DNA of 64,000 bases from a virus (Duplodnaviria; Caudoviricetes), in IMG/VR virus record IMGVR_UViG_3300017909_003066, positions 45,043 through 109,042 of that record; one strand, 5' to 3'. Below are positions 1 through 64,000 of the stretch, one piece after another. The notes beneath the pieces are model-generated. The model searched no databases and was not told the origin of the DNA. It was given only the letters and a program-made list of their open reading frames with translations. Each line of letters begins with the position of its first letter. The stretch's first letter is position 1. Made by a program: the position numbers and the translations under genes.

Positions 1-99
1 TTCCTAATCTGCGACTAATTTTATATCTTTTAGTTACATTTAAAGGAATTTCTAATCCGCCATTGTTTGTTTGAATACGTGCTTTCATAATGTTATTTA

Positions 100-462
100 T
101 TAGGTTTCGTTTCTGCTTACGTACGGCTTCAATGAACGACCCATAACAAATATACATGCAACATCATCGCCGTTAGTAGGTGTTACTACAATAGAAAATG
201 AACCTGATTTAGGATTGTAATAAAAATGCATTGGTCCTTCAAGCATTTGTCCATTAGGAATACGCCATGCAACTATACCTTCCATAAAAGGTATTTCTTC
301 ATAGCGATCAGTAATTTCTGCAATAGAGTCTTTCTTACCACAATCAACTAAGATAGGTAGATTTACTATTGGTGTCTCGACTTCGTGTTCTTGAGCAAGT
401 GATTTTATTGGAATAAAACAGGCCCAGAAAACTAGTCCTAGTATAAGGGCCAATTTTGTCAT
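100..462 (-). CDS. Secreted hypothetical protein (likely start MTKLAL)
   Basis: ORF 100..570; hydrophobic signal-like N-terminus from the internal Met. Confidence 0.6.
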   Translation of the reverse strand: MTKLALILGLVFWACFIPIKSLAQEHEVETPIVNLPILVDCGKKDSIAEITDRYEEIPFMEGIVAWRIPNGQMLEGPMHFYYNPKSGSFSIVVTPTNGDDVACIFVMGRSLKPYVSRNET

Positions 463-481
463 ATTAATATTTATACCTAGA

Positions 482-718
482 TTACTTGGTAATATTTTTT
501 TCGTTAACAGATTTTTTGTAAACACTGAACGCCTCCGTATCTGAAACTTTACGAAGTATTCCGTATTCATTTACTCGAAAAATATCTCCGGGTTTGTACA
601 GAAAACTGTCTTTTTTGGTACCATCCTTGCTAATACCCATAACTTCACCAGGCCAATCTCCTTTGACAGAAAAACTGCCATCAGGAAAACTTTCGATTGT
701 ATAATCTATCCATAACAT
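482..718 (-). CDS. Hypothetical phage protein
   Basis: 78 aa ORF, co-oriented, purine-rich RBS upstream. Confidence 0.6.
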   Translation of the reverse strand: MLWIDYTIESFPDGSFSVKGDWPGEVMGISKDGTKKDSFLYKPGDIFRVNEYGILRKVSDTEAFSVYKKSVNEKNITK

Positions 719-730
719 TCATAGTACCCC

Positions 731-904
731 TTATAATCCTATCAAACGCCAACCGTGATTTGCTATTGCGTTTAAGATAATAGCAATGCAAGTAAGAATG
801 TGCAACACCACCCACCCAGAACGAATAATTGCCACTCTGTCAGAACGATTGTTATCTTCTTCATAGGCTTTGGCTCCGATTGCTTTGCACCAAATTTCCC
901 ACAC
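731..904 (-). CDS. Small membrane protein (MWEIWCKAIG...)
   Basis: 57 aa GTG-start ORF read by hand; fills the gap; C-terminal hydrophobic helix. Confidence 0.55.
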   Translation of the reverse strand: MWEIWCKAIGAKAYEEDNNRSDRVAIIRSGWVVLHILTCIAIILNAIANHGWRLIGL

Positions 905-906
905 AA

Positions 907-1071
907 TTATACCGTTTCATTTTTTACTTCATTAACCATACCGTATACTTCGATAAGGTTTTTAATTTGCTCTGCAAGATGTGGCCACTTATATGTAAGT
1001 GTTTCCGCAAAGTCATTACGTTGCTGAACATTCATTCTAGCAAATGTTTCTACTAGTTCGTTAATATCCAT
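907..1071 (-). CDS. Hypothetical protein (MDINELVETF...)
   Basis: 54 aa ORF read by hand, with AGGAG RBS. Confidence 0.6.
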   Translation of the reverse strand: MDINELVETFARMNVQQRNDFAETLTYKWPHLAEQIKNLIEVYGMVNEVKNETV

Positions 1072-1254
1072 TTTATTTCTCCTCTAAGAAACTTTTACTG
1101 CAATATAAATGCATAAGAAAAGAATTACTAACTTACCCCAATCTAAATCGAAGTCAGTACCTTCTCCAAACTTTCTTTTGAATTCACTTATCTTCATTTG
1201 ATTCTCCTTACTATAAAATTATACTATACACGGGTAATTGATATTTGTCAACCA

Positions 1255-1524
1255 CTAAATGCTTGAGGAATCTTTATTATACCCTAAAGTAAAAATTTGT
1301 TTCACAGTTTTTTCTTCAACACAACTAATCATACTTGGTCGATCTTTAGTGCCAAACTCCTGTATAATTTTACGTGAAATACTTGTCATGTTCTGTTTTG
1401 CAAATTGTTTGCACTCTGCCTGTGTATTAAAAGTATTATCAAACACAAAAAAGTCTCGTCCGCCATCTGCATGTATTAAAGTCATAATAGCAACTATAAA
1501 AAATTTCATTAGTTTGCCTTCCAC
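1255..1524 (-). CDS. Small secreted hypothetical protein
   Basis: Signal-like N-terminus, two Cys. Confidence 0.55.
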   Translation of the reverse strand: MEGKLMKFFIVAIMTLIHADGGRDFFVFDNTFNTQAECKQFAKQNMTSISRKIIQEFGTKDRPSMISCVEEKTVKQIFTLGYNKDSSSI

Positions 1525-1766
1525 CTATAAACCTCTTCAGTACAGAAGTTTCTTAAGAACATACAGGTATTTTCTTTTTTACATACTCTTTCGTGTTTAC
1601 TGTTTTCCCAACAATCACTAGAAAACCCTCTCATCGCTACATACTTCGACCAACCACTATCAATTGAAAGTATTGCTATAGAGGGCAAAACAAAAAATAT
1701 AAAAATTATCCATAAAAACGCAGGTGCAAAACCTTTGTTATGATATGGCTCGTTAAAATCACTCAT
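1509..1766 (-). CDS. Small membrane protein with Cys-rich C-terminus
   Basis: One TM helix, 4 Cys. Confidence 0.6.
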   Translation of the reverse strand: MSDFNEPYHNKGFAPAFLWIIFIFFVLPSIAILSIDSGWSKYVAMRGFSSDCWENSKHERVCKKENTCMFLRNFCTEEVYRWKAN

Positions 1767-2142
1767 TAAATTTATCTCCTTTCATAAAACCGCCTGCCCT
1801 AATTTCTTGTATATATCCTTCTAATTCTTTTGCATCTGGATGATCTGCATAGACGCCACCTAATTCAAAATCACGTTCGTCAAGTATAGGACCTCTACTG
1901 TCAATATCACGTAAAAACATAGTGTATTGATCAAGTAGAGAATCCTTAACAAAATCTTCTAGTTTAAACTCAGGTTTGACTTCTTCAATTTCAATATCAA
2001 ATGCATCAACTGCCGGCATATGAACATCACACCACATCATAGGTACTCCGTCATCGCCGTAGTAACATTCAACTATTTCGTACCAATAAGTATCAGGACT
2101 TTCTTTTTGATACCTACGCATAATTCTGAAATTCCAAGTCAT
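1759..2142 (-). CDS. Hypothetical phage protein
   Basis: MTWNFRIM...IVECYY motif typical of small phage proteins. Confidence 0.65.
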   Translation of the reverse strand: MTWNFRIMRRYQKESPDTYWYEIVECYYGDDGVPMMWCDVHMPAVDAFDIEIEEVKPEFKLEDFVKDSLLDQYTMFLRDIDSRGPILDERDFELGGVYADHPDAKELEGYIQEIRAGGFMKGDKFNE

Positions 2143-2151
2143 AATTTTTCC

Positions 2152-2391
2152 CTAATTAATAACTATAAAAGGCTCTAATGGCTTTTCATCTTGATCAGGA
2201 TGCCAGTGAGTAACATCGCCAGTTAACCATCCATAATCACAATAAAAGATACTCATACCAGGCCACTCATTGCCTTCATCATCAACATATAAGCCTCCAT
2301 AAAAGCCCCTATGGATACCTACCACATCAAAGTAATACCAACACGGTTCTCCTACAGTAGGAAGTTTTTCATTTACATTAATCCAACTCAT
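2152..2391 (-). CDS. DUF551-like protein
   Basis: MSWINVNEKLP...VTHWHP signature. Confidence 0.65.
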   Translation of the reverse strand: MSWINVNEKLPTVGEPCWYYFDVVGIHRGFYGGLYVDDEGNEWPGMSIFYCDYGWLTGDVTHWHPDQDEKPLEPFIVIN

Positions 2392-2412
2392 TTATTTTTC
2401 CTTTCAAAAGAT

Positions 2413-2496
2413 TGGTGCGACCACCCGGACTCGAACCGGGACGCCATAAGCGACAGATTTTAAGTCTGTTGTGTCTACCTATTCCACCATGGTCGC
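2413..2496 (-). tRNA. tRNA-Leu(UAA)
   Basis: Cloverleaf GCGACCA...TGGTCGC-A-CCA, anticodon arm ACAGA-CT-TAA-AA-TCTGT, long variable arm. Confidence 0.95.
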
Positions 2497-2544
2497 TAAT
2501 AATCTATTCCTTGTTCAAGTTTGTTGGATTGTACTAATTTTATT

Positions 2545-2638
2545 TGGTAGGGGAGGCGGGATTCGAACCCACATCGCTCTCTAATCTGGAGACTTTGCCG
2601 AGTATAAGCCGGGTGTTTTACCATTAAACTACTCCCCC
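2545..2638 (-). tRNA. tRNA with UAU anticodon (Ile-type) and a long (~24 nt) variable arm
   Basis: GGGGGAG...CTCCCCT-A-CCA acceptor, GTGGG-TTCGAAT-CCCGC T arm, CCCGG-CT-TAT-AC-TCGGC anticodon arm. Confidence 0.8.
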
Positions 2639-2768
2639 CTTATCTACTCTATCTCAGATATGTTTTCTATGTCTTTAAATTTTACAACAAAGGATTTGTT
2701 GCTCATTTCAATTATCCTCTTGTGGATGTCTAACTATGTGTTTAATATACTATAGGAAGGATAGTATG

Positions 2769-3470
2769 TCAAGCACTTTGTAGGTAAGAATATACCTTTT
2801 TGAGTAATTTTTTTATCACAGGATGTTTAGTATCAAAACCCCACATAGCCATATAACCTAAAAGATTAGGAGACAACAAATATCCTAGTTCGTCTTTAAG
2901 TCCTGCTGATGAACTAACATTCCTTAACAAGTCTATCGCTTTATCTTTTCCAACGGCTCTGTCTAATTCAGTAGAAATATTTTTTGCAAATGCTTCAATC
3001 TCATCATCGTTACCTAAGTATTTTTTTGCTCTTATCATATCAGGTTCTTTTGCTTTTGTCTTATAATCACGTTGACGAACAAAGTTACGTGAACGATACT
3101 GTTGCATGTGAATAATTTCATGTTCTAGTGCATCTACTATTCTGTTCTTAATGTTTTCAACACCTTCGGGAGAAAATACAATAGTTTTATCTTTTTTGCT
3201 AAAGATTAATTCCAAGTAAAAAGGTTCTAATCCTTCTTCGTCATCTACAGGATCATATGCCGCATTCATGTTCATATCTCCTGGTTCTACATTTTTACTT
3301 GTTTGTATACCTACTTCTGCTACACCAAATTGTGCTAAAGTATTTTGTAACATTTTAGCAATATCTTTTCTAGTTTTAGGATCACCACTATTAATAAAGT
3401 TAATAAAAGGGTCTAGTGCCGCTTCTATTTCCTTTCTATTAGCAGGTTGTGTGATTTCCTCTAAACGCAT
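2769..3470 (-). CDS. Zincin-like metallopeptidase-fold protein, probably late/virion
   Basis: HEIIH motif plus downstream EIEAFA; TAAATA at 3476-3481. Confidence 0.6.
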   Translation of the reverse strand: MRLEEITQPANRKEIEAALDPFINFINSGDPKTRKDIAKMLQNTLAQFGVAEVGIQTSKNVEPGDMNMNAAYDPVDDEEGLEPFYLELIFSKKDKTIVFSPEGVENIKNRIVDALEHEIIHMQQYRSRNFVRQRDYKTKAKEPDMIRAKKYLGNDDEIEAFAKNISTELDRAVGKDKAIDLLRNVSSSAGLKDELGYLLSPNLLGYMAMWGFDTKHPVIKKLLKKVYSYLQSA

Positions 3471-3478
3471 AATACTAT

Positions 3479-3967
3479 TTAATTGATTTTGTATTCAAAG
3501 TTTTGAGTGTCTTCGCTTACTTTAATCTGTTTAGCGCCGTTTTTGATATGAAAATGTGTTGCCATTGGAGTCAATGGTGATAGTGTAACTAATCTTTGGA
3601 AGTTATTTTGTTTTGCCCATTCGCCTAACTTTTGTATTATCTCTCTACCTGCACCACGTTTACGTGACCATACTGTATATGCAACTACTATTTCGCCACG
3701 TTGTCCATCTTGATTAGCCGCCTGTGACATATAGTCCATTTCTCTTACAGTGTAAGGAACTTCAGGGCATAGTGCAACACAAACGATTGCTTCTATTTCA
3801 TCGTTGTATTTTAATCCGAATATCTTTCGTCCGTGTGTTATTCTAAAACCTAATGTAAGTTCCGGTCTAACAGGATCCTCGCTTACATCAATATCATCTA
3901 GTTCAACAAGTTCTGTCCCTTTGACCCACTTGAAGAAATCATTTATATTGTCTTTAAATTTCTGCAT
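3479..3967 (-). CDS. GNAT-like hypothetical protein
   Basis: YTVWSRKRGAGREII acetyl-CoA-binding-like motif; FH..NGA. Confidence 0.5.
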   Translation of the reverse strand: MQKFKDNINDFFKWVKGTELVELDDIDVSEDPVRPELTLGFRITHGRKIFGLKYNDEIEAIVCVALCPEVPYTVREMDYMSQAANQDGQRGEIVVAYTVWSRKRGAGREIIQKLGEWAKQNNFQRLVTLSPLTPMATHFHIKNGAKQIKVSEDTQNFEYKIN

Positions 3968-4148
3968 CTTTTTTCTTTATACTCCATGCACCGTGATCTA
4001 ATTCTTCCCAAATAAGTGTGTCACCTTCGTCCCAACCAACTTGATCTAAACTGCCTTGTGGAAATTCAATATACAGTTCTTTAGTTTTACTGTTCTCTTT
4101 TACTTCCACTACCCAACTGTTCGGTCCGGTTTGCCGAGGATTCTTCAT
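3954..4148 (-). CDS. AbrB/MazE-like small protein
   Basis: IEFP...QVGWDEGDTLIW swapped-hairpin pattern. Confidence 0.55.
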   Translation of the reverse strand: MKNPRQTGPNSWVVEVKENSKTKELYIEFPQGSLDQVGWDEGDTLIWEELDHGAWSIKKKDAEI

Positions 4149-4159
4149 TTTAAAACTCC

Positions 4160-4723
4160 TTATAAAAGTTGATCAGCAATGCCCATGTCTATCATTTGTT
4201 TTGCTGTATAATATTGATCTGAAGGATTTTTGATAAACTTGTTTCTTACTTCCTGCATAGACATACCAGTTGCCTCCTTCAATATATTTAAGCAACGCAA
4301 TTCGCAGTTTTGATTTTCTTTCATTTGTGCCCTCATGTCATGCATTTTAGATTCCATGCTGTCACTATGTTGATGATTCATTATACCTGTGTTCTTACCA
4401 ATGTATCTGTAACCTTGAGAACCACTTGCAAAAATTAAAAAACCTGCACTCATAATAGCACCAACACCTACCGTGCTTATATGATGATAACTTGTTTTCA
4501 TTACATCAATTAGTGCAAACATCTCATACAAATCACCTCCTGGTGTGTTGAGATATAATTCTAAAACTCTTTTTGGTTTCTTTACTAGGTTTGCACTTAA
4601 TATCCATTTGATTGCTTCACTTACATTTTCATTTGTAAGTTCGCCATGAAGATAATGTATATCGGCATCTAATAATGCTCTATCTATTGCATCGCTGGCT
4701 GTCCAATTTTCGTATTTAGGCAT
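4160..4723 (-). CDS. clpP: ATP-dependent Clp protease proteolytic subunit
   Basis: LYLNTPGG, IMSAGFLI (Ser), MNHQ (His), DQYYTA..GIAD. Confidence 0.9.
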   Translation of the reverse strand: MPKYENWTASDAIDRALLDADIHYLHGELTNENVSEAIKWILSANLVKKPKRVLELYLNTPGGDLYEMFALIDVMKTSYHHISTVGVGAIMSAGFLIFASGSQGYRYIGKNTGIMNHQHSDSMESKMHDMRAQMKENQNCELRCLNILKEATGMSMQEVRNKFIKNPSDQYYTAKQMIDMGIADQLL

Positions 4724-4729
4724 AATTAT

Positions 4730-4758
4730 AATATACGTATATTTAGTGTAAATGTCAA
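4730..4758 (-). promoter_or_regulatory. Sigma70-like promoter for clpP
   Basis: TTGACA-N17-TATATT on the minus strand. Confidence 0.55.
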
Positions 4759-4765
4759 CCTTTTA

Positions 4766-4890
4766 ATACTCCAAGCACGGCCCCCATCCCGCCTGCTTGA
4801 TGAATCGCCTCATTGATCACGGAGTACCTACCTAACTACGCTCACGGAAATGCGATTCTTTCCTTTTTGCAGTACTTTTTAGCACTGCGA
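4766..4890 (-). ncRNA. Candidate structured RNA between tRNA-Arg and clpP
   Basis: GC-rich, ORF-free, multiple stems (TACTCC/GGAGTA, CAAGCA/TGCTTG, GCAGTGCT/AGTACTGC, GGAAA/TTTCC). Confidence 0.45.
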
Positions 4891-4893
4891 TTT

Positions 4894-4970
<77 letters not shown>

Positions 4971-5189
4971 TTAGTAATATCTTACTCTGCTCCCTGCACC
5001 TTCAACTTCGTCCAAACCTGTCTCATCTTTGGACAGATAGCGATAGCCGTTGTAATTCTCAGTTTCCATTAGCACTGCTTCAATTAAAGACATCATTGCT
5101 TCGCGACCATCAGCACTTGAATTGGGGTGTGCAAGATACGAATTAACGTACTTTTTCACTGTATCTACTGCGATTGTTTTGCGAGACAT
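4971..5189 (-). CDS. Hypothetical protein
   Basis: 72 aa, GAGGAG RBS, sigma70 promoter upstream. Confidence 0.7.
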   Translation of the reverse strand: MSRKTIAVDTVKKYVNSYLAHPNSSADGREAMMSLIEAVLMETENYNGYRYLSKDETGLDEVEGAGSRVRYY

Positions 5190-5295
5190 TTGTCTCTCCT
5201 CTTGCTGTGTCTAACTATGCTTATAATATAACACCTACTGTATATACTGTCAAGTATTAATTTGTTATTTTGGTAAATAATTACATAGCGAGGAT

Positions 5296-5583
5296 GTGTA
5301 CAGAATGGACTTTTTAACATTTGTGGGCGAGGTCGGTTTTCCGATAGCAGGAGCCGTGGCCGCAGGTGCGTTTGTTTTTATAACCTTGAAATTCATACTT
5401 GCATCAGTAACAGGATCAGTACAAGGATTGAAAGGTATTATTCAGGCACTTGATAATAGGGTACAAACGATGAACAACGATTTAGTAAAGATCGATGCTT
5501 TACTATCTTACGTCTTAAGTGTAAGGCCAAACGTTGATCGTATTGCCGCCAATGAAGGAAAAGAGGACGCAAGACGTGATTAA
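5296..5583 (+). CDS. Small membrane/coiled-coil protein (paralog A)
   Basis: VGFPIAGAV TM helix, then MNNDLVKIDALL coiled coil. Confidence 0.75.
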   Translation: MYRMDFLTFVGEVGFPIAGAVAAGAFVFITLKFILASVTGSVQGLKGIIQALDNRVQTMNNDLVKIDALLSYVLSVRPNVDRIAANEGKEDARRD

Positions 5584-5586
5584 AAA

Positions 5587-5925
5587 ATGACTACAGAATT
5601 AGCCAACGCAATAAAAGACTTCGGCTTTCCAATAGTTGCCGCAATGGGTCTTGGTTACTTCGTGTTCTATGTGTGGCGTTGGGTCACAATGGAAATCAAA
5701 CCTGTGCTAGGTGAAGCACAATCTACATTAATAAAATTAGTTGACAGAGTAAGAATGTTGGACAATGATATGATTAGATTAAACACTAAATTAAGTATGG
5801 TGTTAGAATATAAAAATGAGATAGAAGAGTCAACTGGTAAAAAATTTGATACAGACGAATTGAATGAAATTTTAGAAAAATATAAAACTAGTTCTGAAAC
5901 ATTTAATTCAACAGGAAAAAAATAA
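5587..5925 (+). CDS. Small membrane/coiled-coil protein (paralog B)
   Basis: FGFPIVAAM TM helix, then LDNDMIRLNTKL. Confidence 0.75.
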   Translation: MTTELANAIKDFGFPIVAAMGLGYFVFYVWRWVTMEIKPVLGEAQSTLIKLVDRVRMLDNDMIRLNTKLSMVLEYKNEIEESTGKKFDTDELNEILEKYKTSSETFNSTGKK

Positions 5926-6064
5926 TGACCGAAAGAGATATCTATGAACTTGAGGCTCAAAAACGTTTCCGTAAGTCAATAGGTGACCAGATTTGGACAC
6001 ATACTGATTTAGCAAAATACATGGTAGTTGGAATGTTACTAGGCGTTGTATTAGGAAATGTTGT

Positions 6065-6439
6065 GTGTCAGTTTATATCGTAATTAATTTACTATTCTTT
6101 TTAGTAATAAAACATTGTATTGCCGACCTAGCGATACAGAAACTATTCCCTAGTAACAAATTACAGTATCTTAACAAAGATGCTCATAAGCACTACTTAC
6201 ATCATGCAATAGGCAGTTTTACAGTAGGCATATTTTTTAACGTTTATTTTGCGACATTAATTTTTGTTTTAGACTATTTAATTCACTGGCACGTTGATTT
6301 TGTAAAGACTCATGTGAAAAAGTTTTTTGATCTTGACGAAAGTGATCGTATGTTTTGGGTTTTACAGTCTGTGGATCAAGCACTGCACTTTTCGACTTAC
6401 TACCTATTCGTAATTCTATTTCTGCAATTCTACTCTTAA
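6065..6439 (+). CDS. DUF3307-like membrane protein
   Basis: KH.IAD...Q, H..H, HWHVD..K, DQALH motifs. Confidence 0.75.
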   Translation: MSVYIVINLLFFLVIKHCIADLAIQKLFPSNKLQYLNKDAHKHYLHHAIGSFTVGIFFNVYFATLIFVLDYLIHWHVDFVKTHVKKFFDLDESDRMFWVLQSVDQALHFSTYYLFVILFLQFYS

Positions 6440-6471
6440 TTGAGCGAACTCTATTTTCAAGATCGAAATCA

Positions 6472-8511
6472 TTACTTACTGGTTGCGACGTAGACTCCGT
6501 TCCATGTTTCATTTGTAATATTTTGTAAAGCCATTTCATTACATCTTCCAATCATAGTCTCATAATATTTTTTATTTTGCTGTGGTCCATTTTTTGCTAG
6601 TTTTTCTGCTTTGTCTATTGCTTTAGTCCACTCTGCTTTTCTATAATATTCTAAAAACAATTCGTGTGCCCTGTAATAGTTTTCCTTTTGTTCTTCTAAC
6701 ATTATAGTGAAAATTCTTGCTGGTTCTGTTTTACCTTTTACTGCAATCAAATCTAATTCTACGTACTTGAATAAATCATCTTTACTTGACTCACCTATTA
6801 GTAATTGTTGCCCATACTCTTTGGACTGTCCTTCAAGTCTTGCGGCAAGATTGACAGCATCTCCAAGCACTGAATAATCAAAACGTTGATCTGATCCCAT
6901 ATTACCGACGACAACATCGCCAGTGTTAATACCAATACCAATATTAATAGGAAGTAGTCCCTCACTCTCCAACTCATTGTTTAACTCCTTTAGTCCTTTT
7001 AACATATCAATTGCTGTTTGTGTTGCTAGTTTCTTTTGCTCAGGAACATCTAAAGGTGCGTTCCAAAAGGCCATTAATGCATCTCCAATATATTTGTCTA
7101 TTGTTCCTTGATTAGTCATAACAATATTTGTCATAGGAGTCATATAGCGATTAATTAATTTTGTTAATCCTTGTGGATTAGTTTTATACTGTTCTGAAAT
7201 CGGAGTAAAACCTCTTATGTCCGAAAACAGTATAGTAAGTTCTTTAGTTTCGCCTCCCAATTTAAGTAAATCTGGATTCTTCTGTAATTTTTTAACCATT
7301 GCAGGTGCAAGGTAATGTTCAAACTGTTTTTTAATTTGTTGTTTTAATTGGAACTCTCTAACAAAGCGATTGAATACTGCATGGAATCCAACTATGGTAG
7401 ATACTACTACAATCCAACTCCAATCCCATAACTGTAAATGCCTTGTAAACGTAAAATAAGCGCCGTACACGGTGGTTGAATAAACTGCTAATATAACTGC
7501 TCCAACTACCCAGTAAGGTGCACGTACGGCGGTTACAATAAGCAATAAACCTATGATTATAGACGTTATATACTCTAAGAATGTAGCATAATCATAACGT
7601 ACTATATTATCTCCATTTACAATAGTTTGGATAGCAGTTGCTGGTAAAATATGCCGAGAAACTTCTCCATTTGGTGTTGCAATAATACTACCTAAACCTT
7701 CAGCAGTTGTTCCAATTATTACTATTTTTCCTGCAAGTGGAGAATAATCTTCCTCTGCCAAACTGATTGATTCAAATTGTTTATTCCACCTAATCCAAAT
7801 TCTTCCATTAGCATCAGTTTGAATAGTTTGATAAGCAGGTACTCGCATAGCAATAATACCGCCTTCTCCTGCTTTTACTTGATAACTTGGATCTCCTACT
7901 GCAACTCTAATGGTTTCTATAGCAATGCTAGGATATACTTCTTCACCTATTTTCATCAACAATGGTAGGCGTCTTGTTACACCATCTATTTCAGGTGCAG
8001 TGTTTATTACTCCAACTCCGTCAGCATTTTGTCCTAGGATTTCTATTGGCCCTAACATACCAGGCCACTCAAATAACCACGGCATTGGATCACCTATTTT
8101 AGCAACACCTCTTGGCACTGCATTTTTGTTTACTCCTTGTGAAGTTCCAACCTGTGCAATGATAATACCGTTGCCGGAAAGTTTTTGTGCTAGTTCTAAA
8201 TCACCACCTAGCCTATCTGGTTCAGAAAACAATACTGGAAGAACAATTACTCCAACGCCTGTTTCTCTTAATTTTTGTATAACATCTGCAAGTACATCAC
8301 GTTTCCAAGGCCATTGCCCATACTTTTCAATAGCACGTTCATCTATTTCTAATATTGCAATATCTTGTGATAATACTGGTGTGTCATACTGTTGTATAAC
8401 ATCAAAGGATTTAAGTCGTAGTAATTGCTTTACATAAGGGTCGGATAACCCTATAAAAGATATGACTGCAAGGGTCAGAATAGCAGATACCCAATGTGTT
8501 AACCATTTCAT
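6472..8511 (-). CDS. CHASE2-domain class III adenylate cyclase
   Basis: CHASE2 (IDERAIEKYGQWPWKR, DGVTRRLPL), 3 TM helices, cyclase motifs FSDIRGFT, DKYIGDA, FDYSVLGDAVNLAARLEG. Confidence 0.92.
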   Translation of the reverse strand: MKWLTHWVSAILTLAVISFIGLSDPYVKQLLRLKSFDVIQQYDTPVLSQDIAILEIDERAIEKYGQWPWKRDVLADVIQKLRETGVGVIVLPVLFSEPDRLGGDLELAQKLSGNGIIIAQVGTSQGVNKNAVPRGVAKIGDPMPWLFEWPGMLGPIEILGQNADGVGVINTAPEIDGVTRRLPLLMKIGEEVYPSIAIETIRVAVGDPSYQVKAGEGGIIAMRVPAYQTIQTDANGRIWIRWNKQFESISLAEEDYSPLAGKIVIIGTTAEGLGSIIATPNGEVSRHILPATAIQTIVNGDNIVRYDYATFLEYITSIIIGLLLIVTAVRAPYWVVGAVILAVYSTTVYGAYFTFTRHLQLWDWSWIVVVSTIVGFHAVFNRFVREFQLKQQIKKQFEHYLAPAMVKKLQKNPDLLKLGGETKELTILFSDIRGFTPISEQYKTNPQGLTKLINRYMTPMTNIVMTNQGTIDKYIGDALMAFWNAPLDVPEQKKLATQTAIDMLKGLKELNNELESEGLLPINIGIGINTGDVVVGNMGSDQRFDYSVLGDAVNLAARLEGQSKEYGQQLLIGESSKDDLFKYVELDLIAVKGKTEPARIFTIMLEEQKENYYRAHELFLEYYRKAEWTKAIDKAEKLAKNGPQQNKKYYETMIGRCNEMALQNITNETWNGVYVATSK

Positions 8512-8519
8512 ATGTGTAT

Positions 8520-8948
8520 TTAACTAATATTGCACCAATATTGTTCGGCGCCAGGTTGTAGAGAATCACAACCTCTGATTAGTAGTTCTAACATTTCAGG
8601 AAGATCTTGTGCAATACCTGTAATCATTGCAAGTAAAATAAACAGGAAAAATAATATGAAAGGACTTAATAGTATCAACCACCAATAGGTTCTAAATATC
8701 CCGTGACCGTGTGCTTTACGATATTCACGTTTACGTGCAAACCAATGTACTATTGCTCTTGCAATACGTTTAAGTCCGCCTACAAACCAATCACCTATAA
8801 AGTACCTAATGATTCTAACAACAATAAGGACAGGACTTGCAATAACTTCCCATATTAAAAGTAAGGCATCAACACAAAGATCAACAACATGATCTATTGT
8901 CCACCATTCTTTAAACCGTTGCCAACGGCTTTTTTGTTTTGTCTCCAT
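8520..8948 (-). CDS. Trp/Arg-rich membrane protein
   Basis: Two hydrophobic segments; lies between curlin and cyclase genes. Confidence 0.65.
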   Translation of the reverse strand: METKQKSRWQRFKEWWTIDHVVDLCVDALLLIWEVIASPVLIVVRIIRYFIGDWFVGGLKRIARAIVHWFARKREYRKAHGHGIFRTYWWLILLSPFILFFLFILLAMITGIAQDLPEMLELLIRGCDSLQPGAEQYWCNIS

Positions 8949-8955
8949 AACGTAT

Positions 8956-9999
8956 TTAGTTTTGGGTAACTGTCACGCCACAACCGTTAGCATTTGTACA
9001 TATACCTGTAATACTATATGTTTTATTTGAAGTTGCTGTTTGATCTAAGTCTAATGTATAACCACCGCCTGAATTTGTTAGATTAATATTTGCTGTATGT
9101 GAACCATAGCGTTGAAATACGTCAACTGTATGTCCGTCATCTAAAACTATGTCCGCAAACTGTTCATCACTATTTCCACGTTGTAATAATGTAACATTAT
9201 TATCGTCACCGTTTATTTCAATATATCCTTCATGATCGCCGCCGCCACGCTGTGTATGTTTTACAGTATTGCTATCACCTGTAACGTAATTTGCAATATG
9301 TTGTCCACCATTACCATTATCATCTGTTTGATAACTTTCCAAATTGTTGTTACTACCTGCTACAATCCAATACACATCATTGTCGCCAGTCTCATCTGTA
9401 TCCACTGTTCCATTTTCGTGTTTGCCTTGCCATGCTTTAATATTATTTGAACTACCGTTAACCGTAACTGTATTGATGTTATTGCTTTGATCGTGAATTT
9501 GTATGTCTATACTATTATTACTACCATCTATAACTTCTGTGTAAAGTGTGTTGCTATCGCCGTTATCAATCGTTACGCTAATTTGATTATTGATATCGTT
9601 ACCATTGCCTATTTCAGTATGAGTGACATTACTATCTCCATCGATACTAACAGACATGTTGTTATTGTTTCCGTGATTGTCCATGGCACTTACATTTGAA
9701 TTACCGTCCTGTGTAAGACTCATTTGATGATTACCTCCATGTGTCCAAAATCCTGCACGGTTGTTATTGCCTTGTTGTGTGATTGAAAGGGTTTTGTTAT
9801 TACCACCTATGTATGCATCACCACTTGTAGTGTTAAGACTACGGATAGAATTATCTTGACCGTCTTGTGTAATATCTAAATCTATTGAATCACCAACCTG
9901 AGTCATGTATATGTCATTTGCTAATCCTTTCATAGGAAAAACTAACAGCAAAAATAAAATACTACTGTACTTGAATAATGTCAATTTCATTCTGTCCAT
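8956..9999 (-). CDS. Curlin-like repeat protein (long, CsgA/CsgB-like)
   Basis: Signal peptide; NDIYMTQVGD; many ~22-24 aa x-Q-x-G-x-x-N repeats. Confidence 0.75.
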   Translation of the reverse strand: MDRMKLTLFKYSSILFLLLVFPMKGLANDIYMTQVGDSIDLDITQDGQDNSIRSLNTTSGDAYIGGNNKTLSITQQGNNNRAGFWTHGGNHQMSLTQDGNSNVSAMDNHGNNNNMSVSIDGDSNVTHTEIGNGNDINNQISVTIDNGDSNTLYTEVIDGSNNSIDIQIHDQSNNINTVTVNGSSNNIKAWQGKHENGTVDTDETGDNDVYWIVAGSNNNLESYQTDDNGNGGQHIANYVTGDSNTVKHTQRGGGDHEGYIEINGDDNNVTLLQRGNSDEQFADIVLDDGHTVDVFQRYGSHTANINLTNSGGGYTLDLDQTATSNKTYSITGICTNANGCGVTVTQN

Positions 10000-11065
10000 C
10001 TCCTAATTGATAGTCTCTATATTCAAAGTCGCCTTGTTGCATATTGATATTATATCCATTTGCTTGATTTAAACGTAATTCAAAAAAGTTACCCATACCA
10101 TCATCTCTACGTATTAACCAATCCGGTTTTTGATCATAAAGTTCAATACCGGTTTCAGGATCTTTTCCTAATTGTATTCCTTGATTTCTTTCATCAAGTG
10201 CACCTCGCATAAGTCTAGCAAGTGCTTCATTAATTAAATCTAAAACGTTCCGCAAAAAGTCCTGTCCTAAAAAATCAATATCTAGATCGGTCATCCATAA
10301 ACCCTCAGTCTGCACTGCTAGATAATCTTTATTCAGTTCATCAAATTCTAAAAAATCAAATCCCAAAAAGTCTGAAAGTTTTTTAATACGGTTTCTTTCT
10401 AATTCTTCTTCTATTTCTACTGGTTTTCTAATAACCAATAAGTTGTTAATCAAACTTTCGTCTATATCTAGTGTAATTGGATTCAATGGTTTAGATTTAG
10501 CAGTTTCTACAACCGTGGCTTGGAAAGCCTGATTTAGAATTACAGTGCCTACATCACTGGAAACTTCTATTTCTCCTACTACACAAATTTTACTTCCCAT
10601 CACTATGGTACAACTTGGTAGTAGGATAATAGTACTATTACCCGTTTCGTCAACAGTCATTGTAAAGTCTGTTCCTCTTACACCAATAACTGCTGTGGGT
10701 GTTGTTATTTTGACATTTTGTTTTGAGTTTTTTGCAATCTGACCACTTGCATATCGTACTGTTCCAAAAGACGCCTTGAGAGCGAGAGAACCAGTGGACG
10801 TATTAGGATCATATACAAACTCATCTATTACAAGTTTACTGTTTTCAGTTACATCGACTCTAGTGTCATCGACAAACTCAATTGATGTTCTTCCAACTTT
10901 TGTTTTTACAACATCATAACTTTCAATGCCAAAACCTTCATTGGAACGATATCCGTCACCATCCTTTCGGATAATATCTGCCTCACCGATCTGCTTGGTT
11001 ACTTCACCAATATTAGCATACGCGGTCGAGGTTAGAATGACCAATAACAGAACCAATATACGCAT
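9962..11065 (-). CDS. FecR-domain periplasmic protein
   Basis: Signal peptide; D.VKT..G...IEFVDDTRV.VTENSKL.ID; TPTAVIGVRGTDF. Confidence 0.85.
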   Translation of the reverse strand: MRILVLLLVILTSTAYANIGEVTKQIGEADIIRKDGDGYRSNEGFGIESYDVVKTKVGRTSIEFVDDTRVDVTENSKLVIDEFVYDPNTSTGSLALKASFGTVRYASGQIAKNSKQNVKITTPTAVIGVRGTDFTMTVDETGNSTIILLPSCTIVMGSKICVVGEIEVSSDVGTVILNQAFQATVVETAKSKPLNPITLDIDESLINNLLVIRKPVEIEEELERNRIKKLSDFLGFDFLEFDELNKDYLAVQTEGLWMTDLDIDFLGQDFLRNVLDLINEALARLMRGALDERNQGIQLGKDPETGIELYDQKPDWLIRRDDGMGNFFELRLNQANGYNINMQQGDFEYRDYQLGDGQNEIDIIQVQ

Positions 11066-11781
11066 TAGTCATCCTGCGTAATATCTATTTCAGCGTCATC
11101 TCCACTTGTAGTCAACTGTAACTTGTTATCATACAAACCACTTTGTGTGATATTGATTACTCCACCGTCACCTGTGTGACTGTGTGTTAGTGAATGTCCA
11201 TTTACATCACCGTTGTCATTTATATCATAAACGGCAGTGTTTCCAGTTAATCCACTTGAGTTTGAAATATCAATGTCAGCATCAGCATTTTGACCGTCTA
11301 CAGTTAGTGTTACTGTTTCAGCGGCCGCTGATGTAATATCCATTGTACCTACAAAGTTCACTGCATCTGCATTTTCACCTATGCTAACAACAACTGTTGC
11401 TGAACTTCCTGTTACATCAATACTCATACTAACAGTTTCACAATTTCCTGATCCTGCTGTACCTGTACTATCACAAAGTAATGCTACGTTGTTTGAGTTA
11501 CCTGTTAAATCAATGTTACCTGTATAAGTGTCACCATTGATTATTGCAGAAACAACGTTAGAGTTACCTACTTGGTCTATATTAAAGGTCATAGTATCAC
11601 CTGTCAATTGTATTGCTGTGCTACTAGTACCTGCTACGTTGTTTTGTCCGTCTTGCGTTATATCTAAGTCTAAGTCATCGCCTGATTGCGTAATGTAAAT
11701 ATCATTCGCCAATACAGGGGTAACAAGGCTTAACGAAGATAGTAAGAACAATCCGTACATGAATGTTTTAAATTTATTCAT
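11065..11781 (-). CDS. Curlin-like repeat protein (short)
   Basis: Signal peptide; NDIYITQSGDDLDLDITQDGQNN; Q-x-G-x-x-N repeats; one Cys pair. Confidence 0.75.
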   Translation of the reverse strand: MNKFKTFMYGLFLLSSLSLVTPVLANDIYITQSGDDLDLDITQDGQNNVAGTSSTAIQLTGDTMTFNIDQVGNSNVVSAIINGDTYTGNIDLTGNSNNVALLCDSTGTAGSGNCETVSMSIDVTGSSATVVVSIGENADAVNFVGTMDITSAAAETVTLTVDGQNADADIDISNSSGLTGNTAVYDINDNGDVNGHSLTHSHTGDGGVINITQSGLYDNKLQLTTSGDDAEIDITQDD

Positions 11782-11792
11782 TCTCGCTCCTT

Positions 11793-12623
11793 TTATTTGT
11801 TAGGACCTTTATGAAGTGTGATTTTATCATCTTTAAACTTCCAAAGGCCTTTTGTTTCCCCTTCTTTAACTAATTGCAATATAGCGGCCTCAATTGCGGC
11901 CCTAACTGCGTAATTGGTAGGTTCATTTACTGCGGCACCAGTCTCTATTTCTAAAGCCTTAGTACCTAAGTCCAAAAACCTGAACACATCTGCTCCAGAC
12001 TTGTAACTTGCTATCGTTTTTTCAGTTGCCACGCTCAACAAAACTTCTCCTGTTTGTACACTAACGATTCGCATTGCCACTGTTACCTGATCGGTTCTGT
12101 AGGTTTTATTTGCTCCAATACCAAAATATCTTGCTCCTACTCCCCCGCTAGTTGTATTAGAATCGTAGCCAACTACTCCACCCTCTAATAACAATCCAGC
12201 AAATAACATTGGTTTTAATTTTACTGGTTCTTTTTCATATACTTCCCTTGTCGACCTAATTAATTGCCTTTCCTTAACTAAATTATCTAGACCCACTCTT
12301 TCTACAACAGTGAACCATGTGCCTTTTCCTGCCTTTTGAAGTGCATTAATAACCCACACTTCAGAACCTTGAGTAACTGCACTGCTTAATTGAGAAAACT
12401 TATCATTTGGTTTTCTCTGGCCCGTTTTATCAAGAAAACTATAAACAGCAATAGTAATCTTTGGACCGTCTAGCACGGGTAATGATTCTAACTTATTCAC
12501 TAATGGAGTTGTTGCTTTAACTGGCTCGCTCCATTCTGTGTTAGACATCGTTGCCGCACAACCATTTAACAGTAATGCAAAAACAATCCCGGTGAATACT
12601 TTAACACAATTAGTTTTTCTCAT
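11793..12623 (-). CDS. csgG: Curli secretion channel lipoprotein CsgG
   Basis: Lipobox LLNGC; VYSFLDKTGQRKP, SSAVTQG, WFTVVERVGLDNLVKERQLIR, EGGVVGYDSN. Confidence 0.93.
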   Translation of the reverse strand: MRKTNCVKVFTGIVFALLLNGCAATMSNTEWSEPVKATTPLVNKLESLPVLDGPKITIAVYSFLDKTGQRKPNDKFSQLSSAVTQGSEVWVINALQKAGKGTWFTVVERVGLDNLVKERQLIRSTREVYEKEPVKLKPMLFAGLLLEGGVVGYDSNTTSGGVGARYFGIGANKTYRTDQVTVAMRIVSVQTGEVLLSVATEKTIASYKSGADVFRFLDLGTKALEIETGAAVNEPTNYAVRAAIEAAILQLVKEGETKGLWKFKDDKITLHKGPNK

Positions 12624-12626
12624 AAG

Positions 12627-13085
12627 TTAGAACCCAAATCCGCTCAATGGAACAATAATTTCTGTAAATGTTCCATCTTCTTCAGTAATTTGTACGGTTA
12701 TTGTATCAGTGGTGACATCTTTGATCCAATAAATGGTAGCACCTTCTATTTCTGCGGTACCTGTCAAAGCGCCAGTATCACTGAACATATTATCAACCAT
12801 TTGTTTACTGAGTTGAGCATAGATTCTAGATTCTACATTAGATAAAAACTTCGCTAAGGTTGTGCCTTCAGCCTCACGTTGTTTTCGCCTTGCTTCTGAT
12901 TCTGCTTTTTCCTCAGCGTCCTTTTTCCTAGTGAACTGAAGTTGCTCGATGCTCAGTACGTGGTTGCTATACCCCTGTCCACTAAAACTAGGATTTTTGA
13001 ATTCAAAAACTTCGTCTGCAAGAGTAACAGTAGACAAGAAGGCAGTCAAGACAAATGTCAGTAAAATACTATTAAATTTACACAA
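12627..13085 (-). CDS. csgF: Curli assembly protein CsgF
   Basis: Signal peptide; FEFKNPSFSG N-terminal motif; directly upstream of csgG. Confidence 0.8.
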   Translation of the reverse strand: MCKFNSILLTFVLTAFLSTVTLADEVFEFKNPSFSGQGYSNHVLSIEQLQFTRKKDAEEKAESEARRKQREAEGTTLAKFLSNVESRIYAQLSKQMVDNMFSDTGALTGTAEIEGATIYWIKDVTTDTITVQITEEDGTFTEIIVPLSGFGF

Positions 13086-13163
13086 GATCTCGCTCTCCCA
13101 CTAATACACTGTTATTTACCGTTCAATGAGTTTTCATTAAATACAATTACTCGTATCACAGTC

Positions 13164-13195
13164 TTTACAGTATTATTTACTGTAAAAATTTTTAC
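13164..13195. promoter_or_regulatory. Overlapping inverted repeats in the csgF/Fis-HTH divergent region (candidate operator)
   Basis: TTTACAGTA-N5-TACTGTAAA and palindrome GTAAAAATTTTTAC. Confidence 0.45.
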
Positions 13196-13237
13196 GGAAA
13201 AGTGCGTATATAATTATTGTTAATAAGGATATAACAA

Positions 13238-13510
13238 ATGGACATTATAGAGAAAGAAACACCCGAAGAAATGGAAAAAAGAATTGCGGAGCAAGATGCT
13301 TTGTGGAACCTATTTGACGAAGTGTGGCCTAAAAATGCACCACCGCAAGTGCGAAATCTAAATGATGAAATCAATAGTTTGCAGAAGGTGTTAGTGCAAC
13401 AGGCTATGTCAGATGCAAAACATAACAAAACAAAAGCCGCGGAACTTCTTCAGATCTCTAGAGAAAATCTTATTTACAAGTTAAAGAAAATCGAAGAAGA
13501 ATCAGTGTAA
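13238..13510 (+). CDS. Fis-family (HTH_8) DNA-binding protein
   Basis: LVQQAM...NKTKAAELLQISRENLIYKLKK. Confidence 0.85.
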   Translation: MDIIEKETPEEMEKRIAEQDALWNLFDEVWPKNAPPQVRNLNDEINSLQKVLVQQAMSDAKHNKTKAAELLQISRENLIYKLKKIEEESV

Positions 13511-13573
13511 ACTAGTTTGAGAAGAAAGGGCAATTACTGACTTCCTTTATAAAGAAGTGTTCTTTTGCCCTTT

Positions 13574-14101
13574 CTAAAAGTGATGCACACTTGTTGTAAG
13601 TATATCTGCTACTTCTTCAAACAAAATAGGAGTAGCATTGATCCTTTCAACACTTACATTGAAGTAAGACGGGTCATCAATAACGTTACTGTGCAAGTGT
13701 CCATGAATGTTGCCTTTGAATCTACCTATCTGTGTAGGGTGAACCGGAACATGTGTTAAGATAAACCCTTTGTATTCAAAAGCGCCTCTGATATCTTTGA
13801 AGTGTTTTGCGTAATCCTTCAAATCAAACAGATCATGGTTACCTTTTATAAGCACTTTTTTTCCGTTAAGTTTATCTAAAATAGACAAACTTTTTCTAGG
13901 AAATGCAACGTCTCCCAAATGGTAGACTTTATCTTCAGGTGCCACAATACTGTTCCATCTGTCAATCATTACTTGATCACCAGTCGCAGAATCAGTTGCC
14001 CATGGACGTATTCTATCACCGTTACTGTCAGTAAAGGTGTATACGGCATCATGACCAAAATGTGTGTCACTAATTAAAAACCTACGCATATCATTCCTCA
14101 A
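13574..14101 (-). CDS. Calcineurin-like metallophosphoesterase
   Basis: SDTHFGH, HLGD, GNHD, THVP, HGHLH. Confidence 0.9.
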   Translation of the reverse strand: MRNDMRRFLISDTHFGHDAVYTFTDSNGDRIRPWATDSATGDQVMIDRWNSIVAPEDKVYHLGDVAFPRKSLSILDKLNGKKVLIKGNHDLFDLKDYAKHFKDIRGAFEYKGFILTHVPVHPTQIGRFKGNIHGHLHSNVIDDPSYFNVSVERINATPILFEEVADILTTSVHHF

Positions 14102-14309
14102 TTATAAAATTGTTATCATCTTGTAAATGCACCCAACGACCATCAAAATCACCTTTATCTGTTTTGTGTTCGCTACGTAACAACATTGCAGGAGCACCGT
14201 TAAATAGTCCAAGATGCTTGACTACCCAACGTTCGCCATGTTGGTGAATGCGATTCTTCCCATGTCTAGTTTTACCTTTTAAAACTACTGTATCATTTAC
14301 CTCCGGCAT
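14091..14309 (-). CDS. Hypothetical phage protein (true start MPEVND)
   Basis: The longer ORF overlaps tRNA-Trp; KGKTRHGKNRIHQHG motif. Confidence 0.7.
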   Translation of the reverse strand: MPEVNDTVVLKGKTRHGKNRIHQHGERWVVKHLGLFNGAPAMLLRSEHKTDKGDFDGRWVHLQDDNNFIIEE

Positions 14310-14327
14310 TTGCCTACCTTTCAATTT

Positions 14328-14401
14328 TGGCAGAGGACCAAGGAATTGAACCCTGTCTTGCTGGGTTGGAGCCAGCCGTGCTACCGTAACACTTGTCCCC
14401 T
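14328..14401 (-). tRNA. tRNA-Trp(CCA)
   Basis: AGGGGAC...GTCCTCT-G-CCA, GCTGG-CT-CCA-AC-CCAGC. Confidence 0.9.
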
Positions 14402-14493
14402 GTAAATTCATTATAAAACCCTCTACAATCTTTATTGTCTATACAGTATAGTATATAACAATAAACTTGTCAACCGTTTTTTGGAAATTATTT

Positions 14494-15123
14494 TTAGATA
14501 TATTGCGGGCCTAATGCCCAAACTACAAGACTTTTACGTGTACCAGATGTAACAGGATGTACGCAATGTGGTATAATAGAACTGAAAATAACCATATCTC
14601 CAATTCCTCCTAGTTTTACAACTTCAGTTTTTCGTTCATTGTGTTCCATACCACCATCAAGTTCAAAATCACCGCCTTCATATTCACTAGGATCATTCAT
14701 TAGTATTGTAGCACTTAACTTTCTTAATTTGCCAGGAAATTGTGTATCATCGCCATACGGCCAAGGATGTGCATCATAGTGCCAATCATAGTGTCCATTT
14801 TCATGTCCGTGGTATATTGTGTATTGGCAAGGTTCAAATTGATCTATCCTTAGTTTCCATTGACATTCATCATTCGCAGTAATAAACATTTGTTGAAGTC
14901 TTTCGAATACCCAAGGCTCTTCAAAGAACCATAAATCACTTCTTCTTATGTCTGCGTTTGGAATTCCACTAAATGTTTCCTCTTGGGCAGGATCTTTTGT
15001 TTGAAACCCTGTCATGCCACGTTGATTGTAGCCTTTAGTTTGTGCTATTTTTTCTATTTCTTTACACTCTTCTGGTGTAAAAACTTTTAGATATGTTTGA
15101 AATAATATAGGTGAGTTAAGCAT
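14494..15123 (-). CDS. 2OG-Fe(II) oxygenase (PKHD/prolyl-hydroxylase-like)
   Basis: YDWHYD, RKLSAT, YEGGDF, HCVHPVTSGTRKSLVVW. Confidence 0.9.
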   Translation of the reverse strand: MLNSPILFQTYLKVFTPEECKEIEKIAQTKGYNQRGMTGFQTKDPAQEETFSGIPNADIRRSDLWFFEEPWVFERLQQMFITANDECQWKLRIDQFEPCQYTIYHGHENGHYDWHYDAHPWPYGDDTQFPGKLRKLSATILMNDPSEYEGGDFELDGGMEHNERKTEVVKLGGIGDMVIFSSIIPHCVHPVTSGTRKSLVVWALGPQYI

Positions 15124-15159
15124 GACAGTAGTTATCTTGCCATGCTTAACCCTTATAAG

Positions 15160-15441
15160 TTATTGAGTAAATGCTTGTTTAATTTTTGTAAACAAGTTAC
15201 CTATCTGAGTTTTGTTTCTTGCAAATTGATCTTTGCTGTTTTGCCAACTCTCTTTTTGATAGGCTTTGATATCTATCCATTCGTTCTGCAAATGTGTAGA
15301 AACCTTTGCAGGAATCTCACTAATTGTTTTTGCAGTTTGTTCTAATGTAACAGTCTTCTCTTCAGCACTAACTGGCTTAACCATATATGCTACGAACACA
15401 ATTACTAATATTAGTAATCCTCTTCCAAGATGTCTATTCAT
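15160..15441 (-). CDS. Secreted/membrane hypothetical protein
   Basis: Signal peptide, helical body, GAGG RBS. Confidence 0.65.
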   Translation of the reverse strand: MNRHLGRGLLILVIVFVAYMVKPVSAEEKTVTLEQTAKTISEIPAKVSTHLQNEWIDIKAYQKESWQNSKDQFARNKTQIGNLFTKIKQAFTQ

Positions 15442-15466
15442 TTTTTCCTCTCATTGTTTTTGTTTT

Positions 15467-15543
15467 TGGCCTGCCTGGGAGGATTCGAACCACCGACCTC
15501 AAGTTCCGCAAACTTGCGTTCTATCCAACTGAACTACAGGCAG
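15467..15543 (-). tRNA. tRNA-Arg(GCG)
   Basis: CTGCCTG...CAGGCAG-G-CCA, CAAGT-TT-GCG-GA-ACTTG. Confidence 0.9.
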
Positions 15544-15597
15544 ATAGTGTTAGTATATAACATTTTGGAAAATTGTCAACCGGTGGTTTTACCAATT

Positions 15598-15804
15598 CTA
15601 ATCGAAATATTTGTTTAGCATTTCCAATCTATCATGGGCCGTTGCCATTTTATCCAATTCTTTTTGGATAGTTTCAATAATATCCGAATGTTCTCCAATG
15701 CCTACAACCTGTTGCATATAAACTTCTATGTTTGCTTTATGCAACTCAATTTCTGCTTCAGCATGTTTTTTAGCGGCTAATATTAAAGTTTGTTTCAATG
15801 TCAT
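15598..15804 (-). CDS. Conserved small phage protein (true start MTLKQ)
   Basis: ANIEVYM..VVGIGEHSDI motif; the ORF extension overlaps tRNA-Thr. Confidence 0.75.
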   Translation of the reverse strand: MTLKQTLILAAKKHAEAEIELHKANIEVYMQQVVGIGEHSDIIETIQKELDKMATAHDRLEMLNKYFD

Positions 15805-15819
15805 AATCCTTCCTTTATG

Positions 15820-15894
15820 TGGTGCTGGCGGAGAGAATCGAACTCCCAACCTACTGATTACAAATCAGTTGCTCTACCGTTGAGCCACGCCAGC
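15820..15894 (-). tRNA. tRNA-Thr(UGU)
   Basis: GCTGGCG...CGCCAGC-A-CCA, ACTGA-TT-TGT-AA-TCAGT. Confidence 0.95.
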
Positions 15895-15951
15895 ACATTA
15901 ATAGTCTATTGTACTTATTTTAAATTAAAAAGTTAATCTTTTGTTTGGAGA

Positions 15952-17001
15952 TTATGCTTTACTTTTTAGCATACTGAGTTGTGCATATACTTCGGAAGGT
16001 CTTGCTTGACTTGGTATTGCACTGATTGAAAAGGATCCTAATTGTCCAGAATTTCTTAAATTTGCAAAATCAGTACCGTCTTTCATTACTGCATATTTTC
16101 CATGTGTAAAGTTAATGGCTAAACAAATATCCCAACCATATGCTCTTTTATACTCATTGAAATTTGCAACTGCATAATCTAATTCTGCTTTTTCTGGATT
16201 ATCTTGCATACAAGCATTTACCATTTCGGCAGGTTGTTTGAATATTCCACTATACCATTTTGTAAGTAAATCTTGTCTTTGTTTTTTCTTAGTTGCATCA
16301 TTAAGTGGTAAATCTACTGCAAGATATCTAACTAAATTTTTAACACTTAACGTTTTTGCTTTATTTTGAATATGATCAGCAACACTAGGTAATACACTCC
16401 AATACTTCACAGCATCTTCTCTTCTAGGGCCGCCATCACCTAATCTACCACCACCTGTACTCATTTCTGCTTTAACTTCAATACGTCCGGCACCTACTAC
16501 ATCTAAGTCACCTTCTTCTGTCCTTAGAGTAACACTTTTACTCATCATAGCCATACCATATTCGCCTGGACCTTTTTGAAGTTTTCCTGCTCCTACTTCA
16601 GCAAGTGCAGTGTAAACTTTTGTAGCAGTTTCGTCACCGTTAAAGAGTGCTGATAAAGGGCCTGCACCTACAGTTTTAAATGCTGATGGATTTACAACAT
16701 TTCCTTTTGCTAACTTATCTAAAAATGCATTTATTTTTTTATAGTCACTATCAACATGAAAAATTAGTTGTGTAATTTTTTGTATTAAAGGTTGAATGTT
16801 AAAATTATCGTCTGCTGTCGTAATATTAAATGTTTGAGCAATTTTATCTTTAATATCACCTTGATTAAGGATCTTGTAAATCTTATCAATTAACTGAGCG
16901 TCTTGTTCATTGTCAGCAGTCAACCCACTTACAACAGTAATAATGTTCTGTTGTGCAGTTTTTACGTCAGTGTATTCTCTTAAAAATTCTAAGGCTCTCA
17001 T
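15952..17001 (-). CDS. Late protein, possible PD-(D/E)XK-like nuclease (start MRALEF)
   Basis: GPGE...GDL......IEVK motif; TAAATA at 17010-17015. Confidence 0.55.
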   Translation of the reverse strand: MRALEFLREYTDVKTAQQNIITVVSGLTADNEQDAQLIDKIYKILNQGDIKDKIAQTFNITTADDNFNIQPLIQKITQLIFHVDSDYKKINAFLDKLAKGNVVNPSAFKTVGAGPLSALFNGDETATKVYTALAEVGAGKLQKGPGEYGMAMMSKSVTLRTEEGDLDVVGAGRIEVKAEMSTGGGRLGDGGPRREDAVKYWSVLPSVADHIQNKAKTLSVKNLVRYLAVDLPLNDATKKKQRQDLLTKWYSGIFKQPAEMVNACMQDNPEKAELDYAVANFNEYKRAYGWDICLAINFTHGKYAVMKDGTDFANLRNSGQLGSFSISAIPSQARPSEVYAQLSMLKSKA

Positions 17002-17012
17002 AACAAATATAT

Positions 17013-17705
17013 TTATTTTATCTTTGGAAATAAAGCATCTGTGCAAAATAGTTCAACATCTGCTTCAGCAAGTCCTAATGACTTCATTACACGTGGTGTA
17101 TGCGGGTTTTGTTGCTGATTATGACAGTAGTAGTTTTGTGCTCCAGTAATCATATCAATTGTGCTATTACCTGTATATTCTCCAACACTATCAAACCATA
17201 CATCTAAGTTTGATAATGCAAGATCGATAATAGTATCTGCTTCTTCGTCTGTGTTGACATTACTAGCCGCAATCATACTAGGTGTAAAAATGTTAGTTGC
17301 CCATTCTGGTAACTCACGTTTTTTACTAGGTACATAATCTGCTACTGCTTCTTCATACCATTTTACCATAGGATGATCAGAATCTGGACTAGGTGAAAAA
17401 TCATGAAATGCACCTGTCATTTTGTTTTTACCAGCAATTACGTCAAATCCATATATTGGAGCATCATTTGTAAGCACAGGAAAACAACATACATGCATCA
17501 TCCACAAACCCTTAGATTCACGTACATCAACAACATCGATGTGCATTCTACGAACATCTTTGTTTGCCCATACTCTATTCAACCAACCGTTTTCAGGTTG
17601 ATTAAACTGTGCCATTAATGGCTCGTTAATTTCTTCGCCTCTTTCATCAAAAATTTCTATAATTTTATCTTGACATTCAATTAACTTATTCCAAATTCTA
17701 CTCAT
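17013..17705 (-). CDS. pcyX: Ferredoxin-dependent bilin reductase, PcyX/PcyA-like
   Basis: RRMHIDVVD, LWMMHVCCFP, PIYGFDV, HDFSP, RELPEWA.IF, QNYYCHNQQQNPHT; coupled to heme oxygenase. Confidence 0.85.
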   Translation of the reverse strand: MSRIWNKLIECQDKIIEIFDERGEEINEPLMAQFNQPENGWLNRVWANKDVRRMHIDVVDVRESKGLWMMHVCCFPVLTNDAPIYGFDVIAGKNKMTGAFHDFSPSPDSDHPMVKWYEEAVADYVPSKKRELPEWATNIFTPSMIAASNVNTDEEADTIIDLALSNLDVWFDSVGEYTGNSTIDMITGAQNYYCHNQQQNPHTPRVMKSLGLAEADVELFCTDALFPKIK

Positions 17706-18240
17706 TACTTAATTCCTTGAATAATTCTGTTGCAAATTCAAAACACTTGATTGCTTCGCCAACAAATATTTCTTCTTTGCCTTCTAATCTACTTCTTACT
17801 TTTGCAATTAATTCTTTTTCTTTCCCATCAAATTTATAATAGTGTCCTTCTCCTGGTACACGTCGAGCAATCATTTGTCCACCATGAAGATCACCAAAGT
17901 GTCGGACATAGATATGAGCAAGTAATAAAATAGGTTTAAAATTGTAAAGATGATGTACCCAATTCGTATACTTAATTGCAGATTTCTTTATTATAAAACC
18001 ACCGTACATCAGTTGATCGATATCTTTTTTAATAGCATCTGCCCTACATATATCTTCAATGCCATCTAAAATTCCTGCCTTTTTTGCCCAGCGTTCTAGT
18101 GCTTCATAAATGATATATTGATTTGCAAGATACTCAGCATAACTCTCATCAGTAAGTTCACCTTTGAGTAACTTTCTAGCAAAGTTTTGACGTTCTGCGT
18201 TTTTGTGAAAATCCCATGTCAGTTCTTTAAGAGTAGCCAT
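17698..18240 (-). CDS. hemO: Heme oxygenase
   Basis: LKELT..FHKNAE (proximal His), AHIYVRHFGDLHGGQMI. Confidence 0.9.
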   Translation of the reverse strand: MATLKELTWDFHKNAERQNFARKLLKGELTDESYAEYLANQYIIYEALERWAKKAGILDGIEDICRADAIKKDIDQLMYGGFIIKKSAIKYTNWVHHLYNFKPILLLAHIYVRHFGDLHGGQMIARRVPGEGHYYKFDGKEKELIAKVRSRLEGKEEIFVGEAIKCFEFATELFKELSNE

Positions 18241-18256
18241 GCAGATATTTACCTAA

Positions 18257-18880
18257 CTAGGCTTGTTCCCAAAAATTTATGTTTCCACTTACTGATATTC
18301 TATAATCGTCGCTTGTGTAAAAAGGATATACTGCGTGAGGCATAGCACTAGGAAACATACAAATCTTTCCGTTGAATGTTTTATCTGCTGGTATTGGCAA
18401 TGTTGTATGTTCTCCTAAAATATTTGCATATGAAAATTCAAAGTGTCCTGCTAAATTGTTATTGCTTTTAGACCCAGGACCATATGCCATTTCATCTTCA
18501 ATACTATATGGAACATTTAACCATATTACAAAACTCCATAAACCTGTATGTTGATGCACTGGGTTGAATTCATATTTTTTTTGAAAGTTCATCCAAAATC
18601 CTTTCAACACTATTTTGCCATTTGAAATGAATCTTGGTTTATAATTAGGAAATTCGTTTTTGTAATGTTTAGCAACTTGTAGTAAGAAAGGTTCGCAGTC
18701 TTGTTTTAAATCGCTTATATCATATTCATGTCGTATATTGCCAGCAAGGTTTTTATTGTACTCTTGCCCTTGAGTAAAGTTACTTTTTAAAGCATCTGCC
18801 TTTGCTTGTAATTTGTTTATAATTTCTTGCGGAACGTCTGCAATAACATAACCTAAGTTGCTAGGAAGAAAACTGTTCAT
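18257..18880 (-). CDS. 2OG-Fe(II) oxygenase-like protein
   Basis: WMNFQKKYEFNPVHQH, FPS..PH.VYPF, RISVSGN. Confidence 0.8.
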   Translation of the reverse strand: MNSFLPSNLGYVIADVPQEIINKLQAKADALKSNFTQGQEYNKNLAGNIRHEYDISDLKQDCEPFLLQVAKHYKNEFPNYKPRFISNGKIVLKGFWMNFQKKYEFNPVHQHTGLWSFVIWLNVPYSIEDEMAYGPGSKSNNNLAGHFEFSYANILGEHTTLPIPADKTFNGKICMFPSAMPHAVYPFYTSDDYRISVSGNINFWEQA

Positions 18881-19185
18881 TACGCATTTTCTATCTTAAC
18901 TTGTAAAGGAAATCCGCTTTCACGTGCAAGTACACTTGTTTCAACTCCTTTTTGCTCTGCAACTTCGTATGTGTAAATTCCTGCAACACCTGTACCATTT
19001 TTATGAATGTCCATCATTATTGCTTCTGCTCTCTCTTTATTATGCTTAAAGATATCTATTAATACTTGAATAACAAAATCCATAGGAGTAATGTTATCAT
19101 TATAAAAAATAACCTTGTACATTCCAGGCTCTTTTAGAGCAACGGTTTGTGTTTCTTTAGTAATAGTTTCGGCTTGTGTTGTCAT
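18880..19185 (-). CDS. clpS: Clp protease adaptor ClpS
   Basis: PGMYKVIFYNDNITPMDFV, IHKNG.GVAGIY.YEVAE.K, FPL. Confidence 0.93.
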   Translation of the reverse strand: MTTQAETITKETQTVALKEPGMYKVIFYNDNITPMDFVIQVLIDIFKHNKERAEAIMMDIHKNGTGVAGIYTYEVAEQKGVETSVLARESGFPLQVKIENA

Positions 19186-19247
19186 TTAAATTATCACCCG
19201 TTAAGTATTTATTTGTATAATATACACTAGATTTATGAATAAAGCAA

Positions 19248-19278
19248 GTAGGGAAGATGCCAAAAGCACCTCCCCTAC
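19248..19278 (-). terminator. Hairpin terminator after hsp20
   Basis: GTAGGGGAGGTGC...GCATCTTCCCTAC stem followed by T-rich sequence. Confidence 0.6.
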
Positions 19279-19286
19279 AATCTAGT

Positions 19287-19739
19287 TTATTTTACTGTGA
19301 TAGTTCTTGCTTTTTTACTTTCTGGAATAATTCTTTCCAAAGAGATTTGAAGCAAACCATCTTTCAACTCAGCACCTTTGACTTCTACATCATCGGAAAT
19401 TGAAAAAGACTTTGTAAATTGTCTTTTGCTAATTCCTCTGTGTAAAACACCATCAGAATCTTTGTCTTCTGTTTTGGCTTCTTGAATTGATTTAACAGTT
19501 ACAATACCATCTTCGTATGTAACGTCAATATCTTTTTTGCCAAAACCAGCCAAAGCCAACTCAATATTATATGTATGTTGTCCAGTTTTTATAATATTGT
19601 ATGGTGGATAGTTACTGTTAAAAGTAGGTGCGTTGAAGAAATCATCTTCGAACATTCTTTCGAATCTATCAAAGATAGGGTCGAAACCTACTGTTACGGG
19701 TCTTAGTTGATTAAAGATTGATAGGGATTTGTTTGTCAT
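19287..19739 (-). CDS. ibpA: Small heat shock protein Hsp20 (IbpA-like; start MTNK)
   Basis: YPPYNI, IELALAGF, LHRGISKRQF, A.LKDGLL.I.LERIIPE. Confidence 0.9.
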   Translation of the reverse strand: MTNKSLSIFNQLRPVTVGFDPIFDRFERMFEDDFFNAPTFNSNYPPYNIIKTGQHTYNIELALAGFGKKDIDVTYEDGIVTVKSIQEAKTEDKDSDGVLHRGISKRQFTKSFSISDDVEVKGAELKDGLLQISLERIIPESKKARTITVK

Positions 19740-19748
19740 TTTCTTGTC

Positions 19749-19793
19749 CTCCTTATTAAGCAAGTTAATTGTAAGACCTATCAAGCATCTTAC
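19749..19793 (-). promoter_or_regulatory. ROSE-like RNA thermometer in the hsp20 5' UTR
   Basis: CTTGCTT-AAT-AAGGAG hairpin with bulged G opposite the SD; upstream hairpin GTAAGA...TCTTAC. Confidence 0.6.
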
Positions 19794-19936
19794 ACTTTTA
19801 TTTATACAACTTAATTGTTGTATACTATATTATATAAGCATTAATTACAAAAAGTCAAGTCATTTTGGATTATTTTTTTCCAAATGGTCTATGTGCTAAA
19901 TATAATATACGTATATAATGGAATATTGGATAAGAC

Positions 19937-20227
19937 ATGACACAAAAAGATAGACTAGATAAATTAGAAAAAAAGGTAGATTTAATTATGGACAAGTTAG
20001 GTCTAGAAATGGAATCACCAAAACCAGTGTTACAAGTTTTGCCTGGTAATGAAAAAGAAGTACAATTAGAACTACAAAAAGTTCTAAATGAAATTAAAGT
20101 ATTGAAGATCAAATTTAGGAAAGTACTTCCTTCAAGTCCTATGAAGCAACATACACTAGATCAAATAGATGCTTTGAATCTAAAGAAAGACAAATTACAG
20201 GCCGAACTAAATGCAGTATCTAGATAG
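19937..20227 (+). CDS. Coiled-coil hypothetical protein
   Basis: 96 aa ORF overlapping the hemA start. Confidence 0.6.
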
Positions 20228-21401
20228 ATTTGAAAAAGCAGTTGACGTTTTAAAAGAAGATGGTAGGTACCGTGTCTTTAATGACATATTGCGAGAGTGT
20301 GGAGATTTTCCAAAAGCAATTTGGTATTCCAAATACGCAATCAAAAAAATAGTCAATTGGTGTTCTAATGATTACTTAGGTATGGGCCAACATCAATTTG
20401 TTTTAGATGCAATGAAAACTGCACTTGAAACTGCAGGTGCTGGTAGCGGTGGAACAAGAAATATTTCTGGTACTACCCATTATCACGTTGCCTTAGAAGC
20501 AGAACTATCCAAATTACATAATAAAGAATCGGCATTACTATTCACTAGTGCCTTTAATGCTAATGAAACAACATTAGAAACAGTAGCAAAAATTATTCCT
20601 GATATTACTTTTATAAGTGATGCTAAAAATCATAGTTCAATTATACAAGGTATCAGACACAGCAAAGCAAATAAAGTTATTTGGCGACATAACGATTTAA
20701 AACATTTGGAAGAATTGTTACAAACAATAGATACTCCTGTAATGGTAGTATTTGAATCAGTTTACTCTATGGACGGAGATATTGCTCCGGTCAAAGAAAT
20801 AGTTGAACTATGCAAAAAGTATAAAGCAATAAGTTATATTGATGAAGTTCATGCTGTTGGCATGTATGGACCCAACGGCGGTGGCGTTTGCGAAGAGCAA
20901 GGTTTAGACGTAGACATCATCAATGGAACACTTGCAAAGGCTTTTGGAGTTCAAGGTGGCTACATTGCCGCTAGTAAAACTTTTATTGATGCTATACGTT
21001 CATACGCACCTGCTTTCATATTTACAACATCGCTTTCCCCGGTGTTATGTGCTGGTGCTTTAGCATCAATAAAATATGTTAAAGAACATGATAATTTAAG
21101 ATTGTTAATTCATAGCAAAGCAGACGAACTCAAACAAAAGTTTCGTGATGCAGATATACCTATATTAGAAAATAACAGTCATATAGTTCCAGTAATGATA
21201 AAAGATGCTGTGAAATGTAAAAAGATATCAGACGATTTACTTTATAAAGATGGTATCTACGTACAACCAATTAACTTTCCTACTGTTGATGTAGGAACAG
21301 AAAGACTACGTTTTTGTCCAGGACCTAATCACACATCAGGAATGATGGACGAGTTGGTGGATAAATTACTAATAGTGTTAGAAAGGCACAAAATACAATG
21401 A
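20211..21401 (+). CDS. hemA: 5-aminolevulinate synthase (Shemin/C4 pathway)
   Basis: [37 protein letters not shown] (PLP Lys), FIFTTSL. Confidence 0.95.
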
Positions 21402-21817
21402 ATAAAATAAAAAAATATATATGGATGGGATTAGGCTTTGCGTCCTTGGGTATGGCATACGTTGGTGTTGTTGTTCCTGGAATTCCTTTTTCTATCTTTT
21501 TAGTTTTTGCGGCATATTGTTTTGCAAAAAGTTCTAAGAGAATGCACGATTGGTTATACAATCACAAATACTTTGGCCCATTCTTAACCAATTGGGTACA
21601 AAAGAAAGTATTTCCTACTAAAGGAAAATACCTTATGATTGCAGTGATGGCTTCGTCACTTATCTTCCTTTGGTTCACAACTGAAAATATAAAAGCAGTA
21701 ATGTGGAGTGGAGGCTTTATGGCATTAGTAGCCATATGGGCATGGAGATTCCCTGGTTCAGTTGAAGAACACCAACGTAGAATTGATGCTGGAGAACGTG
21801 TTGCATGGCTCAAGTAA
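21398..21817 (+). CDS. ybaN: YbaN/DUF454 membrane protein
   Basis: [27 protein letters not shown]. Confidence 0.85.
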
Positions 21818-22365
21818 CTCTAACAAAGAAACCAATTCTACTAGATCCATTCATTCCAGAAGAATGGTTACATATTAGAATAAAGAAAGAAATAATTCAT
21901 CAAGGCTTTCCGTGGCACTATCCAGGTGTAGCAGTAATTGATGATCCGGATCCCTATAAGGCTTGTTTTGCAACACAATTTTTTGACAAGCCTACAGGTG
22001 ATGACAAATGGTATCTAGCACCGAGTCTTACTCATGCATTTGATAGTTTTGCATGGCGTAATCAAGATTGGTTTAAAATAGATCATGTGATGAGATGTAG
22101 AGCAAACATGTATGCTCCGGGTCAAGTTACAAGTCCGCATATAGATAACGAAAATGAAAACCGTTGGAGTCTACTATATTATTTGAATGATGCTGACGGT
22201 GGAACAGTTATAGATGGCAAAGAATATCAGCATAAAGAAAACACTGCGGTATTCTTTGATGCTAGATTAAATCACTATCCTATTGCTTCAACAACGCCCA
22301 GCCGTATCAGTGTAAACTGGATAATAGCCGGACGTTATAAAGAAGATACAGTAAAACTAGATTAA
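21805..22365 (+). CDS. 2OG-Fe(II) oxygenase
   Basis: PHID, LYYLNDADGGT, H......RISVN. Confidence 0.8.
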   Translation: MAQVTLTKKPILLDPFIPEEWLHIRIKKEIIHQGFPWHYPGVAVIDDPDPYKACFATQFFDKPTGDDKWYLAPSLTHAFDSFAWRNQDWFKIDHVMRCRANMYAPGQVTSPHIDNENENRWSLLYYLNDADGGTVIDGKEYQHKENTAVFFDARLNHYPIASTTPSRISVNWIIAGRYKEDTVKLD

Positions 22366-22958
22366 AGGTTTACTTTCAAGTCAATTCCAAAAAATGCCTT
22401 ATCATTTTTGAAATCATCGTCAAAATCTATTTCAATAAAAGGCGACACTGAAAATTGACCAAACTTGTATTTTGTACCTATAAACGTTTGTAAATGGCTG
22501 TAATCTAAATTACTACCTTTATACGTATATTGTACATGTGGTTCAAAGATTAAGAACGGTGAACCAAATAGGTAGTTAGGTTGTCCTTGTGCTTTTAAAC
22601 CAAACTGTGGGCGATAACGCATAACGTTTTCTTTACTTTCTCTTGATCTATGTTCAAATCTTGAGTTGAAAAAGAACGCTCCATTTTTAATCTGCTTGAC
22701 TTGAAAGCGAATCCAATCTTCACTTAAACCTGCACGATCAATACTTCTGTACTCTAAACGATATGGTGTTTCAGAGAAATCGTATCTTAAGATACGTTGA
22801 GAATAATTTTTGTTATCATACTCTCTTGCACCAAAAGTCCAATTGTTATAAGATACAAAAGCATTTACTTCTGTGTAATCAAAGTTTTTTGCACCTGCAT
22901 TACTTGTGCCGGCAAACATCAAAATGCTTGCCATAAATGCTATAATAATTAATTTCAT
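22362..22958 (-). CDS. Outer-membrane beta-barrel protein (DUF2490-like)
   Basis: Signal peptide, alternating aromatic strands, RFEHR..RYRP, C-terminal strand FGIDLKVNL. Confidence 0.6.
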   Translation of the reverse strand: MKLIIIAFMASILMFAGTSNAGAKNFDYTEVNAFVSYNNWTFGAREYDNKNYSQRILRYDFSETPYRLEYRSIDRAGLSEDWIRFQVKQIKNGAFFFNSRFEHRSRESKENVMRYRPQFGLKAQGQPNYLFGSPFLIFEPHVQYTYKGSNLDYSHLQTFIGTKYKFGQFSVSPFIEIDFDDDFKNDKAFFGIDLKVNL

Positions 22959-23037
22959 GTTTTTTCTCCCATAAAATAAAATTAGTCAAAATAATTGATG
23001 GAGAATCTACTCTACAAATATCAATAAACTGCAATTT

Positions 23038-24087
23038 TTATAAAATTAAGGTTAATCCACCTGCACCAACTAGTAATAATATCCATGTGCCTATAGCATT
23101 TAGATATTTTTTCCATGGTGTTCCAAAGTACATTTTGCCAATTGCCATACATTTATGCATAGGTGATATTAGATATCCTGCATAATCCAAAGCAAAGAAC
23201 CATACAAAGTATTCAATACCATACACTAAAGATAGTATTGTTGTAATAGCGGCAAATCTACTACTAGACCCAAACGCAAATGCTGAACCAAATGCCACAG
23301 AACTTATAGTAATAAATCCCTGCAACGTATCAATATCAAAAGCAGATCCTTCTAGCCATGCTTTAACATCGTTTGTGTGTTCTCTTGAGAAGTTAGCCAT
23401 TACAATAATGACTGCCACCCATGCAAGTAATTTAAAGTCTACAAAGCCTAATAGTTTTTTGTAGTTCCACGTCATAGTTAATACCATATAGTAGAACAGT
23501 AATATACCAAACACTAACCAAGGATCTAAACCTCCAACTGGTTTCAGTGCAAGTACAATAGCAAATAGAAATGGTAAAACATTTCTAATTACATTTGATA
23601 CTTTGAAATGTTGTTTCTGTATATTAAGTTCGATATCATCTTCTTTTACAAAGAAAATAATGTAAGCAAATACTAATCCTAAAGAAACAATTAAAAGTGG
23701 TGCCAGTTGATAAACAACTGCTCCGTAACCAATACTAAATGCGGCCATTGGTATTAGAATTGTTTTTTCTAATGGTGACCAAACATAATAATGGTGTGTT
23801 GATAGATAGTCGATAATGCCAAACTTTTCTCGTCCTTTTGATCCTTTCGGAGGAGCGATAGTGTCTAACATACCAGCCGAAACTGTTACTCGACCCGATA
23901 TGGGAAGTATACCCGTAAAAGCACTCATCAGTGCAACAATTACACGTTTTGATTTAAAAACTTTTTGAATGTAGGCATAAGCACCTGCAAACAAGTTATT
24001 CTCTTTAATTAAACCCGCAATCATCATGATAAACGCAATAAACAGTAGGTATTCTTGCCCCTTGTATAGCAAGTTAAAATTTTCCAA
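23038..24087 (-). CDS. Multi-pass transporter (ion transporter/CitMHS-like)
   Basis: About 9-10 TM helices; GILPI.GR and ISPMHKC motifs. Confidence 0.6.
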   Translation of the reverse strand: MENFNLLYKGQEYLLFIAFIMMIAGLIKENNLFAGAYAYIQKVFKSKRVIVALMSAFTGILPISGRVTVSAGMLDTIAPPKGSKGREKFGIIDYLSTHHYYVWSPLEKTILIPMAAFSIGYGAVVYQLAPLLIVSLGLVFAYIIFFVKEDDIELNIQKQHFKVSNVIRNVLPFLFAIVLALKPVGGLDPWLVFGILLFYYMVLTMTWNYKKLLGFVDFKLLAWVAVIIVMANFSREHTNDVKAWLEGSAFDIDTLQGFITISSVAFGSAFAFGSSSRFAAITTILSLVYGIEYFVWFFALDYAGYLISPMHKCMAIGKMYFGTPWKKYLNAIGTWILLLVGAGGLTLIL

Positions 24088-24141
24088 GGTAATTACTCCT
24101 GTTGTTTATTGCTAATATTCACATACTAGCGTTCATAAAAA

Positions 24142-24169
24142 AACTGCTGGGAAACTATTCCCAACAGTT
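24142..24169 (-). terminator. Hairpin terminator after peroxiredoxin
   Basis: AACTGTTGGGAA...TTCCCAGCAGTT followed by a T run. Confidence 0.6.
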
Positions 24170-24198
24170 ATATTTAATTTATTGAAAATTAGACTTGT

Positions 24199-24741
24199 TT
24201 AAATTTGACTAAGATAATCTAAACAATTCTCTGGTGTTGTTTCGATATAAGGATCGTCGTCCTTACCATCATTATTGATGCCAGGTTCCTGCCACCATTT
24301 TTCAACAACTCCGTCATTGATGATAGCCATATACCGCCAACTTCTGTTACCAAATCCTCTATGGTTTTTTCCAATAAGCATACCCATAAAACGTGTAAAG
24401 TTTCCTGAACCATCTGGAATAACTTTTACATTCTTAATACCTAGCACTTCTGCCCAAGCATTCATAACAAATGTATCATTTACTGAACAACAATAAATTT
24501 CATCGATGCCCATTTTCTTAATGTGTTCGTAGTTTTCTTCAAAACTTGGTAGTTGTGTCGATGTACAAGTAGGTGTAAATGCTCCTGGTAAACTAAACAA
24601 TACTACACGTTTACCTTTAAAGTAAGTATCTGTAGTTGTTTCAATCCATTCACCTTCGTCAAAACTACAACCTTGTTCTAATACGACATCACCTACACGT
24701 ACTTTGAAAGTAGTTAAAGGAATTTCAAACCCTTCTTTCAT
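24199..24741 (-). CDS. Peroxiredoxin (Prx5-like; start MKEGF)
   Basis: FSLPGAFTPTCTS, SVNDTFVMNAW, RSWRY. Confidence 0.92.
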   Translation of the reverse strand: MKEGFEIPLTTFKVRVGDVVLEQGCSFDEGEWIETTTDTYFKGKRVVLFSLPGAFTPTCTSTQLPSFEENYEHIKKMGIDEIYCCSVNDTFVMNAWAEVLGIKNVKVIPDGSGNFTRFMGMLIGKNHRGFGNRSWRYMAIINDGVVEKWWQEPGINNDGKDDDPYIETTPENCLDYLSQI

Positions 24742-24770
24742 GTGTGTCTCCTGTATTAAAATTTGATCTA

Positions 24771-25883
24771 CTATACATTGCCATACACTGTATTCACTTG
24801 TTGAGTACAACGTACAAATGTGGTACACTTAGGCATATCTTTAATCCTTTGTGCACCAATATAAGTAGCGGCAGATCTAACGCCACCTAATATTTCTGTA
24901 AGGGTGTCTTTAACTTCACCCTTGTATGGAATAGAAACTACTTTGCCTTCAGCACCTCTATAACCATCTTTTCTACTTCCATGTTTTGCCATGGCCGCAT
25001 TTGAACTCATTCCATAAAACTCAACAAAGTCTTGTGATTCAAAGTAAGGAACATAAGTTCCATCGTTAAGTTTATGAGCACCACCTTTTTGTGTATGCTT
25101 CTTTGTAATCTCTCCACCGCCTTCTTTATGGCCTGCTAACATTCCACCTAGCATAACAAAGTGTGCACCAGCGCCAAAGGCTTTTGCAACATCGCCCGGA
25201 TACACACAACCGCCGTCAGCAATGATATGACCTCCAACGCCGTTAGCCGCATCAGAACATTCAATGATTCCAGATAGTTGTGGTACACCAACACCTGTCA
25301 TTAATCGTGTAGTACATACTGATCCTGGACCAATACCGCATTTTACAATGTCAGCACCGCGTAGGATTAATTCTTCAGTCATTTCTCCTGTAATTACATT
25401 TCCTGCAATAATAATTTTGTCTGGATATTGATCACGCAACTTTGAAATAAAGTCTGCATAATTTTCAAAATATCCATTTGCAACATCAACTGTAATAAAA
25501 GGAATGTCTGGATACATTTCTAATACAGTTTTCATTGTAGCAAAGTCTTGTGCATCTTCGTCCCAAATCACTGCCGTGCCTGTACATGCAGATAGGTATT
25601 TCATTTTTACACCATCTCCGATCGCTTGTTTCCAGTCGTCAACAGAATAATGCTTACGCATTACAGTTATCATTTTCTTTTCTTGCAATACTTTTGCCAT
25701 TTCAAATGTTCCTACGCCATCCATGTTACTAGCCATAATAGGAATACCTGTCCACTCTTTGCCACTGTTTAAAAATTTAAAAGTTCTTTGCAAGTCAACA
25801 TCTTTGCGACTTGTTAGTTTAGAACGTTTTGGTTTGAAAAGAACGTCCTTAAAGTCTAGTTTTACATCTTGTTCAATTCTCAT
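24771..25883 (-). CDS. guaC: GMP reductase
   Basis: KLDFKDVL, DVANGY, GIGPGSVCTTR, ADGG, FYGMSS, RGAEGK. Confidence 0.95.
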   Translation of the reverse strand: MRIEQDVKLDFKDVLFKPKRSKLTSRKDVDLQRTFKFLNSGKEWTGIPIMASNMDGVGTFEMAKVLQEKKMITVMRKHYSVDDWKQAIGDGVKMKYLSACTGTAVIWDEDAQDFATMKTVLEMYPDIPFITVDVANGYFENYADFISKLRDQYPDKIIIAGNVITGEMTEELILRGADIVKCGIGPGSVCTTRLMTGVGVPQLSGIIECSDAANGVGGHIIADGGCVYPGDVAKAFGAGAHFVMLGGMLAGHKEGGGEITKKHTQKGGAHKLNDGTYVPYFESQDFVEFYGMSSNAAMAKHGSRKDGYRGAEGKVVSIPYKGEVKDTLTEILGGVRSAATYIGAQRIKDMPKCTTFVRCTQQVNTVYGNV

Positions 25884-26419
25884 TATGCAGTAACTCCTAA
25901 CTTGTTATATGCTTGTTGAACACAGATTGCTTGATAATAACAATCTGCTAAGGCATTGTGTGCTTGTTGCCTAATTGCTTTACGTGGATCTTCTGGAAGC
26001 AAACTAAACAATGTTCTGCTATCTCTAATTTGCCAAAAGTTCCATGGGATAGGTTTGCCTAGTTGTTGATATAAATTTTCTAATATAACAATATCAAAAG
26101 CAGGACCTTGTGCCCATATAGTATCTACCCCAACAAGGAATTTGTTGAGTTCAACTGTCATTTTTTCTAAACTTATTCTACCTTCGTCCGTAAATGCTTC
26201 GTCTTGAACTGATTGTGCTTGTTTGCCCCACCATTCTATTGTGGAGTCATCTTGTGTTCTACCTAGTTGGTCTTGTGAATTAATATCAATTTTTTGATAT
26301 ATACCATCATGTGGCTCTTGTGTATTAAAGGGATTAAATTTGATTGCACCAAGTGTTAATATAACACAGTCTGGTTTTGTGCCTAGAGTTTCTAGGTCTA
26401 TCATCGCATGTAGAGCCAT
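25883..26419 (-). CDS. DEDDh 3'-5' exonuclease (Rv2179c-like)
   Basis: MIDLETLG, WAQG..FD, RDSRT, HNALAD. Confidence 0.85.
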   Translation of the reverse strand: MALHAMIDLETLGTKPDCVILTLGAIKFNPFNTQEPHDGIYQKIDINSQDQLGRTQDDSTIEWWGKQAQSVQDEAFTDEGRISLEKMTVELNKFLVGVDTIWAQGPAFDIVILENLYQQLGKPIPWNFWQIRDSRTLFSLLPEDPRKAIRQQAHNALADCYYQAICVQQAYNKLGVTA

Positions 26420-26430
26420 TCATTTTGCCT

Positions 26431-26697
26431 TTAGTATTTGTTTTCTTGTTCTTTCATTTCACGTTGTTGTCTACGAATTGCCGCTTTTTTAGCCTTACGT
26501 TTCTTATCGCTAGGTTTTTCATAGTACTGACGATCTCTAAATTCTTGAACAATACCTGCCTCGTTAACTTTACGTTTGAACTTTCTTAAAGCCTTCATAA
26601 AGTCTTGTGGAGAGTTTCCTCTCACTACGACAGCACATCCTGCCTCATTAGGATCTCTTACTTGCGCCATTGTTCTTACCTTAACGTTTTTTGCCAT
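26431..26697 (-). CDS. rpsU: Ribosomal protein bS21
   Basis: ALRKFKRKV...GI..E.R.RQYYEKPS.KKR. Confidence 0.9.
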   Translation of the reverse strand: MAKNVKVRTMAQVRDPNEAGCAVVVRGNSPQDFMKALRKFKRKVNEAGIVQEFRDRQYYEKPSDKKRKAKKAAIRRQQREMKEQENKY

Positions 26698-27937
26698 TTG
26701 TCCTTGTATTCTTATATACTAACAATGGTTTTTCACCGTTAGTAATTGTTTCTTTTTGTACTGTTATAGTTTCTAATCCATTTTCAGCAAGTTCTTCTGC
26801 TTCGAACTGATACTCTAAAAGTACATCTTCAATTATGCTCTTAAGTCCTCTAGCACCTGTTTTAAGTTTCTTTGCCTTTTTTGCAATGGCCCTTAAACTT
26901 TCGTCTGTAAACTCAAGATTAACCTTGTCTAAGTCAAACAAATATTTGTATTGTTTAACTAAACTGTTCTTAGGCTCTTTTATAATACTACAAAGTTGCT
27001 CTTCTGTCAACTCTTTTACTGAAGTAATTAAACCAAATCGACCAATAAATTCTGGTATAAATCCATATTTTACTAGATCTTCTGGTAATACATTTGATAA
27101 GTCTGGTTCTTGATTTGGATCAGCAATACTTTGGCCAAAACCCATTCCGCCCGATTTGGTTCTTTCGCCTATTACTTTATCTAAACCAACAAATGCTCCC
27201 CCTACAACAAACAATATGTTTTGTGTATCAACATCTACCATTTCTGCACCTGGATGTTTTCTTTTAGAACCTTGAGCACTAACTCTAACTGTTGTACCTT
27301 CAATTATTTTAAGTAAACCTTGTTGTACTCCCTCTCCTGATACATCTCTTGTTATTGAAACATTTTGTGATTTCTTTGTGATTTTATCTATTTCGTCAAT
27401 AAAAATAATACCGCGTTCTGCTAATTTTACATCTCCGTTTGCATTAGTCAACAACCTGTTTATAATGCTTTCTACATCATCACCTACATAACCTGCTTCT
27501 GTTAATGTAGTAGCATCACAAATTGCAAATGGTACATTTAGATAATCTGAAACTGTTTGAGCAATTAAAGTTTTACCTGAACCAGTTGGACCCATAACCA
27601 TTACATTAGTTTTATCTAGTTTGATGTCTTCTGACGGATTGTTTAATTTTTTATAGTGTTGTGCAACTGCAACTGACATAGCAATTTTGGCTCTATCTTG
27701 TCCTATTACATGTTGGTCCAAAAACATTTTTATATCTTTTGGATTAAGTTTTTCTTTTCCTACGCCTGCTTCTTCTTTAAGTGTTTTTACTTTTTCGTTA
27801 ACTAAAATACCATTACATAATTCCACGCATTCATTACATATTGCACTATCATCACCTACAATAAGTTTTGCAACTTCTGATTTGTCCTTGCCACAAAAAT
27901 GACATTTGTAACCTTTGTCTTTAATATTATTGCTCAT
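26681..27937 (-). CDS. clpX: Clp protease ATP-binding subunit ClpX
   Basis: Zn finger CHFCGK...ICNECV, GPTGSGKT, IDEIDKI, RDVSGEGVQQGLLK, RKHP. Confidence 0.96.
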   Translation of the reverse strand: MSNNIKDKGYKCHFCGKDKSEVAKLIVGDDSAICNECVELCNGILVNEKVKTLKEEAGVGKEKLNPKDIKMFLDQHVIGQDRAKIAMSVAVAQHYKKLNNPSEDIKLDKTNVMVMGPTGSGKTLIAQTVSDYLNVPFAICDATTLTEAGYVGDDVESIINRLLTNANGDVKLAERGIIFIDEIDKITKKSQNVSITRDVSGEGVQQGLLKIIEGTTVRVSAQGSKRKHPGAEMVDVDTQNILFVVGGAFVGLDKVIGERTKSGGMGFGQSIADPNQEPDLSNVLPEDLVKYGFIPEFIGRFGLITSVKELTEEQLCSIIKEPKNSLVKQYKYLFDLDKVNLEFTDESLRAIAKKAKKLKTGARGLKSIIEDVLLEYQFEAEELAENGLETITVQKETITNGEKPLLVYKNTRTNGKKR

Positions 27938-28319
27938 CGTATACCTTTTCTAAAAATGTATCTATATTAGGCAAATGATTTGCACTAATTAGACTGTATA
28001 TTTCTTTCTGATTCACATCTGTAGTTGAGTAATAGACGTTGCTTAGACTTAAAATATAACTCTTATATTGTACACTAATATCACTAGTATTGTCAAGATT
28101 AATATAGGTAGGAATTTTGCCATCTAAGCGATTAAGTAACCAAGAAGGATTCGCTTCATTAGTATATGCAAAGATATTAATTTCTCTTTTATCTTTTTGT
28201 TTACCAAGATATACACTGAGCAATTCTTTTTCTTTGTCGGTGGTGTTAATAAGATTGATAGAAAAATTATGATTGTGTAGTGTATCGGGTGGTGTTACTA
28301 AATTAATCTTTAATGGCAC
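27927..28319 (-). CDS. Hypothetical protein
   Basis: 130 aa ORF in operon. Confidence 0.65.
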   Translation of the reverse strand: MPLKINLVTPPDTLHNHNFSINLINTTDKEKELLSVYLGKQKDKREINIFAYTNEANPSWLLNRLDGKIPTYINLDNTSDISVQYKSYILSLSNVYYSTTDVNQKEIYSLISANHLPNIDTFLEKVYDEQ

Positions 28320-28321
28320 AT

Positions 28322-30436
28322 TTACCTCTTATCCAAAAGTTTTGTTATTTTATCTGCTTCAGATTCAGTCAAGTCGTTAACATTAATTAGTCCTTTCTTC
28401 AACCTCCTAATTAAAGATATGATCTGTCTTTGACTTGCATCTCTATATTGTTCTTCTGTAATTTCTAACTCTTTAATTTTATTTGGATCAAAGTTTTGCC
28501 TTGCTTCATTAATTTTATTGAATACCGTTTCGTTTTTTTGTTCTTCGTTTTGAACAAAACCTTTTGGTTCAACCACTTCTGTAAACTGTGTCTTGCCTGT
28601 TGTTTCGGGATTTTTCTCTGCTTCTTCGTTTGCTTTGTCTACCCAATTATTCCATGCTTCTAAATCATCTATTTGTTCAAGTTGTTCGCTAACTCTTTCT
28701 TGCGAACTTTTAGATGCTTGATCAGGCCATTCGCCCTCTTGCTTCATTTCCTCTATAGTAGTGTTTACTTTATCCCAAGGAAGTTCATCTATTTGTCCTT
28801 CATCTTTTAATCTCTTCTGTTGATTAATTGTTTCACCAGGATGATCTTTTTTCCAAATTCTTTTGATGTAATCTTCTTCTGTTTCCCCTTCTAATCTTTC
28901 TTCTAAGTCAAATTCTAATTGATTAGGATCTACACTTTTCTGTAGATTAGTTTCTTGGTTTACAACACTTTTCTGCGGTTCAGGATCTATATCTTTCCAA
29001 ATTAAATATTGATTATCATTTTTTTTTGAAAGAAACGATTCTTCTTCTTCTAATTCACGTTGTTTTTGTTCTTCTTCAAAACCTTCCATTAACATTTCGT
29101 GAGTTGTTTTTTCTTTTTCTTCTTCAAAGTCTGGTGGAATGTTTTGACTAATCTTGTTGGCACGATCTATTTCATAGTTCATTCTATGTGCTTCGTTCCA
29201 TTCTTCTTCTGTGTATGGAGGAGTATTATCCGGCTCTGGGTCCGGATCTGACTTTGGGGGCAAACCACCTCCCTTAGAATCTCTGTTCCAACTAAATGTA
29301 TATTGAGATGCAATTAATAATAAAACTGCAAGAGGGTCAAACACAAATATTATAATAATTATAACCCAACGTACTGCCGCCTCTAGTAAATTTTGATCTG
29401 CTTGTTCACCATATATAAATTCTGCAATATATTTGATAGGTCCTACTTCTGCTTCTAGTTTACGATACTCTCCTTCTAAACTGTATTTTTGTTCTATGAG
29501 TGTATCAATCTTTGTATTTGCATTTTTAATCTTAACATATTGTTCATCAACCTGTTCATCAACATCAGCAAGTTTATCTTCATTGCCTAACTGTTTACGC
29601 AATCTATCTATTAGAGCATTTGATTGTTTAATTTGATCTTCAGCAGTTTTACGCAGACGTTTAATTTCCTCAGATGCCGCTTTTGCTTGAGGGTTATTTG
29701 TAGCCTGTTCTATTTTTGCAATTAATTCTATACGTTCTTTTTGCTTCTTTTCTTGCCAATCACCAATTTTATCTGCTGTCTTTTTACCAAATATACCATC
29801 TGCACTTGCACCGATCATTTGTTGTGCTTTAGCAGTTTCGCCATTGTCAATATATGTTTGTAATGTTTCTATTTCTTTGTCAATTTTTACTAATTCGTTT
29901 TTCCATAAAACAGATTGACTATCTATAATTTTTTGTTGTTCATCAATTGCAGGTTGAATACGTTTGTAGGCATTATCAATACGTTCTTGTTCTTTGTCAA
30001 TTTGTGCTTGTATATTAGCATCATTGCCTGTACCTGTTGTTTCTAACTTTTTGATTTGATTTTCTGCACGAACAATTATTTCTTCATTACGTTTAATTTC
30101 AGATTCAATACGTTCTACTTGTGCTATACTTTCTTCGCCAGCACTTGTTTGCTCAATGTGTGCTTTAGATAGATAACCAAAGATACCCATCGAAGTAATA
30201 AACATTAACACTACAACTGCAACAGATAGATAGGTTTTTAACCACCATGTTGCTTGTTTCCAATGCCTATGTAACCAAACTGCGGTTACAAGTTTACCTA
30301 CTTCTAAAGATACACCCATTATTATAATGGGAATCACTGCGGCCGCAAATATGGCCGCTAGTCCGGCAACACTGTAATATATCGCTACCGCTGATATTGT
30401 TAGTGCTGATAAAAATGTTAGTATGCCTAATATCAT
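28322..30436 (-). CDS. Membrane-anchored coiled-coil phage protein
   Basis: N-terminal TMs (YYSVAGL, LEVGKLV, TSMGIFGYLSKAH), EVGPIKYIA, FVFDPLAV, acidic tail. Confidence 0.75.
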   Translation of the reverse strand: MILGILTFLSALTISAVAIYYSVAGLAAIFAAAVIPIIIMGVSLEVGKLVTAVWLHRHWKQATWWLKTYLSVAVVVLMFITSMGIFGYLSKAHIEQTSAGEESIAQVERIESEIKRNEEIIVRAENQIKKLETTGTGNDANIQAQIDKEQERIDNAYKRIQPAIDEQQKIIDSQSVLWKNELVKIDKEIETLQTYIDNGETAKAQQMIGASADGIFGKKTADKIGDWQEKKQKERIELIAKIEQATNNPQAKAASEEIKRLRKTAEDQIKQSNALIDRLRKQLGNEDKLADVDEQVDEQYVKIKNANTKIDTLIEQKYSLEGEYRKLEAEVGPIKYIAEFIYGEQADQNLLEAAVRWVIIIIIFVFDPLAVLLLIASQYTFSWNRDSKGGGLPPKSDPDPEPDNTPPYTEEEWNEAHRMNYEIDRANKISQNIPPDFEEEKEKTTHEMLMEGFEEEQKQRELEEEESFLSKKNDNQYLIWKDIDPEPQKSVVNQETNLQKSVDPNQLEFDLEERLEGETEEDYIKRIWKKDHPGETINQQKRLKDEGQIDELPWDKVNTTIEEMKQEGEWPDQASKSSQERVSEQLEQIDDLEAWNNWVDKANEEAEKNPETTGKTQFTEVVEPKGFVQNEEQKNETVFNKINEARQNFDPNKIKELEITEEQYRDASQRQIISLIRRLKKGLINVNDLTESEADKITKLLDKR

Positions 30437-30483
30437 AAGTGTATTTACTCTATATTCTTAGGTTGATAAAAGCAATGGTTTTC

Positions 30484-30930
30484 TCAACCATTAGTTGGTC
30501 TAAATGTCCAGTCTGTACCACCATTATTAGTACAGGCAAATTCATTTAACGATCGTGTTTTATGTCCATAATTTACATAACTGTTAACAAGTCTGCAATA
30601 TGATCCACCATATTGATTTGTCATTAATATAACAATACTGCCATCAGTTCCACTTTCGTTATCAACCCATTGCATTTTTTCACCATCTGCTAAATTGTTA
30701 ATTGCGAAATAAACTGATTGTGAATGTTTACTCGCGGCCTTGTGTGGTAGACGCCAATAAGTGTTTTCAATTGCTTTAGCAAGATTACCACTTACTGTTT
30801 TGCTACCCCATGTTGCTTTTTGATTGACTGACATATTTGCACTAATAGGTTCACCATAGTGACTAGCACAGGCTCCTAATACCAACATACTACTGACCAA
30901 GATAATTCGGAACATAGGTCCAACTCCCAT
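30484..30930 (-). CDS. Lipoprotein, RT0821/17-kDa surface-antigen-like
   Basis: Lipobox LGAC; W...ESG..G, YCR, AC....G.W. Confidence 0.7.
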   Translation of the reverse strand: MGVGPMFRIILVSSMLVLGACASHYGEPISANMSVNQKATWGSKTVSGNLAKAIENTYWRLPHKAASKHSQSVYFAINNLADGEKMQWVDNESGTDGSIVILMTNQYGGSYCRLVNSYVNYGHKTRSLNEFACTNNGGTDWTFRPTNG

Positions 30931-31210
30931 CTTGTAACATACAAGCCATTGTATGTGAAGTGTGTCTTTGCCCTTTTAGTGTGTAACTTTGTCTTGCCCA
31001 TCCACAACGACTTCCGTCTTTGCCTGTAACAAATTCTACACCAGGTTTATCTGTACATTCTACTAAAACTTCACTTGAAGATGTTGTACCATCTTTAAGT
31101 TTGGTTGTGCTTGTAGTATAACAGTATTGGCCTTTGTCAACAACCAACTGCGAAGTACTAGAGCAACCTACCAAGGCTAGTGCGCCTAATATAAGTGCCA
31201 AGTACTTCAT
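30890..31210 (-). CDS. Lipoprotein
   Basis: Lipobox LVGC, 4 further Cys. Confidence 0.7.
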   Translation of the reverse strand: MKYLALILGALALVGCSSTSQLVVDKGQYCYTTSTTKLKDGTTSSSEVLVECTDKPGVEFVTGKDGSRCGWARQSYTLKGQRHTSHTMACMLQDGSWTYVPNYLGQ

Positions 31211-31701
31211 TAGTTTACTCTTTTTGCTTTAGTTTCAGAAACTAGTGCATCAAAGATCTCTTTAGGCATTCTTAGTTTAACAAAAGTATATTGTTTACCA
31301 TTGTAAACATAAGTTGCTCTTTCTTCTTCAATGTGCTGAGTAATTGGAGTATCTTTTACAGTGTAAGAGATAAACGTATTAGTTACTTTAGAACTATCCT
31401 TAAACTCTAATGTAGTTTTAGAATTCACTCGTCCGTTAATACGTTTCGCAAAATTATTCATTGCGATAGCATACATTTGCTCTTCTGCCGCCTGTTGATA
31501 AATCGATTCACCGGCACCACAAGCATAAGCATACTCTTTTTCCCACCAGAACCAACCTTCAGTTCCTTCTTGAGCACACTTGGCATACCATTTTGGTTGT
31601 GCATAAGTGTCTCTTTCTGCAATAGTTGTCATGGTTGAACATGCACCAAGCATGGAACCAAGTATTCCAATCATTGCAATCTTTTTAATTACGCCTTTCA
31701 T
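31210..31701 (-). CDS. Lipoprotein (LPP20-like)
   Basis: Lipobox LGAC, P.WY, ACGAGES. Confidence 0.7.
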   Translation of the reverse strand: MKGVIKKIAMIGILGSMLGACSTMTTIAERDTYAQPKWYAKCAQEGTEGWFWWEKEYAYACGAGESIYQQAAEEQMYAIAMNNFAKRINGRVNSKTTLEFKDSSKVTNTFISYTVKDTPITQHIEEERATYVYNGKQYTFVKLRMPKEIFDALVSETKAKRVN

Positions 31702-31780
31702 TCTTAGCCTCCTTTTTTAGCCTATATGTATATAATAGCATCGTTACCGGTTTTGTCAAATAAATTGTTTGCCAATTTGA

Positions 31781-32392
31781 CTACCTTTGACGATAAAATA
31801 TGTGTAATCCAATCCGACCAATCAAAATGAATTTTTTGCTCCATTCAGGACTTACATAGGTAGCATGATAATGAGTAGCACCTTCTGACAATCCAATCCA
31901 TTTTTTCTGTTTGAGCATGTAGTATGCAACTTCTTGTGATTTCCTCCAAGCATCATTATTATAGATAATATCAGGTTGTCCATCACAATACCAACTAAAT
32001 TGACATTTGTGTCTAATTGGATAAAATTCTCTTTGTTCTACAGGTAAGTTTGGGTCGTTTTTCGTTTTCCAACTTTCACGGACAGGACCTTGTTGTATTA
32101 CTTCACAAATAGTATTTGGATATCTTGCATCACTTACTCTATTCAATACTACGTCTGCTACTGCGGCCATACCTGCTAAATTATCTGGCCTTGATTCATG
32201 ATAAATGTTTTCTGCTAAACAGTACATTTGTGGAAACTGTTCTTTGCTGAATAACTCTTTATCAAATTTGCTGTCTTTTACATTACTCACAGGCATTAAC
32301 GTTTTAGCATCAATTGATGTAGATGCAATACTAACACTAATACAAGTTAAAACTAAAACACTAGCAAAGTAAATTTTTTTTAGTATTTGCAT
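31781..32392 (-). CDS. Cell wall hydrolase, SleB/Hydrolase_2 family
   Basis: CLAENIYHESR, VVLNRV, YPNTICEVI, CQFSWYCDG, GATHYHA, IG.HIFY. Confidence 0.92.
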   Translation of the reverse strand: MQILKKIYFASVLVLTCISVSIASTSIDAKTLMPVSNVKDSKFDKELFSKEQFPQMYCLAENIYHESRPDNLAGMAAVADVVLNRVSDARYPNTICEVIQQGPVRESWKTKNDPNLPVEQREFYPIRHKCQFSWYCDGQPDIIYNNDAWRKSQEVAYYMLKQKKWIGLSEGATHYHATYVSPEWSKKFILIGRIGLHIFYRQR

Positions 32393-32397
32393 GGGAA

Positions 32398-32634
32398 TTA
32401 CCCATTGCCGCCGCCGTTGCCGACAAGTTTCATTTCCATACCTGCCTGCATAACAACAACTTCATTATTTGGAAATAATGATTGAAATTGTGATTGTACT
32501 TTTATTCTATCACCTGTTGCTAGTGGTAGTTTGTGTTCAATTACAATCACGTCACCTGCCTTAGGTGATATTCTTTTTACATCTCCTAAAATTTGGTAAG
32601 CAAGTTTAGATGTTTTTAGTGCTGGGTCTGCCAT
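32398..32634 (-). CDS. Hypothetical protein
   Basis: 78 aa ORF in operon. Confidence 0.55.
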   Translation of the reverse strand: MADPALKTSKLAYQILGDVKRISPKAGDVIVIEHKLPLATGDRIKVQSQFQSLFPNNEVVVMQAGMEMKLVGNGGGNG

Positions 32635-33092
32635 TAGTTTCTCCTCATTGTTGCAATTTCAGTTGCTTGTTTAGAACCTGTTTTGTCATCGTCGTCTGCA
32701 AATACAGGAACCATATTCGATTTGTGCATTGTAGCAATACCTATAAGTTTTCTTTTACCTGTATACTGCAATGGTTCTTTCCTAGTACATGGAGCGAAAC
32801 TTTTTTCACTAATCATGCTTGGATAATTTTGTTGTGGCCTTTCAAAAGAATTCCCTGATTGATGCCAAGGTTCTTTCACAACACTTGGTTCGGATTTTGG
32901 TTTATACTGCCCATGGACATAATCAATATATTCATCCAACGTCATAATGTTGCCATGACAACCAAGTTTTTTCATGTGTTTATTATGTTTTCTATGTTCT
33001 TCTGTCCATCTAGCCATCTTCGCTTTAGTTATCTTGCGTTTTTTCTTTTTAGTGTTAAGTGTGGTCATGCCACGAACAAGATGCATAGTCAT
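32634..33092 (-). CDS. Conserved T4-like phage hypothetical protein
   Basis: YTG..LIGIATMHKSNMVPVF...IATMRR motif. Confidence 0.75.
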   Translation of the reverse strand: MTMHLVRGMTTLNTKKKKRKITKAKMARWTEEHRKHNKHMKKLGCHGNIMTLDEYIDYVHGQYKPKSEPSVVKEPWHQSGNSFERPQQNYPSMISEKSFAPCTRKEPLQYTGKRKLIGIATMHKSNMVPVFADDDDKTGSKQATEIATMRRN

Positions 33093-33126
33093 AATATTCT
33101 CCTATTTCTTATTATAGTAACATCAT

Positions 33127-33786
33127 TTATGGAAGTTGTCTAGTGACGATTGTGTCAATAATGATTTTAGCATATTTTGGATTAGTGCTCCAAGCATCTA
33201 GTTTAGTTACTAATGCAGAATAGTTCCAATCATTATTCATATACTGTTTTTCTCGTTCAATCCTAAAATCTTTATAAGCAGGATGTCTATTGATTATGTC
33301 AATCATATCTTGAACACATGAACATTTAGTCAAATATTTCTTTACTCCAAATCTTGCATTTGGAAGATCTAAAGGTTTCAATTGTGGTTCTTCTTTATTC
33401 CAAGTTCTTATACCAAATAGATTGTTGCCATCTACTGCAAATCTACTTGTACCCCAACCTGATTCAATTCCTGCCATTGCAATAATAATTGCACTAGGTA
33501 TCCTTTTGCTAGGGGCAGTTTTGAAGTTAATGTAATCGATACAGTTTTTTACTGCTCCGATAAATGTTTCGTCGTTGTTGTAAACAAACTCTGGTTCATG
33601 CAATCCAAAACTATGTGCAGTTTCAACAATTTGTGATTCTGTTCTTTTTATAATATTGGATTCACTATACGAGTTTGGTTGAAAAGTTCCGTATACGAAT
33701 GCTATAATAATTGTTAGTATTATTGCAAACCATTTATATATCGTTGGAAGTGCCTTTTTAATTCTCTGTTTTACTTTCAATAACAT
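33127..33786 (-). CDS. Glucosaminidase (GH73/Bax-like)
   Basis: AMAGIESGWGTSRFA..GNNLFGI, WSTNP.Y; N-terminal anchor. Confidence 0.85.
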   Translation of the reverse strand: MLLKVKQRIKKALPTIYKWFAIILTIIIAFVYGTFQPNSYSESNIIKRTESQIVETAHSFGLHEPEFVYNNDETFIGAVKNCIDYINFKTAPSKRIPSAIIIAMAGIESGWGTSRFAVDGNNLFGIRTWNKEEPQLKPLDLPNARFGVKKYLTKCSCVQDMIDIINRHPAYKDFRIEREKQYMNNDWNYSALVTKLDAWSTNPKYAKIIIDTIVTRQLP

Positions 33787-33961
33787 TTGCGCCTATCAAG
33801 TTTAATTGTTGAACAAGTTGACGTCTTACTGAATTCCAGTAATTTAATGACCAACCTGTTTTAGATTGATCTATTGCACGATCAACTGACTCTAATTTTT
33901 TCATCCACATATCCATGGCCTCTGCTTTAGATAAACGGACTATCGCTTCTTGGAAAAGCAT
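33758..33961 (-). CDS. Hypothetical protein
   Basis: 67 aa ORF in operon. Confidence 0.55.
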   Translation of the reverse strand: MLFQEAIVRLSKAEAMDMWMKKLESVDRAIDQSKTGWSLNYWNSVRRQLVQQLNLIGANVIESKTEN

Positions 33962-33963
33962 TT

Positions 33964-34281
33964 TTAATCTCCGTTTGTGTGTCCGTTTACGCCTTTAGCA
34001 AGTTCTGTTGCTTCTTTTTGAAATCTTCGTGGCAGACCTGTCCATCTCGCAACTTCTCCGTCAGGATTAATTTTGAAAGAACCAGCCACTGTGTATATTT
34101 CGTTGCCTTCTTTGTCTTCAGCAACAAATTTACGTACTACACCATTAATGATGCCTGAGCCTGTATCTCTGCCTACTTCCCATTTATATTTGCCTGATGG
34201 TCCTTCATAAACATCTTCCATGCCCCACGTATTGCGACATATGGACTTGATATTTTCAAGAACCTCTATACTTTTATTCAT
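33964..34281 (-). CDS. Hypothetical protein (start MNKSIE)
   Basis: AGGAGG RBS and sigma70 promoter upstream. Confidence 0.7.
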   Translation of the reverse strand: MNKSIEVLENIKSICRNTWGMEDVYEGPSGKYKWEVGRDTGSGIINGVVRKFVAEDKEGNEIYTVAGSFKINPDGEVARWTGLPRRFQKEATELAKGVNGHTNGD

Positions 34282-34390
34282 CTGAGCCTCCTTTAGCCAT
34301 AATAGGTTATTACCAGTATTACCTATAGTATATACGGCAGGAGACGTTTTGTCAACGTTAGATTTTACCAATTTTACCGGATTTATATTT

Positions 34391-34816
34391 TTATTGAATT
34401 TCGCCACGTTCTTTTAGAACCTTGGCATTTTGGATATGTTGTTCCTGGATTGACTCTTTGGATTGCCCATGATAAGCAACCGCATAGTTATTTTCAATCA
34501 AATATTGATTTATGTTTACGTCATCCATTGTTAATAGTGTGCCTAATATACGTCCAAATTTGCCTCGTTCATCTCCTATCATAGTTTGTAATTTTATAGT
34601 TTTTCCTACTGGTGCCATTTCTTTTAGTTTTGCCTTTGATAATAAGCCTCTTTTCTTTTCTTCTTTATCACGTGTTCGTGATTCTGGAGTATCGATACCA
34701 TACAAACGAACTCTTTGTTTTTTCATCCAAACACTAAAACCTAAATCTAAATCTACGTCTATAGTATCGCCGTCTACAATTCTTGTTACTTTTGCTTGAT
34801 ATACGAATGTTTCCAT
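34391..34816 (-). CDS. Thermonuclease (SNase-like)
   Basis: RIVDGDTIDV, RVRLYGIDTPESR, GKFGRILG. Confidence 0.9.
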   Translation of the reverse strand: METFVYQAKVTRIVDGDTIDVDLDLGFSVWMKKQRVRLYGIDTPESRTRDKEEKKRGLLSKAKLKEMAPVGKTIKLQTMIGDERGKFGRILGTLLTMDDVNINQYLIENNYAVAYHGQSKESIQEQHIQNAKVLKERGEIQ

Positions 34817-34830
34817 AGTAATATTTATGC

Positions 34831-37800
34831 CTAAGCACCTCCTCCTGATGCTATCTGTCTCCATGCTCCTAAATAAACTACCATCTGTTTAGTTCCAGCA
34901 GTAAGACCTCCAGGATTCCATTCTCCAGTTTCTCCTGAGGCAATACATACCATACCGTTTGTTGGATTAGATGGTTCTGTGGAAAGTATTGCAAGATTCA
35001 TTAGTTGTCCAATGTTTGCAACTGGTGTTGTTATGTTGCCGGTACTACCTTCTATTACTAATGAACTATCGTCTGCAAATACACTTCCAGTCAAGTCACC
35101 ATCTACCTGACCAACTAGTGTTCCGTTTAATTTTCCAGCGGCACCATCTACTAAAATACTTGAATCATCTGCAAACACACTACCTTTGAAGTTACCCACC
35201 ATAGAGTCACCTGCTTTGTAGTAACCAGAATCATTAGCAAAGTTACTAATATTGCCTCCTGTTTGAACAAAGTTAGCACCACTGATTTGTACTTTAGGCA
35301 TTGTTGCATCAGTATTAGCAACGGTAGTAATACCATTTGTTCCTTCAAACTGGAATGTACCCTGATTTGCCATGTTAAAGCCAGTAGAGTCATCACCAAC
35401 AATGTTAAAGTTAATTGCTTGTTCGTTTGTTAGGTAACCTGCATCATTAGTCAATCTACTTACATTACTTCCGTCTACCAAGTAATCAACAAGTGTTCCG
35501 CTTTGAGCAATACCTTTTGTGTCAAACGTAATTCTATTGTATGTGCCTGGTGCTATAGGACTATCTGCTAGATTAACATTAATAGATGTTGTTCCAGATC
35601 CTGTAACATCACCAAACAGTGTGATAGTTTGGTTACCTGAAATAAATCCAGGACCATTTGTAAAATCATTTAAGTTATCGCTTACATTAATTACAAATCT
35701 ACCATTTGCATCTGTTGAAGATGTAACTGCACCTGTACCATCGATTTGTAAAATATTATCTTTAGTGATTGTTTTTACAGTGCTATCATTACCTGCAACT
35801 AAAATTCTATCTAAGTAACCAGCATCGTTAGTAAGTTGACTTACATTATCTCCAACTTCTAAACCTGACGTTATATAACCAGGATTTACAAAGTTTACAG
35901 TAATATTTCCTTCAGCATCACTTGAAGTTGTTAAGTTTGTTCCTCCAAGTATTTTTATGTTTTCACTTTGTTTAACAACACGCATTGTTGAATCATCTGC
36001 TCCAATACTAAACAGATTGTTTTCAATAGTTGTAAATCTATTTGTAATTGTTGTTGCAAAATTTCCGTCGTTGTTAAGTGCCGCGGATAATTCATTTAGT
36101 GTGTTTAATTGTTCTGGTGCACTGTTAACAACATTGGCTACTGCTGAGTCAACATAACTTGTTGTAGAATAATTTTGTGTAGAATGATCTCCCCAACTGT
36201 ATGCTGTGTTCCAATTTGTTGCTTCAGTGCCTGAAATGTTTGCACTAGGAATAATACCCCCTACAGCATCAACAAGTAATGTGCTGTCATCAGCAAATAC
36301 TGAACCAGTTAGGTCACCATCAATACCTTGATATGCAGTTAACACACCTTTAACATCTAGTCCTTGTTCGATTCTTGTTGTCGGACTTGAACCGTCAACT
36401 TTACCTATAACAACAGCACTTGATTGACCTTGTCCGATAGTAATAGTGGCATTGTTTGTTTGAATATCAACATTTGCTCCAAGTCTACCGCCATAAATTT
36501 CTATGTCATCATAAGTCACTTTAACTTTGTTCAATCCTGATGCATCAATCATCTGTACAAAATTATTTCCGCCTGAACCAGTTTGCAAAGATTGTATATC
36601 AATTCTTCCGTTGTTTTTAAAAGTTGTAACAGGTGCACTACCAACAAACGAATCTGCTGTTATTGTAGTAGAAGTTGTATTTGTATTGTTTACATCAGCA
36701 GTAATAGTTCCACTTACTACACTTGCAGGAATCGTTCCACTAACACCGTCTACAAGTAGTGTGCTATCATCTGCAAACACTGATCCTTTTAGATCTGTGT
36801 TAATTAAATTTTCTAAACTTATGGATAAAGCAAATGCCGCCGCATCAACTTTAATTTGCCCTGTTGTTCCTAATACTTGTAAAGTTTCACTAGTTAATGC
36901 TACACTGCCTGTCCCTGTGTTACCTGCTGTGTTTAGAGTTTGTCCGTAGTTAGACAAGTTTGGACCTGTTATTGTGATGTTACCTTCTGCATCACTTGAA
37001 GTAGTAATACCTGTTGCACCAATAAAATTAATTTGTTCACCTAATCCTACATTTCTTGCAGTTGAATCATCTGCACCAACTTTAAAATTAAAACTATCAG
37101 GTATGTCGTTTATTGTTATATATTGTGCGTCATTTGTAAATTCACTTACTCTTAAATCGTTGTTTAAATCTGAAAGTTTTGCCGGGCCTGTAATTGTTAC
37201 GATTCCGTCTGTCAAACTAGTAGTAATATTAGTACCACCTTTAATTTGTAAAGTTTCACTAGAGTTGATTACTTCAAGTGTAGAATCGTCGGCGGTAACA
37301 TTAAAATTGTAGGTACTTGATAAGTCTGGAATGTTTGCTAGGTCGTTAAAGTCACCTGATGTCGCAACAGTGGCGAATGTAGTTTGTGTTGCACCTGTAA
37401 CTAAACCTTTTGCATTTACAGTTACATTATTGAAAGTTCCAACATTAGAATTTACTGTGTCAAGTGTAAGTGTAAGAGTACTTGCACCACCGGCCAATAC
37501 TCCGCCAGTACTACCTGACATATCACCGTCAATGGTTAAATTTGGTCTGTTAGATAAATCATTGTATGATCCTGACGTAGATACTGCGGCAAATCCTGCG
37601 GCAGTAATTGTTCTTGTAACAAATCTTCCTGTGCCACTATCATATTGCAATAGGTGATTGTTTGCAACTCCTGTGGTTGTAACATCTACTAAATCATCTA
37701 TTGATTCATTTTGTATGTTTGCCAAAAAAGCAGAAGTTGAATTATCATAGTTACTTAGGTCTCTATCAACACTAATTGTAATATCACCTTCAGCATTACT

Positions 37801-38100
37801 GGCAGTTGTTACTACACTAGTACCACCAAGTATACCAAAGTTTTCACCACCTTGAATAGTTCTTACAGTTGAATCGTCTGCACGTATTTCTACTTTACCT
37901 AATGCACTAGCAACTACTTCATCAGCGCCTTGAGTACTAATAGTAATGGAATCACTTATTTCATCTACACCTAAGTTAATACCTGCTCCTGCAAGGACTG
38001 TAAGTGTGTCGTTATCTGCATCTGCGACTACTTGTCCTATGTTAGAAGCACCTTTTTGTGCTACTATTCTACGAAATGAATCAATTACTTTTACTGACAT
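34831..38100 (-). CDS. Long tail-fibre-like structural protein with ADDST repeats
   Basis: G/T/S/D-rich; ~10 ADDST-type repeats; AP..LNTL.EL..AL.ND..FATT fibre motif; TAAATA upstream. Confidence 0.75.
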   Translation of the reverse strand: MSVKVIDSFRRIVAQKGASNIGQVVADADNDTLTVLAGAGINLGVDEISDSITISTQGADEVVASALGKVEIRADDSTVRTIQGGENFGILGGTSVVTTASNAEGDITISVDRDLSNYDNSTSAFLANIQNESIDDLVDVTTTGVANNHLLQYDSGTGRFVTRTITAAGFAAVSTSGSYNDLSNRPNLTIDGDMSGSTGGVLAGGASTLTLTLDTVNSNVGTFNNVTVNAKGLVTGATQTTFATVATSGDFNDLANIPDLSSTYNFNVTADDSTLEVINSSETLQIKGGTNITTSLTDGIVTITGPAKLSDLNNDLRVSEFTNDAQYITINDIPDSFNFKVGADDSTARNVGLGEQINFIGATGITTSSDAEGNITITGPNLSNYGQTLNTAGNTGTGSVALTSETLQVLGTTGQIKVDAAAFALSISLENLINTDLKGSVFADDSTLLVDGVSGTIPASVVSGTITADVNNTNTTSTTITADSFVGSAPVTTFKNNGRIDIQSLQTGSGGNNFVQMIDASGLNKVKVTYDDIEIYGGRLGANVDIQTNNATITIGQGQSSAVVIGKVDGSSPTTRIEQGLDVKGVLTAYQGIDGDLTGSVFADDSTLLVDAVGGIIPSANISGTEATNWNTAYSWGDHSTQNYSTTSYVDSAVANVVNSAPEQLNTLNELSAALNNDGNFATTITNRFTTIENNLFSIGADDSTMRVVKQSENIKILGGTNLTTSSDAEGNITVNFVNPGYITSGLEVGDNVSQLTNDAGYLDRILVAGNDSTVKTITKDNILQIDGTGAVTSSTDANGRFVINVSDNLNDFTNGPGFISGNQTITLFGDVTGSGTTSINVNLADSPIAPGTYNRITFDTKGIAQSGTLVDYLVDGSNVSRLTNDAGYLTNEQAINFNIVGDDSTGFNMANQGTFQFEGTNGITTVANTDATMPKVQISGANFVQTGGNISNFANDSGYYKAGDSMVGNFKGSVFADDSSILVDGAAGKLNGTLVGQVDGDLTGSVFADDSSLVIEGSTGNITTPVANIGQLMNLAILSTEPSNPTNGMVCIASGETGEWNPGGLTAGTKQMVVYLGAWRQIASGGGA

Positions 38101-38137
38101 TTAATGGATCTCCTACGTGTATTTACCGTAGATAAAA

Positions 38138-38168
38138 GATTAGGGGCACCGTTATTGTACCCCTAATC
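38138..38168 (-). terminator. Hairpin terminator downstream of tmRNA
   Basis: GATTAGGGGT...GCCCCTAATC followed by TTTT. Confidence 0.6.
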
Positions 38169-38270
38169 GACTCCTTTTGTATTGTATATTCCTTTATCCT
38201 GACTATGTCAGTAGAAGAAGGTCTCCTTGTGTATAATTGGTTCTTTTTGTTATTATTATTACTTGTTATA

Positions 38271-38439
38271 AAAAGTGCAACTTTTCTGTTGCCAGGTAAG
38301 TTGCCAACCCCGTTAGCCTAAACTAGGCCGCAAGTGCTAGATTTTCATCTGCATTTGTAGTTTTCTTCGCGGTAACGGCGCTTAGATCCCGGTAACTCCA
38401 CTCTCCTACTAATCTATCAGTCGATCCTGCTTCAGGCCC
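38271..38439 (-). ncRNA. ssrA: tmRNA coding piece (two-piece, alphaproteobacterial type); tag (A)ADENLALAA
   Basis: 5' GGGCCTG acceptor strand, GGATCGAC, tag ORF 38323-38352, ACCTGGCAACAGAA motif; 3' end approximate. Confidence 0.88.
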
Positions 38440-38440
38440 A

Positions 38441-38629
38441 TCATAAAGACATTGATCCAACAGGCTTACAAATATATTCTACTGTGTCCCAATCACCATC
38501 TGATGGTATTGTTTCATACACTTTTAACATATCTGTACATTCTACTTTGGATTCAAACCATTGTACGTCTTGTTCAAGGCAGGTCGAGCCTAAACAAACT
38601 GTAAGTAAAATGTGCCAAATAACTTCCAT
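38441..38629 (-). CDS. 62 aa Cys-containing protein inside the tmRNA intervening segment
   Basis: AAGGA RBS right after the tmRNA CCA; stop codon ends 1 nt before G1; 4 Cys. Confidence 0.7.
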   Translation of the reverse strand: MEVIWHILLTVCLGSTCLEQDVQWFESKVECTDMLKVYETIPSDGDWDTVEYICKPVGSMSL

Positions 38630-38642
38630 TTCAATGTCCTTA

Positions 38643-38707
38643 TGGTGGACCTGCCCGGTACTGCCCCGGGGTCCTGTCTAGTGTTTGAATTGCTTCAACG
38701 TTACAAC
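38643..38707 (-). ncRNA. ssrA: tmRNA acceptor piece
   Basis: T arm CCCGG-GGCAGTA-CCGGG, then CAGGTCC-A-CCA pairing with GGGCCTG (G3.U70); 5' end approximate. Confidence 0.85.
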
Positions 38708-38709
38708 TA

Positions 38710-38740
38710 TATTTATATACTCACTTTTTGCTTTTGTCAA
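38710..38740 (-). promoter_or_regulatory. Composite sigma70/late promoter for tmRNA
   Basis: TTGACA-N17-TATAAA, with a full TATAAATA. Confidence 0.65.
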
Positions 38741-38784
38741 GAGAAAAATGCTAACTAATGTCCAAACATTTAACCAGGAGTTTT

Positions 38785-38979
38785 ATGACCGATGATAGAT
38801 CAGTTGATGCAACTTATGAAAATGAAGGTAGTACTGTAACTATTTCTTTAAAGGAATATGACAAACTACGCGATAAACAAAAATATATCACAGATAAAAG
38901 TCTTATATCAGTAATAGATAAAATAGAAGAACTAGTAAGAGCCTTACGAAAACATATTGTAAGAACAGATATTGAATAA
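38785..38979 (+). CDS. Hypothetical protein (start MTDD)
   Basis: AGGAG RBS. Confidence 0.6.
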   Translation: MTDDRSVDATYENEGSTVTISLKEYDKLRDKQKYITDKSLISVIDKIEELVRALRKHIVRTDIE

Positions 38980-38987
38980 GGAGAATT

Positions 38988-39191
38988 ATGACACGTATGA
39001 GAACTTTCACCTTTTATGATGGTGACCAAGTCGAAACAAAAGAAGCAACAAGTTACAAAAAAGCAGTACGATCCTATCAAAGTAGTGCAAAGAACAAGAT
39101 AGTTAGGGTAGAATGGGAAGCCAAAAAAGGCGGAACATATGAAATACAACAAAAACTACCTATGGGTAGAAGTAAAAAAATAGGAAAATAA
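38988..39191 (+). CDS. Small basic hypothetical protein
   Basis: AAGGAG RBS. Confidence 0.65.
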   Translation: MTRMRTFTFYDGDQVETKEATSYKKAVRSYQSSAKNKIVRVEWEAKKGGTYEIQQKLPMGRSKKIGK

Positions 39192-39192
39192 T

Positions 39193-39339
39193 ATGGCAAA
39201 GATACATCAATCATATACTGCTCACGTGTCAAAACCTAAAAAGACTAGTCAGTCAAGTAAAAAGAAATCTTGCAAGTTTAGTTCTATGAACAAACACAAA
39301 AAAAGATCACATAAGTTTTATAATAGTCAGGGGAGATAA
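39193..39339 (+). CDS. Small very basic protein (KKTSQ...MNKHKKRS..FY..QGR)
   Basis: 48 aa ORF read by hand, coupled to its neighbours. Confidence 0.65.
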   Translation: MAKIHQSYTAHVSKPKKTSQSSKKKSCKFSSMNKHKKRSHKFYNSQGR

Positions 39340-39521
39340 TGGCAGGAAAAAAATCAAAAGGTCCTAAATCAGTACAAAATAAAAGAATGTACAATGGCGA
39401 AGAAGTACGCCCTTGTAGATACTATTCTGAGAAAGTAAAAGGACTTATGGTTGGTTTAGATGGTAATGGTGAAATAATCCGAGATAAAAACGGAAATCCA
39501 AAACCTTTTCAGAGTATCTAA
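39339..39521 (+). CDS. Small basic hypothetical protein
   Basis: TAATG overlap. Confidence 0.6.
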   Translation: MAGKKSKGPKSVQNKRMYNGEEVRPCRYYSEKVKGLMVGLDGNGEIIRDKNGNPKPFQSI

Positions 39522-39805
39522 CCAGCGAAACAGTTTTCACTACCAGCGGCTACACTTGTACATCCGCTGATGCTATCGCCTATTCTTCCACAACCTTTTC
39601 CATTGATAAACACAGTTGTCGATCCTACTGCTATTGATGCCGCATGTGACGGACACGGTGCCGGCGGTAACTTGTGAGTTGTATTAACATCACCCTGTCT
39701 TGAAATCCCAATACCGTTGGCAAATACATTACCACTTCCTACTGCCCTAGTCATTCCTGAACAGTGTGGAACATCTGCATCGCCTATTCTAGTGATTGCC
39801 GGCAT
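39518..39805 (-). CDS. PAAR-repeat spike-tip protein (gp5.4-like)
   Basis: MPAITRIGD, GS.NVFANG, RIGD, H/C zinc ligands. Confidence 0.9.
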   Translation of the reverse strand: MPAITRIGDADVPHCSGMTRAVGSGNVFANGIGISRQGDVNTTHKLPPAPCPSHAASIAVGSTTVFINGKGCGRIGDSISGCTSVAAGSENCFAG

Positions 39806-39992
39806 TTTCTTTCTCCATCAATTGTTGTAGCCTACCTGGCCACTTTTCTATTTCATCATGTTGTTCTTCTGTGTGAGGTTCTGGCGGAATCTCTGGTAGA
39901 AACTTTATCACATGATCAAATACAGTAGGAACATCTTCCCACTGATTAACAGTGACTTTTTTTCCGTTGACTAGAAAAACAAATTCATGCAT
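39789..39992 (-). CDS. Conserved phage protein adjacent to PAAR
   Basis: FDHVIKFLPEIPPEPHTEEQH. Confidence 0.7.
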   Translation of the reverse strand: MHEFVFLVNGKKVTVNQWEDVPTVFDHVIKFLPEIPPEPHTEEQHDEIEKWPGRLQQLMEKENAGNH

Positions 39993-40000
39993 ACAAGTAT

Positions 40001-40312
40001 TTATTTTACTTGTAGATTTGGTGGAGCAGTTACTATGCTAGATGTTTGTGATTGATATACTTCAGCAAACTGTTTAATAGTTTTAGTAACCATTATAATG
40101 TTTGATTGTTTAAATGTAAAAGTTTTATCAGGATCTGCTGTAAACAAGAACTGTTGTAATCCTAATCCCTTTGGACCCATTACAAGAGTCAAAGGAGTTT
40201 TTACCTTTATTACATTTTCGTTTTCTTCTTTAAGTTTTGCAACTAGTTCTTCACCAGTTGATAGTTTGATTGTGATTGTATCACCTTCTTTGTATTGTGC
40301 TTCTATTAACAT
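40001..40312 (-). CDS. Sm-like-fold hypothetical protein (start MLIEA)
   Basis: TIKLSTGEELVAK beta-rich pattern. Confidence 0.6.
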   Translation of the reverse strand: MLIEAQYKEGDTITIKLSTGEELVAKLKEENENVIKVKTPLTLVMGPKGLGLQQFLFTADPDKTFTFKQSNIIMVTKTIKQFAEVYQSQTSSIVTAPPNLQVK

Positions 40313-40313
40313 A

Positions 40314-40568
40314 TTATCCCATCGAGTGTCCAGTACCATTGAACCCTGTATCATCAATGTACTTTTCAAATTCTTGGTATCCGCCTACAGGTTTTCCATA
40401 AATTTTTATTTGTGGAAAAGTTCTTGCAGTTGGAAATTCTTCCATTACTGCTTCACGGTCAAAGTCTACACCAAGTTGTTTATACGTAAAATCCCAACCT
40501 CTAGTTTCGCATAGCCTTTTTGCTTTATCGCAAAATGGACACATTGGTTTTCCCCATATTTCTATCAT
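40314..40568 (-). CDS. Glutaredoxin
   Basis: CPFC, RTFPQI, GGY. Confidence 0.92.
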   Translation of the reverse strand: MIEIWGKPMCPFCDKAKRLCETRGWDFTYKQLGVDFDREAVMEEFPTARTFPQIKIYGKPVGGYQEFEKYIDDTGFNGTGHSMG

Positions 40569-41710
40569 AATTTAAAGTCCTTAAAAGTATCTTTACTTAT
40601 ATCTTGTTTTACTCCACCAATTAGATATGATTCCACTTCTGTTTCTTGTGGAGCAACTTGTAGTCCAGCACTTGATAACCAATGTTGCGTCCATGGTAGA
40701 GGATTAGTAGAAAGTGGTCGATCATAAATTGTATTCAACCCAAGTGCTTTTAGTCTTTTGTTTGCTATAAATTCAACATAAGCATGAAGTAGATTTGAGT
40801 TAAGTCCAATCATACTACCATCTTTAAAAAGGTAATCTGCCCAACGTTTCTCTTCGTCAACACATTCTTTCCAAAGTTCATAAACTTCTGCTTCACAATC
40901 TTTTGCAACTTTGGCCATTTCAGGATCATCATTGCCTCTTGCCCAATGTTTAAGGATATGTGTAGATAAGTTTAAGTGTGTTGCTTCATCTCGAGCAATA
41001 AGTGAAATAATTTTTGCTGAACCTTCCATAAGTTTTAGTTCACCAAATGCAAACGTACATGCAAATGAAACATAAAAACGTAAACCTTCAAGAATGTTTA
41101 CAGTCATCATTGCTTTGTATAATGCTTTTTTCACATCATACATAGTGCCTTTTTTATGTTGGAAATAATTATTTGCAACTTCATTAAATTCATCATAGTG
41201 TTTTGTAACACTAATTGCACGTTCAATAATTTTGTCGTCATCTAAGATAGTATCAAATACTTCACTAGGATTTGCATATACATTTTTAACAATATGTGTA
41301 TAAGAACGTGAGTGAATAGTTTCAAAGAAATCCCAAGCAATAATACATCCTTCTAATTCTGGATTAGAACAATACGGAAGGAAACTTAAACATGGACCGC
41401 GACCTTGTACACTATCTAACAGTGTTTGATATTTCAAGTTTGATGTAAAAATATGTTTTTGTTCATCTCTAAGTTCTTGATAATCACCTCTGTCTTTTTG
41501 TAGTGATACTTCTTCAGGACGCCAAAAGTATCCAAGCATAGTTTGATTTAGTTTATCAAACTCTGGATATCTAAATACGTCATAACGTTGTGTGTTTTGA
41601 TCTGCTCCAAAGAACATGTGTTCTTTAGTGAAATCGATCTTGTCTCTGTTGAATACAGTTTTGCTTGCCATTTTATTTTTTGTTTCCTTCTTCCTAGTAC
41701 TTTTGCTCAT
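40565..41710 (-). CDS. nrdB: Ribonucleotide reductase class Ia beta subunit
   Basis: FWRPEEV, QTLLDSVQGR, ETIHSRSY, EGLRFYVSF, DEATH. Confidence 0.97.
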   Translation of the reverse strand: MSKSTRKKETKNKMASKTVFNRDKIDFTKEHMFFGADQNTQRYDVFRYPEFDKLNQTMLGYFWRPEEVSLQKDRGDYQELRDEQKHIFTSNLKYQTLLDSVQGRGPCLSFLPYCSNPELEGCIIAWDFFETIHSRSYTHIVKNVYANPSEVFDTILDDDKIIERAISVTKHYDEFNEVANNYFQHKKGTMYDVKKALYKAMMTVNILEGLRFYVSFACTFAFGELKLMEGSAKIISLIARDEATHLNLSTHILKHWARGNDDPEMAKVAKDCEAEVYELWKECVDEEKRWADYLFKDGSMIGLNSNLLHAYVEFIANKRLKALGLNTIYDRPLSTNPLPWTQHWLSSAGLQVAPQETEVESYLIGGVKQDISKDTFKDFKL

Positions 41711-41716
41711 AAACTC

Positions 41717-44113
41717 CTATATCGCACAGGCATCACAGTGTTCATCATCTTCAGTTTCTGTTACTGTGTCCCCGTTTGTATGACCGTTCACTCCATTAAC
41801 GTGTCCGTTAACTGTATCTGCAACAGTAACATCTTGTGCTACTTTGTCAACAGTATTATTCTCCAAAGCAGGTTCTTTATCCTCATCTCCTTTGAAGTCA
41901 TACGTGTTTTGATAGTAACTTGTTTTCCAACCTAATTTATAAGTTGTAAGCATGTCCTTCATCATAACACTTAAAGGTACTTCGTTGTTTTCGTATTGCA
42001 ACGGGTTGTAACTCCAGTTACCACTAATTGCTTGATCAAAAAACTTTTGCATTACAGCGACGATATTTATATATCCTTCGTTGCCTTGCATGTCCCATAA
42101 AAGGGTATAAAAATTCTTTAAACGCGAATACTCTGGAACAATCTGCTTAAGAGGCCCTTTTTTGCTTTTCTTAACGGACAAGTATCCTCTAGGTGGCTCA
42201 ATACCGTTTGTGGCATTCGACACAACGGAACTGCTCTCTGAAGGCATCTGTGCGGACAATGTGCTGTGCCGTAAACCGTGTACTTTGATGTCCTTGCGAA
42301 GAGTAGTCCAATCATGGTTTAATTTCTTTCCTGCTATTTCATCAACATCATGCTTGTAAGTGTCGATAGGTAAAATGCCGTCTGAATATTTAGTGCGATT
42401 AAAGTAATCACACGCACCCTTTTCTTTAGCAATATTATTACTTGCTTTCAATAAAAAGTATTGAAAACTTTCAGTTAAGTCATGTACAAGTTTCCATGCT
42501 TCTTTGTCGGCATACTTGACTTTGTGTTTTGCTAGATAATGTGCTAGGCCAATATAGCCAATACCTAATGAGCGTCGAGCCTTGGTAGATATTTCTGCCG
42601 CTTTTACAGGATAACCTTGATACTCAATTATTTCCTCTAATGCTCGAACTGACAAATCACACAGTTCTTCAAGTTCTAAATTTTCTTTGTTAAGTGTTAA
42701 TGCACCAACGTTAATTGCAGAAAGAATACATAGTGCAATTTCACCATTTTCATCATCAATGTGTTGAATTGGTTTAGTTGGCAGTGTAATCTCTTGGCAA
42801 AGGTTACTCATATATACAGGATCCTTAAATGAACTATGACTATTTGCGTGGTCAACGTTCATGATATAGATACGTCCTGTTTCAGCACGTTCTTTTAATA
42901 ATGCTGAAAATAATTCTTGTGCATCAATTTTCTTTTTTCTAATTGATGTTTTGCGTTCATATGTTTCGTACAATTCTTTAAATTTTTCGTTGTTACCTGA
43001 ATAGAATGCTTCATATAATCCTGGTACATCATGTGGCGAGAAAAGAGTTATTTCTCTACCAGACAATAACCTTTCATACATCAATTTGTTTAACTGAATA
43101 GAGTAATCTAATTTACGTACTCTATTATCATCTGTACCTTTGTTATTTTTTAATACTAGAATATCTTCTATTTCAAAATGCCATAAAGGAAAATGCGTTG
43201 TAGCACTACCACCTCTTACACCATTTTGTGTACATGATCTAACAGTTGCTTCATAAACTTTTAGGAACGGGACAACTCCTGTGTGTGCAACTTCACCGCC
43301 TCTAATTTTTGAATTGATTGCTCTAACACGACCAGCATTTATTCCGATGCCGGCTCTCTGAGCGATGTAATAGCCGATAGCACTATTGCTACTGAATATA
43401 CTAGGAAGAGTATCGTCAACATCAACAAGAACGCAACTAGCGAACTGACGTATTGGAGTACGGACACCGGCCATAACTGGTGTTGGGATATTGATTTTAA
43501 AAAGTGAGGTCGCATCATAATATTTTTTCACGTATTGTAATCGTGTTTCCTTTGGATAGTTTGCAAATAAAGTTGCCGCAATCATCATATACATAAACTG
43601 TGGTGTTTCATATATTTGGCCTGAACTTCTATCTTGACAAAGATATTTGTCAACAACTTGTCTTAGTCCTGCGTATGTAAAATCTTCATTTCTATCATGT
43701 TTGATATAAGTGTTTAATTTTTTTAATTCTGTATCATTGTATTTTTCTTTTATCGCAGGATCATACACACCTTTTTTAATATTAAGATCAATAATTTCAT
43801 TTAACGACAAGTGATTGTAAGTTCCATAAACTTGTTTATGAAGACCATAAAGCAATAGCCTTGCCGCCGCATATTGATAATTTGGATTTTCCAACGAGAT
43901 AAGATCATTCGCACTACGGATTAAAATATTTTGTATTTCATCTGTTGTCATACCATCGTAAAATTGTAAGTCTGCATTCATCTCTATTTGTGATGCTGAT
44001 ACTCCTGAAAGTTCTTCACAGGCTTCTTCTACGACAAAATGAATCTTATCTAAATTGAGTTTTTCTTTTCTTCCGTCCCTTTTGGTAATAAGAATCTCTT
44101 TAGATGTGTTCAT
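41717..44113 (-). CDS. nrdA: Ribonucleotide reductase class Ia alpha subunit with ATP cone
   Basis: ITKRDG ATP cone, QFASCVL, SNLCQEI, C-terminal CDAC. Confidence 0.97.
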   Translation of the reverse strand: MNTSKEILITKRDGRKEKLNLDKIHFVVEEACEELSGVSASQIEMNADLQFYDGMTTDEIQNILIRSANDLISLENPNYQYAAARLLLYGLHKQVYGTYNHLSLNEIIDLNIKKGVYDPAIKEKYNDTELKKLNTYIKHDRNEDFTYAGLRQVVDKYLCQDRSSGQIYETPQFMYMMIAATLFANYPKETRLQYVKKYYDATSLFKINIPTPVMAGVRTPIRQFASCVLVDVDDTLPSIFSSNSAIGYYIAQRAGIGINAGRVRAINSKIRGGEVAHTGVVPFLKVYEATVRSCTQNGVRGGSATTHFPLWHFEIEDILVLKNNKGTDDNRVRKLDYSIQLNKLMYERLLSGREITLFSPHDVPGLYEAFYSGNNEKFKELYETYERKTSIRKKKIDAQELFSALLKERAETGRIYIMNVDHANSHSSFKDPVYMSNLCQEITLPTKPIQHIDDENGEIALCILSAINVGALTLNKENLELEELCDLSVRALEEIIEYQGYPVKAAEISTKARRSLGIGYIGLAHYLAKHKVKYADKEAWKLVHDLTESFQYFLLKASNNIAKEKGACDYFNRTKYSDGILPIDTYKHDVDEIAGKKLNHDWTTLRKDIKVHGLRHSTLSAQMPSESSSVVSNATNGIEPPRGYLSVKKSKKGPLKQIVPEYSRLKNFYTLLWDMQGNEGYINIVAVMQKFFDQAISGNWSYNPLQYENNEVPLSVMMKDMLTTYKLGWKTSYYQNTYDFKGDEDKEPALENNTVDKVAQDVTVADTVNGHVNGVNGHTNGDTVTETEDDEHCDACAI

Positions 44114-44171
44114 AACGTCCTTCTTCCTAATATATTATTTCTTTTCGTGTGTAGTTGAGTATTTAACTAAA

Positions 44172-44591
44172 CTATGATAATTCAACTACTTCTTGGCAAA
44201 TTATCGGGTCCAATAACTCGCCGACTAGCACCACAGCATTGTCTCTATAGTTAATAATTCTATCTTCAACTTCTACTAAATTATAGTATCTTTTCGCCGA
44301 TTGGTCTATACATATTTTTATCAAAACAGGTGTTTTGGTAAACCTTGTAGTTAACTTCAGGCTCCAACCTATCATAAGGGGTATAGCGATTGGACAATAC
44401 CGGTTTTTCTTAATTAGTTCCCAAGGCGTTGGCCATGCTTGAGAATTCCATGTAGGTAAATCACGCTCTATAGTTGTAGCATTATTCCAGAAGTCAAGTG
44501 TACGTTGAAATGGATCGTCACAATTTTCTAAAGAGTCTCTGTGTTGTCTCCATAAACTTATTCGGTCATCAACCGTAGTTTCTAAAAACAT
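44172..44591 (-). CDS. Hypothetical protein
   Basis: WPTPWELI motif; operon with upstream structural gene. Confidence 0.65.
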   Translation of the reverse strand: MFLETTVDDRISLWRQHRDSLENCDDPFQRTLDFWNNATTIERDLPTWNSQAWPTPWELIKKNRYCPIAIPLMIGWSLKLTTRFTKTPVLIKICIDQSAKRYYNLVEVEDRIINYRDNAVVLVGELLDPIICQEVVELS

Positions 44592-46243
44592 TACGCAAAG
44601 TAACTAAGACTATATGTGAGGGTTCCTACGCCGTTGCCGATTGGATTGCGATATTTGACTGCAACTGTTTCACTACCAGTAGTTGAGTCTAAATCATCTA
44701 ATGTGCATGACCATTCAATTGCTCCGTCACTGTTTCCTGTATGACTGTGACTGTCGGTTAAATTAACACTAGAATTGTTAAGTGTGATAGTTAATCTGCC
44801 TTGTCTTGTTGTGTCTGAACTTGTACCTGATTTGACAATTAGATAATCAACATAAGCAAATTTATCTTTAGTGAATGGAATCTTTAAAATTTGAGTTGGT
44901 GCATCAACTTCTGATAAAGTTTCTTTTTTAACTCTTGATCTTGTATAATGAAAACCGTCTACGTTAGGTTTAAATGGAGTACTTATTAAACCTGATTCAT
45001 TTATAAATGCATCTCTTTCAAAAAAGTCTCCTATGCTTTCACATAAAGGAGTATCAAATTTAATAACACTAGTTTGCGGAGCATTTTGACCATTACTGTT
45101 ATTAGCAACATCTAAGAAATTATTTCCTGTTGATGTATGTCCCCATGGTGTTGTGTTGTTTGGTGCGTGAACGGCAATGCCAAAATCATCTATTTTATCA
45201 AAGTTATTGTTTTTTATAATATAGTGTCTTGGTCCTTGTGATTGACTACCGCTACCTGAACTTGTTCTTGCTAGGTCAATACCAACATGTCCAAATGTAA
45301 ACACTGATTCAGATATTGTTACACCATGTGTATCGTAAATGCTGTAAATGTGTACACTGTTTTTTGTAAAATGACATTTACTAATTACAATATTTTCACT
45401 TGTTAATGCACCTAAGCCTCTAATATCAATACCTACTTGATTAACATCTAAACCTTGTAGTGATACCCACTTACCTTCAAATTTACAATCATTAATTACA
45501 CTTTCAGTTGTGTTGTCTAAATATAGTTGTGGTGCATATACTCCTACTGAACTATTTGTTTTGAAACTTAATCCTGATAGTAATATATGTTTTGGCCTTG
45601 CAATACTTCCCATGTTTGCAAATTTAATATAATTACCCGGTGTGCTATCTCCACCAACAGTTTGGAAAATTGCTTTTGCAGTTGGAGTATTCTCTTGTGG
45701 GTCAGGAAACATTTCAATCACAGTACTATCTGGACCGTCGCCGACTAAATTTGCATATGGCGGAATGTAAATTGTTTTAATTACTTTGTAAGTTCCTGCT
45801 TCAATTTTTAAAGTTCTTCTTGATTTTGCATCAAACTTATCACTTGAATTAAGAAATATTTGATCTATTGCTCTTTGAAGTGCATCAGAATCATCTGTAA
45901 CACCATCACCAACTGCTCCAAATGATTTAATAGAAACAATATCATCTAATCTTTTTTGTATTGTTCTTTTAATAGGATCATTTGCAAACTCTCCAGTCTG
46001 TACAGTTGCACCAGTATTACCTTTAAATTCATATTGATCTAAAAGATCAAATATATTTGTTTTTGTAGTAAGAATTTCTGTGTTACCCACAGCAGGTGCA
46101 CCTTCATTTACACTTCCATTACCTATATATAATTTCTGTGTATCTACTGCCCACCCTAATTCAGCACTCGCTAGTTGTGGAATACCTGTAGTAGTTTCTT
46201 TACCTCTACGATGCTGTATTTTAGATATTTGTACGACTGCCAC
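44591..46243 (-). CDS. Virion protein with pectate-lyase-like beta-helix (tail/baseplate)
   Basis: MAVVQISKIQHRRG..LPQL...ELGW, FGAVGDGVTDD..A.Q.AI; TAAATA upstream. Confidence 0.75.
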   Translation of the reverse strand: MAVVQISKIQHRRGKETTTGIPQLASAELGWAVDTQKLYIGNGSVNEGAPAVGNTEILTTKTNIFDLLDQYEFKGNTGATVQTGEFANDPIKRTIQKRLDDIVSIKSFGAVGDGVTDDSDALQRAIDQIFLNSSDKFDAKSRRTLKIEAGTYKVIKTIYIPPYANLVGDGPDSTVIEMFPDPQENTPTAKAIFQTVGGDSTPGNYIKFANMGSIARPKHILLSGLSFKTNSSVGVYAPQLYLDNTTESVINDCKFEGKWVSLQGLDVNQVGIDIRGLGALTSENIVISKCHFTKNSVHIYSIYDTHGVTISESVFTFGHVGIDLARTSSGSGSQSQGPRHYIIKNNNFDKIDDFGIAVHAPNNTTPWGHTSTGNNFLDVANNSNGQNAPQTSVIKFDTPLCESIGDFFERDAFINESGLISTPFKPNVDGFHYTRSRVKKETLSEVDAPTQILKIPFTKDKFAYVDYLIVKSGTSSDTTRQGRLTITLNNSSVNLTDSHSHTGNSDGAIEWSCTLDDLDSTTGSETVAVKYRNPIGNGVGTLTYSLSYFA

Positions 46244-46276
46244 GTTTATCTCCTAATCATTAACAGTATTTATTAT

Positions 46277-46969
46277 TTAGAAGTGATGTTTGTCGTAGTA
46301 AGTTTCAACCCTTTTCATCCATTCACTGCACCAATGCTCAAATTCGCTTGGTTGTAGGTCAAATTGTTGGTATTGTAAGTCTCTAGAACACATGAATACA
46401 TGTCCTTCGTTGATATTAGTGCCATATACTTCGTTGTGTGCCATTGCATACGCGGCCAACTGCAAATAATAATCTTCAACCCACTCTTTTTTCTTAGGTT
46501 TGTTAGTCTGTTTGAAGTCCATTATAGCAGGTTTACCTTTGTATTGTCCTACTAGATCAGTGGTACCACTGTATAAACCAGGATAATAAAGTGCTTGTTC
46601 TATTCCCCATATTTCATCTACATCTGTTAGTGCATTTGTAATAATTTGTTCTGCCATTTTATTTGCTTGAACATGTACTAAATTTTTACCTGGCATTCTT
46701 TCTTCGCCAATTAAAAATCTTTCTAGATTGTTGTGCATAGCAGTTCCTACACCTGCCGCTTCGGTTGTAATGCGTTTAGCATTTTCTTCTCCAACACGTT
46801 TCTTCCAAGCAATTAAATGTGTCATGTCTTTTGTCTTGCTTAAAATTGTAGTTACACTTGGAGTTTTAGAACCGTCGGGTGCTTCGTATAATCTTTTGCC
46901 GTCTAAATTTATTTGTTTAATTTTAACGTAATTTATTTTTTCCACATAAGGTGGTGGTGCATTTGTCAT
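46277..46969 (-). CDS. PD-(D/E)XK exonuclease (Cas4/RecB-like)
   Basis: PSVTTIL, GT.MH, E..L, GTTD, DFKQ, QLAAYA. Confidence 0.85.
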   Translation of the reverse strand: MTNAPPPYVEKINYVKIKQINLDGKRLYEAPDGSKTPSVTTILSKTKDMTHLIAWKKRVGEENAKRITTEAAGVGTAMHNNLERFLIGEERMPGKNLVHVQANKMAEQIITNALTDVDEIWGIEQALYYPGLYSGTTDLVGQYKGKPAIMDFKQTNKPKKKEWVEDYYLQLAAYAMAHNEVYGTNINEGHVFMCSRDLQYQQFDLQPSEFEHWCSEWMKRVETYYDKHHF

Positions 46970-47027
46970 TACTCTATTTCCTATAGGCTAACTGTAATTA
47001 TATAATAGTTGAGGGGTGAATGTCAAG

Positions 47028-47378
47028 TTATGAACGTTTCTTTGTTGCTCGTTTTGCCATCTTTTCTACATTATCTGTAGGAGATGAATCAACATTGTCC
47101 AAAGTTCCGTCAGTATCTTTTTGAATTTCTGTGTTTAAAACAACACCATCTTGGTCAAAGTTCTTTACAGTTGCTTGTAAATCTGGACTTTGATCAAACA
47201 CACTTTTGAATATTCCGTAATCAAAAGAACCATGTCCTGATGCTTTCATCAAGTTTGTAATTGCATTGTAAGAAAGTTCTGCAGGACTATTAGATTGATT
47301 AGCACGTTGTATTTGGTTTCTAAAAAGTAATACCAAATCTTGTTCTAGTTCATTTCCTGCTAATTCAAACAGTCTCAT
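47028..47378 (-). CDS. Late hypothetical protein
   Basis: MRLFEL N-terminus; operon with 47388. Confidence 0.7.
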   Translation of the reverse strand: MRLFELAGNELEQDLVLLFRNQIQRANQSNSPAELSYNAITNLMKASGHGSFDYGIFKSVFDQSPDLQATVKNFDQDGVVLNTEIQKDTDGTLDNVDSSPTDNVEKMAKRATKKRS

Positions 47379-47387
47379 GTCGACTCC

Positions 47388-48533
47388 TTAAGAAGCCAGT
47401 GTCTTTAAAATATTGTTTGACTCTGTAACTGTTTTTTGCTTGGGTTGATAACTTTCACGCTTTTCTCTACCTTCTTCTTCTTCTCCTCCGGTAGCAGGTT
47501 CTGATGCACCAAACTCATCTGTTGGCTCTTCTGCAGGATCAATTGGGTCCACAGGTTCTGAAATATCACCTTCTGGGTCATCACCAATAGTATCTACTGG
47601 TCCACCTTCTCCTGTAATTATGCCAACACCTTGTGTTAATGCTTCACGTGATGTTGTTAAAACTTCTTGTGTTTGTTCTAATGCTGGTTTAATAGTTGCA
47701 ACAAATGCCTCTGACTTTTCAATTCCCATTTCGTCTCTAATAGAATCTGCAAGTTCTAACATTCCTTCTGCACCCATTTCAGCAACGTCTTCTAAAAATG
47801 CAGTAAATCTATCTACCATATCTTTAGCCGCCATAACTAATTCAGCACTTTCTTCTGCACCTTCATTAACAACTTTGCTTTCGCCTACTGCTTCTGGCAT
47901 TCCACGTTTAAGTGCTTTTAATCTTTGTACGCCTTGCATGTTTAAGAATGGTTCCATCATTGCCTGCATAGCATCTCTGAATCCTTCTATTTGTTGTTTG
48001 TTTAAAGGTTTGCCTTGTAGAATTTTTTCAATAGCCATTCTTGCCATATTTGCTTGACTTGGATCATCCATTACTGCTCTTAAGGCTGTCATCACTTTTG
48101 AATCTGTTTTAACATTTTTGTCTGCGTTAGGATCTACATCTGTTTCAGGTCCTGGATTATCATCTGTATTATCATTTGGATTTGCTTCTGCAAAATCTCT
48201 TTGTACATCAGCATCATCATCACCAACTTCAATAACGTCTTCGCCTAAGTCTTCATCGTCTGCTACTTCTAGGGGATTATCAATGTATTGATTAATAGCA
48301 GATTCAACTATTTTGCTTATTAGTAATGTTTTTTGATATTCATCATTACCTAATGATTCATTAAAGTTGTTTTTTACTTCGAATTCTTTTAATTTATTTT
48401 GTATTTTTGTACTATACGATTCTAACTGTTCTTTGCTGTATTTTGCAATATCAACAGTTACACCGTATTTGTTACGTAGATCCTTCTGAAGTGTTTCTAC
48501 TGTAACTTCTTTCATAAAATCAGATGTTTTCAT
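47388..48533 (-). CDS. Acidic late protein (scaffold/head-internal-like)
   Basis: MKTSDFMKE, acidic linkers, TAAATA at 48563-48568. Confidence 0.6.
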   Translation of the reverse strand: MKTSDFMKEVTVETLQKDLRNKYGVTVDIAKYSKEQLESYSTKIQNKLKEFEVKNNFNESLGNDEYQKTLLISKIVESAINQYIDNPLEVADDEDLGEDVIEVGDDDADVQRDFAEANPNDNTDDNPGPETDVDPNADKNVKTDSKVMTALRAVMDDPSQANMARMAIEKILQGKPLNKQQIEGFRDAMQAMMEPFLNMQGVQRLKALKRGMPEAVGESKVVNEGAEESAELVMAAKDMVDRFTAFLEDVAEMGAEGMLELADSIRDEMGIEKSEAFVATIKPALEQTQEVLTTSREALTQGVGIITGEGGPVDTIGDDPEGDISEPVDPIDPAEEPTDEFGASEPATGGEEEEGREKRESYQPKQKTVTESNNILKTLAS

Positions 48534-48561
48534 TTGTTATATCCCCTAACGTTATATAGTG

Positions 48562-49050
48562 TTATTTAGTGTCGAACAGCAAAGTTTCTGCCTGATCTAG
48601 AAGTTCATCTACTTGCTGTTTTGCACTGTTATATCTAGGTGTATATTGATCTATACGTGCTTCAAACATATCTATACGCATTTCATTACCTTGTTGTTCA
48701 GCAATTTTGAGTTGATATTTGAATATCCGTATTTCATTATACCATCTAAGATAGTCATTGTCTGCATTAAGCAACTCTTTTTCATCAAAGTCAACTTTAT
48801 TACCTAAATATATTGCTATTGCTACTGCTATTTTGAAGTTACCAATATCTTTATAGTAAACTCTCTTAGGATTATGTAAATTTCTAATGTCATAATACCC
48901 GTCCCTATTTTTTTTAATATAGGTGTGTAAGTATTTTACACCGCCGTCATGACTGACAGGCAAAACAAAGCCACTTGTTTTCAGTCTTGTTTTGACTGCC
49001 TGTGCCGTTTCCGCAAAGGTGTTTACTAGTTTTTTAACTTCAGGTTTCAT
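48562..49050 (-). CDS. Hypothetical protein
   Basis: 162 aa ORF. Confidence 0.65.
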   Translation of the reverse strand: MKPEVKKLVNTFAETAQAVKTRLKTSGFVLPVSHDGGVKYLHTYIKKNRDGYYDIRNLHNPKRVYYKDIGNFKIAVAIAIYLGNKVDFDEKELLNADNDYLRWYNEIRIFKYQLKIAEQQGNEMRIDMFEARIDQYTPRYNSAKQQVDELLDQAETLLFDTK

Positions 49051-49075
49051 GAATTAAATTGTAACAATAAACTTA

Positions 49076-49681
49076 CTAAAATGCAAGATCTTTTTTATCA
49101 AATTTAATAGTTTTTGGAGATCCAGGTGCTTTCTTCTTTGGTGTAAATTCTACTTCACTACCAGTAACGTTTTTTACTTTCATAGGCATTGGTTTTGTTT
49201 TCTTTGGATCTTTTGGATCTGTCATAGGCACACTTACTTCTTGTCCTCTTTGTAATTGAGTTTGTTGTGTTCCTTGACTACCTGTACTTCCTATTGTTCC
49301 TTGCGTACTTTTATTTTGGTTTGCTAATTTATTTGCTGTGTCTGTTGCAAAACTCTGTGCTTTATCTCGAGCCATGTTTTGTGCACCTTGTTTAATTCTA
49401 TTACCTGTGCTTCTTGCAAGATTACTTGCTCCTTGACCTACACTTCTGCCAACCTTACTTGCAACGTTGCCAGCACCTCTTGCCAATGCGCCTGCACCTC
49501 TTGCCAATGCGCCTGCACCTCTAACGGCCGCCATTGCACCTGCTCTTGCTACCCCACCGGCTACTGCACCTAGAGCCCCTATGACTGGTAACACTTCATC
49601 AAGTTGTTCTTCTGTTAAGTCTTGATTAAGAATAACTTGTTTAAATTCTTTGTGCTTAGAATCTATTTCATCAATACGCAT
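49076..49681 (-). CDS. Gly/Ala-rich late protein
   Basis: MRIDEI; QLDE followed by a hydrophobic G/A helix; RGAGALA repeats. Confidence 0.7.
   Translation of the reverse strand: MRIDEIDSKHKEFKQVILNQDLTEEQLDEVLPVIGALGAVAGGVARAGAMAAVRGAGALARGAGALARGAGNVASKVGRSVGQGASNLARSTGNRIKQGAQNMARDKAQSFATDTANKLANQNKSTQGTIGSTGSQGTQQTQLQRGQEVSVPMTDPKDPKKTKPMPMKVKNVTGSEVEFTPKKKAPGSPKTIKFDKKDLAF
49473..49522. repeat. 21-bp tandem repeat (~2.4 copies) encoding RGAGALA
   Basis: GCACCTCTTGCCAATGCGCCT x2 plus GCACCTCT. Confidence 0.9.
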
Positions 49682-50016
49682 CAGTTTTTAAACCTTCTTC
49701 TAGGTACTTTTGGTGTTCTTGCTACATTTTTCTGTGCGATCGCTCTACTTACTCCACTACCTTTTTTAGTAAATTTAGCCTTCATTGCAGTCATGCTTGG
49801 TTTCTTTGTTCTTGTAATTTTCATAGTTCTTTTCTTTTGTGTATCAATTGGTGCATGACAGGTTGACATTTTAGCAACAATACGTCCTTTACGTGGGCCA
49901 CTTACACACCTAAACTTACGTGTAATTTTTCCTTTACCTTTACCACCAGTTGCACCAGATCTACCAAAAGTAAATCTACCACCTGCTTTTTCTGATATGA
50001 ATTCTACTGCTCTCAT
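49681..50016 (-). CDS. Highly basic small protein (paralog of 50013)
   Basis: RKFRCVSGPRKGRIVA...CHAP. Confidence 0.75.
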   Translation of the reverse strand: MRAVEFISEKAGGRFTFGRSGATGGKGKGKITRKFRCVSGPRKGRIVAKMSTCHAPIDTQKKRTMKITRTKKPSMTAMKAKFTKKGSGVSRAIAQKNVARTPKVPRRRFKN

Positions 50017-50288
50017 CTTCTATTCATAAACTTTAATGCTCTTGAAGCCGGATTTGTTCTCTTAGTTCTTTTAGAACGCATAGCCATCCTTCTAGCAAGT
50101 TTTTTCCTTGTGATACGCATTTTCATTCTTGCTTTAATATTAGGTGGAGCAAAGCACTGTTGAGGATTAGCAACGATGCGTCCATGGCGTTTGCCTCCAA
50201 CACAACGATACTTACGCACTAGGCTTTTACCTTTGCGTCCCCAAATTTGTTTCTCCGTGAGATTATTAAAAAGTTCTACTAGTAGCAT
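50013..50288 (-). CDS. Highly basic small protein
   Basis: RKYRCVGGKRHGRIVA...CFAP; TAAATA upstream. Confidence 0.75.
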   Translation of the reverse strand: MLLVELFNNLTEKQIWGRKGKSLVRKYRCVGGKRHGRIVANPQQCFAPPNIKARMKMRITRKKLARRMAMRSKRTKRTNPASRALKFMNRR

Positions 50289-50302
50289 AGCAGTATTTAG
50301 TT

Positions 50303-50542
50303 TTATTGTGCGTTGATAAGGATTACTACGATTGTAGATAATAGACCTGCAATGATTGTTCCTGCTGATCCTATAATAACTTTAACTAGTGATGAGTGTG
50401 ATTTACCTAAGTCATCATGTATATGTGCAACTTTCGTTTCTACGTTGCCTAGTCTTCTTTCTAGGTTATCGTAACGATGTTGACATAGTTCAACATGTGC
50501 TTCAAGATTTTCTTTTTCAATGTCTGCGGCACCTTTTGCCAT
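50303..50542 (-). CDS. Coiled-coil protein with C-terminal TM helix
   Basis: LEAHVELC..RY..LE.RL, then TM. Confidence 0.7.
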   Translation of the reverse strand: MAKGAADIEKENLEAHVELCQHRYDNLERRLGNVETKVAHIHDDLGKSHSSLVKVIIGSAGTIIAGLLSTIVVILINAQ

Positions 50543-50626
50543 TGTTTTTATTCTCCGTAAACGCTGAAATCAGCATTAAAGTCAATGAGCCTAGTTGTGC
50601 CTGAGTAATTGCTATAACAAATGTAT

Positions 50627-51034
50627 TTATACAACTTGAATGGAAATATTGGTTTTGCCTTTGTCTTTAACTACAAACATTTTAGGATTAGGAATAGTTT
50701 CTTCTAACCCACCTATAATAGGTATAAATGTAAAATCTTCTTTTAATAACCCTACATTATCATCGGTTGTTTTGTAAGCATCTGCATGATCTACAACGAA
50801 TTCATAAGTCCAAACTTTGTGTTCACCTTTGTAGTCTGACCCAAATCCTAAACCGTTTACATCTACAGTTTGTACATAAGGATCATTATTAGATTCAATT
50901 AAGTTACGTAGATTGATGGTTTGAATAAGTGTTTGAAAGTTCTGTTGTTGATGTACTTTCTTTTCTTCACCTTGTCCTTTTCGGCGAATGTCAGTTCTTG
51001 TTATATCTACCAATGTTTGTATCTTTATACGCAT
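50627..51034 (-). CDS. Late hypothetical protein
   Basis: TLVDIT, QQQNFQT..Q...LR, P.I.GL.ET. Confidence 0.7.
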   Translation of the reverse strand: MRIKIQTLVDITRTDIRRKGQGEEKKVHQQQNFQTLIQTINLRNLIESNNDPYVQTVDVNGLGFGSDYKGEHKVWTYEFVVDHADAYKTTDDNVGLLKEDFTFIPIIGGLEETIPNPKMFVVKDKGKTNISIQVV

Positions 51035-51053
51035 ATACGTATTTATTGGCCAT

Positions 51054-51083
51054 AAAAAAAGGGTGCCGTAAAAACGACACCCT
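51054..51083 (-). terminator. Rho-independent terminator
   Basis: GGGTGTCG...CGGCACCC followed by TTTTTTT. Confidence 0.8.
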
Positions 51084-51109
51084 CTAGTATTACTATTCCA
51101 AATTAACTA

Positions 51110-51451
51110 TTAGCCAATTGGATTGTCTGAAAAGTCAGCAAGTAAACTTGAAGTTATACCTGTTGTACCTATTCCAAAGTTTGAAGCGGCTGTAAAAGCA
51201 CCTGTACCTTGGATTGCTACTTGTACGTTGTCAGTTGTTCCACTTGTGAAAACACCTGATTCTGTAAGTACTGACACACCTGCGATTCCGTGAGCATCGT
51301 TTGTACCTGCTACATCGCCTGCTTCTAGATAACGTAATGCCGCATCTAATTCTGCTTGTGTCATGTTTGTTTTTGCAAGATTGATGATTCTAGTTCTTGA
51401 ACCAACACCGTTTCCTGCTTTTACTACTGCGTTATTTGTTAATGTTGCCAT
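51110..51451 (-). CDS. Small putative structural protein
   Basis: Strong RBS AAGGAGAAATAAA, own late promoter and terminator, A/G/T-rich. Confidence 0.65.
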   Translation of the reverse strand: MATLTNNAVVKAGNGVGSRTRIINLAKTNMTQAELDAALRYLEAGDVAGTNDAHGIAGVSVLTESGVFTSGTTDNVQVAIQGTGAFTAASNFGIGTTGITSSLLADFSDNPIG

Positions 51452-51530
51452 TTTATTTCTCCTTTAAAGTTTCTCTTATGACTATTACCACTCTCAATGG
51501 TATATGTAATAGTATTTATAAAGCAATCAT

Positions 51531-51562
51531 AAAAAAAAAGGGCGACAAAAAGCCGCCCTTTT
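51531..51562 (-). terminator. Rho-independent terminator
   Basis: AAAAGGGCGGC...GTCGCCC followed by T9. Confidence 0.85.
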
Positions 51563-51589
51563 AATACTTTTTAAAAGTAACCTAATTAA

Positions 51590-51955
51590 TTAGATTGCTT
51601 CTATATCTGTTGGTTTAGTTACAGTTACAGTTTGTGAATCAGATAAAGTCTGAACACCACCTGTTAATGTACCAAGTGTACCTGTGTCAAGTACTTGACC
51701 AACCATTCTAGCGATAACATCAATGTCAACACCGTGATTGTCAGCAACCATGTAGATTTCATTACCGTCTGATTTAAACTGAATGATATGAGCCATTCCG
51801 CCTAATGCGTCTGAAATCTTAGCCGCCGCCGCATCAGATGCCGCAACTGCTAATCCTGAACCAGATAGTACGATTTTAAAAACAGAAGTTGCAGTAAGTT
51901 CTTGGATAGTTCCTCTAGCAACTGCTGTTGGGTTAGTTCTTGTTAATACAGCCAT
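51590..51955 (-). CDS. Small putative structural protein
   Basis: Same RBS as the 51110 gene, own late promoter and terminator. Confidence 0.65.
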   Translation of the reverse strand: MAVLTRTNPTAVARGTIQELTATSVFKIVLSGSGLAVAASDAAAAKISDALGGMAHIIQFKSDGNEIYMVADNHGVDIDVIARMVGQVLDTGTLGTLTGGVQTLSDSQTVTVTKPTDIEAI

Positions 51956-52055
51956 TTTATTTCTCCTTAATGTTTATAATTAACTCTTAATGGCGACTCC
52001 ACGCTCAGTGGATATCACAATATTATTTAGCCGTTTTGGATAAAAATTAAGGAAA

Positions 52056-52931
52056 CTACCTTCTTTTAGAAACTTTTGCTCTATTATGTACTTGTTTTAA
52101 TAGATTAACATACCCAGGACCTGCTTTCACTATGTCATCTATAATACGCATAATAGGTGCGTATGCTTGTGCAAATCTAGGTGGAATACCCATGCCTCTT
52201 GTAGTCATACTTAAAACTTTGTAGGCAAAAGGTAAGTCTCTGTTAGGTACGCCTAACAGTTTTAACATCTGTACATCTTTAGTATCTGGTTGTACTGGAT
52301 CTGGTACACTAATATTAGGTTCTGTATCTTTAACAGATCTACTTTCTAAATCATAATCTTTAACAAACAAAATATAGTAGTCAACAATATCACTGTTTCT
52401 GCCTCTTGCCTTCAAAGCGATTTCTAATTCAGTAACTGCTATACGTCTTTCGTTTGGATTTAATCTTGAATAGTTTGCAATTTTCCTACGTAAAGTACTG
52501 TACTTACTGTTAGATAATCCGTTGTCTATTTTTGTTAAGTCTTGTGAATCACTTAATTTAGGTGCTGAATCTACAAATGCTCTTAATAATCGTTTTGCCG
52601 CTAGTCTAGGAAACGTTTTGCGTTCTCGCATCACTTTACCTGCTCTAGGGTCACGTAATTTGTCTAGTATTTTCTTATCACCGTCTACTATGTTTAACAG
52701 GTTATATAAATCGTTTCCACTACTTCTAAAAAAGTCCCACATTCCCCATTTCAAAACTTCTTGCGAATATGCTCTGGTATATTTCCTACTAATTGGATAG
52801 TGCCTCATTACGTGCAGTGCTAGGAAATACAGTAACACAAGGTCCGATGCGTCAGTATAACTTAACCTACTGACGCCATCAGTATTACGTATCATTTTGC
52901 CTTCTGTAATATAATCTAAAAATTTATACAT
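52056..52931 (-). CDS. Late hypothetical protein
   Basis: FLDYITE N-terminus; operon. Confidence 0.7.
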   Translation of the reverse strand: MYKFLDYITEGKMIRNTDGVSRLSYTDASDLVLLYFLALHVMRHYPISRKYTRAYSQEVLKWGMWDFFRSSGNDLYNLLNIVDGDKKILDKLRDPRAGKVMRERKTFPRLAAKRLLRAFVDSAPKLSDSQDLTKIDNGLSNSKYSTLRRKIANYSRLNPNERRIAVTELEIALKARGRNSDIVDYYILFVKDYDLESRSVKDTEPNISVPDPVQPDTKDVQMLKLLGVPNRDLPFAYKVLSMTTRGMGIPPRFAQAYAPIMRIIDDIVKAGPGYVNLLKQVHNRAKVSKRR

Positions 52932-54166
52932 TAACCAAAGTCCTTAGGAGTTGTAAAATTACGTCTGCTAAATTCTAATCTGTCGACTATTTTGACTGCT
53001 CCTCCTACATGATCAATGGCTACATAGCCTTCTGGTGAACCTGCTTCATAACCATCTGCTGTTTTATAAAAATGTGCAATGCTTTCAATATTGTTTAATT
53101 TGTTTATGAATAATTTTTTAAGGTTAGTAATTTCTTTCATGAATTCTATTATACCAGATAAACCTTTTCTATTTGAATTTATAAAGTTCATGTTGTTTTG
53201 TATTTTAGCAAGTCTATTTTTGACTGCTGGTTTTTCAGGATCTTGATTTTTAAGTTTAGCAATTTCGCCTTCTATTCTTTGTTTGTACCAATCAATAAAA
53301 CCGTTTAGAAACTCTCCAGGATCTCCTGCAAGTTTACCTTGTTTTATATTAGTATTAATCCATATTTTAAAGTTTGCTATAAAATCTTCATTAGACTTCA
53401 TTGCCTCCCATACCGCATTTGGAACAGCCTTATAGGCTCCCATTGCGTCAGCCAAATCTTGTTTCGCTTGTGCTGTTTCTTCTTTAGTCATCAACACACT
53501 TCCTGATACATCTTTGAAAAATGCATCATCAAACCAAACATCACTTGAACGTTTTAGTTTGCTTAAATCTACTTCATAGTTTGCTTTTGCATCTGCTAAA
53601 GTTGTGCCTACATAATTTGTATGGAATATTATTCCAAATTTTGCTTGTCCTATTCTTTTGCCGATATCACTGTCCACTGGCACTGCGTAGGTGATAAGTT
53701 GTGGCTTGAAAGTATACATTGCCTCGCCGTCAATAGTTTCTTCACGCCTTGAACTTTCGTCAAACATAAAGTCGCCTTGTAGTACGCCTGTGATGCCTAG
53801 TTTACTGAGATAATCAAATGCTAAATGAAGTTTAGGTAATGCACCTGATTCTCCATAATGTCTATCAATGTCTTCGTGACTAAAACCTAGTTTAGGTGTT
53901 TTTGCAAATACTCCTTTAGCACCTACAAAAAACTTTTTGCTTTCAGGATCAATGCCACATACTATTGCAGGAGCACCGTCCCATTTTACTGAAACTCTTA
54001 ATTTTTTATTTGTACGACCTTTTAGCATATCAGCAAAAAGCATCATTTGGTTAAGGGCATATTCGGCACCTTCTTTACCACGGTTGAGTGCTTCTTCCTC
54101 AACATGTTCCATGTGAGTGTTTTTGCCTGCTGATTCTTGTAGTTTAATTACTTCTTCAATTAACAT
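52931..54166 (-). CDS. DUF6267-like protein with RNA-ligase-like KxDG motif
   Basis: KNTHMEH.E, VKWDGAPA, QGDFMF, PEGYV, KIVDRLEFSR.NF. Confidence 0.7.
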   Translation of the reverse strand: MLIEEVIKLQESAGKNTHMEHVEEEALNRGKEGAEYALNQMMLFADMLKGRTNKKLRVSVKWDGAPAIVCGIDPESKKFFVGAKGVFAKTPKLGFSHEDIDRHYGESGALPKLHLAFDYLSKLGITGVLQGDFMFDESSRREETIDGEAMYTFKPQLITYAVPVDSDIGKRIGQAKFGIIFHTNYVGTTLADAKANYEVDLSKLKRSSDVWFDDAFFKDVSGSVLMTKEETAQAKQDLADAMGAYKAVPNAVWEAMKSNEDFIANFKIWINTNIKQGKLAGDPGEFLNGFIDWYKQRIEGEIAKLKNQDPEKPAVKNRLAKIQNNMNFINSNRKGLSGIIEFMKEITNLKKLFINKLNNIESIAHFYKTADGYEAGSPEGYVAIDHVGGAVKIVDRLEFSRRNFTTPKDFG

Positions 54167-54428
54167 CGTCTAATTCGCTTTTGTCGTTTGATTTAATTTT
54201 CTTAATACCACGCATAAATTTGGCAGGATCTCCTGAGCGAATTGAATTGTAAAAACGTTTTTCTAGATCCTGTGCTGTATCATTTTCGAAGTTGCGTCTA
54301 ATCATCTCTACCACATTAATAGCACTTTCTATAACGTGACTTGCTCTACTTTCCACAAGGTTTTCGGCCTTTTTAGTAACAGAAAGATCGTTAAGTTCTT
54401 CCAATAGACTTCTAGTTTTGCGTTTCAT
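54156..54428 (-). CDS. Hypothetical late protein
   Basis: MKRKTRSLLEEL...KFMRGI; TAAATA upstream. Confidence 0.7.
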   Translation of the reverse strand: MKRKTRSLLEELNDLSVTKKAENLVESRASHVIESAINVVEMIRRNFENDTAQDLEKRFYNSIRSGDPAKFMRGIKKIKSNDKSELDDVN

Positions 54429-54500
54429 TGTAACAACTCCTTAACGTTATTTAGTGGTTCTGTTTGGTAAATAACGATAGTAAGGAAAGCGATATACATT

Positions 54501-55307
54501 ATGGATCTCTATAGTTCTAAGTTAACTGATAAAATTATAACACATAATTTTAAAAACCGCAGTCTTTTATTTGCCGAATTATCCCAAATTGCTTATTTTG
54601 ATCAAGAATCAGTAAAAAAATTAGCAAGAAAACTTGGATTTACAACTGTTGAATTCTACGATCTACGTGGTGCTCAAGCATATAGACTAATGAATAAACA
54701 TGATATCGTAATTGCATGTAGAGGCACACAACCAAAAGAATTTAATGATATAAAAGCAGACGCTAGTGCATGGCCGATTATATCTGAAACTGTAGGCAGA
54801 GTGCATAGCGGATTTAAAAATGAAGTTGATAAACTATGGCCTAAAATAGAAGAAGATTTATCACGCGAATCTAAAAGCAGAGACGTTTGGTTTTGTGGAC
54901 ATAGTTTAGGTGCCGCAATGGCAACTATTGTAAGTTCGCGTTGTAGAGGCAGTGAAATATGTCCTAACCCACAAGAACTTTACACATTTGGTTCACCTAG
55001 AGTGGGTTGGGGAAACTATATTAATCACCACTCATTTAATCATCATCGTTGGGTAAACAACAACGATATTGTTTGCAGGGTGCCTTTATGGTTAATGGGA
55101 TACCAGCATCATGGCACAGAACATTATCTTAACACTTGGGGAAATTATAGACAGCCTACAGGTTGGCAAAGAATCAAAGACAGACTACGCGGAATGTGGC
55201 GTGGCATTAAAAAATTTGAAATAGATAATTTCTCTGATCATTCAATTGGTTTATACGTTGAATATATAAACAATTACAAAAACGATTTAGAAACACCACA
55301 AATTTAA
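54501..55307 (+). CDS. Lipase class 3
   Basis: CRGT, VHSGF, GHSLG nucleophile, TFGSPRVG, DIV.RVP, DH. Confidence 0.9.
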   Translation: MDLYSSKLTDKIITHNFKNRSLLFAELSQIAYFDQESVKKLARKLGFTTVEFYDLRGAQAYRLMNKHDIVIACRGTQPKEFNDIKADASAWPIISETVGRVHSGFKNEVDKLWPKIEEDLSRESKSRDVWFCGHSLGAAMATIVSSRCRGSEICPNPQELYTFGSPRVGWGNYINHHSFNHHRWVNNNDIVCRVPLWLMGYQHHGTEHYLNTWGNYRQPTGWQRIKDRLRGMWRGIKKFEIDNFSDHSIGLYVEYINNYKNDLETPQI

Positions 55308-56263
55308 ATAAACAACGAAGAAACAGATTCTTCGTTTGTTACTCTTCTAATTGCTTCACCAAATAATTGTGCAACACTTACTTGTCTAGTTTTTTTACAA
55401 TTTTTAGGACACTTATTTGCAATACTATCTGTAATTACTAATTCATCTAGTACACTTTTTTCAATTTTTTGACAGGCATCATCTGAAAGTACTCCGTGTG
55501 TTATGTAAGCACGAACACTTAAAGCACCTTGTTCCATTATTGCTTTTGCGGCGTTACAAAGTGTACCACCCGAATCAACAATGTCATCTACAAGTATAGC
55601 ATGTTTACCTTTAACACTACCAATAATATTCATTACTTCTGACTTACCTGCTTCTGGTCTCATCTTATCTACTATTGCAATATCACCATGAAACATATCA
55701 GCAAATTTTCTAGCACGAACTACACCACCTGCATCTGGAGAAACAAAAACAGTTTTTGCTTGTTCTACATCTGGATCATCAATAATTCCAATAGTGCGTT
55801 TAATATCTTTTGCAAATATTACACGACTTGTTAAATCATCTACAGGAATATCAAAGAACCCCTGTATCTGTCCTGCATGTAAATCCATAGTTAAGATTCT
55901 ATCAGCACCAGATGTTGTTAATAGGTTAGCAACCAATTTAGCAGTGATAGGTGTACGCGATGCACTTTTACGATCTTGTCTAGCATAACCATAATATGGT
56001 ATGACTGCTGTGATACGGGATGCCGAACTACGTCTTGCCGCATCTATCATGACCATCAGTTCCATTAAACTATCATTAACCGGTGAACTTGTGGGTTGGA
56101 TAATAAAAATATCTTCGCCTCTAACGTTTTCTAAAAATTCTACACTTGTTTCGCCATCTGCAAACGTACTAATTTTTGCAGGTACAAGTGTTGCAAAACA
56201 ATGTTCTGCAATTTGTTGTGCTAATTTGATATTAGCATTTCCTGTAATGATTTTCATCTTCAA
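55304..56263 (-). CDS. prs: Ribose-phosphate pyrophosphokinase
   Basis: FADGE, PYYGYARQDRK, DLHAGQIQGFF, VSPDAGG, DDIVDSGGT. Confidence 0.97.
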   Translation of the reverse strand: MKMKIITGNANIKLAQQIAEHCFATLVPAKISTFADGETSVEFLENVRGEDIFIIQPTSSPVNDSLMELMVMIDAARRSSASRITAVIPYYGYARQDRKSASRTPITAKLVANLLTTSGADRILTMDLHAGQIQGFFDIPVDDLTSRVIFAKDIKRTIGIIDDPDVEQAKTVFVSPDAGGVVRARKFADMFHGDIAIVDKMRPEAGKSEVMNIIGSVKGKHAILVDDIVDSGGTLCNAAKAIMEQGALSVRAYITHGVLSDDACQKIEKSVLDELVITDSIANKCPKNCKKTRQVSVAQLFGEAIRRVTNEESVSSLFI

Positions 56264-56350
56264 GACCGTGCCTTTCTTGGTGTGATGTTAAAAATTTAGT
56301 TAATTGTAATATAACTTATTTACAAAGTCAAGTGAAAAGTATATCAGAAA

Positions 56351-56372
56351 GGAAGGGCCTTTCGACCCTTCC
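56351..56372 (-). terminator. Terminator after alkB
   Basis: GGAAGGGTC-GAAA-GGCCCTTCC followed by TTT. Confidence 0.75.
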
Positions 56373-56384
56373 CGGATTGGACTA

Positions 56385-57449
56385 TTAAGCCAATTTTGCC
56401 GCTATTTCTCTTTCTGCTTCTGTAGCCATCTCTTCGTCCCATTTGTCTAAATGCTTTTTCATAAATGCATTAAACACTGGAGGTATTAGTGCTAACGCAA
56501 AGAGTGTAAAATAGCCTACACCTGTGTTTGGTGCACCTACTTCATCTAATTCCCAGAAGTGTGTTTCACCTCTGTCATGATGATCAGCCTGACGACCTAT
56601 CTCAATAAAGAACCATGAAGTGAATAGTGTTGAGTTATCCCAAGAATGTCTATAGTCTATTGGTTCGCTCTTAACACGTACCAAACCATAGTGTTCTAGA
56701 TAGTTAAGTGCTTCTAACTCAAAGTTTGATATTACCCAAACCAGAGCCAAACACGCAACTCCTAACCAACCACCTGCAAAGAAGAACAATGCAAGTGAAG
56801 GAACACTCATCATATAACCTCTTATCCATCTGTTACTAATAGATATAAAAGGTTTCTGTAAACGTTTCAATCTGTTCTTTTCCATTTCAAACAAGAACTT
56901 GGATTGACCCAAGTGTGATTTAACATAGTGTGAATAGATATCACGTCCTCTAGGTGCGGTTGCAGGATCATCTTCACTTGCTAATTCCAAATGATGATTG
57001 TACACATGAGCATAACAGAAATGTGCAGAACCTGATAACGCCATCATCCAACGACTGATTACAAATGCAACGCCTTTGGTGTGCGATAGTTCATGCCCAT
57101 AGATTATACCTATGCCTGCAAATATACCTGTTGATAATACTGCACCTAACAGTTCAACACCTGCCATACCATTATAGATCTGATATGCTAGTGCAATCTG
57201 AAGTGCAACAAAGACTGGCAACATCAAATACATTACTGTATTCTGCAACCAGGGGATGCCTAAGGTTTCACCATTCTCATCAACTGCTCCACGTGTTTGA
57301 ACATTGATAAGGGTGTCAAGTATAATGCCTATTCCCAATAAGCCTACACCTGTCCATGCCCATATTCCACCTGCTAACACTCCAGCGAGTGTAACAAGTA
57401 TCAATAACGGTGCAATGAAGTACCTTATATTTACGAGAAGTTTTTTCAT
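56385..57449 (-). CDS. alkB: Alkane 1-monooxygenase (membrane diiron)
   Basis: HELSH, HVYNHH, DPATA.RG, NYLEHYGL, DHH His boxes; TM helices. Confidence 0.88.
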   Translation of the reverse strand: MKKLLVNIRYFIAPLLILVTLAGVLAGGIWAWTGVGLLGIGIILDTLINVQTRGAVDENGETLGIPWLQNTVMYLMLPVFVALQIALAYQIYNGMAGVELLGAVLSTGIFAGIGIIYGHELSHTKGVAFVISRWMMALSGSAHFCYAHVYNHHLELASEDDPATAPRGRDIYSHYVKSHLGQSKFLFEMEKNRLKRLQKPFISISNRWIRGYMMSVPSLALFFFAGGWLGVACLALVWVISNFELEALNYLEHYGLVRVKSEPIDYRHSWDNSTLFTSWFFIEIGRQADHHDRGETHFWELDEVGAPNTGVGYFTLFALALIPPVFNAFMKKHLDKWDEEMATEAEREIAAKLA

Positions 57450-57496
57450 TGTGTTTCTCCCGGCTTTCGCCTAAAATTAAACAACAATGTGTATAT

Positions 57497-57525
57497 ACTA
57501 TAACACTAATTTAGAGTAGTGTCAA
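57497..57525 (-). promoter_or_regulatory. Sigma70-like promoter of alkB
   Basis: TTGACA-N17-TATAGT. Confidence 0.6.
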
Positions 57526-57610
57526 GTTATATAACAATATTTAATGTGTTCAAAACAAAAAGGCCGAGTTATAGAATATAGGTAGATACTAATATACCAT
57601 TGTCAACATT

Positions 57611-57688
57611 TTTGCATGGGTGAAATGCAAATTTAACAACGGAAAATACTTGACTTTTTGTTAGAGATATATTACTATATTATAAATA
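57611..57688 (+). promoter_or_regulatory. LysR-type inverted repeat plus sigma70 and late promoter of the microprotein operon
   Basis: TTTGCAT-N7-ATGCAAA; TTGACT-N17-TACTAT; TATAAATA. Confidence 0.55.
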
Positions 57689-57689
57689 A

Positions 57690-57862
57690 GGTTGTTGCAG
57701 TGCAAAGTGCCTATGTTCCAGTAGGACCTGCCAACTACAACACACATACAGACACTGGGAGAGACCAGGGCATAACTACATGCCTTACAAGCAGTTGACG
57801 GTCACCAAAGGTGATTGCACCGCCGGGGAAGTTCCGGGGTATTGCTTTCCTTAAGCATCCAA
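57690..57862 (+). ncRNA. Candidate structured leader or sRNA
   Basis: GC-rich, ORF-free, at least 6 hairpins. Confidence 0.55.
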
Positions 57863-57878
57863 AACATAGGAGAAAATA

Positions 57879-58097
57879 ATGACACACTTTTTAAGTGGCC
57901 TTATGTCTTGGATGAATCGCGACGCTGAATCTGGTCGCGAGGAACTCTTGACTTGGGCCAAAACCGAGTATAAAAATGATTGGCGTTATGCTTATCATTA
58001 TATGCTTAACAATCACGGTAAGGCACCATCTTACTCAACTATGAATAGAGTAACACGTTACTCTTTTTCACCTTCAAATACAAAGGAGGTGGCATAA
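57879..58097 (+). CDS. Small hypothetical protein
   Basis: AGGAG RBS; WAKTEYKNDWRYAY. Confidence 0.7.
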   Translation: MTHFLSGLMSWMNRDAESGREELLTWAKTEYKNDWRYAYHYMLNNHGKAPSYSTMNRVTRYSFSPSNTKEVA

Positions 58098-58271
58098 ATG
58101 GAACGTCTATTCGCATTCATTAAAAAACTTTTCACATATAGATCTCCTGAAGAGATTTATCTGTCTAACGCTATTGACCATTTTGATTTGGAACAACGCA
58201 TCAGGAAACTTGATCGCGGCCAGGTCCACACTGGTCCATTTGGCTACAAAGAGAAGTATTATCGATATTAA
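58098..58271 (+). CDS. DUF3563-like small protein
   Basis: Read by hand; EEIYLSNAIDHFDLEQRIRKLDR; GGAGG RBS. Confidence 0.65.
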   Translation: MERLFAFIKKLFTYRSPEEIYLSNAIDHFDLEQRIRKLDRGQVHTGPFGYKEKYYRY

Positions 58272-58298
58272 CACACACATGATCAGAGGAGAAAAAAC

Positions 58299-58550
58299 AT
58301 GTTAGTATGGCAAAGAATAAAAAACTTTTGTTTAATGGCTGGTTATGCTCGAGCGGCATCCGAACTCGCTAGGGAAGGGTATATCGATGAAGCCAAAAAG
58401 TTAATGTTAGAAAAGGTCGCTTTATCTACAAAAAAGGGTAAAGCAATTCATAGACTAGAACATATCAAAAACGCCAAATCATCTTATGAGCCTGGCGATC
58501 ATTATATGAAAGGTAAGTCTGTAGCATTTTGGAAAGGAAAAGCGGCATGA
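58299..58550 (+). CDS. Small hypothetical protein
   Basis: GAGGAG RBS; GYARAASELAREGY..EAKKLM. Confidence 0.7.
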   Translation: MLVWQRIKNFCLMAGYARAASELAREGYIDEAKKLMLEKVALSTKKGKAIHRLEHIKNAKSSYEPGDHYMKGKSVAFWKGKAA

Positions 58551-58648
58551 TGAAATTTGTTGTTCCGTTTTTGTTTATCACAGGAATGTTAGGATTACTT
58601 TTTGGAGTAATGATGCTATCAATGATGAGATATGGAGGGATATTTTAA
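58547..58648 (+). CDS. 33 aa single-TM microprotein
   Basis: ATGA overlap; hydrophobic. Confidence 0.5.
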   Translation: MMKFVVPFLFITGMLGLLFGVMMLSMMRYGGIF

Positions 58649-58704
58649 TGTGGCCTTACACTGATGAAGAGAACGATTTTATAAGTTCAAAACCTAAGAA
58701 GTAA
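58648..58704 (+). CDS. 18 aa microprotein MWPYTDEENDF...
   Basis: TAATG overlap with GGAGG RBS. Confidence 0.4.
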   Translation: MWPYTDEENDFISSKPKK

Positions 58705-58716
58705 AAAATTTGTTAG

Positions 58717-58750
58717 TGGCGTAGCCGCCCGCCAAGATGACTACGCCACA
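58717..58750. terminator. GC-rich hairpin between convergent units
   Basis: GTGGCGTAG...CTACGCCAC. Confidence 0.6.
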
Positions 58751-58783
58751 ACTTTATTAAAGTTGTCCTATGTCTATTTCAGA

Positions 58784-59017
58784 TTATTTTTTTGTGAAAA
58801 TATGATATAGAACCCATATAGCAACTAATCCAACAAGTCCTTGTGCAGAGAATCCTGCAATAATTCCTTGTATGTTGCCTATGATATTAATGTTTGGCCA
58901 AAACGGAATGTTTTGCCCATTAAAAAGAACTTCTAGTACTACACCTAAAGCAATTAAACTTATACCTGCTTCAGTTAGAGCACTTGCCCATCCTTTTACC
59001 TTATTAAGAATGTCCAT
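58784..59017 (-). CDS. Small two-TM membrane protein
   Basis: GGAGG RBS; two hydrophobic helices. Confidence 0.75.
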   Translation of the reverse strand: MDILNKVKGWASALTEAGISLIALGVVLEVLFNGQNIPFWPNINIIGNIQGIIAGFSAQGLVGLVAIWVLYHIFTKK

Positions 59018-59206
59018 AATAGACCTCCTTTCTTTTACTAAACTGTCTTATTGACAGTAAGTTTATTTAGGTAGCAATTTACCAAAGATAAACTACCATA
59101 ATTGCTATTTGGTTATCAAACATTGAATTTTATATAGTTGACAATACTAAATAAGAATGTTATAGTAATATAACGTAAACACACATACACACAAAGGAGA
59201 AAAAGT

Positions 59207-59518
59207 ATGAACAAGACGTTTAAAGAAGGTATCGAAAAAGGTGCCGAACAACTAGCACAATCAGTGCGTGAAACACTTCCAAAAGTACAATTCAACAAGA
59301 ATGGCTATGAAATACGTACTCAAGTATTAGACATGGCTAAACATTTCACAGAGTTTGAATATTCAAGCAAATGGAATGGCTGGGAAATCACATCTAAACG
59401 TGATCCAGAGTCTGGAGAAATTGTAAACAAAGTTGGTATGCCAGAGATTCCTGGCGTAGATGATGTTTTAGAAACTGCTGAAAAGTTTTATAACTTCATC
59501 AACAATACAAAGAAATAA
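59207..59518 (+). CDS. Conserved phage hypothetical protein
   Basis: KNGYEIR..VL.MAK...P..DDVL..AEKFYNFI; sigma70 promoter and terminator. Confidence 0.75.
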   Translation: MNKTFKEGIEKGAEQLAQSVRETLPKVQFNKNGYEIRTQVLDMAKHFTEFEYSSKWNGWEITSKRDPESGEIVNKVGMPEIPGVDDVLETAEKFYNFINNTKK

Positions 59519-59531
59519 TTTTAAATGAAAG

Positions 59532-59560
59532 TAGGGCAGTAGAAATATTGCCCTATTTTT
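59532..59560. terminator. Probably bidirectional terminator
   Basis: TAGGGCAGTA...TATTGCCCTA followed by a T run. Confidence 0.7.
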
Positions 59561-60032
59561 ATGTCCAAGGTCTACCTGTAACTAATCCACCCGAGTTGGC
59601 ATTGTCAACCAAATTGCTGTTGTCGCCAGCGGCGTATAGTGTAGGTAAGTTTGTTTTTGTTTTCGTGTTCAATGCTCTGTAGTAGACAGCATTGGTATCA
59701 CCAGCCGCCAGACCTTTTCTTTTTGTGGTAGCAATTCTTAATTTTTCTTCCTGTCTCTGTCTTTTGAAACCGTTTGAGCCTGAGTATCTAGGAATGCAAT
59801 AAACAGAATCACCGTCAACCAAACCTGCGGCTGTTAGTGTGTCACTGCCATTGTTAGTTTGATTTATTGAAGGATCTTTTGTTGCGTGAATTTCTGCATA
59901 CATGGCAGTCACAATCTCTTGACCTTCCACAGCCTGAGCCAACGCAGTCAAACCATTCATAGTGGTTGAACCCATTGTGACCGTTAGATCAAATTGTACA
60001 CCTGTTAAACCTTTACACTTAATTGTCGCCAT
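59559..60032 (-). CDS. Late protein with N-terminal ubiquitin-like (beta-grasp) domain
   Basis: IKCKGLTGVQFDLTV...QAVEG...TL...GL.DGD aligns by eye with ubiquitin; TAAATA at 60051-60056. Confidence 0.55.
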   Translation of the reverse strand: MATIKCKGLTGVQFDLTVTMGSTTMNGLTALAQAVEGQEIVTAMYAEIHATKDPSINQTNNGSDTLTAAGLVDGDSVYCIPRYSGSNGFKRQRQEEKLRIATTKRKGLAAGDTNAVYYRALNTKTKTNLPTLYAAGDNSNLVDNANSGGLVTGRPWT

Positions 60033-60088
60033 TATATATTCTCCTAACAATATTTATGTTAAATAGTAGTGTCGCAAGGGAGGAAAGC

Positions 60089-60604
60089 ATGGCCGACACG
60101 TTAGTTCTTAACGCAGATGCAAAACCGTATAGTATATTACCTCTAAGTACAATAACATGGCAAGAATCAATTAAACACCTAGTAATGAACAGGGTCACTG
60201 TTCTTGAATGGTATGATGATTGGGTAGTAAGTTCACCTAGTTGGGAAACAAAAGTTCCTGCTGTTGTAATGGTAAAAGACTATATTAAAAAGAATAGCAG
60301 TGTAAGACTATCAAAATACAATGTATTTTTACGTGATCAGTTTGTGTGTCAATACTGTAACTTACAACTATCACACAAAAAACAGTGTACAATTGACCAT
60401 GTAATGCCTATCAGTCGGGGTGGTCGTAATACTTGGACAAATTGTGTTACTGCATGTGGCCCGTGTAATGTTGCCAAAGGCAATAAACTATATCCAAAAC
60501 CCAAACGCATACCAGTAAAACCAACCTATTACGATTTAGTAAAAAACAAAGAACTTCTAAATTTAAAACTCAAACATCAATCCTGGACTAATTACATCGT
60601 GTAA
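60089..60604 (+). CDS. HNH endonuclease (start MADTL)
   Basis: RDQFVCQYC, TIDHVMPISRGG, W.N.VTAC..CN..K. Confidence 0.9.
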   Translation: MADTLVLNADAKPYSILPLSTITWQESIKHLVMNRVTVLEWYDDWVVSSPSWETKVPAVVMVKDYIKKNSSVRLSKYNVFLRDQFVCQYCNLQLSHKKQCTIDHVMPISRGGRNTWTNCVTACGPCNVAKGNKLYPKPKRIPVKPTYYDLVKNKELLNLKLKHQSWTNYIV

Positions 60605-60626
60605 ATAGTATTAAGGAGTAATATAA

Positions 60627-60941
60627 ATGACATTAAGAATACAAGATTTACCTAGATTTAAAGATGACTGTGCTGATTATCAACGCAGAATTGAATCTAT
60701 TGTTAAAGAAGATCATAAAAGACAGGCAACAACGATGTATGAATCATTTTTGAATGCAGTTGCAACTATTGACAGAAGTGTTGAGAATCTTGCTAATAGT
60801 GGTCCAGTATTTGGAAACGAACATCAACTGTTGAGAGAAAACTTACAAACAACAAGATTAGATCTCGTAAGATGGTTGAAGAAACATTCTCCGTTAGAAA
60901 ACGAAAATCCTCTTCCATTAAACGAAAAAGAAAGCGCCTAG
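60627..60941 (+). CDS. Hypothetical helical protein
   Basis: AAGGAG RBS, TAAATA upstream. Confidence 0.7.
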   Translation: MTLRIQDLPRFKDDCADYQRRIESIVKEDHKRQATTMYESFLNAVATIDRSVENLANSGPVFGNEHQLLRENLQTTRLDLVRWLKKHSPLENENPLPLNEKESA

Positions 60942-60943
60942 TT

Positions 60944-61162
60944 CTATCTATATCTAAAGGTAATTCTACCTTTGCTTAGATCGTAAGGTGTCATTTCAAC
61001 CTTAACTTTATCACCCATCAAAACTCTAATTTTGTTTTGTTTCATTTTGCCATTAGCATAGGCAATGATCTCATGGCCACTTTCTAATTTGACCTTGTAC
61101 ATCTGATTGGGTAGGATATCTAAGCAGGTACCTTCAAACTCCATTAAGTCTGCTTTACTCAA
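60944..61162 (-). CDS. infA: Translation initiation factor IF-1
   Basis: EG...[36 protein letters not shown]. Confidence 0.95.
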
Positions 61163-61923
61163 AAAAGTTTTGTCTCCACTTTATTCCAAAATTCAATACG
61201 AGCATTCATTGCCTCGATAGCAACTGCTTCTGCTTCAACATACGCAAGAGGGTCATTGCCACATAAGTTTTCAACTAATTTTGTAGCCATTGGTCCGTGT
61301 TCATCTCCGTCTAATTCTATATGCCTTTGTAGGTAATAGTGAAACTTCTTTGCTTCGTATGAATTAATATTAAGTTGTTGTAAAATTCCTGTGAACATTC
61401 CAGGAATCACCGCTTCTCTACCGAAGGTAAAAGCACTTGCAATAACATGTTTTTTACCTGTTTCGATAAATGAAAATGTTTTTTTCATAAAGTCAATACA
61501 GCATTCAGGCACATTAGGTGAATTGTCTAAAGCAAATTCAAGGCCTCTTGACTTTACTGTTTCTAAAAATTTTAATACAGGAGTAGTGTTTGCTCCAACT
61601 TCCATCATTGCTTGTAGGTATAAATCAAAATGAGAAATAGAGCCTCCGCCTAAATCTTTATCAGATTCTTCCCCCCAAATGATTTCATTAATGAGTCTTG
61701 CACTTTCATCTCGTGTATGTTCTTCTGGTAACCATAAGTCGCCACTAGGACAAACTCTATGTTGTAGTGCTTTTGCTAAACTCATAAAGTCCCATACAGG
61801 AAAAACATGATGTTCCATAAACACCCTAAGGTCTTCAATAGTTTGAATCATATTAGTAGACAGTAATGGGTGTGTGGTTAATTCTAATTGTTTAACTTCT
61901 ATATTCTTTAATGGTAGTTTCAT
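61159..61923 (-). CDS. DUF3050 heme-oxygenase-like diiron enzyme
   Basis: [42 protein letters not shown]. Confidence 0.85.
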
Positions 61924-63367
61924 TTAATCCACTTCTTTCTAACTCTATGTCGCTTCCAAACAATACTTTTAGTGTTCCTCTTTGTATTGCTTTGTTCCAT
62001 ACTTTTTCGATTGCACAATTAGTTAAGAACACATAGTCTGGCACTGTGATAGGACAATTTGACTTGCATAATCTATAAACAGGACATACTTTACAGTGTT
62101 TATCATACCGTGTGTAATCTACCTTCTTAATAGTTACCTCTTCTATTGCAGATATCTTGCCACTAATAAAACTATCATCAACATGCGGACAAGTTCTTAC
62201 GTTACCTGCAACATCAACACTTAATACTTGATCATCATCTGCTCCGCACACTGTTGATATTGTTGGCAGTATTTGTTTTTTAAGTGTGTCTCCGTACCCT
62301 AGCACACTTCTTGGACCCGTATGAAAAAGATTATTGATCATTATACCATGATCTTTCAAACCATTTGTTTGTTCTATATTACATTCTATAAACTGATCCA
62401 TTATGTCTCTAAATGTTTTAAGGTTCGTGCCTTGTATTACATGTTCCATACTAACACTACCTTCGTGGTCTTCGTCAGCGTGAGCACGACCTAATGTATA
62501 ACTTATACTTACAAGATCAGGATTTAATCCTACTTCTATCATATAGTTTCTAAAGAAATTGTTTATGTCAAAAAGATTACAATTAGTTGCACTTACAACA
62601 GGATTAAAACTAAAACGAATTTTATCTCTATTTTTTTGCATGTTCTTAAGTACATCAACAGTAATTTTATCCCACAAAAATTCCTTACCACGTAAAGCAA
62701 CATGTCCTGGGCCATCATGACTGATACCAAACAATGCCATGCCTTGTATTTTTTCTAAATAATCAATATGTTTTTGTCTAAGTGGTGTACCGTTTGTAGC
62801 AAAGTAATATTCTAATCCAGGTCTATCAAGTGCTTCTATTATTGGCGTAATAGATTTCCAATAAAGTAAAGTTTCACCTCCCCAAAAATCAACTCTTTCT
62901 AGTTCACTAAAATCTAATTCTGTACCAATAGTTTCTAAGAAATAATCAAGTGTCCATATTTTTGCACGTTCATCTGGATTACCAATATCTTTTTGTAAAC
63001 AGTATGAACAACTGTAATTACAAGCATGACCTAAAAGTATTCTTAACCACTTTGGTTTCCTACTTTTAGTTTTCTTTTTGACATGTCCTGTTGCTTCTTC
63101 CCAAACAGCATCTGGCTCTGTTACATCACTTAAAGGATCAAGTTTATCTGAATAAAGTCCGTTGGTGTAATTACTATACACAACTTTTTGTCCTGTATTT
63201 TTTATATTGAATACAGTGTATGGACCGTCGTCTATTACTCTTTGCGTACCATCTACTATACTTGATACTTCTCTAGTTATATCTCCATCATCTATAAGAT
63301 GCACAACATCCTGAGCAGAATTTTTTAGTTGTACTAAAGGAATAATCTTGTCATCAATCTTATCCAT
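61892..63367 (-). CDS. Radical SAM protein with SPASM-type C-terminal domain
   Basis: CNYSCSYC, FWGGE, TNG; CGA...CP...CKVC.....C...CP...C. Confidence 0.9.
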   Translation of the reverse strand: MDKIDDKIIPLVQLKNSAQDVVHLIDDGDITREVSSIVDGTQRVIDDGPYTVFNIKNTGQKVVYSNYTNGLYSDKLDPLSDVTEPDAVWEEATGHVKKKTKSRKPKWLRILLGHACNYSCSYCLQKDIGNPDERAKIWTLDYFLETIGTELDFSELERVDFWGGETLLYWKSITPIIEALDRPGLEYYFATNGTPLRQKHIDYLEKIQGMALFGISHDGPGHVALRGKEFLWDKITVDVLKNMQKNRDKIRFSFNPVVSATNCNLFDINNFFRNYMIEVGLNPDLVSISYTLGRAHADEDHEGSVSMEHVIQGTNLKTFRDIMDQFIECNIEQTNGLKDHGIMINNLFHTGPRSVLGYGDTLKKQILPTISTVCGADDDQVLSVDVAGNVRTCPHVDDSFISGKISAIEEVTIKKVDYTRYDKHCKVCPVYRLCKSNCPITVPDYVFLTNCAIEKVWNKAIQRGTLKVLFGSDIELERSGLNETTIKEYRS

Positions 63368-63995
63368 TGTTTACCTCTATTAATGGTATAACACCTTTAG
63401 AACTATTTTTCAATAATCCATAATCAGTCGTTGTCCAACCTGCTTGTATTAGTTTATGATAATATCTGTGTTTAGCATTTAGCATATCAATTGGTATAAA
63501 AGTATACTCCTCATTTACTTTAACATTGTTGGCAACAAATCTATAGTAATCAAAATAGTTTTTGCCTGCACCGTCATCAGGTATTAATCCATTTTCATAT
63601 TTGGTTGCCCAATTATTATATAATTCAACTTTACCTTTTATCATACTACTTAAATGTTTTTCAGTATCAAAGTTTGTAAACTGGTAGTACGGTTCATTAA
63701 CTGTATCGATTGAATTTATCAAAGTCAAAAAGAATCCATCGTTCATTAGATAGTTACTTTCTCTACACACAGGGTAGACATCACTATCAAAACTTGCTAT
63801 ATGCTTTGCTTGTGGTATCTCGCTTTCAAGTTCCGTTGTGTTTTGTTTAAAATTATGATGTGAACAGTTATAGACAATATCAGTATTCTTTTGCCATTCT
63901 ATTAGAGAATTAACTGCCATGCTTTCAGGTTTAGTTAATATAAACTTCAGTTTATTAATACCGTTCCTGTTGTTTAATTCTTCTAACTTGTACAT
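63360..63995 (-). CDS. Hypothetical protein coupled to the radical SAM gene
   Basis: 211 aa ORF overlapping the rSAM start; at the window edge. Confidence 0.6.
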   Translation of the reverse strand: MYKLEELNNRNGINKLKFILTKPESMAVNSLIEWQKNTDIVYNCSHHNFKQNTTELESEIPQAKHIASFDSDVYPVCRESNYLMNDGFFLTLINSIDTVNEPYYQFTNFDTEKHLSSMIKGKVELYNNWATKYENGLIPDDGAGKNYFDYYRFVANNVKVNEEYTFIPIDMLNAKHRYYHKLIQAGWTTTDYGLLKNSSKGVIPLIEVNNG

Positions 63996-64000
63996 AACAT

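What the first reader, a model, noticed from the sequence alone, without database searches (positions are those of the whole stretch)
59559..60032. Ubiquitin-like domain in a phage late protein
Seen: IKCKGLTGVQFDLTV vs ubiquitin IFVKTLTGKTITLEV; STTMNGLTALAQAVEG vs SDTIENVKAKIQDKEG; DTLTAAGLVDGDSVYCIPR vs RTLSDYNIQKESTLHLVLR. There is no GG at the domain end; a basic helix and a tail ending NSGGLVTGRPWT follow. A late-type promoter lies upstream. Established: some bacterial antiphage systems conjugate ubiquitin-like proteins. Inference: a beta-grasp virion or adaptor protein, or a decoy for host E1/E2/JAB defence enzymes. The alignment is by eye only.
Basis: partly seen in the sequence, partly recalled or inferred. 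Interest (0 to 1): 0.75.

Follow-up and report, generated by a model that had tools for sequence, protein, structure and literature searches.

The report
Ubiquitin-capped adaptor protein of marine phage
A small late gene of an uncultured giant marine phage encodes a true relative of ubiquitin fused to a new, highly conserved 70-residue module; related phages attach sugar-binding domains to that module, so the protein is most likely a head-less virus-particle adaptor and not a decoy for bacterial ubiquitin-like defences.

Summary
Window 59559-60032 (minus strand) encodes a 157-aa protein. Residues 1-85 are a ubiquitin-family beta-grasp domain. A family profile hits only ubiquitins in the PDB (E about 1e-5). 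The AF2 model has pLDDT 92, and VIA-align gives Z 11.1 at 1.6 A to ubiquitin. Some relatives pass Pfam PF00240 and match eukaryotic ubiquitin at about half of the aligned positions.

There is no GG after the domain. Residues 86-157 are a basic helix plus a YYR..LPTxY..GGLxxGRPW tail. They form a separate, more conserved module with no known fold. This module occurs with or without the Ubl, and with or without C-terminal lectin heads (Laminin_G_3, PA14/GLEYA, ILEI).

In many relatives a small acidic partner gene lies directly upstream, and fibre-like or virion genes lie downstream. The window's lineage lacks the head and the adjacent partner. An HNH gene is inserted upstream here.

A NATAAATA late-type motif, an AGGAG ribosome-binding site and a terminator frame the gene. 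dN/dS is about 0.17.

Best reading (0.55): a late, virion-associated adaptor from a modular adhesin family. The decoy reading is weak (0.07). No cultured phage carries the family. Virion location is inferred, not shown. The scan noted this family before on other genomes.

The parts
59559..60032 (-). Whole CDS: 157 aa plus a TAA stop (P0001)
   Evidence: dN/dS is about 0.18 across 25 relatives, and all of them end at RPW[TS]-stop.
59778..60032 (-). Residues 1-85: ubiquitin-family beta-grasp domain. It is acidic (net -4). There is no GG at its end.
   Evidence: Profile against PDB; AF2 model; Foldseek; VIA-align Z 11.1; charge.
59562..59777 (-). Residues 86-157: conserved basic module (net +7). 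It consists of a helix, then YYR, LPTxY and GGLxxGRPW. It also occurs without the Ubl in other phage proteins.
   Evidence: Alignments; architectures. Folded alone it gives pLDDT 71.8 and no fold match.
59718..59765 (-). Helix 90-105 (RQRQEEKLRIATTKRK). It holds the nearly invariant Q94, L98, A101 and R105.
   Evidence: DSSP on the model; invariant columns.
59565..59576 (-). GRPW, the family's invariant C-terminal motif. In relatives the lectin heads begin right after it.
60051..60058 (-). CATAAATA, a T4-late-type promoter-like motif 26 nt upstream of the ATG
   Evidence: Sequence; positional enrichment of NATAAATA; conservation in relatives.
60041..60045 (-). AGGAG ribosome-binding site, 8 nt before the ATG
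   Evidence: Read from the sequence.
59532..59555 (.). Hairpin TAGGGCA-N10-TGCCCTA with T-rich runs on both sides. It is a likely bidirectional terminator shared with the convergent ORF 59207-59518.
   Evidence: Read from the sequence.

Best explanation
P0001 is a head-less member of a modular family of phage surface (adhesin or adaptor) proteins from uncultured aquatic T4-like and jumbo phages.

Shown:
- Residues 1-85 are a diverged ubiquitin-family domain.
- Residues 86-157 are a separate, more conserved basic module (helix plus an extended LPTxY..GRPW tail).
- The same module occurs alone, with the Ubl, and with C-terminal lectin domains (Laminin_G_3, PA14/GLEYA, ILEI).
- In many lineages a small acidic gene overlaps the family gene's start, and fibre-like or virion-protein genes follow.
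- The gene is under purifying selection and has its own late-type promoter motif, ribosome-binding site and terminator.

Inferred:
- The basic module is the docking element. It fixes the protein to the virus particle, on the capsid or on the fibre/baseplate apparatus, perhaps through the acidic partner.
- The Ubl, the loop insertions and the C-terminal heads are the displayed parts.
- In this phage only the Ubl is displayed. It may serve as a stable, acidic cap that keeps the basic module folded and soluble, as ubiquitin does for its ribosomal-protein fusions.
- The Ubl is not a conjugatable modifier.
- It probably descends from a captured eukaryote-type ubiquitin, because different subfamilies keep different ubiquitin-specific motifs.
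For: Ubl identity. Family members pass Pfam PF00240 (P0219, 49.9 bits against a cut-off of 25.4; about 15 clusters with precomputed PF00240). P0219 against mono-Ub gives E about 1e-12 with about half the aligned positions identical.

Modularity: heads of Laminin_G_3, PA14/GLEYA and ILEI. Among 267 retrieved relatives there are 128 Ubl+module, 83 Ubl+module+C-extension, 20 module+C-extension and 17 module only. Domains are inserted in loops in P0232, P0191 and P0183. The tree shows the N- and C-terminal types intermixed.

Context: the partner gene lies directly upstream in L002, L006-8, L011, L012, L014/15, L020, L035-38 and L050. The partner is acidic (net -7 to -14) and the module is basic (+7). 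Downstream genes have fibre-type N-termini, match phrog_677 (baseplate wedge tail fibre connector), or are homologues of cyanophage 'virion structural protein' and 'tail fiber protein' genes. The locus is orthologous with lectin-headed members: family gene, FA_desaturase, DUF6267.

Expression signals. Selection: dN/dS 0.16-0.18. Abundance: 279 relatives, many from Tara samples, on contigs up to 383 kb.
Against: No member has been seen in a virion, and no cultured phage carries the family (tblastn; HMM on four genomes). In this phage and its closest relatives the gene sits among metabolic and accessory genes, not in a structural block, and its flanks differ between close relatives. The other genes behind NATAAATA motifs here include Hsp20- and ClpS-like genes, so the motif does not mark structural genes only. 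P0001 has no lectin head, and no partner gene is found in the 109 kb fragment. Its role may therefore differ from that of the headed members. The module has no structural match that would show how it docks.
Confidence: 0.55

Rival explanations
1. Non-virion assembly factor. The module, with or without its acidic partner, acts inside the infected cell as a chaperone or matchmaker for the neighbouring fibre or adhesin proteins, and is not kept in the particle.
For: There is tight translational coupling to a small acidic gene and adjacency to fibre-like genes. The module alone folds with only moderate confidence (pLDDT 71.8), as expected for a protein that folds on a partner. Phage fibre chaperones are often small and encoded next to fibres (established knowledge of T4 gp38 and gp57A, from memory).
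Against: Lectin heads, Ig-like repeats and the Ubl are fused to the module in many relatives. That fits a displayed protein better than a transient chaperone. In this phage no fibre gene is adjacent.
Confidence: 0.15
2. Small basic nucleic-acid-binding or internal head protein. The basic helix and tail bind DNA or RNA, and the acidic Ubl regulates that binding.
For: The module has pI 10.3 and net charge +7, and the helix carries +6. The gene has late-type signals.
Against: Relatives carry extracellular-type lectin heads directly after GRPW, which makes no sense for an internal DNA-binding protein. Several module-only relatives are not basic overall. There is no match to a known DNA-binding fold.
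Confidence: 0.08
3. Counter-defence decoy. The Ubl mimics the ubiquitin-like protein of host Bil-type or CBASS Cap2/Cap3-type systems and blocks their E1, E2 or JAB enzymes.
For: It is a genuine ubiquitin-family fold in a phage. The gene lies in a plastic accessory region, as many anti-defence genes do. Bacterial Ubl-conjugating defences exist (PMC10097602 and PMC10557695, titles and abstracts seen).
Against: The Ubl has no free C-terminus and no GG after the last strand. The Ubl is dispensable: 42 of 267 relatives lack it, while the module is always kept. The most conserved residues lie in the module, not the Ubl. Lectin heads and fibre-gene neighbours in relatives point to a structural role. 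The sequence affinity is to eukaryote-type ubiquitin; a bacterial defence Ubl (8tyz) appears only at rank 44 with 6% identity. No E1 or JAB gene is in the record.
Confidence: 0.07

Closest known systems
Ubiquitin family proper (Pfam PF00240: ubiquitin, NEDD8, ISG15, integral Ubl domains)
   Same: Same fold: Z 11.1, rmsd 1.6 A over 72 residues. Profile-level sequence relation with shared motifs (KGLTG against KTLTG; EG after the helix; GD/GS before the last strand). Some family members pass Pfam's cut-off and match ubiquitin at about half of the aligned positions.
   Different: It is an integral N-terminal domain with no C-terminal GG, so it is not a conjugatable modifier. P0001 alone is too diverged for a single-sequence Pfam hit. 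The loop between strands 3 and 4 is rebuilt. It is encoded by a bacteriophage.
Phage lambda tail assembly protein gpI (TAPI family), a phage structural protein with an N-terminal ubiquitin-like beta-grasp domain (from memory: Iyer, Burroughs and Aravind 2006)
   Same: A Ubl domain at the N-terminus of a phage morphogenesis-associated protein.
   Different: There is no sequence relation: P0001 matches no PHROG family. No JAB/NlpC (gpK-like) neighbour is present. P0001's Ubl is of the eukaryote-type ubiquitin family. The attached module is different and new.
Modular decoration or adhesin proteins such as T4 Hoc and T5 pb10 (anchor domain plus displayed Ig-like domains; from memory)
   Same: Works alike in outline: a small conserved anchor, with variable displayed domains at the termini and in loops. 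They are dispensable and patchily distributed.
   Different: There is no sequence or fold relation. The anchor here is a 70-residue basic helix-plus-tail module. The heads are lectins (LamG_3, PA14/GLEYA, ILEI) or a Ubl. Attachment to the particle is not shown.
Ubiquitin-ribosomal protein fusions (eS31 and eL40)
   Same: Ubiquitin sits N-terminal to a short, very basic, poorly structured extension. HMMER alignments run on into eS31.
   Different: The module profile alone does not hit eS31 or anything else in the PDB, so the overlap is alignment spill-over. There is no GG cleavage site and no zinc ribbon.
Other eukaryote-type ubiquitins outside eukaryotic cells: Bacteroides fragilis BfUbb (PMC5705921) and baculovirus v-ubi (6kna, in the list)
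   Same: A eukaryote-type ubiquitin sequence carried by a bacterium or a virus. BfUbb also lacks the terminal GG. v-ubi is found in virions (from memory).
   Different: Those are free-standing ubiquitins. This one is fused to a phage-specific module and lies in bacteriophage genomes.

Membership tests
Ubiquitin family (PF00240, beta-grasp Ubl) | beta-grasp b-b-a-b-b fold that superposes on ubiquitin | tested here: met
   AF2 pLDDT 92.1. Foldseek's top hits are ubiquitin, ISG15 and NEDD8, TM 0.74-0.80. VIA-align gives Z 11.1, rmsd 1.6 A over 72 aa.
Ubiquitin family (PF00240, beta-grasp Ubl) | Significant sequence-profile relation to ubiquitin | tested here: met
   Family profile A1: mono-Ub E about 1e-5. 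KGLTG clade alone, A4: E 4e-4 to 2e-3, with only ubiquitins on top. Relatives P0219, P0171 and others pass Pfam's cut-off.
Ubiquitin family (PF00240, beta-grasp Ubl) | The single sequence passes Pfam's gathering score | tested here: not met
   hmmscan of P0001 against Pfam-A gives no PF00240 match even at E up to 10.
Conjugatable ubiquitin-like modifiers (ubiquitin, SUMO, bacterial Bil/CBASS-type Ubl) | Free or exposable C-terminal Gly or Gly-Gly directly after the last strand | tested here: not met
   The sequence after strand 5 is CIPRYSGSNGFKRQ. The only GG (147-148) lies 62 residues later, inside the conserved module, and is not invariant.
Conjugatable ubiquitin-like modifiers (ubiquitin, SUMO, bacterial Bil/CBASS-type Ubl) | E1 (ThiF), E2 or JAB genes in the same genome or operon | tested here: inconclusive
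   No PF00899 or PF14464 match in the 109 kb record, but the record is only about 31% of the genome. The neighbouring genes are an HNH endonuclease and small ORFs.
Lambda gpI / TAPI tail assembly proteins | Sequence membership, and a gpK-like JAB/NlpC neighbour | tested here: not met
   P0001 matches no PHROG family at E up to 0.01. No JAB domain is in the record.
New family: Ubl +/- basic GRPW module +/- lectin head (unnamed) | Helix RQxxKLxIAxxKR, then YYR, LPTxY and GGLxxGRPW | tested here: met
   All motifs are present in P0001. The invariant and nearly invariant columns are listed. The HMM of module-only proteins hits the window ORF at 2e-29.
New family: Ubl +/- basic GRPW module +/- lectin head (unnamed) | Acidic partner gene overlapping the start codon | tested here: not met
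   The partner is absent upstream in the window and in the whole 109 kb record. It is present in relatives at 66% identity (L035-38) and at 83% identity over residues 1-59 (L050). A divergent copy lies 11 kb away in a relative with 82% identity.
Phage virion decoration or adhesin proteins | Physical presence on the particle | not testable with these tools
   No isolate carries the family. This needs virion proteomics or cryo-EM.

The most novel reading that the evidence does not exclude
An ancestor of aquatic T4-like and jumbo phages captured a eukaryote-type ubiquitin gene and made it the cap of a previously unknown two-part 'plug-and-display' system. In this system a basic 70-residue GRPW module and a small acidic partner mount exchangeable heads (ubiquitin, LamG, PA14/GLEYA, ILEI, Ig-like repeats) on the virus particle. 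P0001 would then be ubiquitin itself displayed on a phage surface, in one of the more abundant marine jumbo-phage lineages.
Probability: 0.3. Interest if true: 0.75.

Novelty: new variant of a known kind. Interest (0 to 1): 0.55.

Why it matters
Ubiquitin-fold domains are known in a few phage tail proteins, and ubiquitin-like conjugation is now known as a bacterial defence. A ubiquitin-family domain of the eukaryotic type inside bacteriophage genomes has not turned up in the papers I could search. Here it is widespread in ocean and lake metagenomes and always joined to one unknown module.

If the virion-adaptor reading is right, the family defines a new anchor for phage adhesins. It could also serve as a natural display scaffold and help read host-recognition genes in uncultured phages. 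The ubiquitin cap would be a clear case of a eukaryotic protein reused by a bacterial virus. For annotation, it gives a name and domain borders to several hundred 'hypothetical proteins'.

Tried and rejected
- **Origin from a ubiquitin-eS31 fusion gene.** PDB alignments ran on into eS31. The module profile alone hits nothing in the PDB at E up to 10, so I rejected this.
- **Known fold for the module.** The model of residues 86-157 (pLDDT 71.8) gave a best VIA-align Z of 2.6 and no Foldseek match.
- **Homologue in a cultured phage.** tblastn of P0001, L008's member, P0190 and two partner proteins against 50,697 phage records found nothing useful. An HMM search of HTVC008M, Melnitz, S-H9-2 and S-RIM2 found nothing.
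- **Single-sequence searches of P0001.** Pfam, PHROGs and PDB gave nothing. The ESM Atlas gave only low scores of 0.76-0.77, which are leads at most.
- **Exact TATAAATA.** It is not enriched in the window (7 sites against 9.4 expected). Only the position of NATAAATA relative to start codons is enriched.
- **Locus searches.** The search for related loci with alignment A1 failed for lack of a conserved stretch. P0144 gave no locus.
- **Complex prediction.** I tried a homotrimer of P0001, then module P0176 with partner P0366. The machine could not be reached in 12 tries. There is no verdict of any kind.
- **Literature.** A search for the Pfam 'G1RFP' family gave nothing. Searches for phage-encoded ubiquitin gave no paper on this family.

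Full report
**What is there.** The window is the last 64 kb of a 109 kb IMG/VR virus record that CheckV rates 31% complete. That implies a genome of roughly 350 kb. Near-identical genes lie on marine contigs of 300-383 kb. The record's cyclase-like protein is most similar to those of Pelagibacter phage HTVC008M and Methylophilales phage Melnitz. NrdA matches T4-like cyanophages. The window also carries six tRNAs, a tmRNA and a bacterial-type IF-1. It is therefore a large T4-related marine bacteriophage, not a eukaryotic virus.

The finding's ORF is on the minus strand, ATG at 60032 and TAA at 59561-59559, 157 aa. It is preceded by AGGAG, 8 nt upstream, and by CATAAATA, 26 nt upstream. A hairpin follows that also ends the convergent ORF 59207-59518.

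**The ubiquitin-like domain is real.**
- P0001 alone matches nothing in Pfam, PHROGs or the PDB.
- It has hundreds of relatives: 279 and 128 cluster representatives.
- A profile of 25 of them hits only ubiquitins in the PDB. Mono-ubiquitin scores E about 1e-5, with profile positions 4-79 aligned to Ub 1-70.
- AlphaFold2 on a 60-sequence alignment gives pLDDT 92.1 and pTM 0.84, with strand-strand-helix-strand-strand order.
- Foldseek's best PDB hits are all ubiquitin, ISG15 or NEDD8.
- VIA-align gives Z 11.1, rmsd 1.6 A over 72 residues.

Some relatives are much closer to ubiquitin. P0219 passes Pfam PF00240 at 49.9 bits against a cut-off of 25.4. It aligns to human ubiquitin at E about 1e-12, with about half the positions identical, including VKAKIQD and YNIQK. 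About fifteen clusters carry precomputed PF00240.

Three flavours of the domain exist:
- 'MGMQITVQ..VKAKI..QQLTFNG..YNIQK';
- 'ITVQSxLN..';
- 'YKGLTG..DEGL', the flavour of P0001.

Each keeps a different subset of ubiquitin's own motifs. This suggests a common ancestor that looked like ubiquitin itself. That step is an inference.

**The rest of the protein is a separate, more conserved module.** Residues 86-157 are a basic helix (90-105) followed by an extended tail with YYR, LPTxY and GGLxxGRPW. The nearly invariant residues of the whole family lie here: R93, Q94, L98, A101, R105, L129, P130, Y133, L150, R154, P155 and W156.

The module also occurs without the Ubl. It stands alone as proteins of 73-93 aa that begin MAANGIST. 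It also sits in front of lectin domains. Among 267 retrieved relatives I counted 128 Ubl+module, 83 Ubl+module+C-extension, 20 module+C-extension and 17 module only. The sample is biased by how it was collected.

The C-extensions are Laminin_G_3, PA14/GLEYA or ILEI. Whole domains are also inserted in loops:
- a LamG-like domain between the helix and YR..LPT in P0232;
- repeats in the last Ubl loop in P0191;
- an insert before GRPW in P0183.

A tree of the module shows the N- and C-terminal types intermixed, so shuffling has been frequent. Folded alone, the module reaches only pLDDT 71.8 and matches no known fold. In the full-length model it reaches 79-96.

**Genomic context.** In many lineages a small, strongly acidic gene ends in an ATGA overlap with the family gene's start. 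It encodes 77-134 aa with net charge -7 to -14 and the motif RFKQI..YSN.P.E..VT. I found this in L002, L006-8, L011, L012, L014/15 and L020. It also holds in relatives of P0001 itself, at 66% identity (L035-38) and at 83% over residues 1-59 (L050).

Genes downstream of the family gene in those loci include:
- proteins with fibre-type N-termini;
- a match to phrog_677, 'baseplate wedge tail fiber protein connector';
- homologues of cyanophage 'virion structural protein' and 'tail fiber protein' genes, which lie in the gp16-gp17 island of those phages.

On a 167 kb contig the order is ligase, HNH, ClpP, cupin, aminotransferase, partner, family gene (PA14/GLEYA), then further on FA_desaturase and DUF6267. 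The window keeps the order family gene, FA_desaturase, DUF6267, so the locus is orthologous.

In the window's own lineage there is no lectin head and no adjacent partner. A relative at 82% identity has a divergent partner copy 11 kb away. A relative at 83% identity shares the window's order radical-SAM, DUF3050, IF-1, orf104, Ubl gene, but lacks the HNH gene. The HNH endonuclease at 60023-60604 is therefore an insertion here. Other close relatives have entirely different flanks.

**Expression signals and selection.** Exact TATAAATA is not enriched in the window. However, 7 of the 15 NATAAATA sites lie 8-80 nt upstream of a same-strand start, where about 0.8 would be expected. NATAAATA or CTAAATA sits 25-32 nt before the ATG in most partner-less relatives, whatever lies upstream. 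The other genes behind this motif here include Hsp20- and ClpS-like genes, so the motif does not by itself mean 'structural'. Median pairwise dN/dS over 25 relatives is 0.18 for the Ubl and 0.16 for the module, and every copy ends at RPW[TS]-stop.

**Reading.** The best-supported account is that the basic module is a docking element and the other parts are displayed. P0001 would then be a head-less adaptor whose only displayed part is an acidic ubiquitin cap. It would be made late and mounted on the particle. Whether it sits on the capsid or on the fibre apparatus cannot be told. I put this at 0.55.

The rivals are a non-virion assembly factor (0.15), a basic nucleic-acid-binding or internal protein (0.08) and a decoy for host Ubl-conjugating defences (0.07). 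The decoy idea fails on four points:
- the Ubl has no free C-terminus;
- many relatives lack the Ubl altogether;
- conservation is highest in the module;
- the sequence affinity is to eukaryote-type ubiquitin, not to bacterial defence Ubls.

No E1 or JAB gene is in the record, though the record is a fragment.

**Limits.** No member has been seen in a virion, and no cultured phage has the family. The complex predictor could not be reached, so partner binding and oligomer state are untested.

Earlier notes of this scan on other genomes describe the same family and reach a similar reading. They are AI notes, not independent evidence. I reached the domain structure, the heads, the partner gene and the context from my own calls.

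Noticed in passing
window 38232-38735 (-): ARAGORN calls a permuted tmRNA gene with tag peptide ADENLALAA in this phage. There are also six tRNA genes (Leu-taa, Ile-tat, Arg-tct, Trp-cca, Arg-gcg, Thr-tgt).
   Followed up: no
window 60023-60604 (+), likely ATG at 60089: An HNH endonuclease gene lies directly upstream of the Ubl gene on the other strand. A relative with the same gene order (L028) lacks it, so it is a recent mobile insertion.
   Followed up: partly
window 59207-59518 (+): The convergent 103-aa ORF matches Pfam PF24182 'Gene 1 ring forming protein' just above the cut-off (22.7 against 22.6 bits, last 15 residues only). Homologues lie next to the Ubl gene or next to the partner gene in relatives (L024, L026, L028, L052).
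   Followed up: partly
window 60944-61162 (-): A 72-aa bacterial-type translation initiation factor IF-1 homologue (PF01176, E 6.5e-23) is encoded by the phage.
   Followed up: no
window 52931-57449 and 61159-63367: An accessory cluster: DUF6267, a class 3 lipase, ribose-phosphate pyrophosphokinase, a fatty-acid desaturase, DUF3050 and a radical-SAM protein. The order FA_desaturase then DUF6267 is kept in distant relatives.
   Followed up: partly
window 6472-8511 (-): A 679-aa protein is 54-57% identical to the 'adenylate/guanylate cyclase' proteins of Pelagibacter phage HTVC008M and Methylophilales phage Melnitz. These are the nearest cultured relatives found.
   Followed up: no
window, 15 sites, e.g. 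60058, 51520, 51047, 40005, 19806, 19213, 17017 (-): NATAAATA is strongly concentrated 8-80 nt upstream of same-strand start codons (7 of 15 sites against about 0.8 expected). It is a candidate late-promoter motif of this phage. It precedes Hsp20-like and ClpS-like genes as well.
   Followed up: partly
L003 (382,860-bp Tara contig), around 10001-10480: A relative at 83-84% identity sits among an aminotransferase, a plastocyanin-like protein, PEPCK, a tRNA-synthetase-like gene and ABC-transporter genes on a 383 kb contig. This is an unusually metabolic gene set for a phage.
   Followed up: no
P0001 residues C6 and C78 (window 60015-60017 and 59799-59801): Both cysteines are invariant within the P0001 clade. 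By the alignment they map to ubiquitin V5 and L69, on neighbouring strands 1 and 5. A disulfide is conceivable, but I could not check it without coordinates.
   Followed up: no
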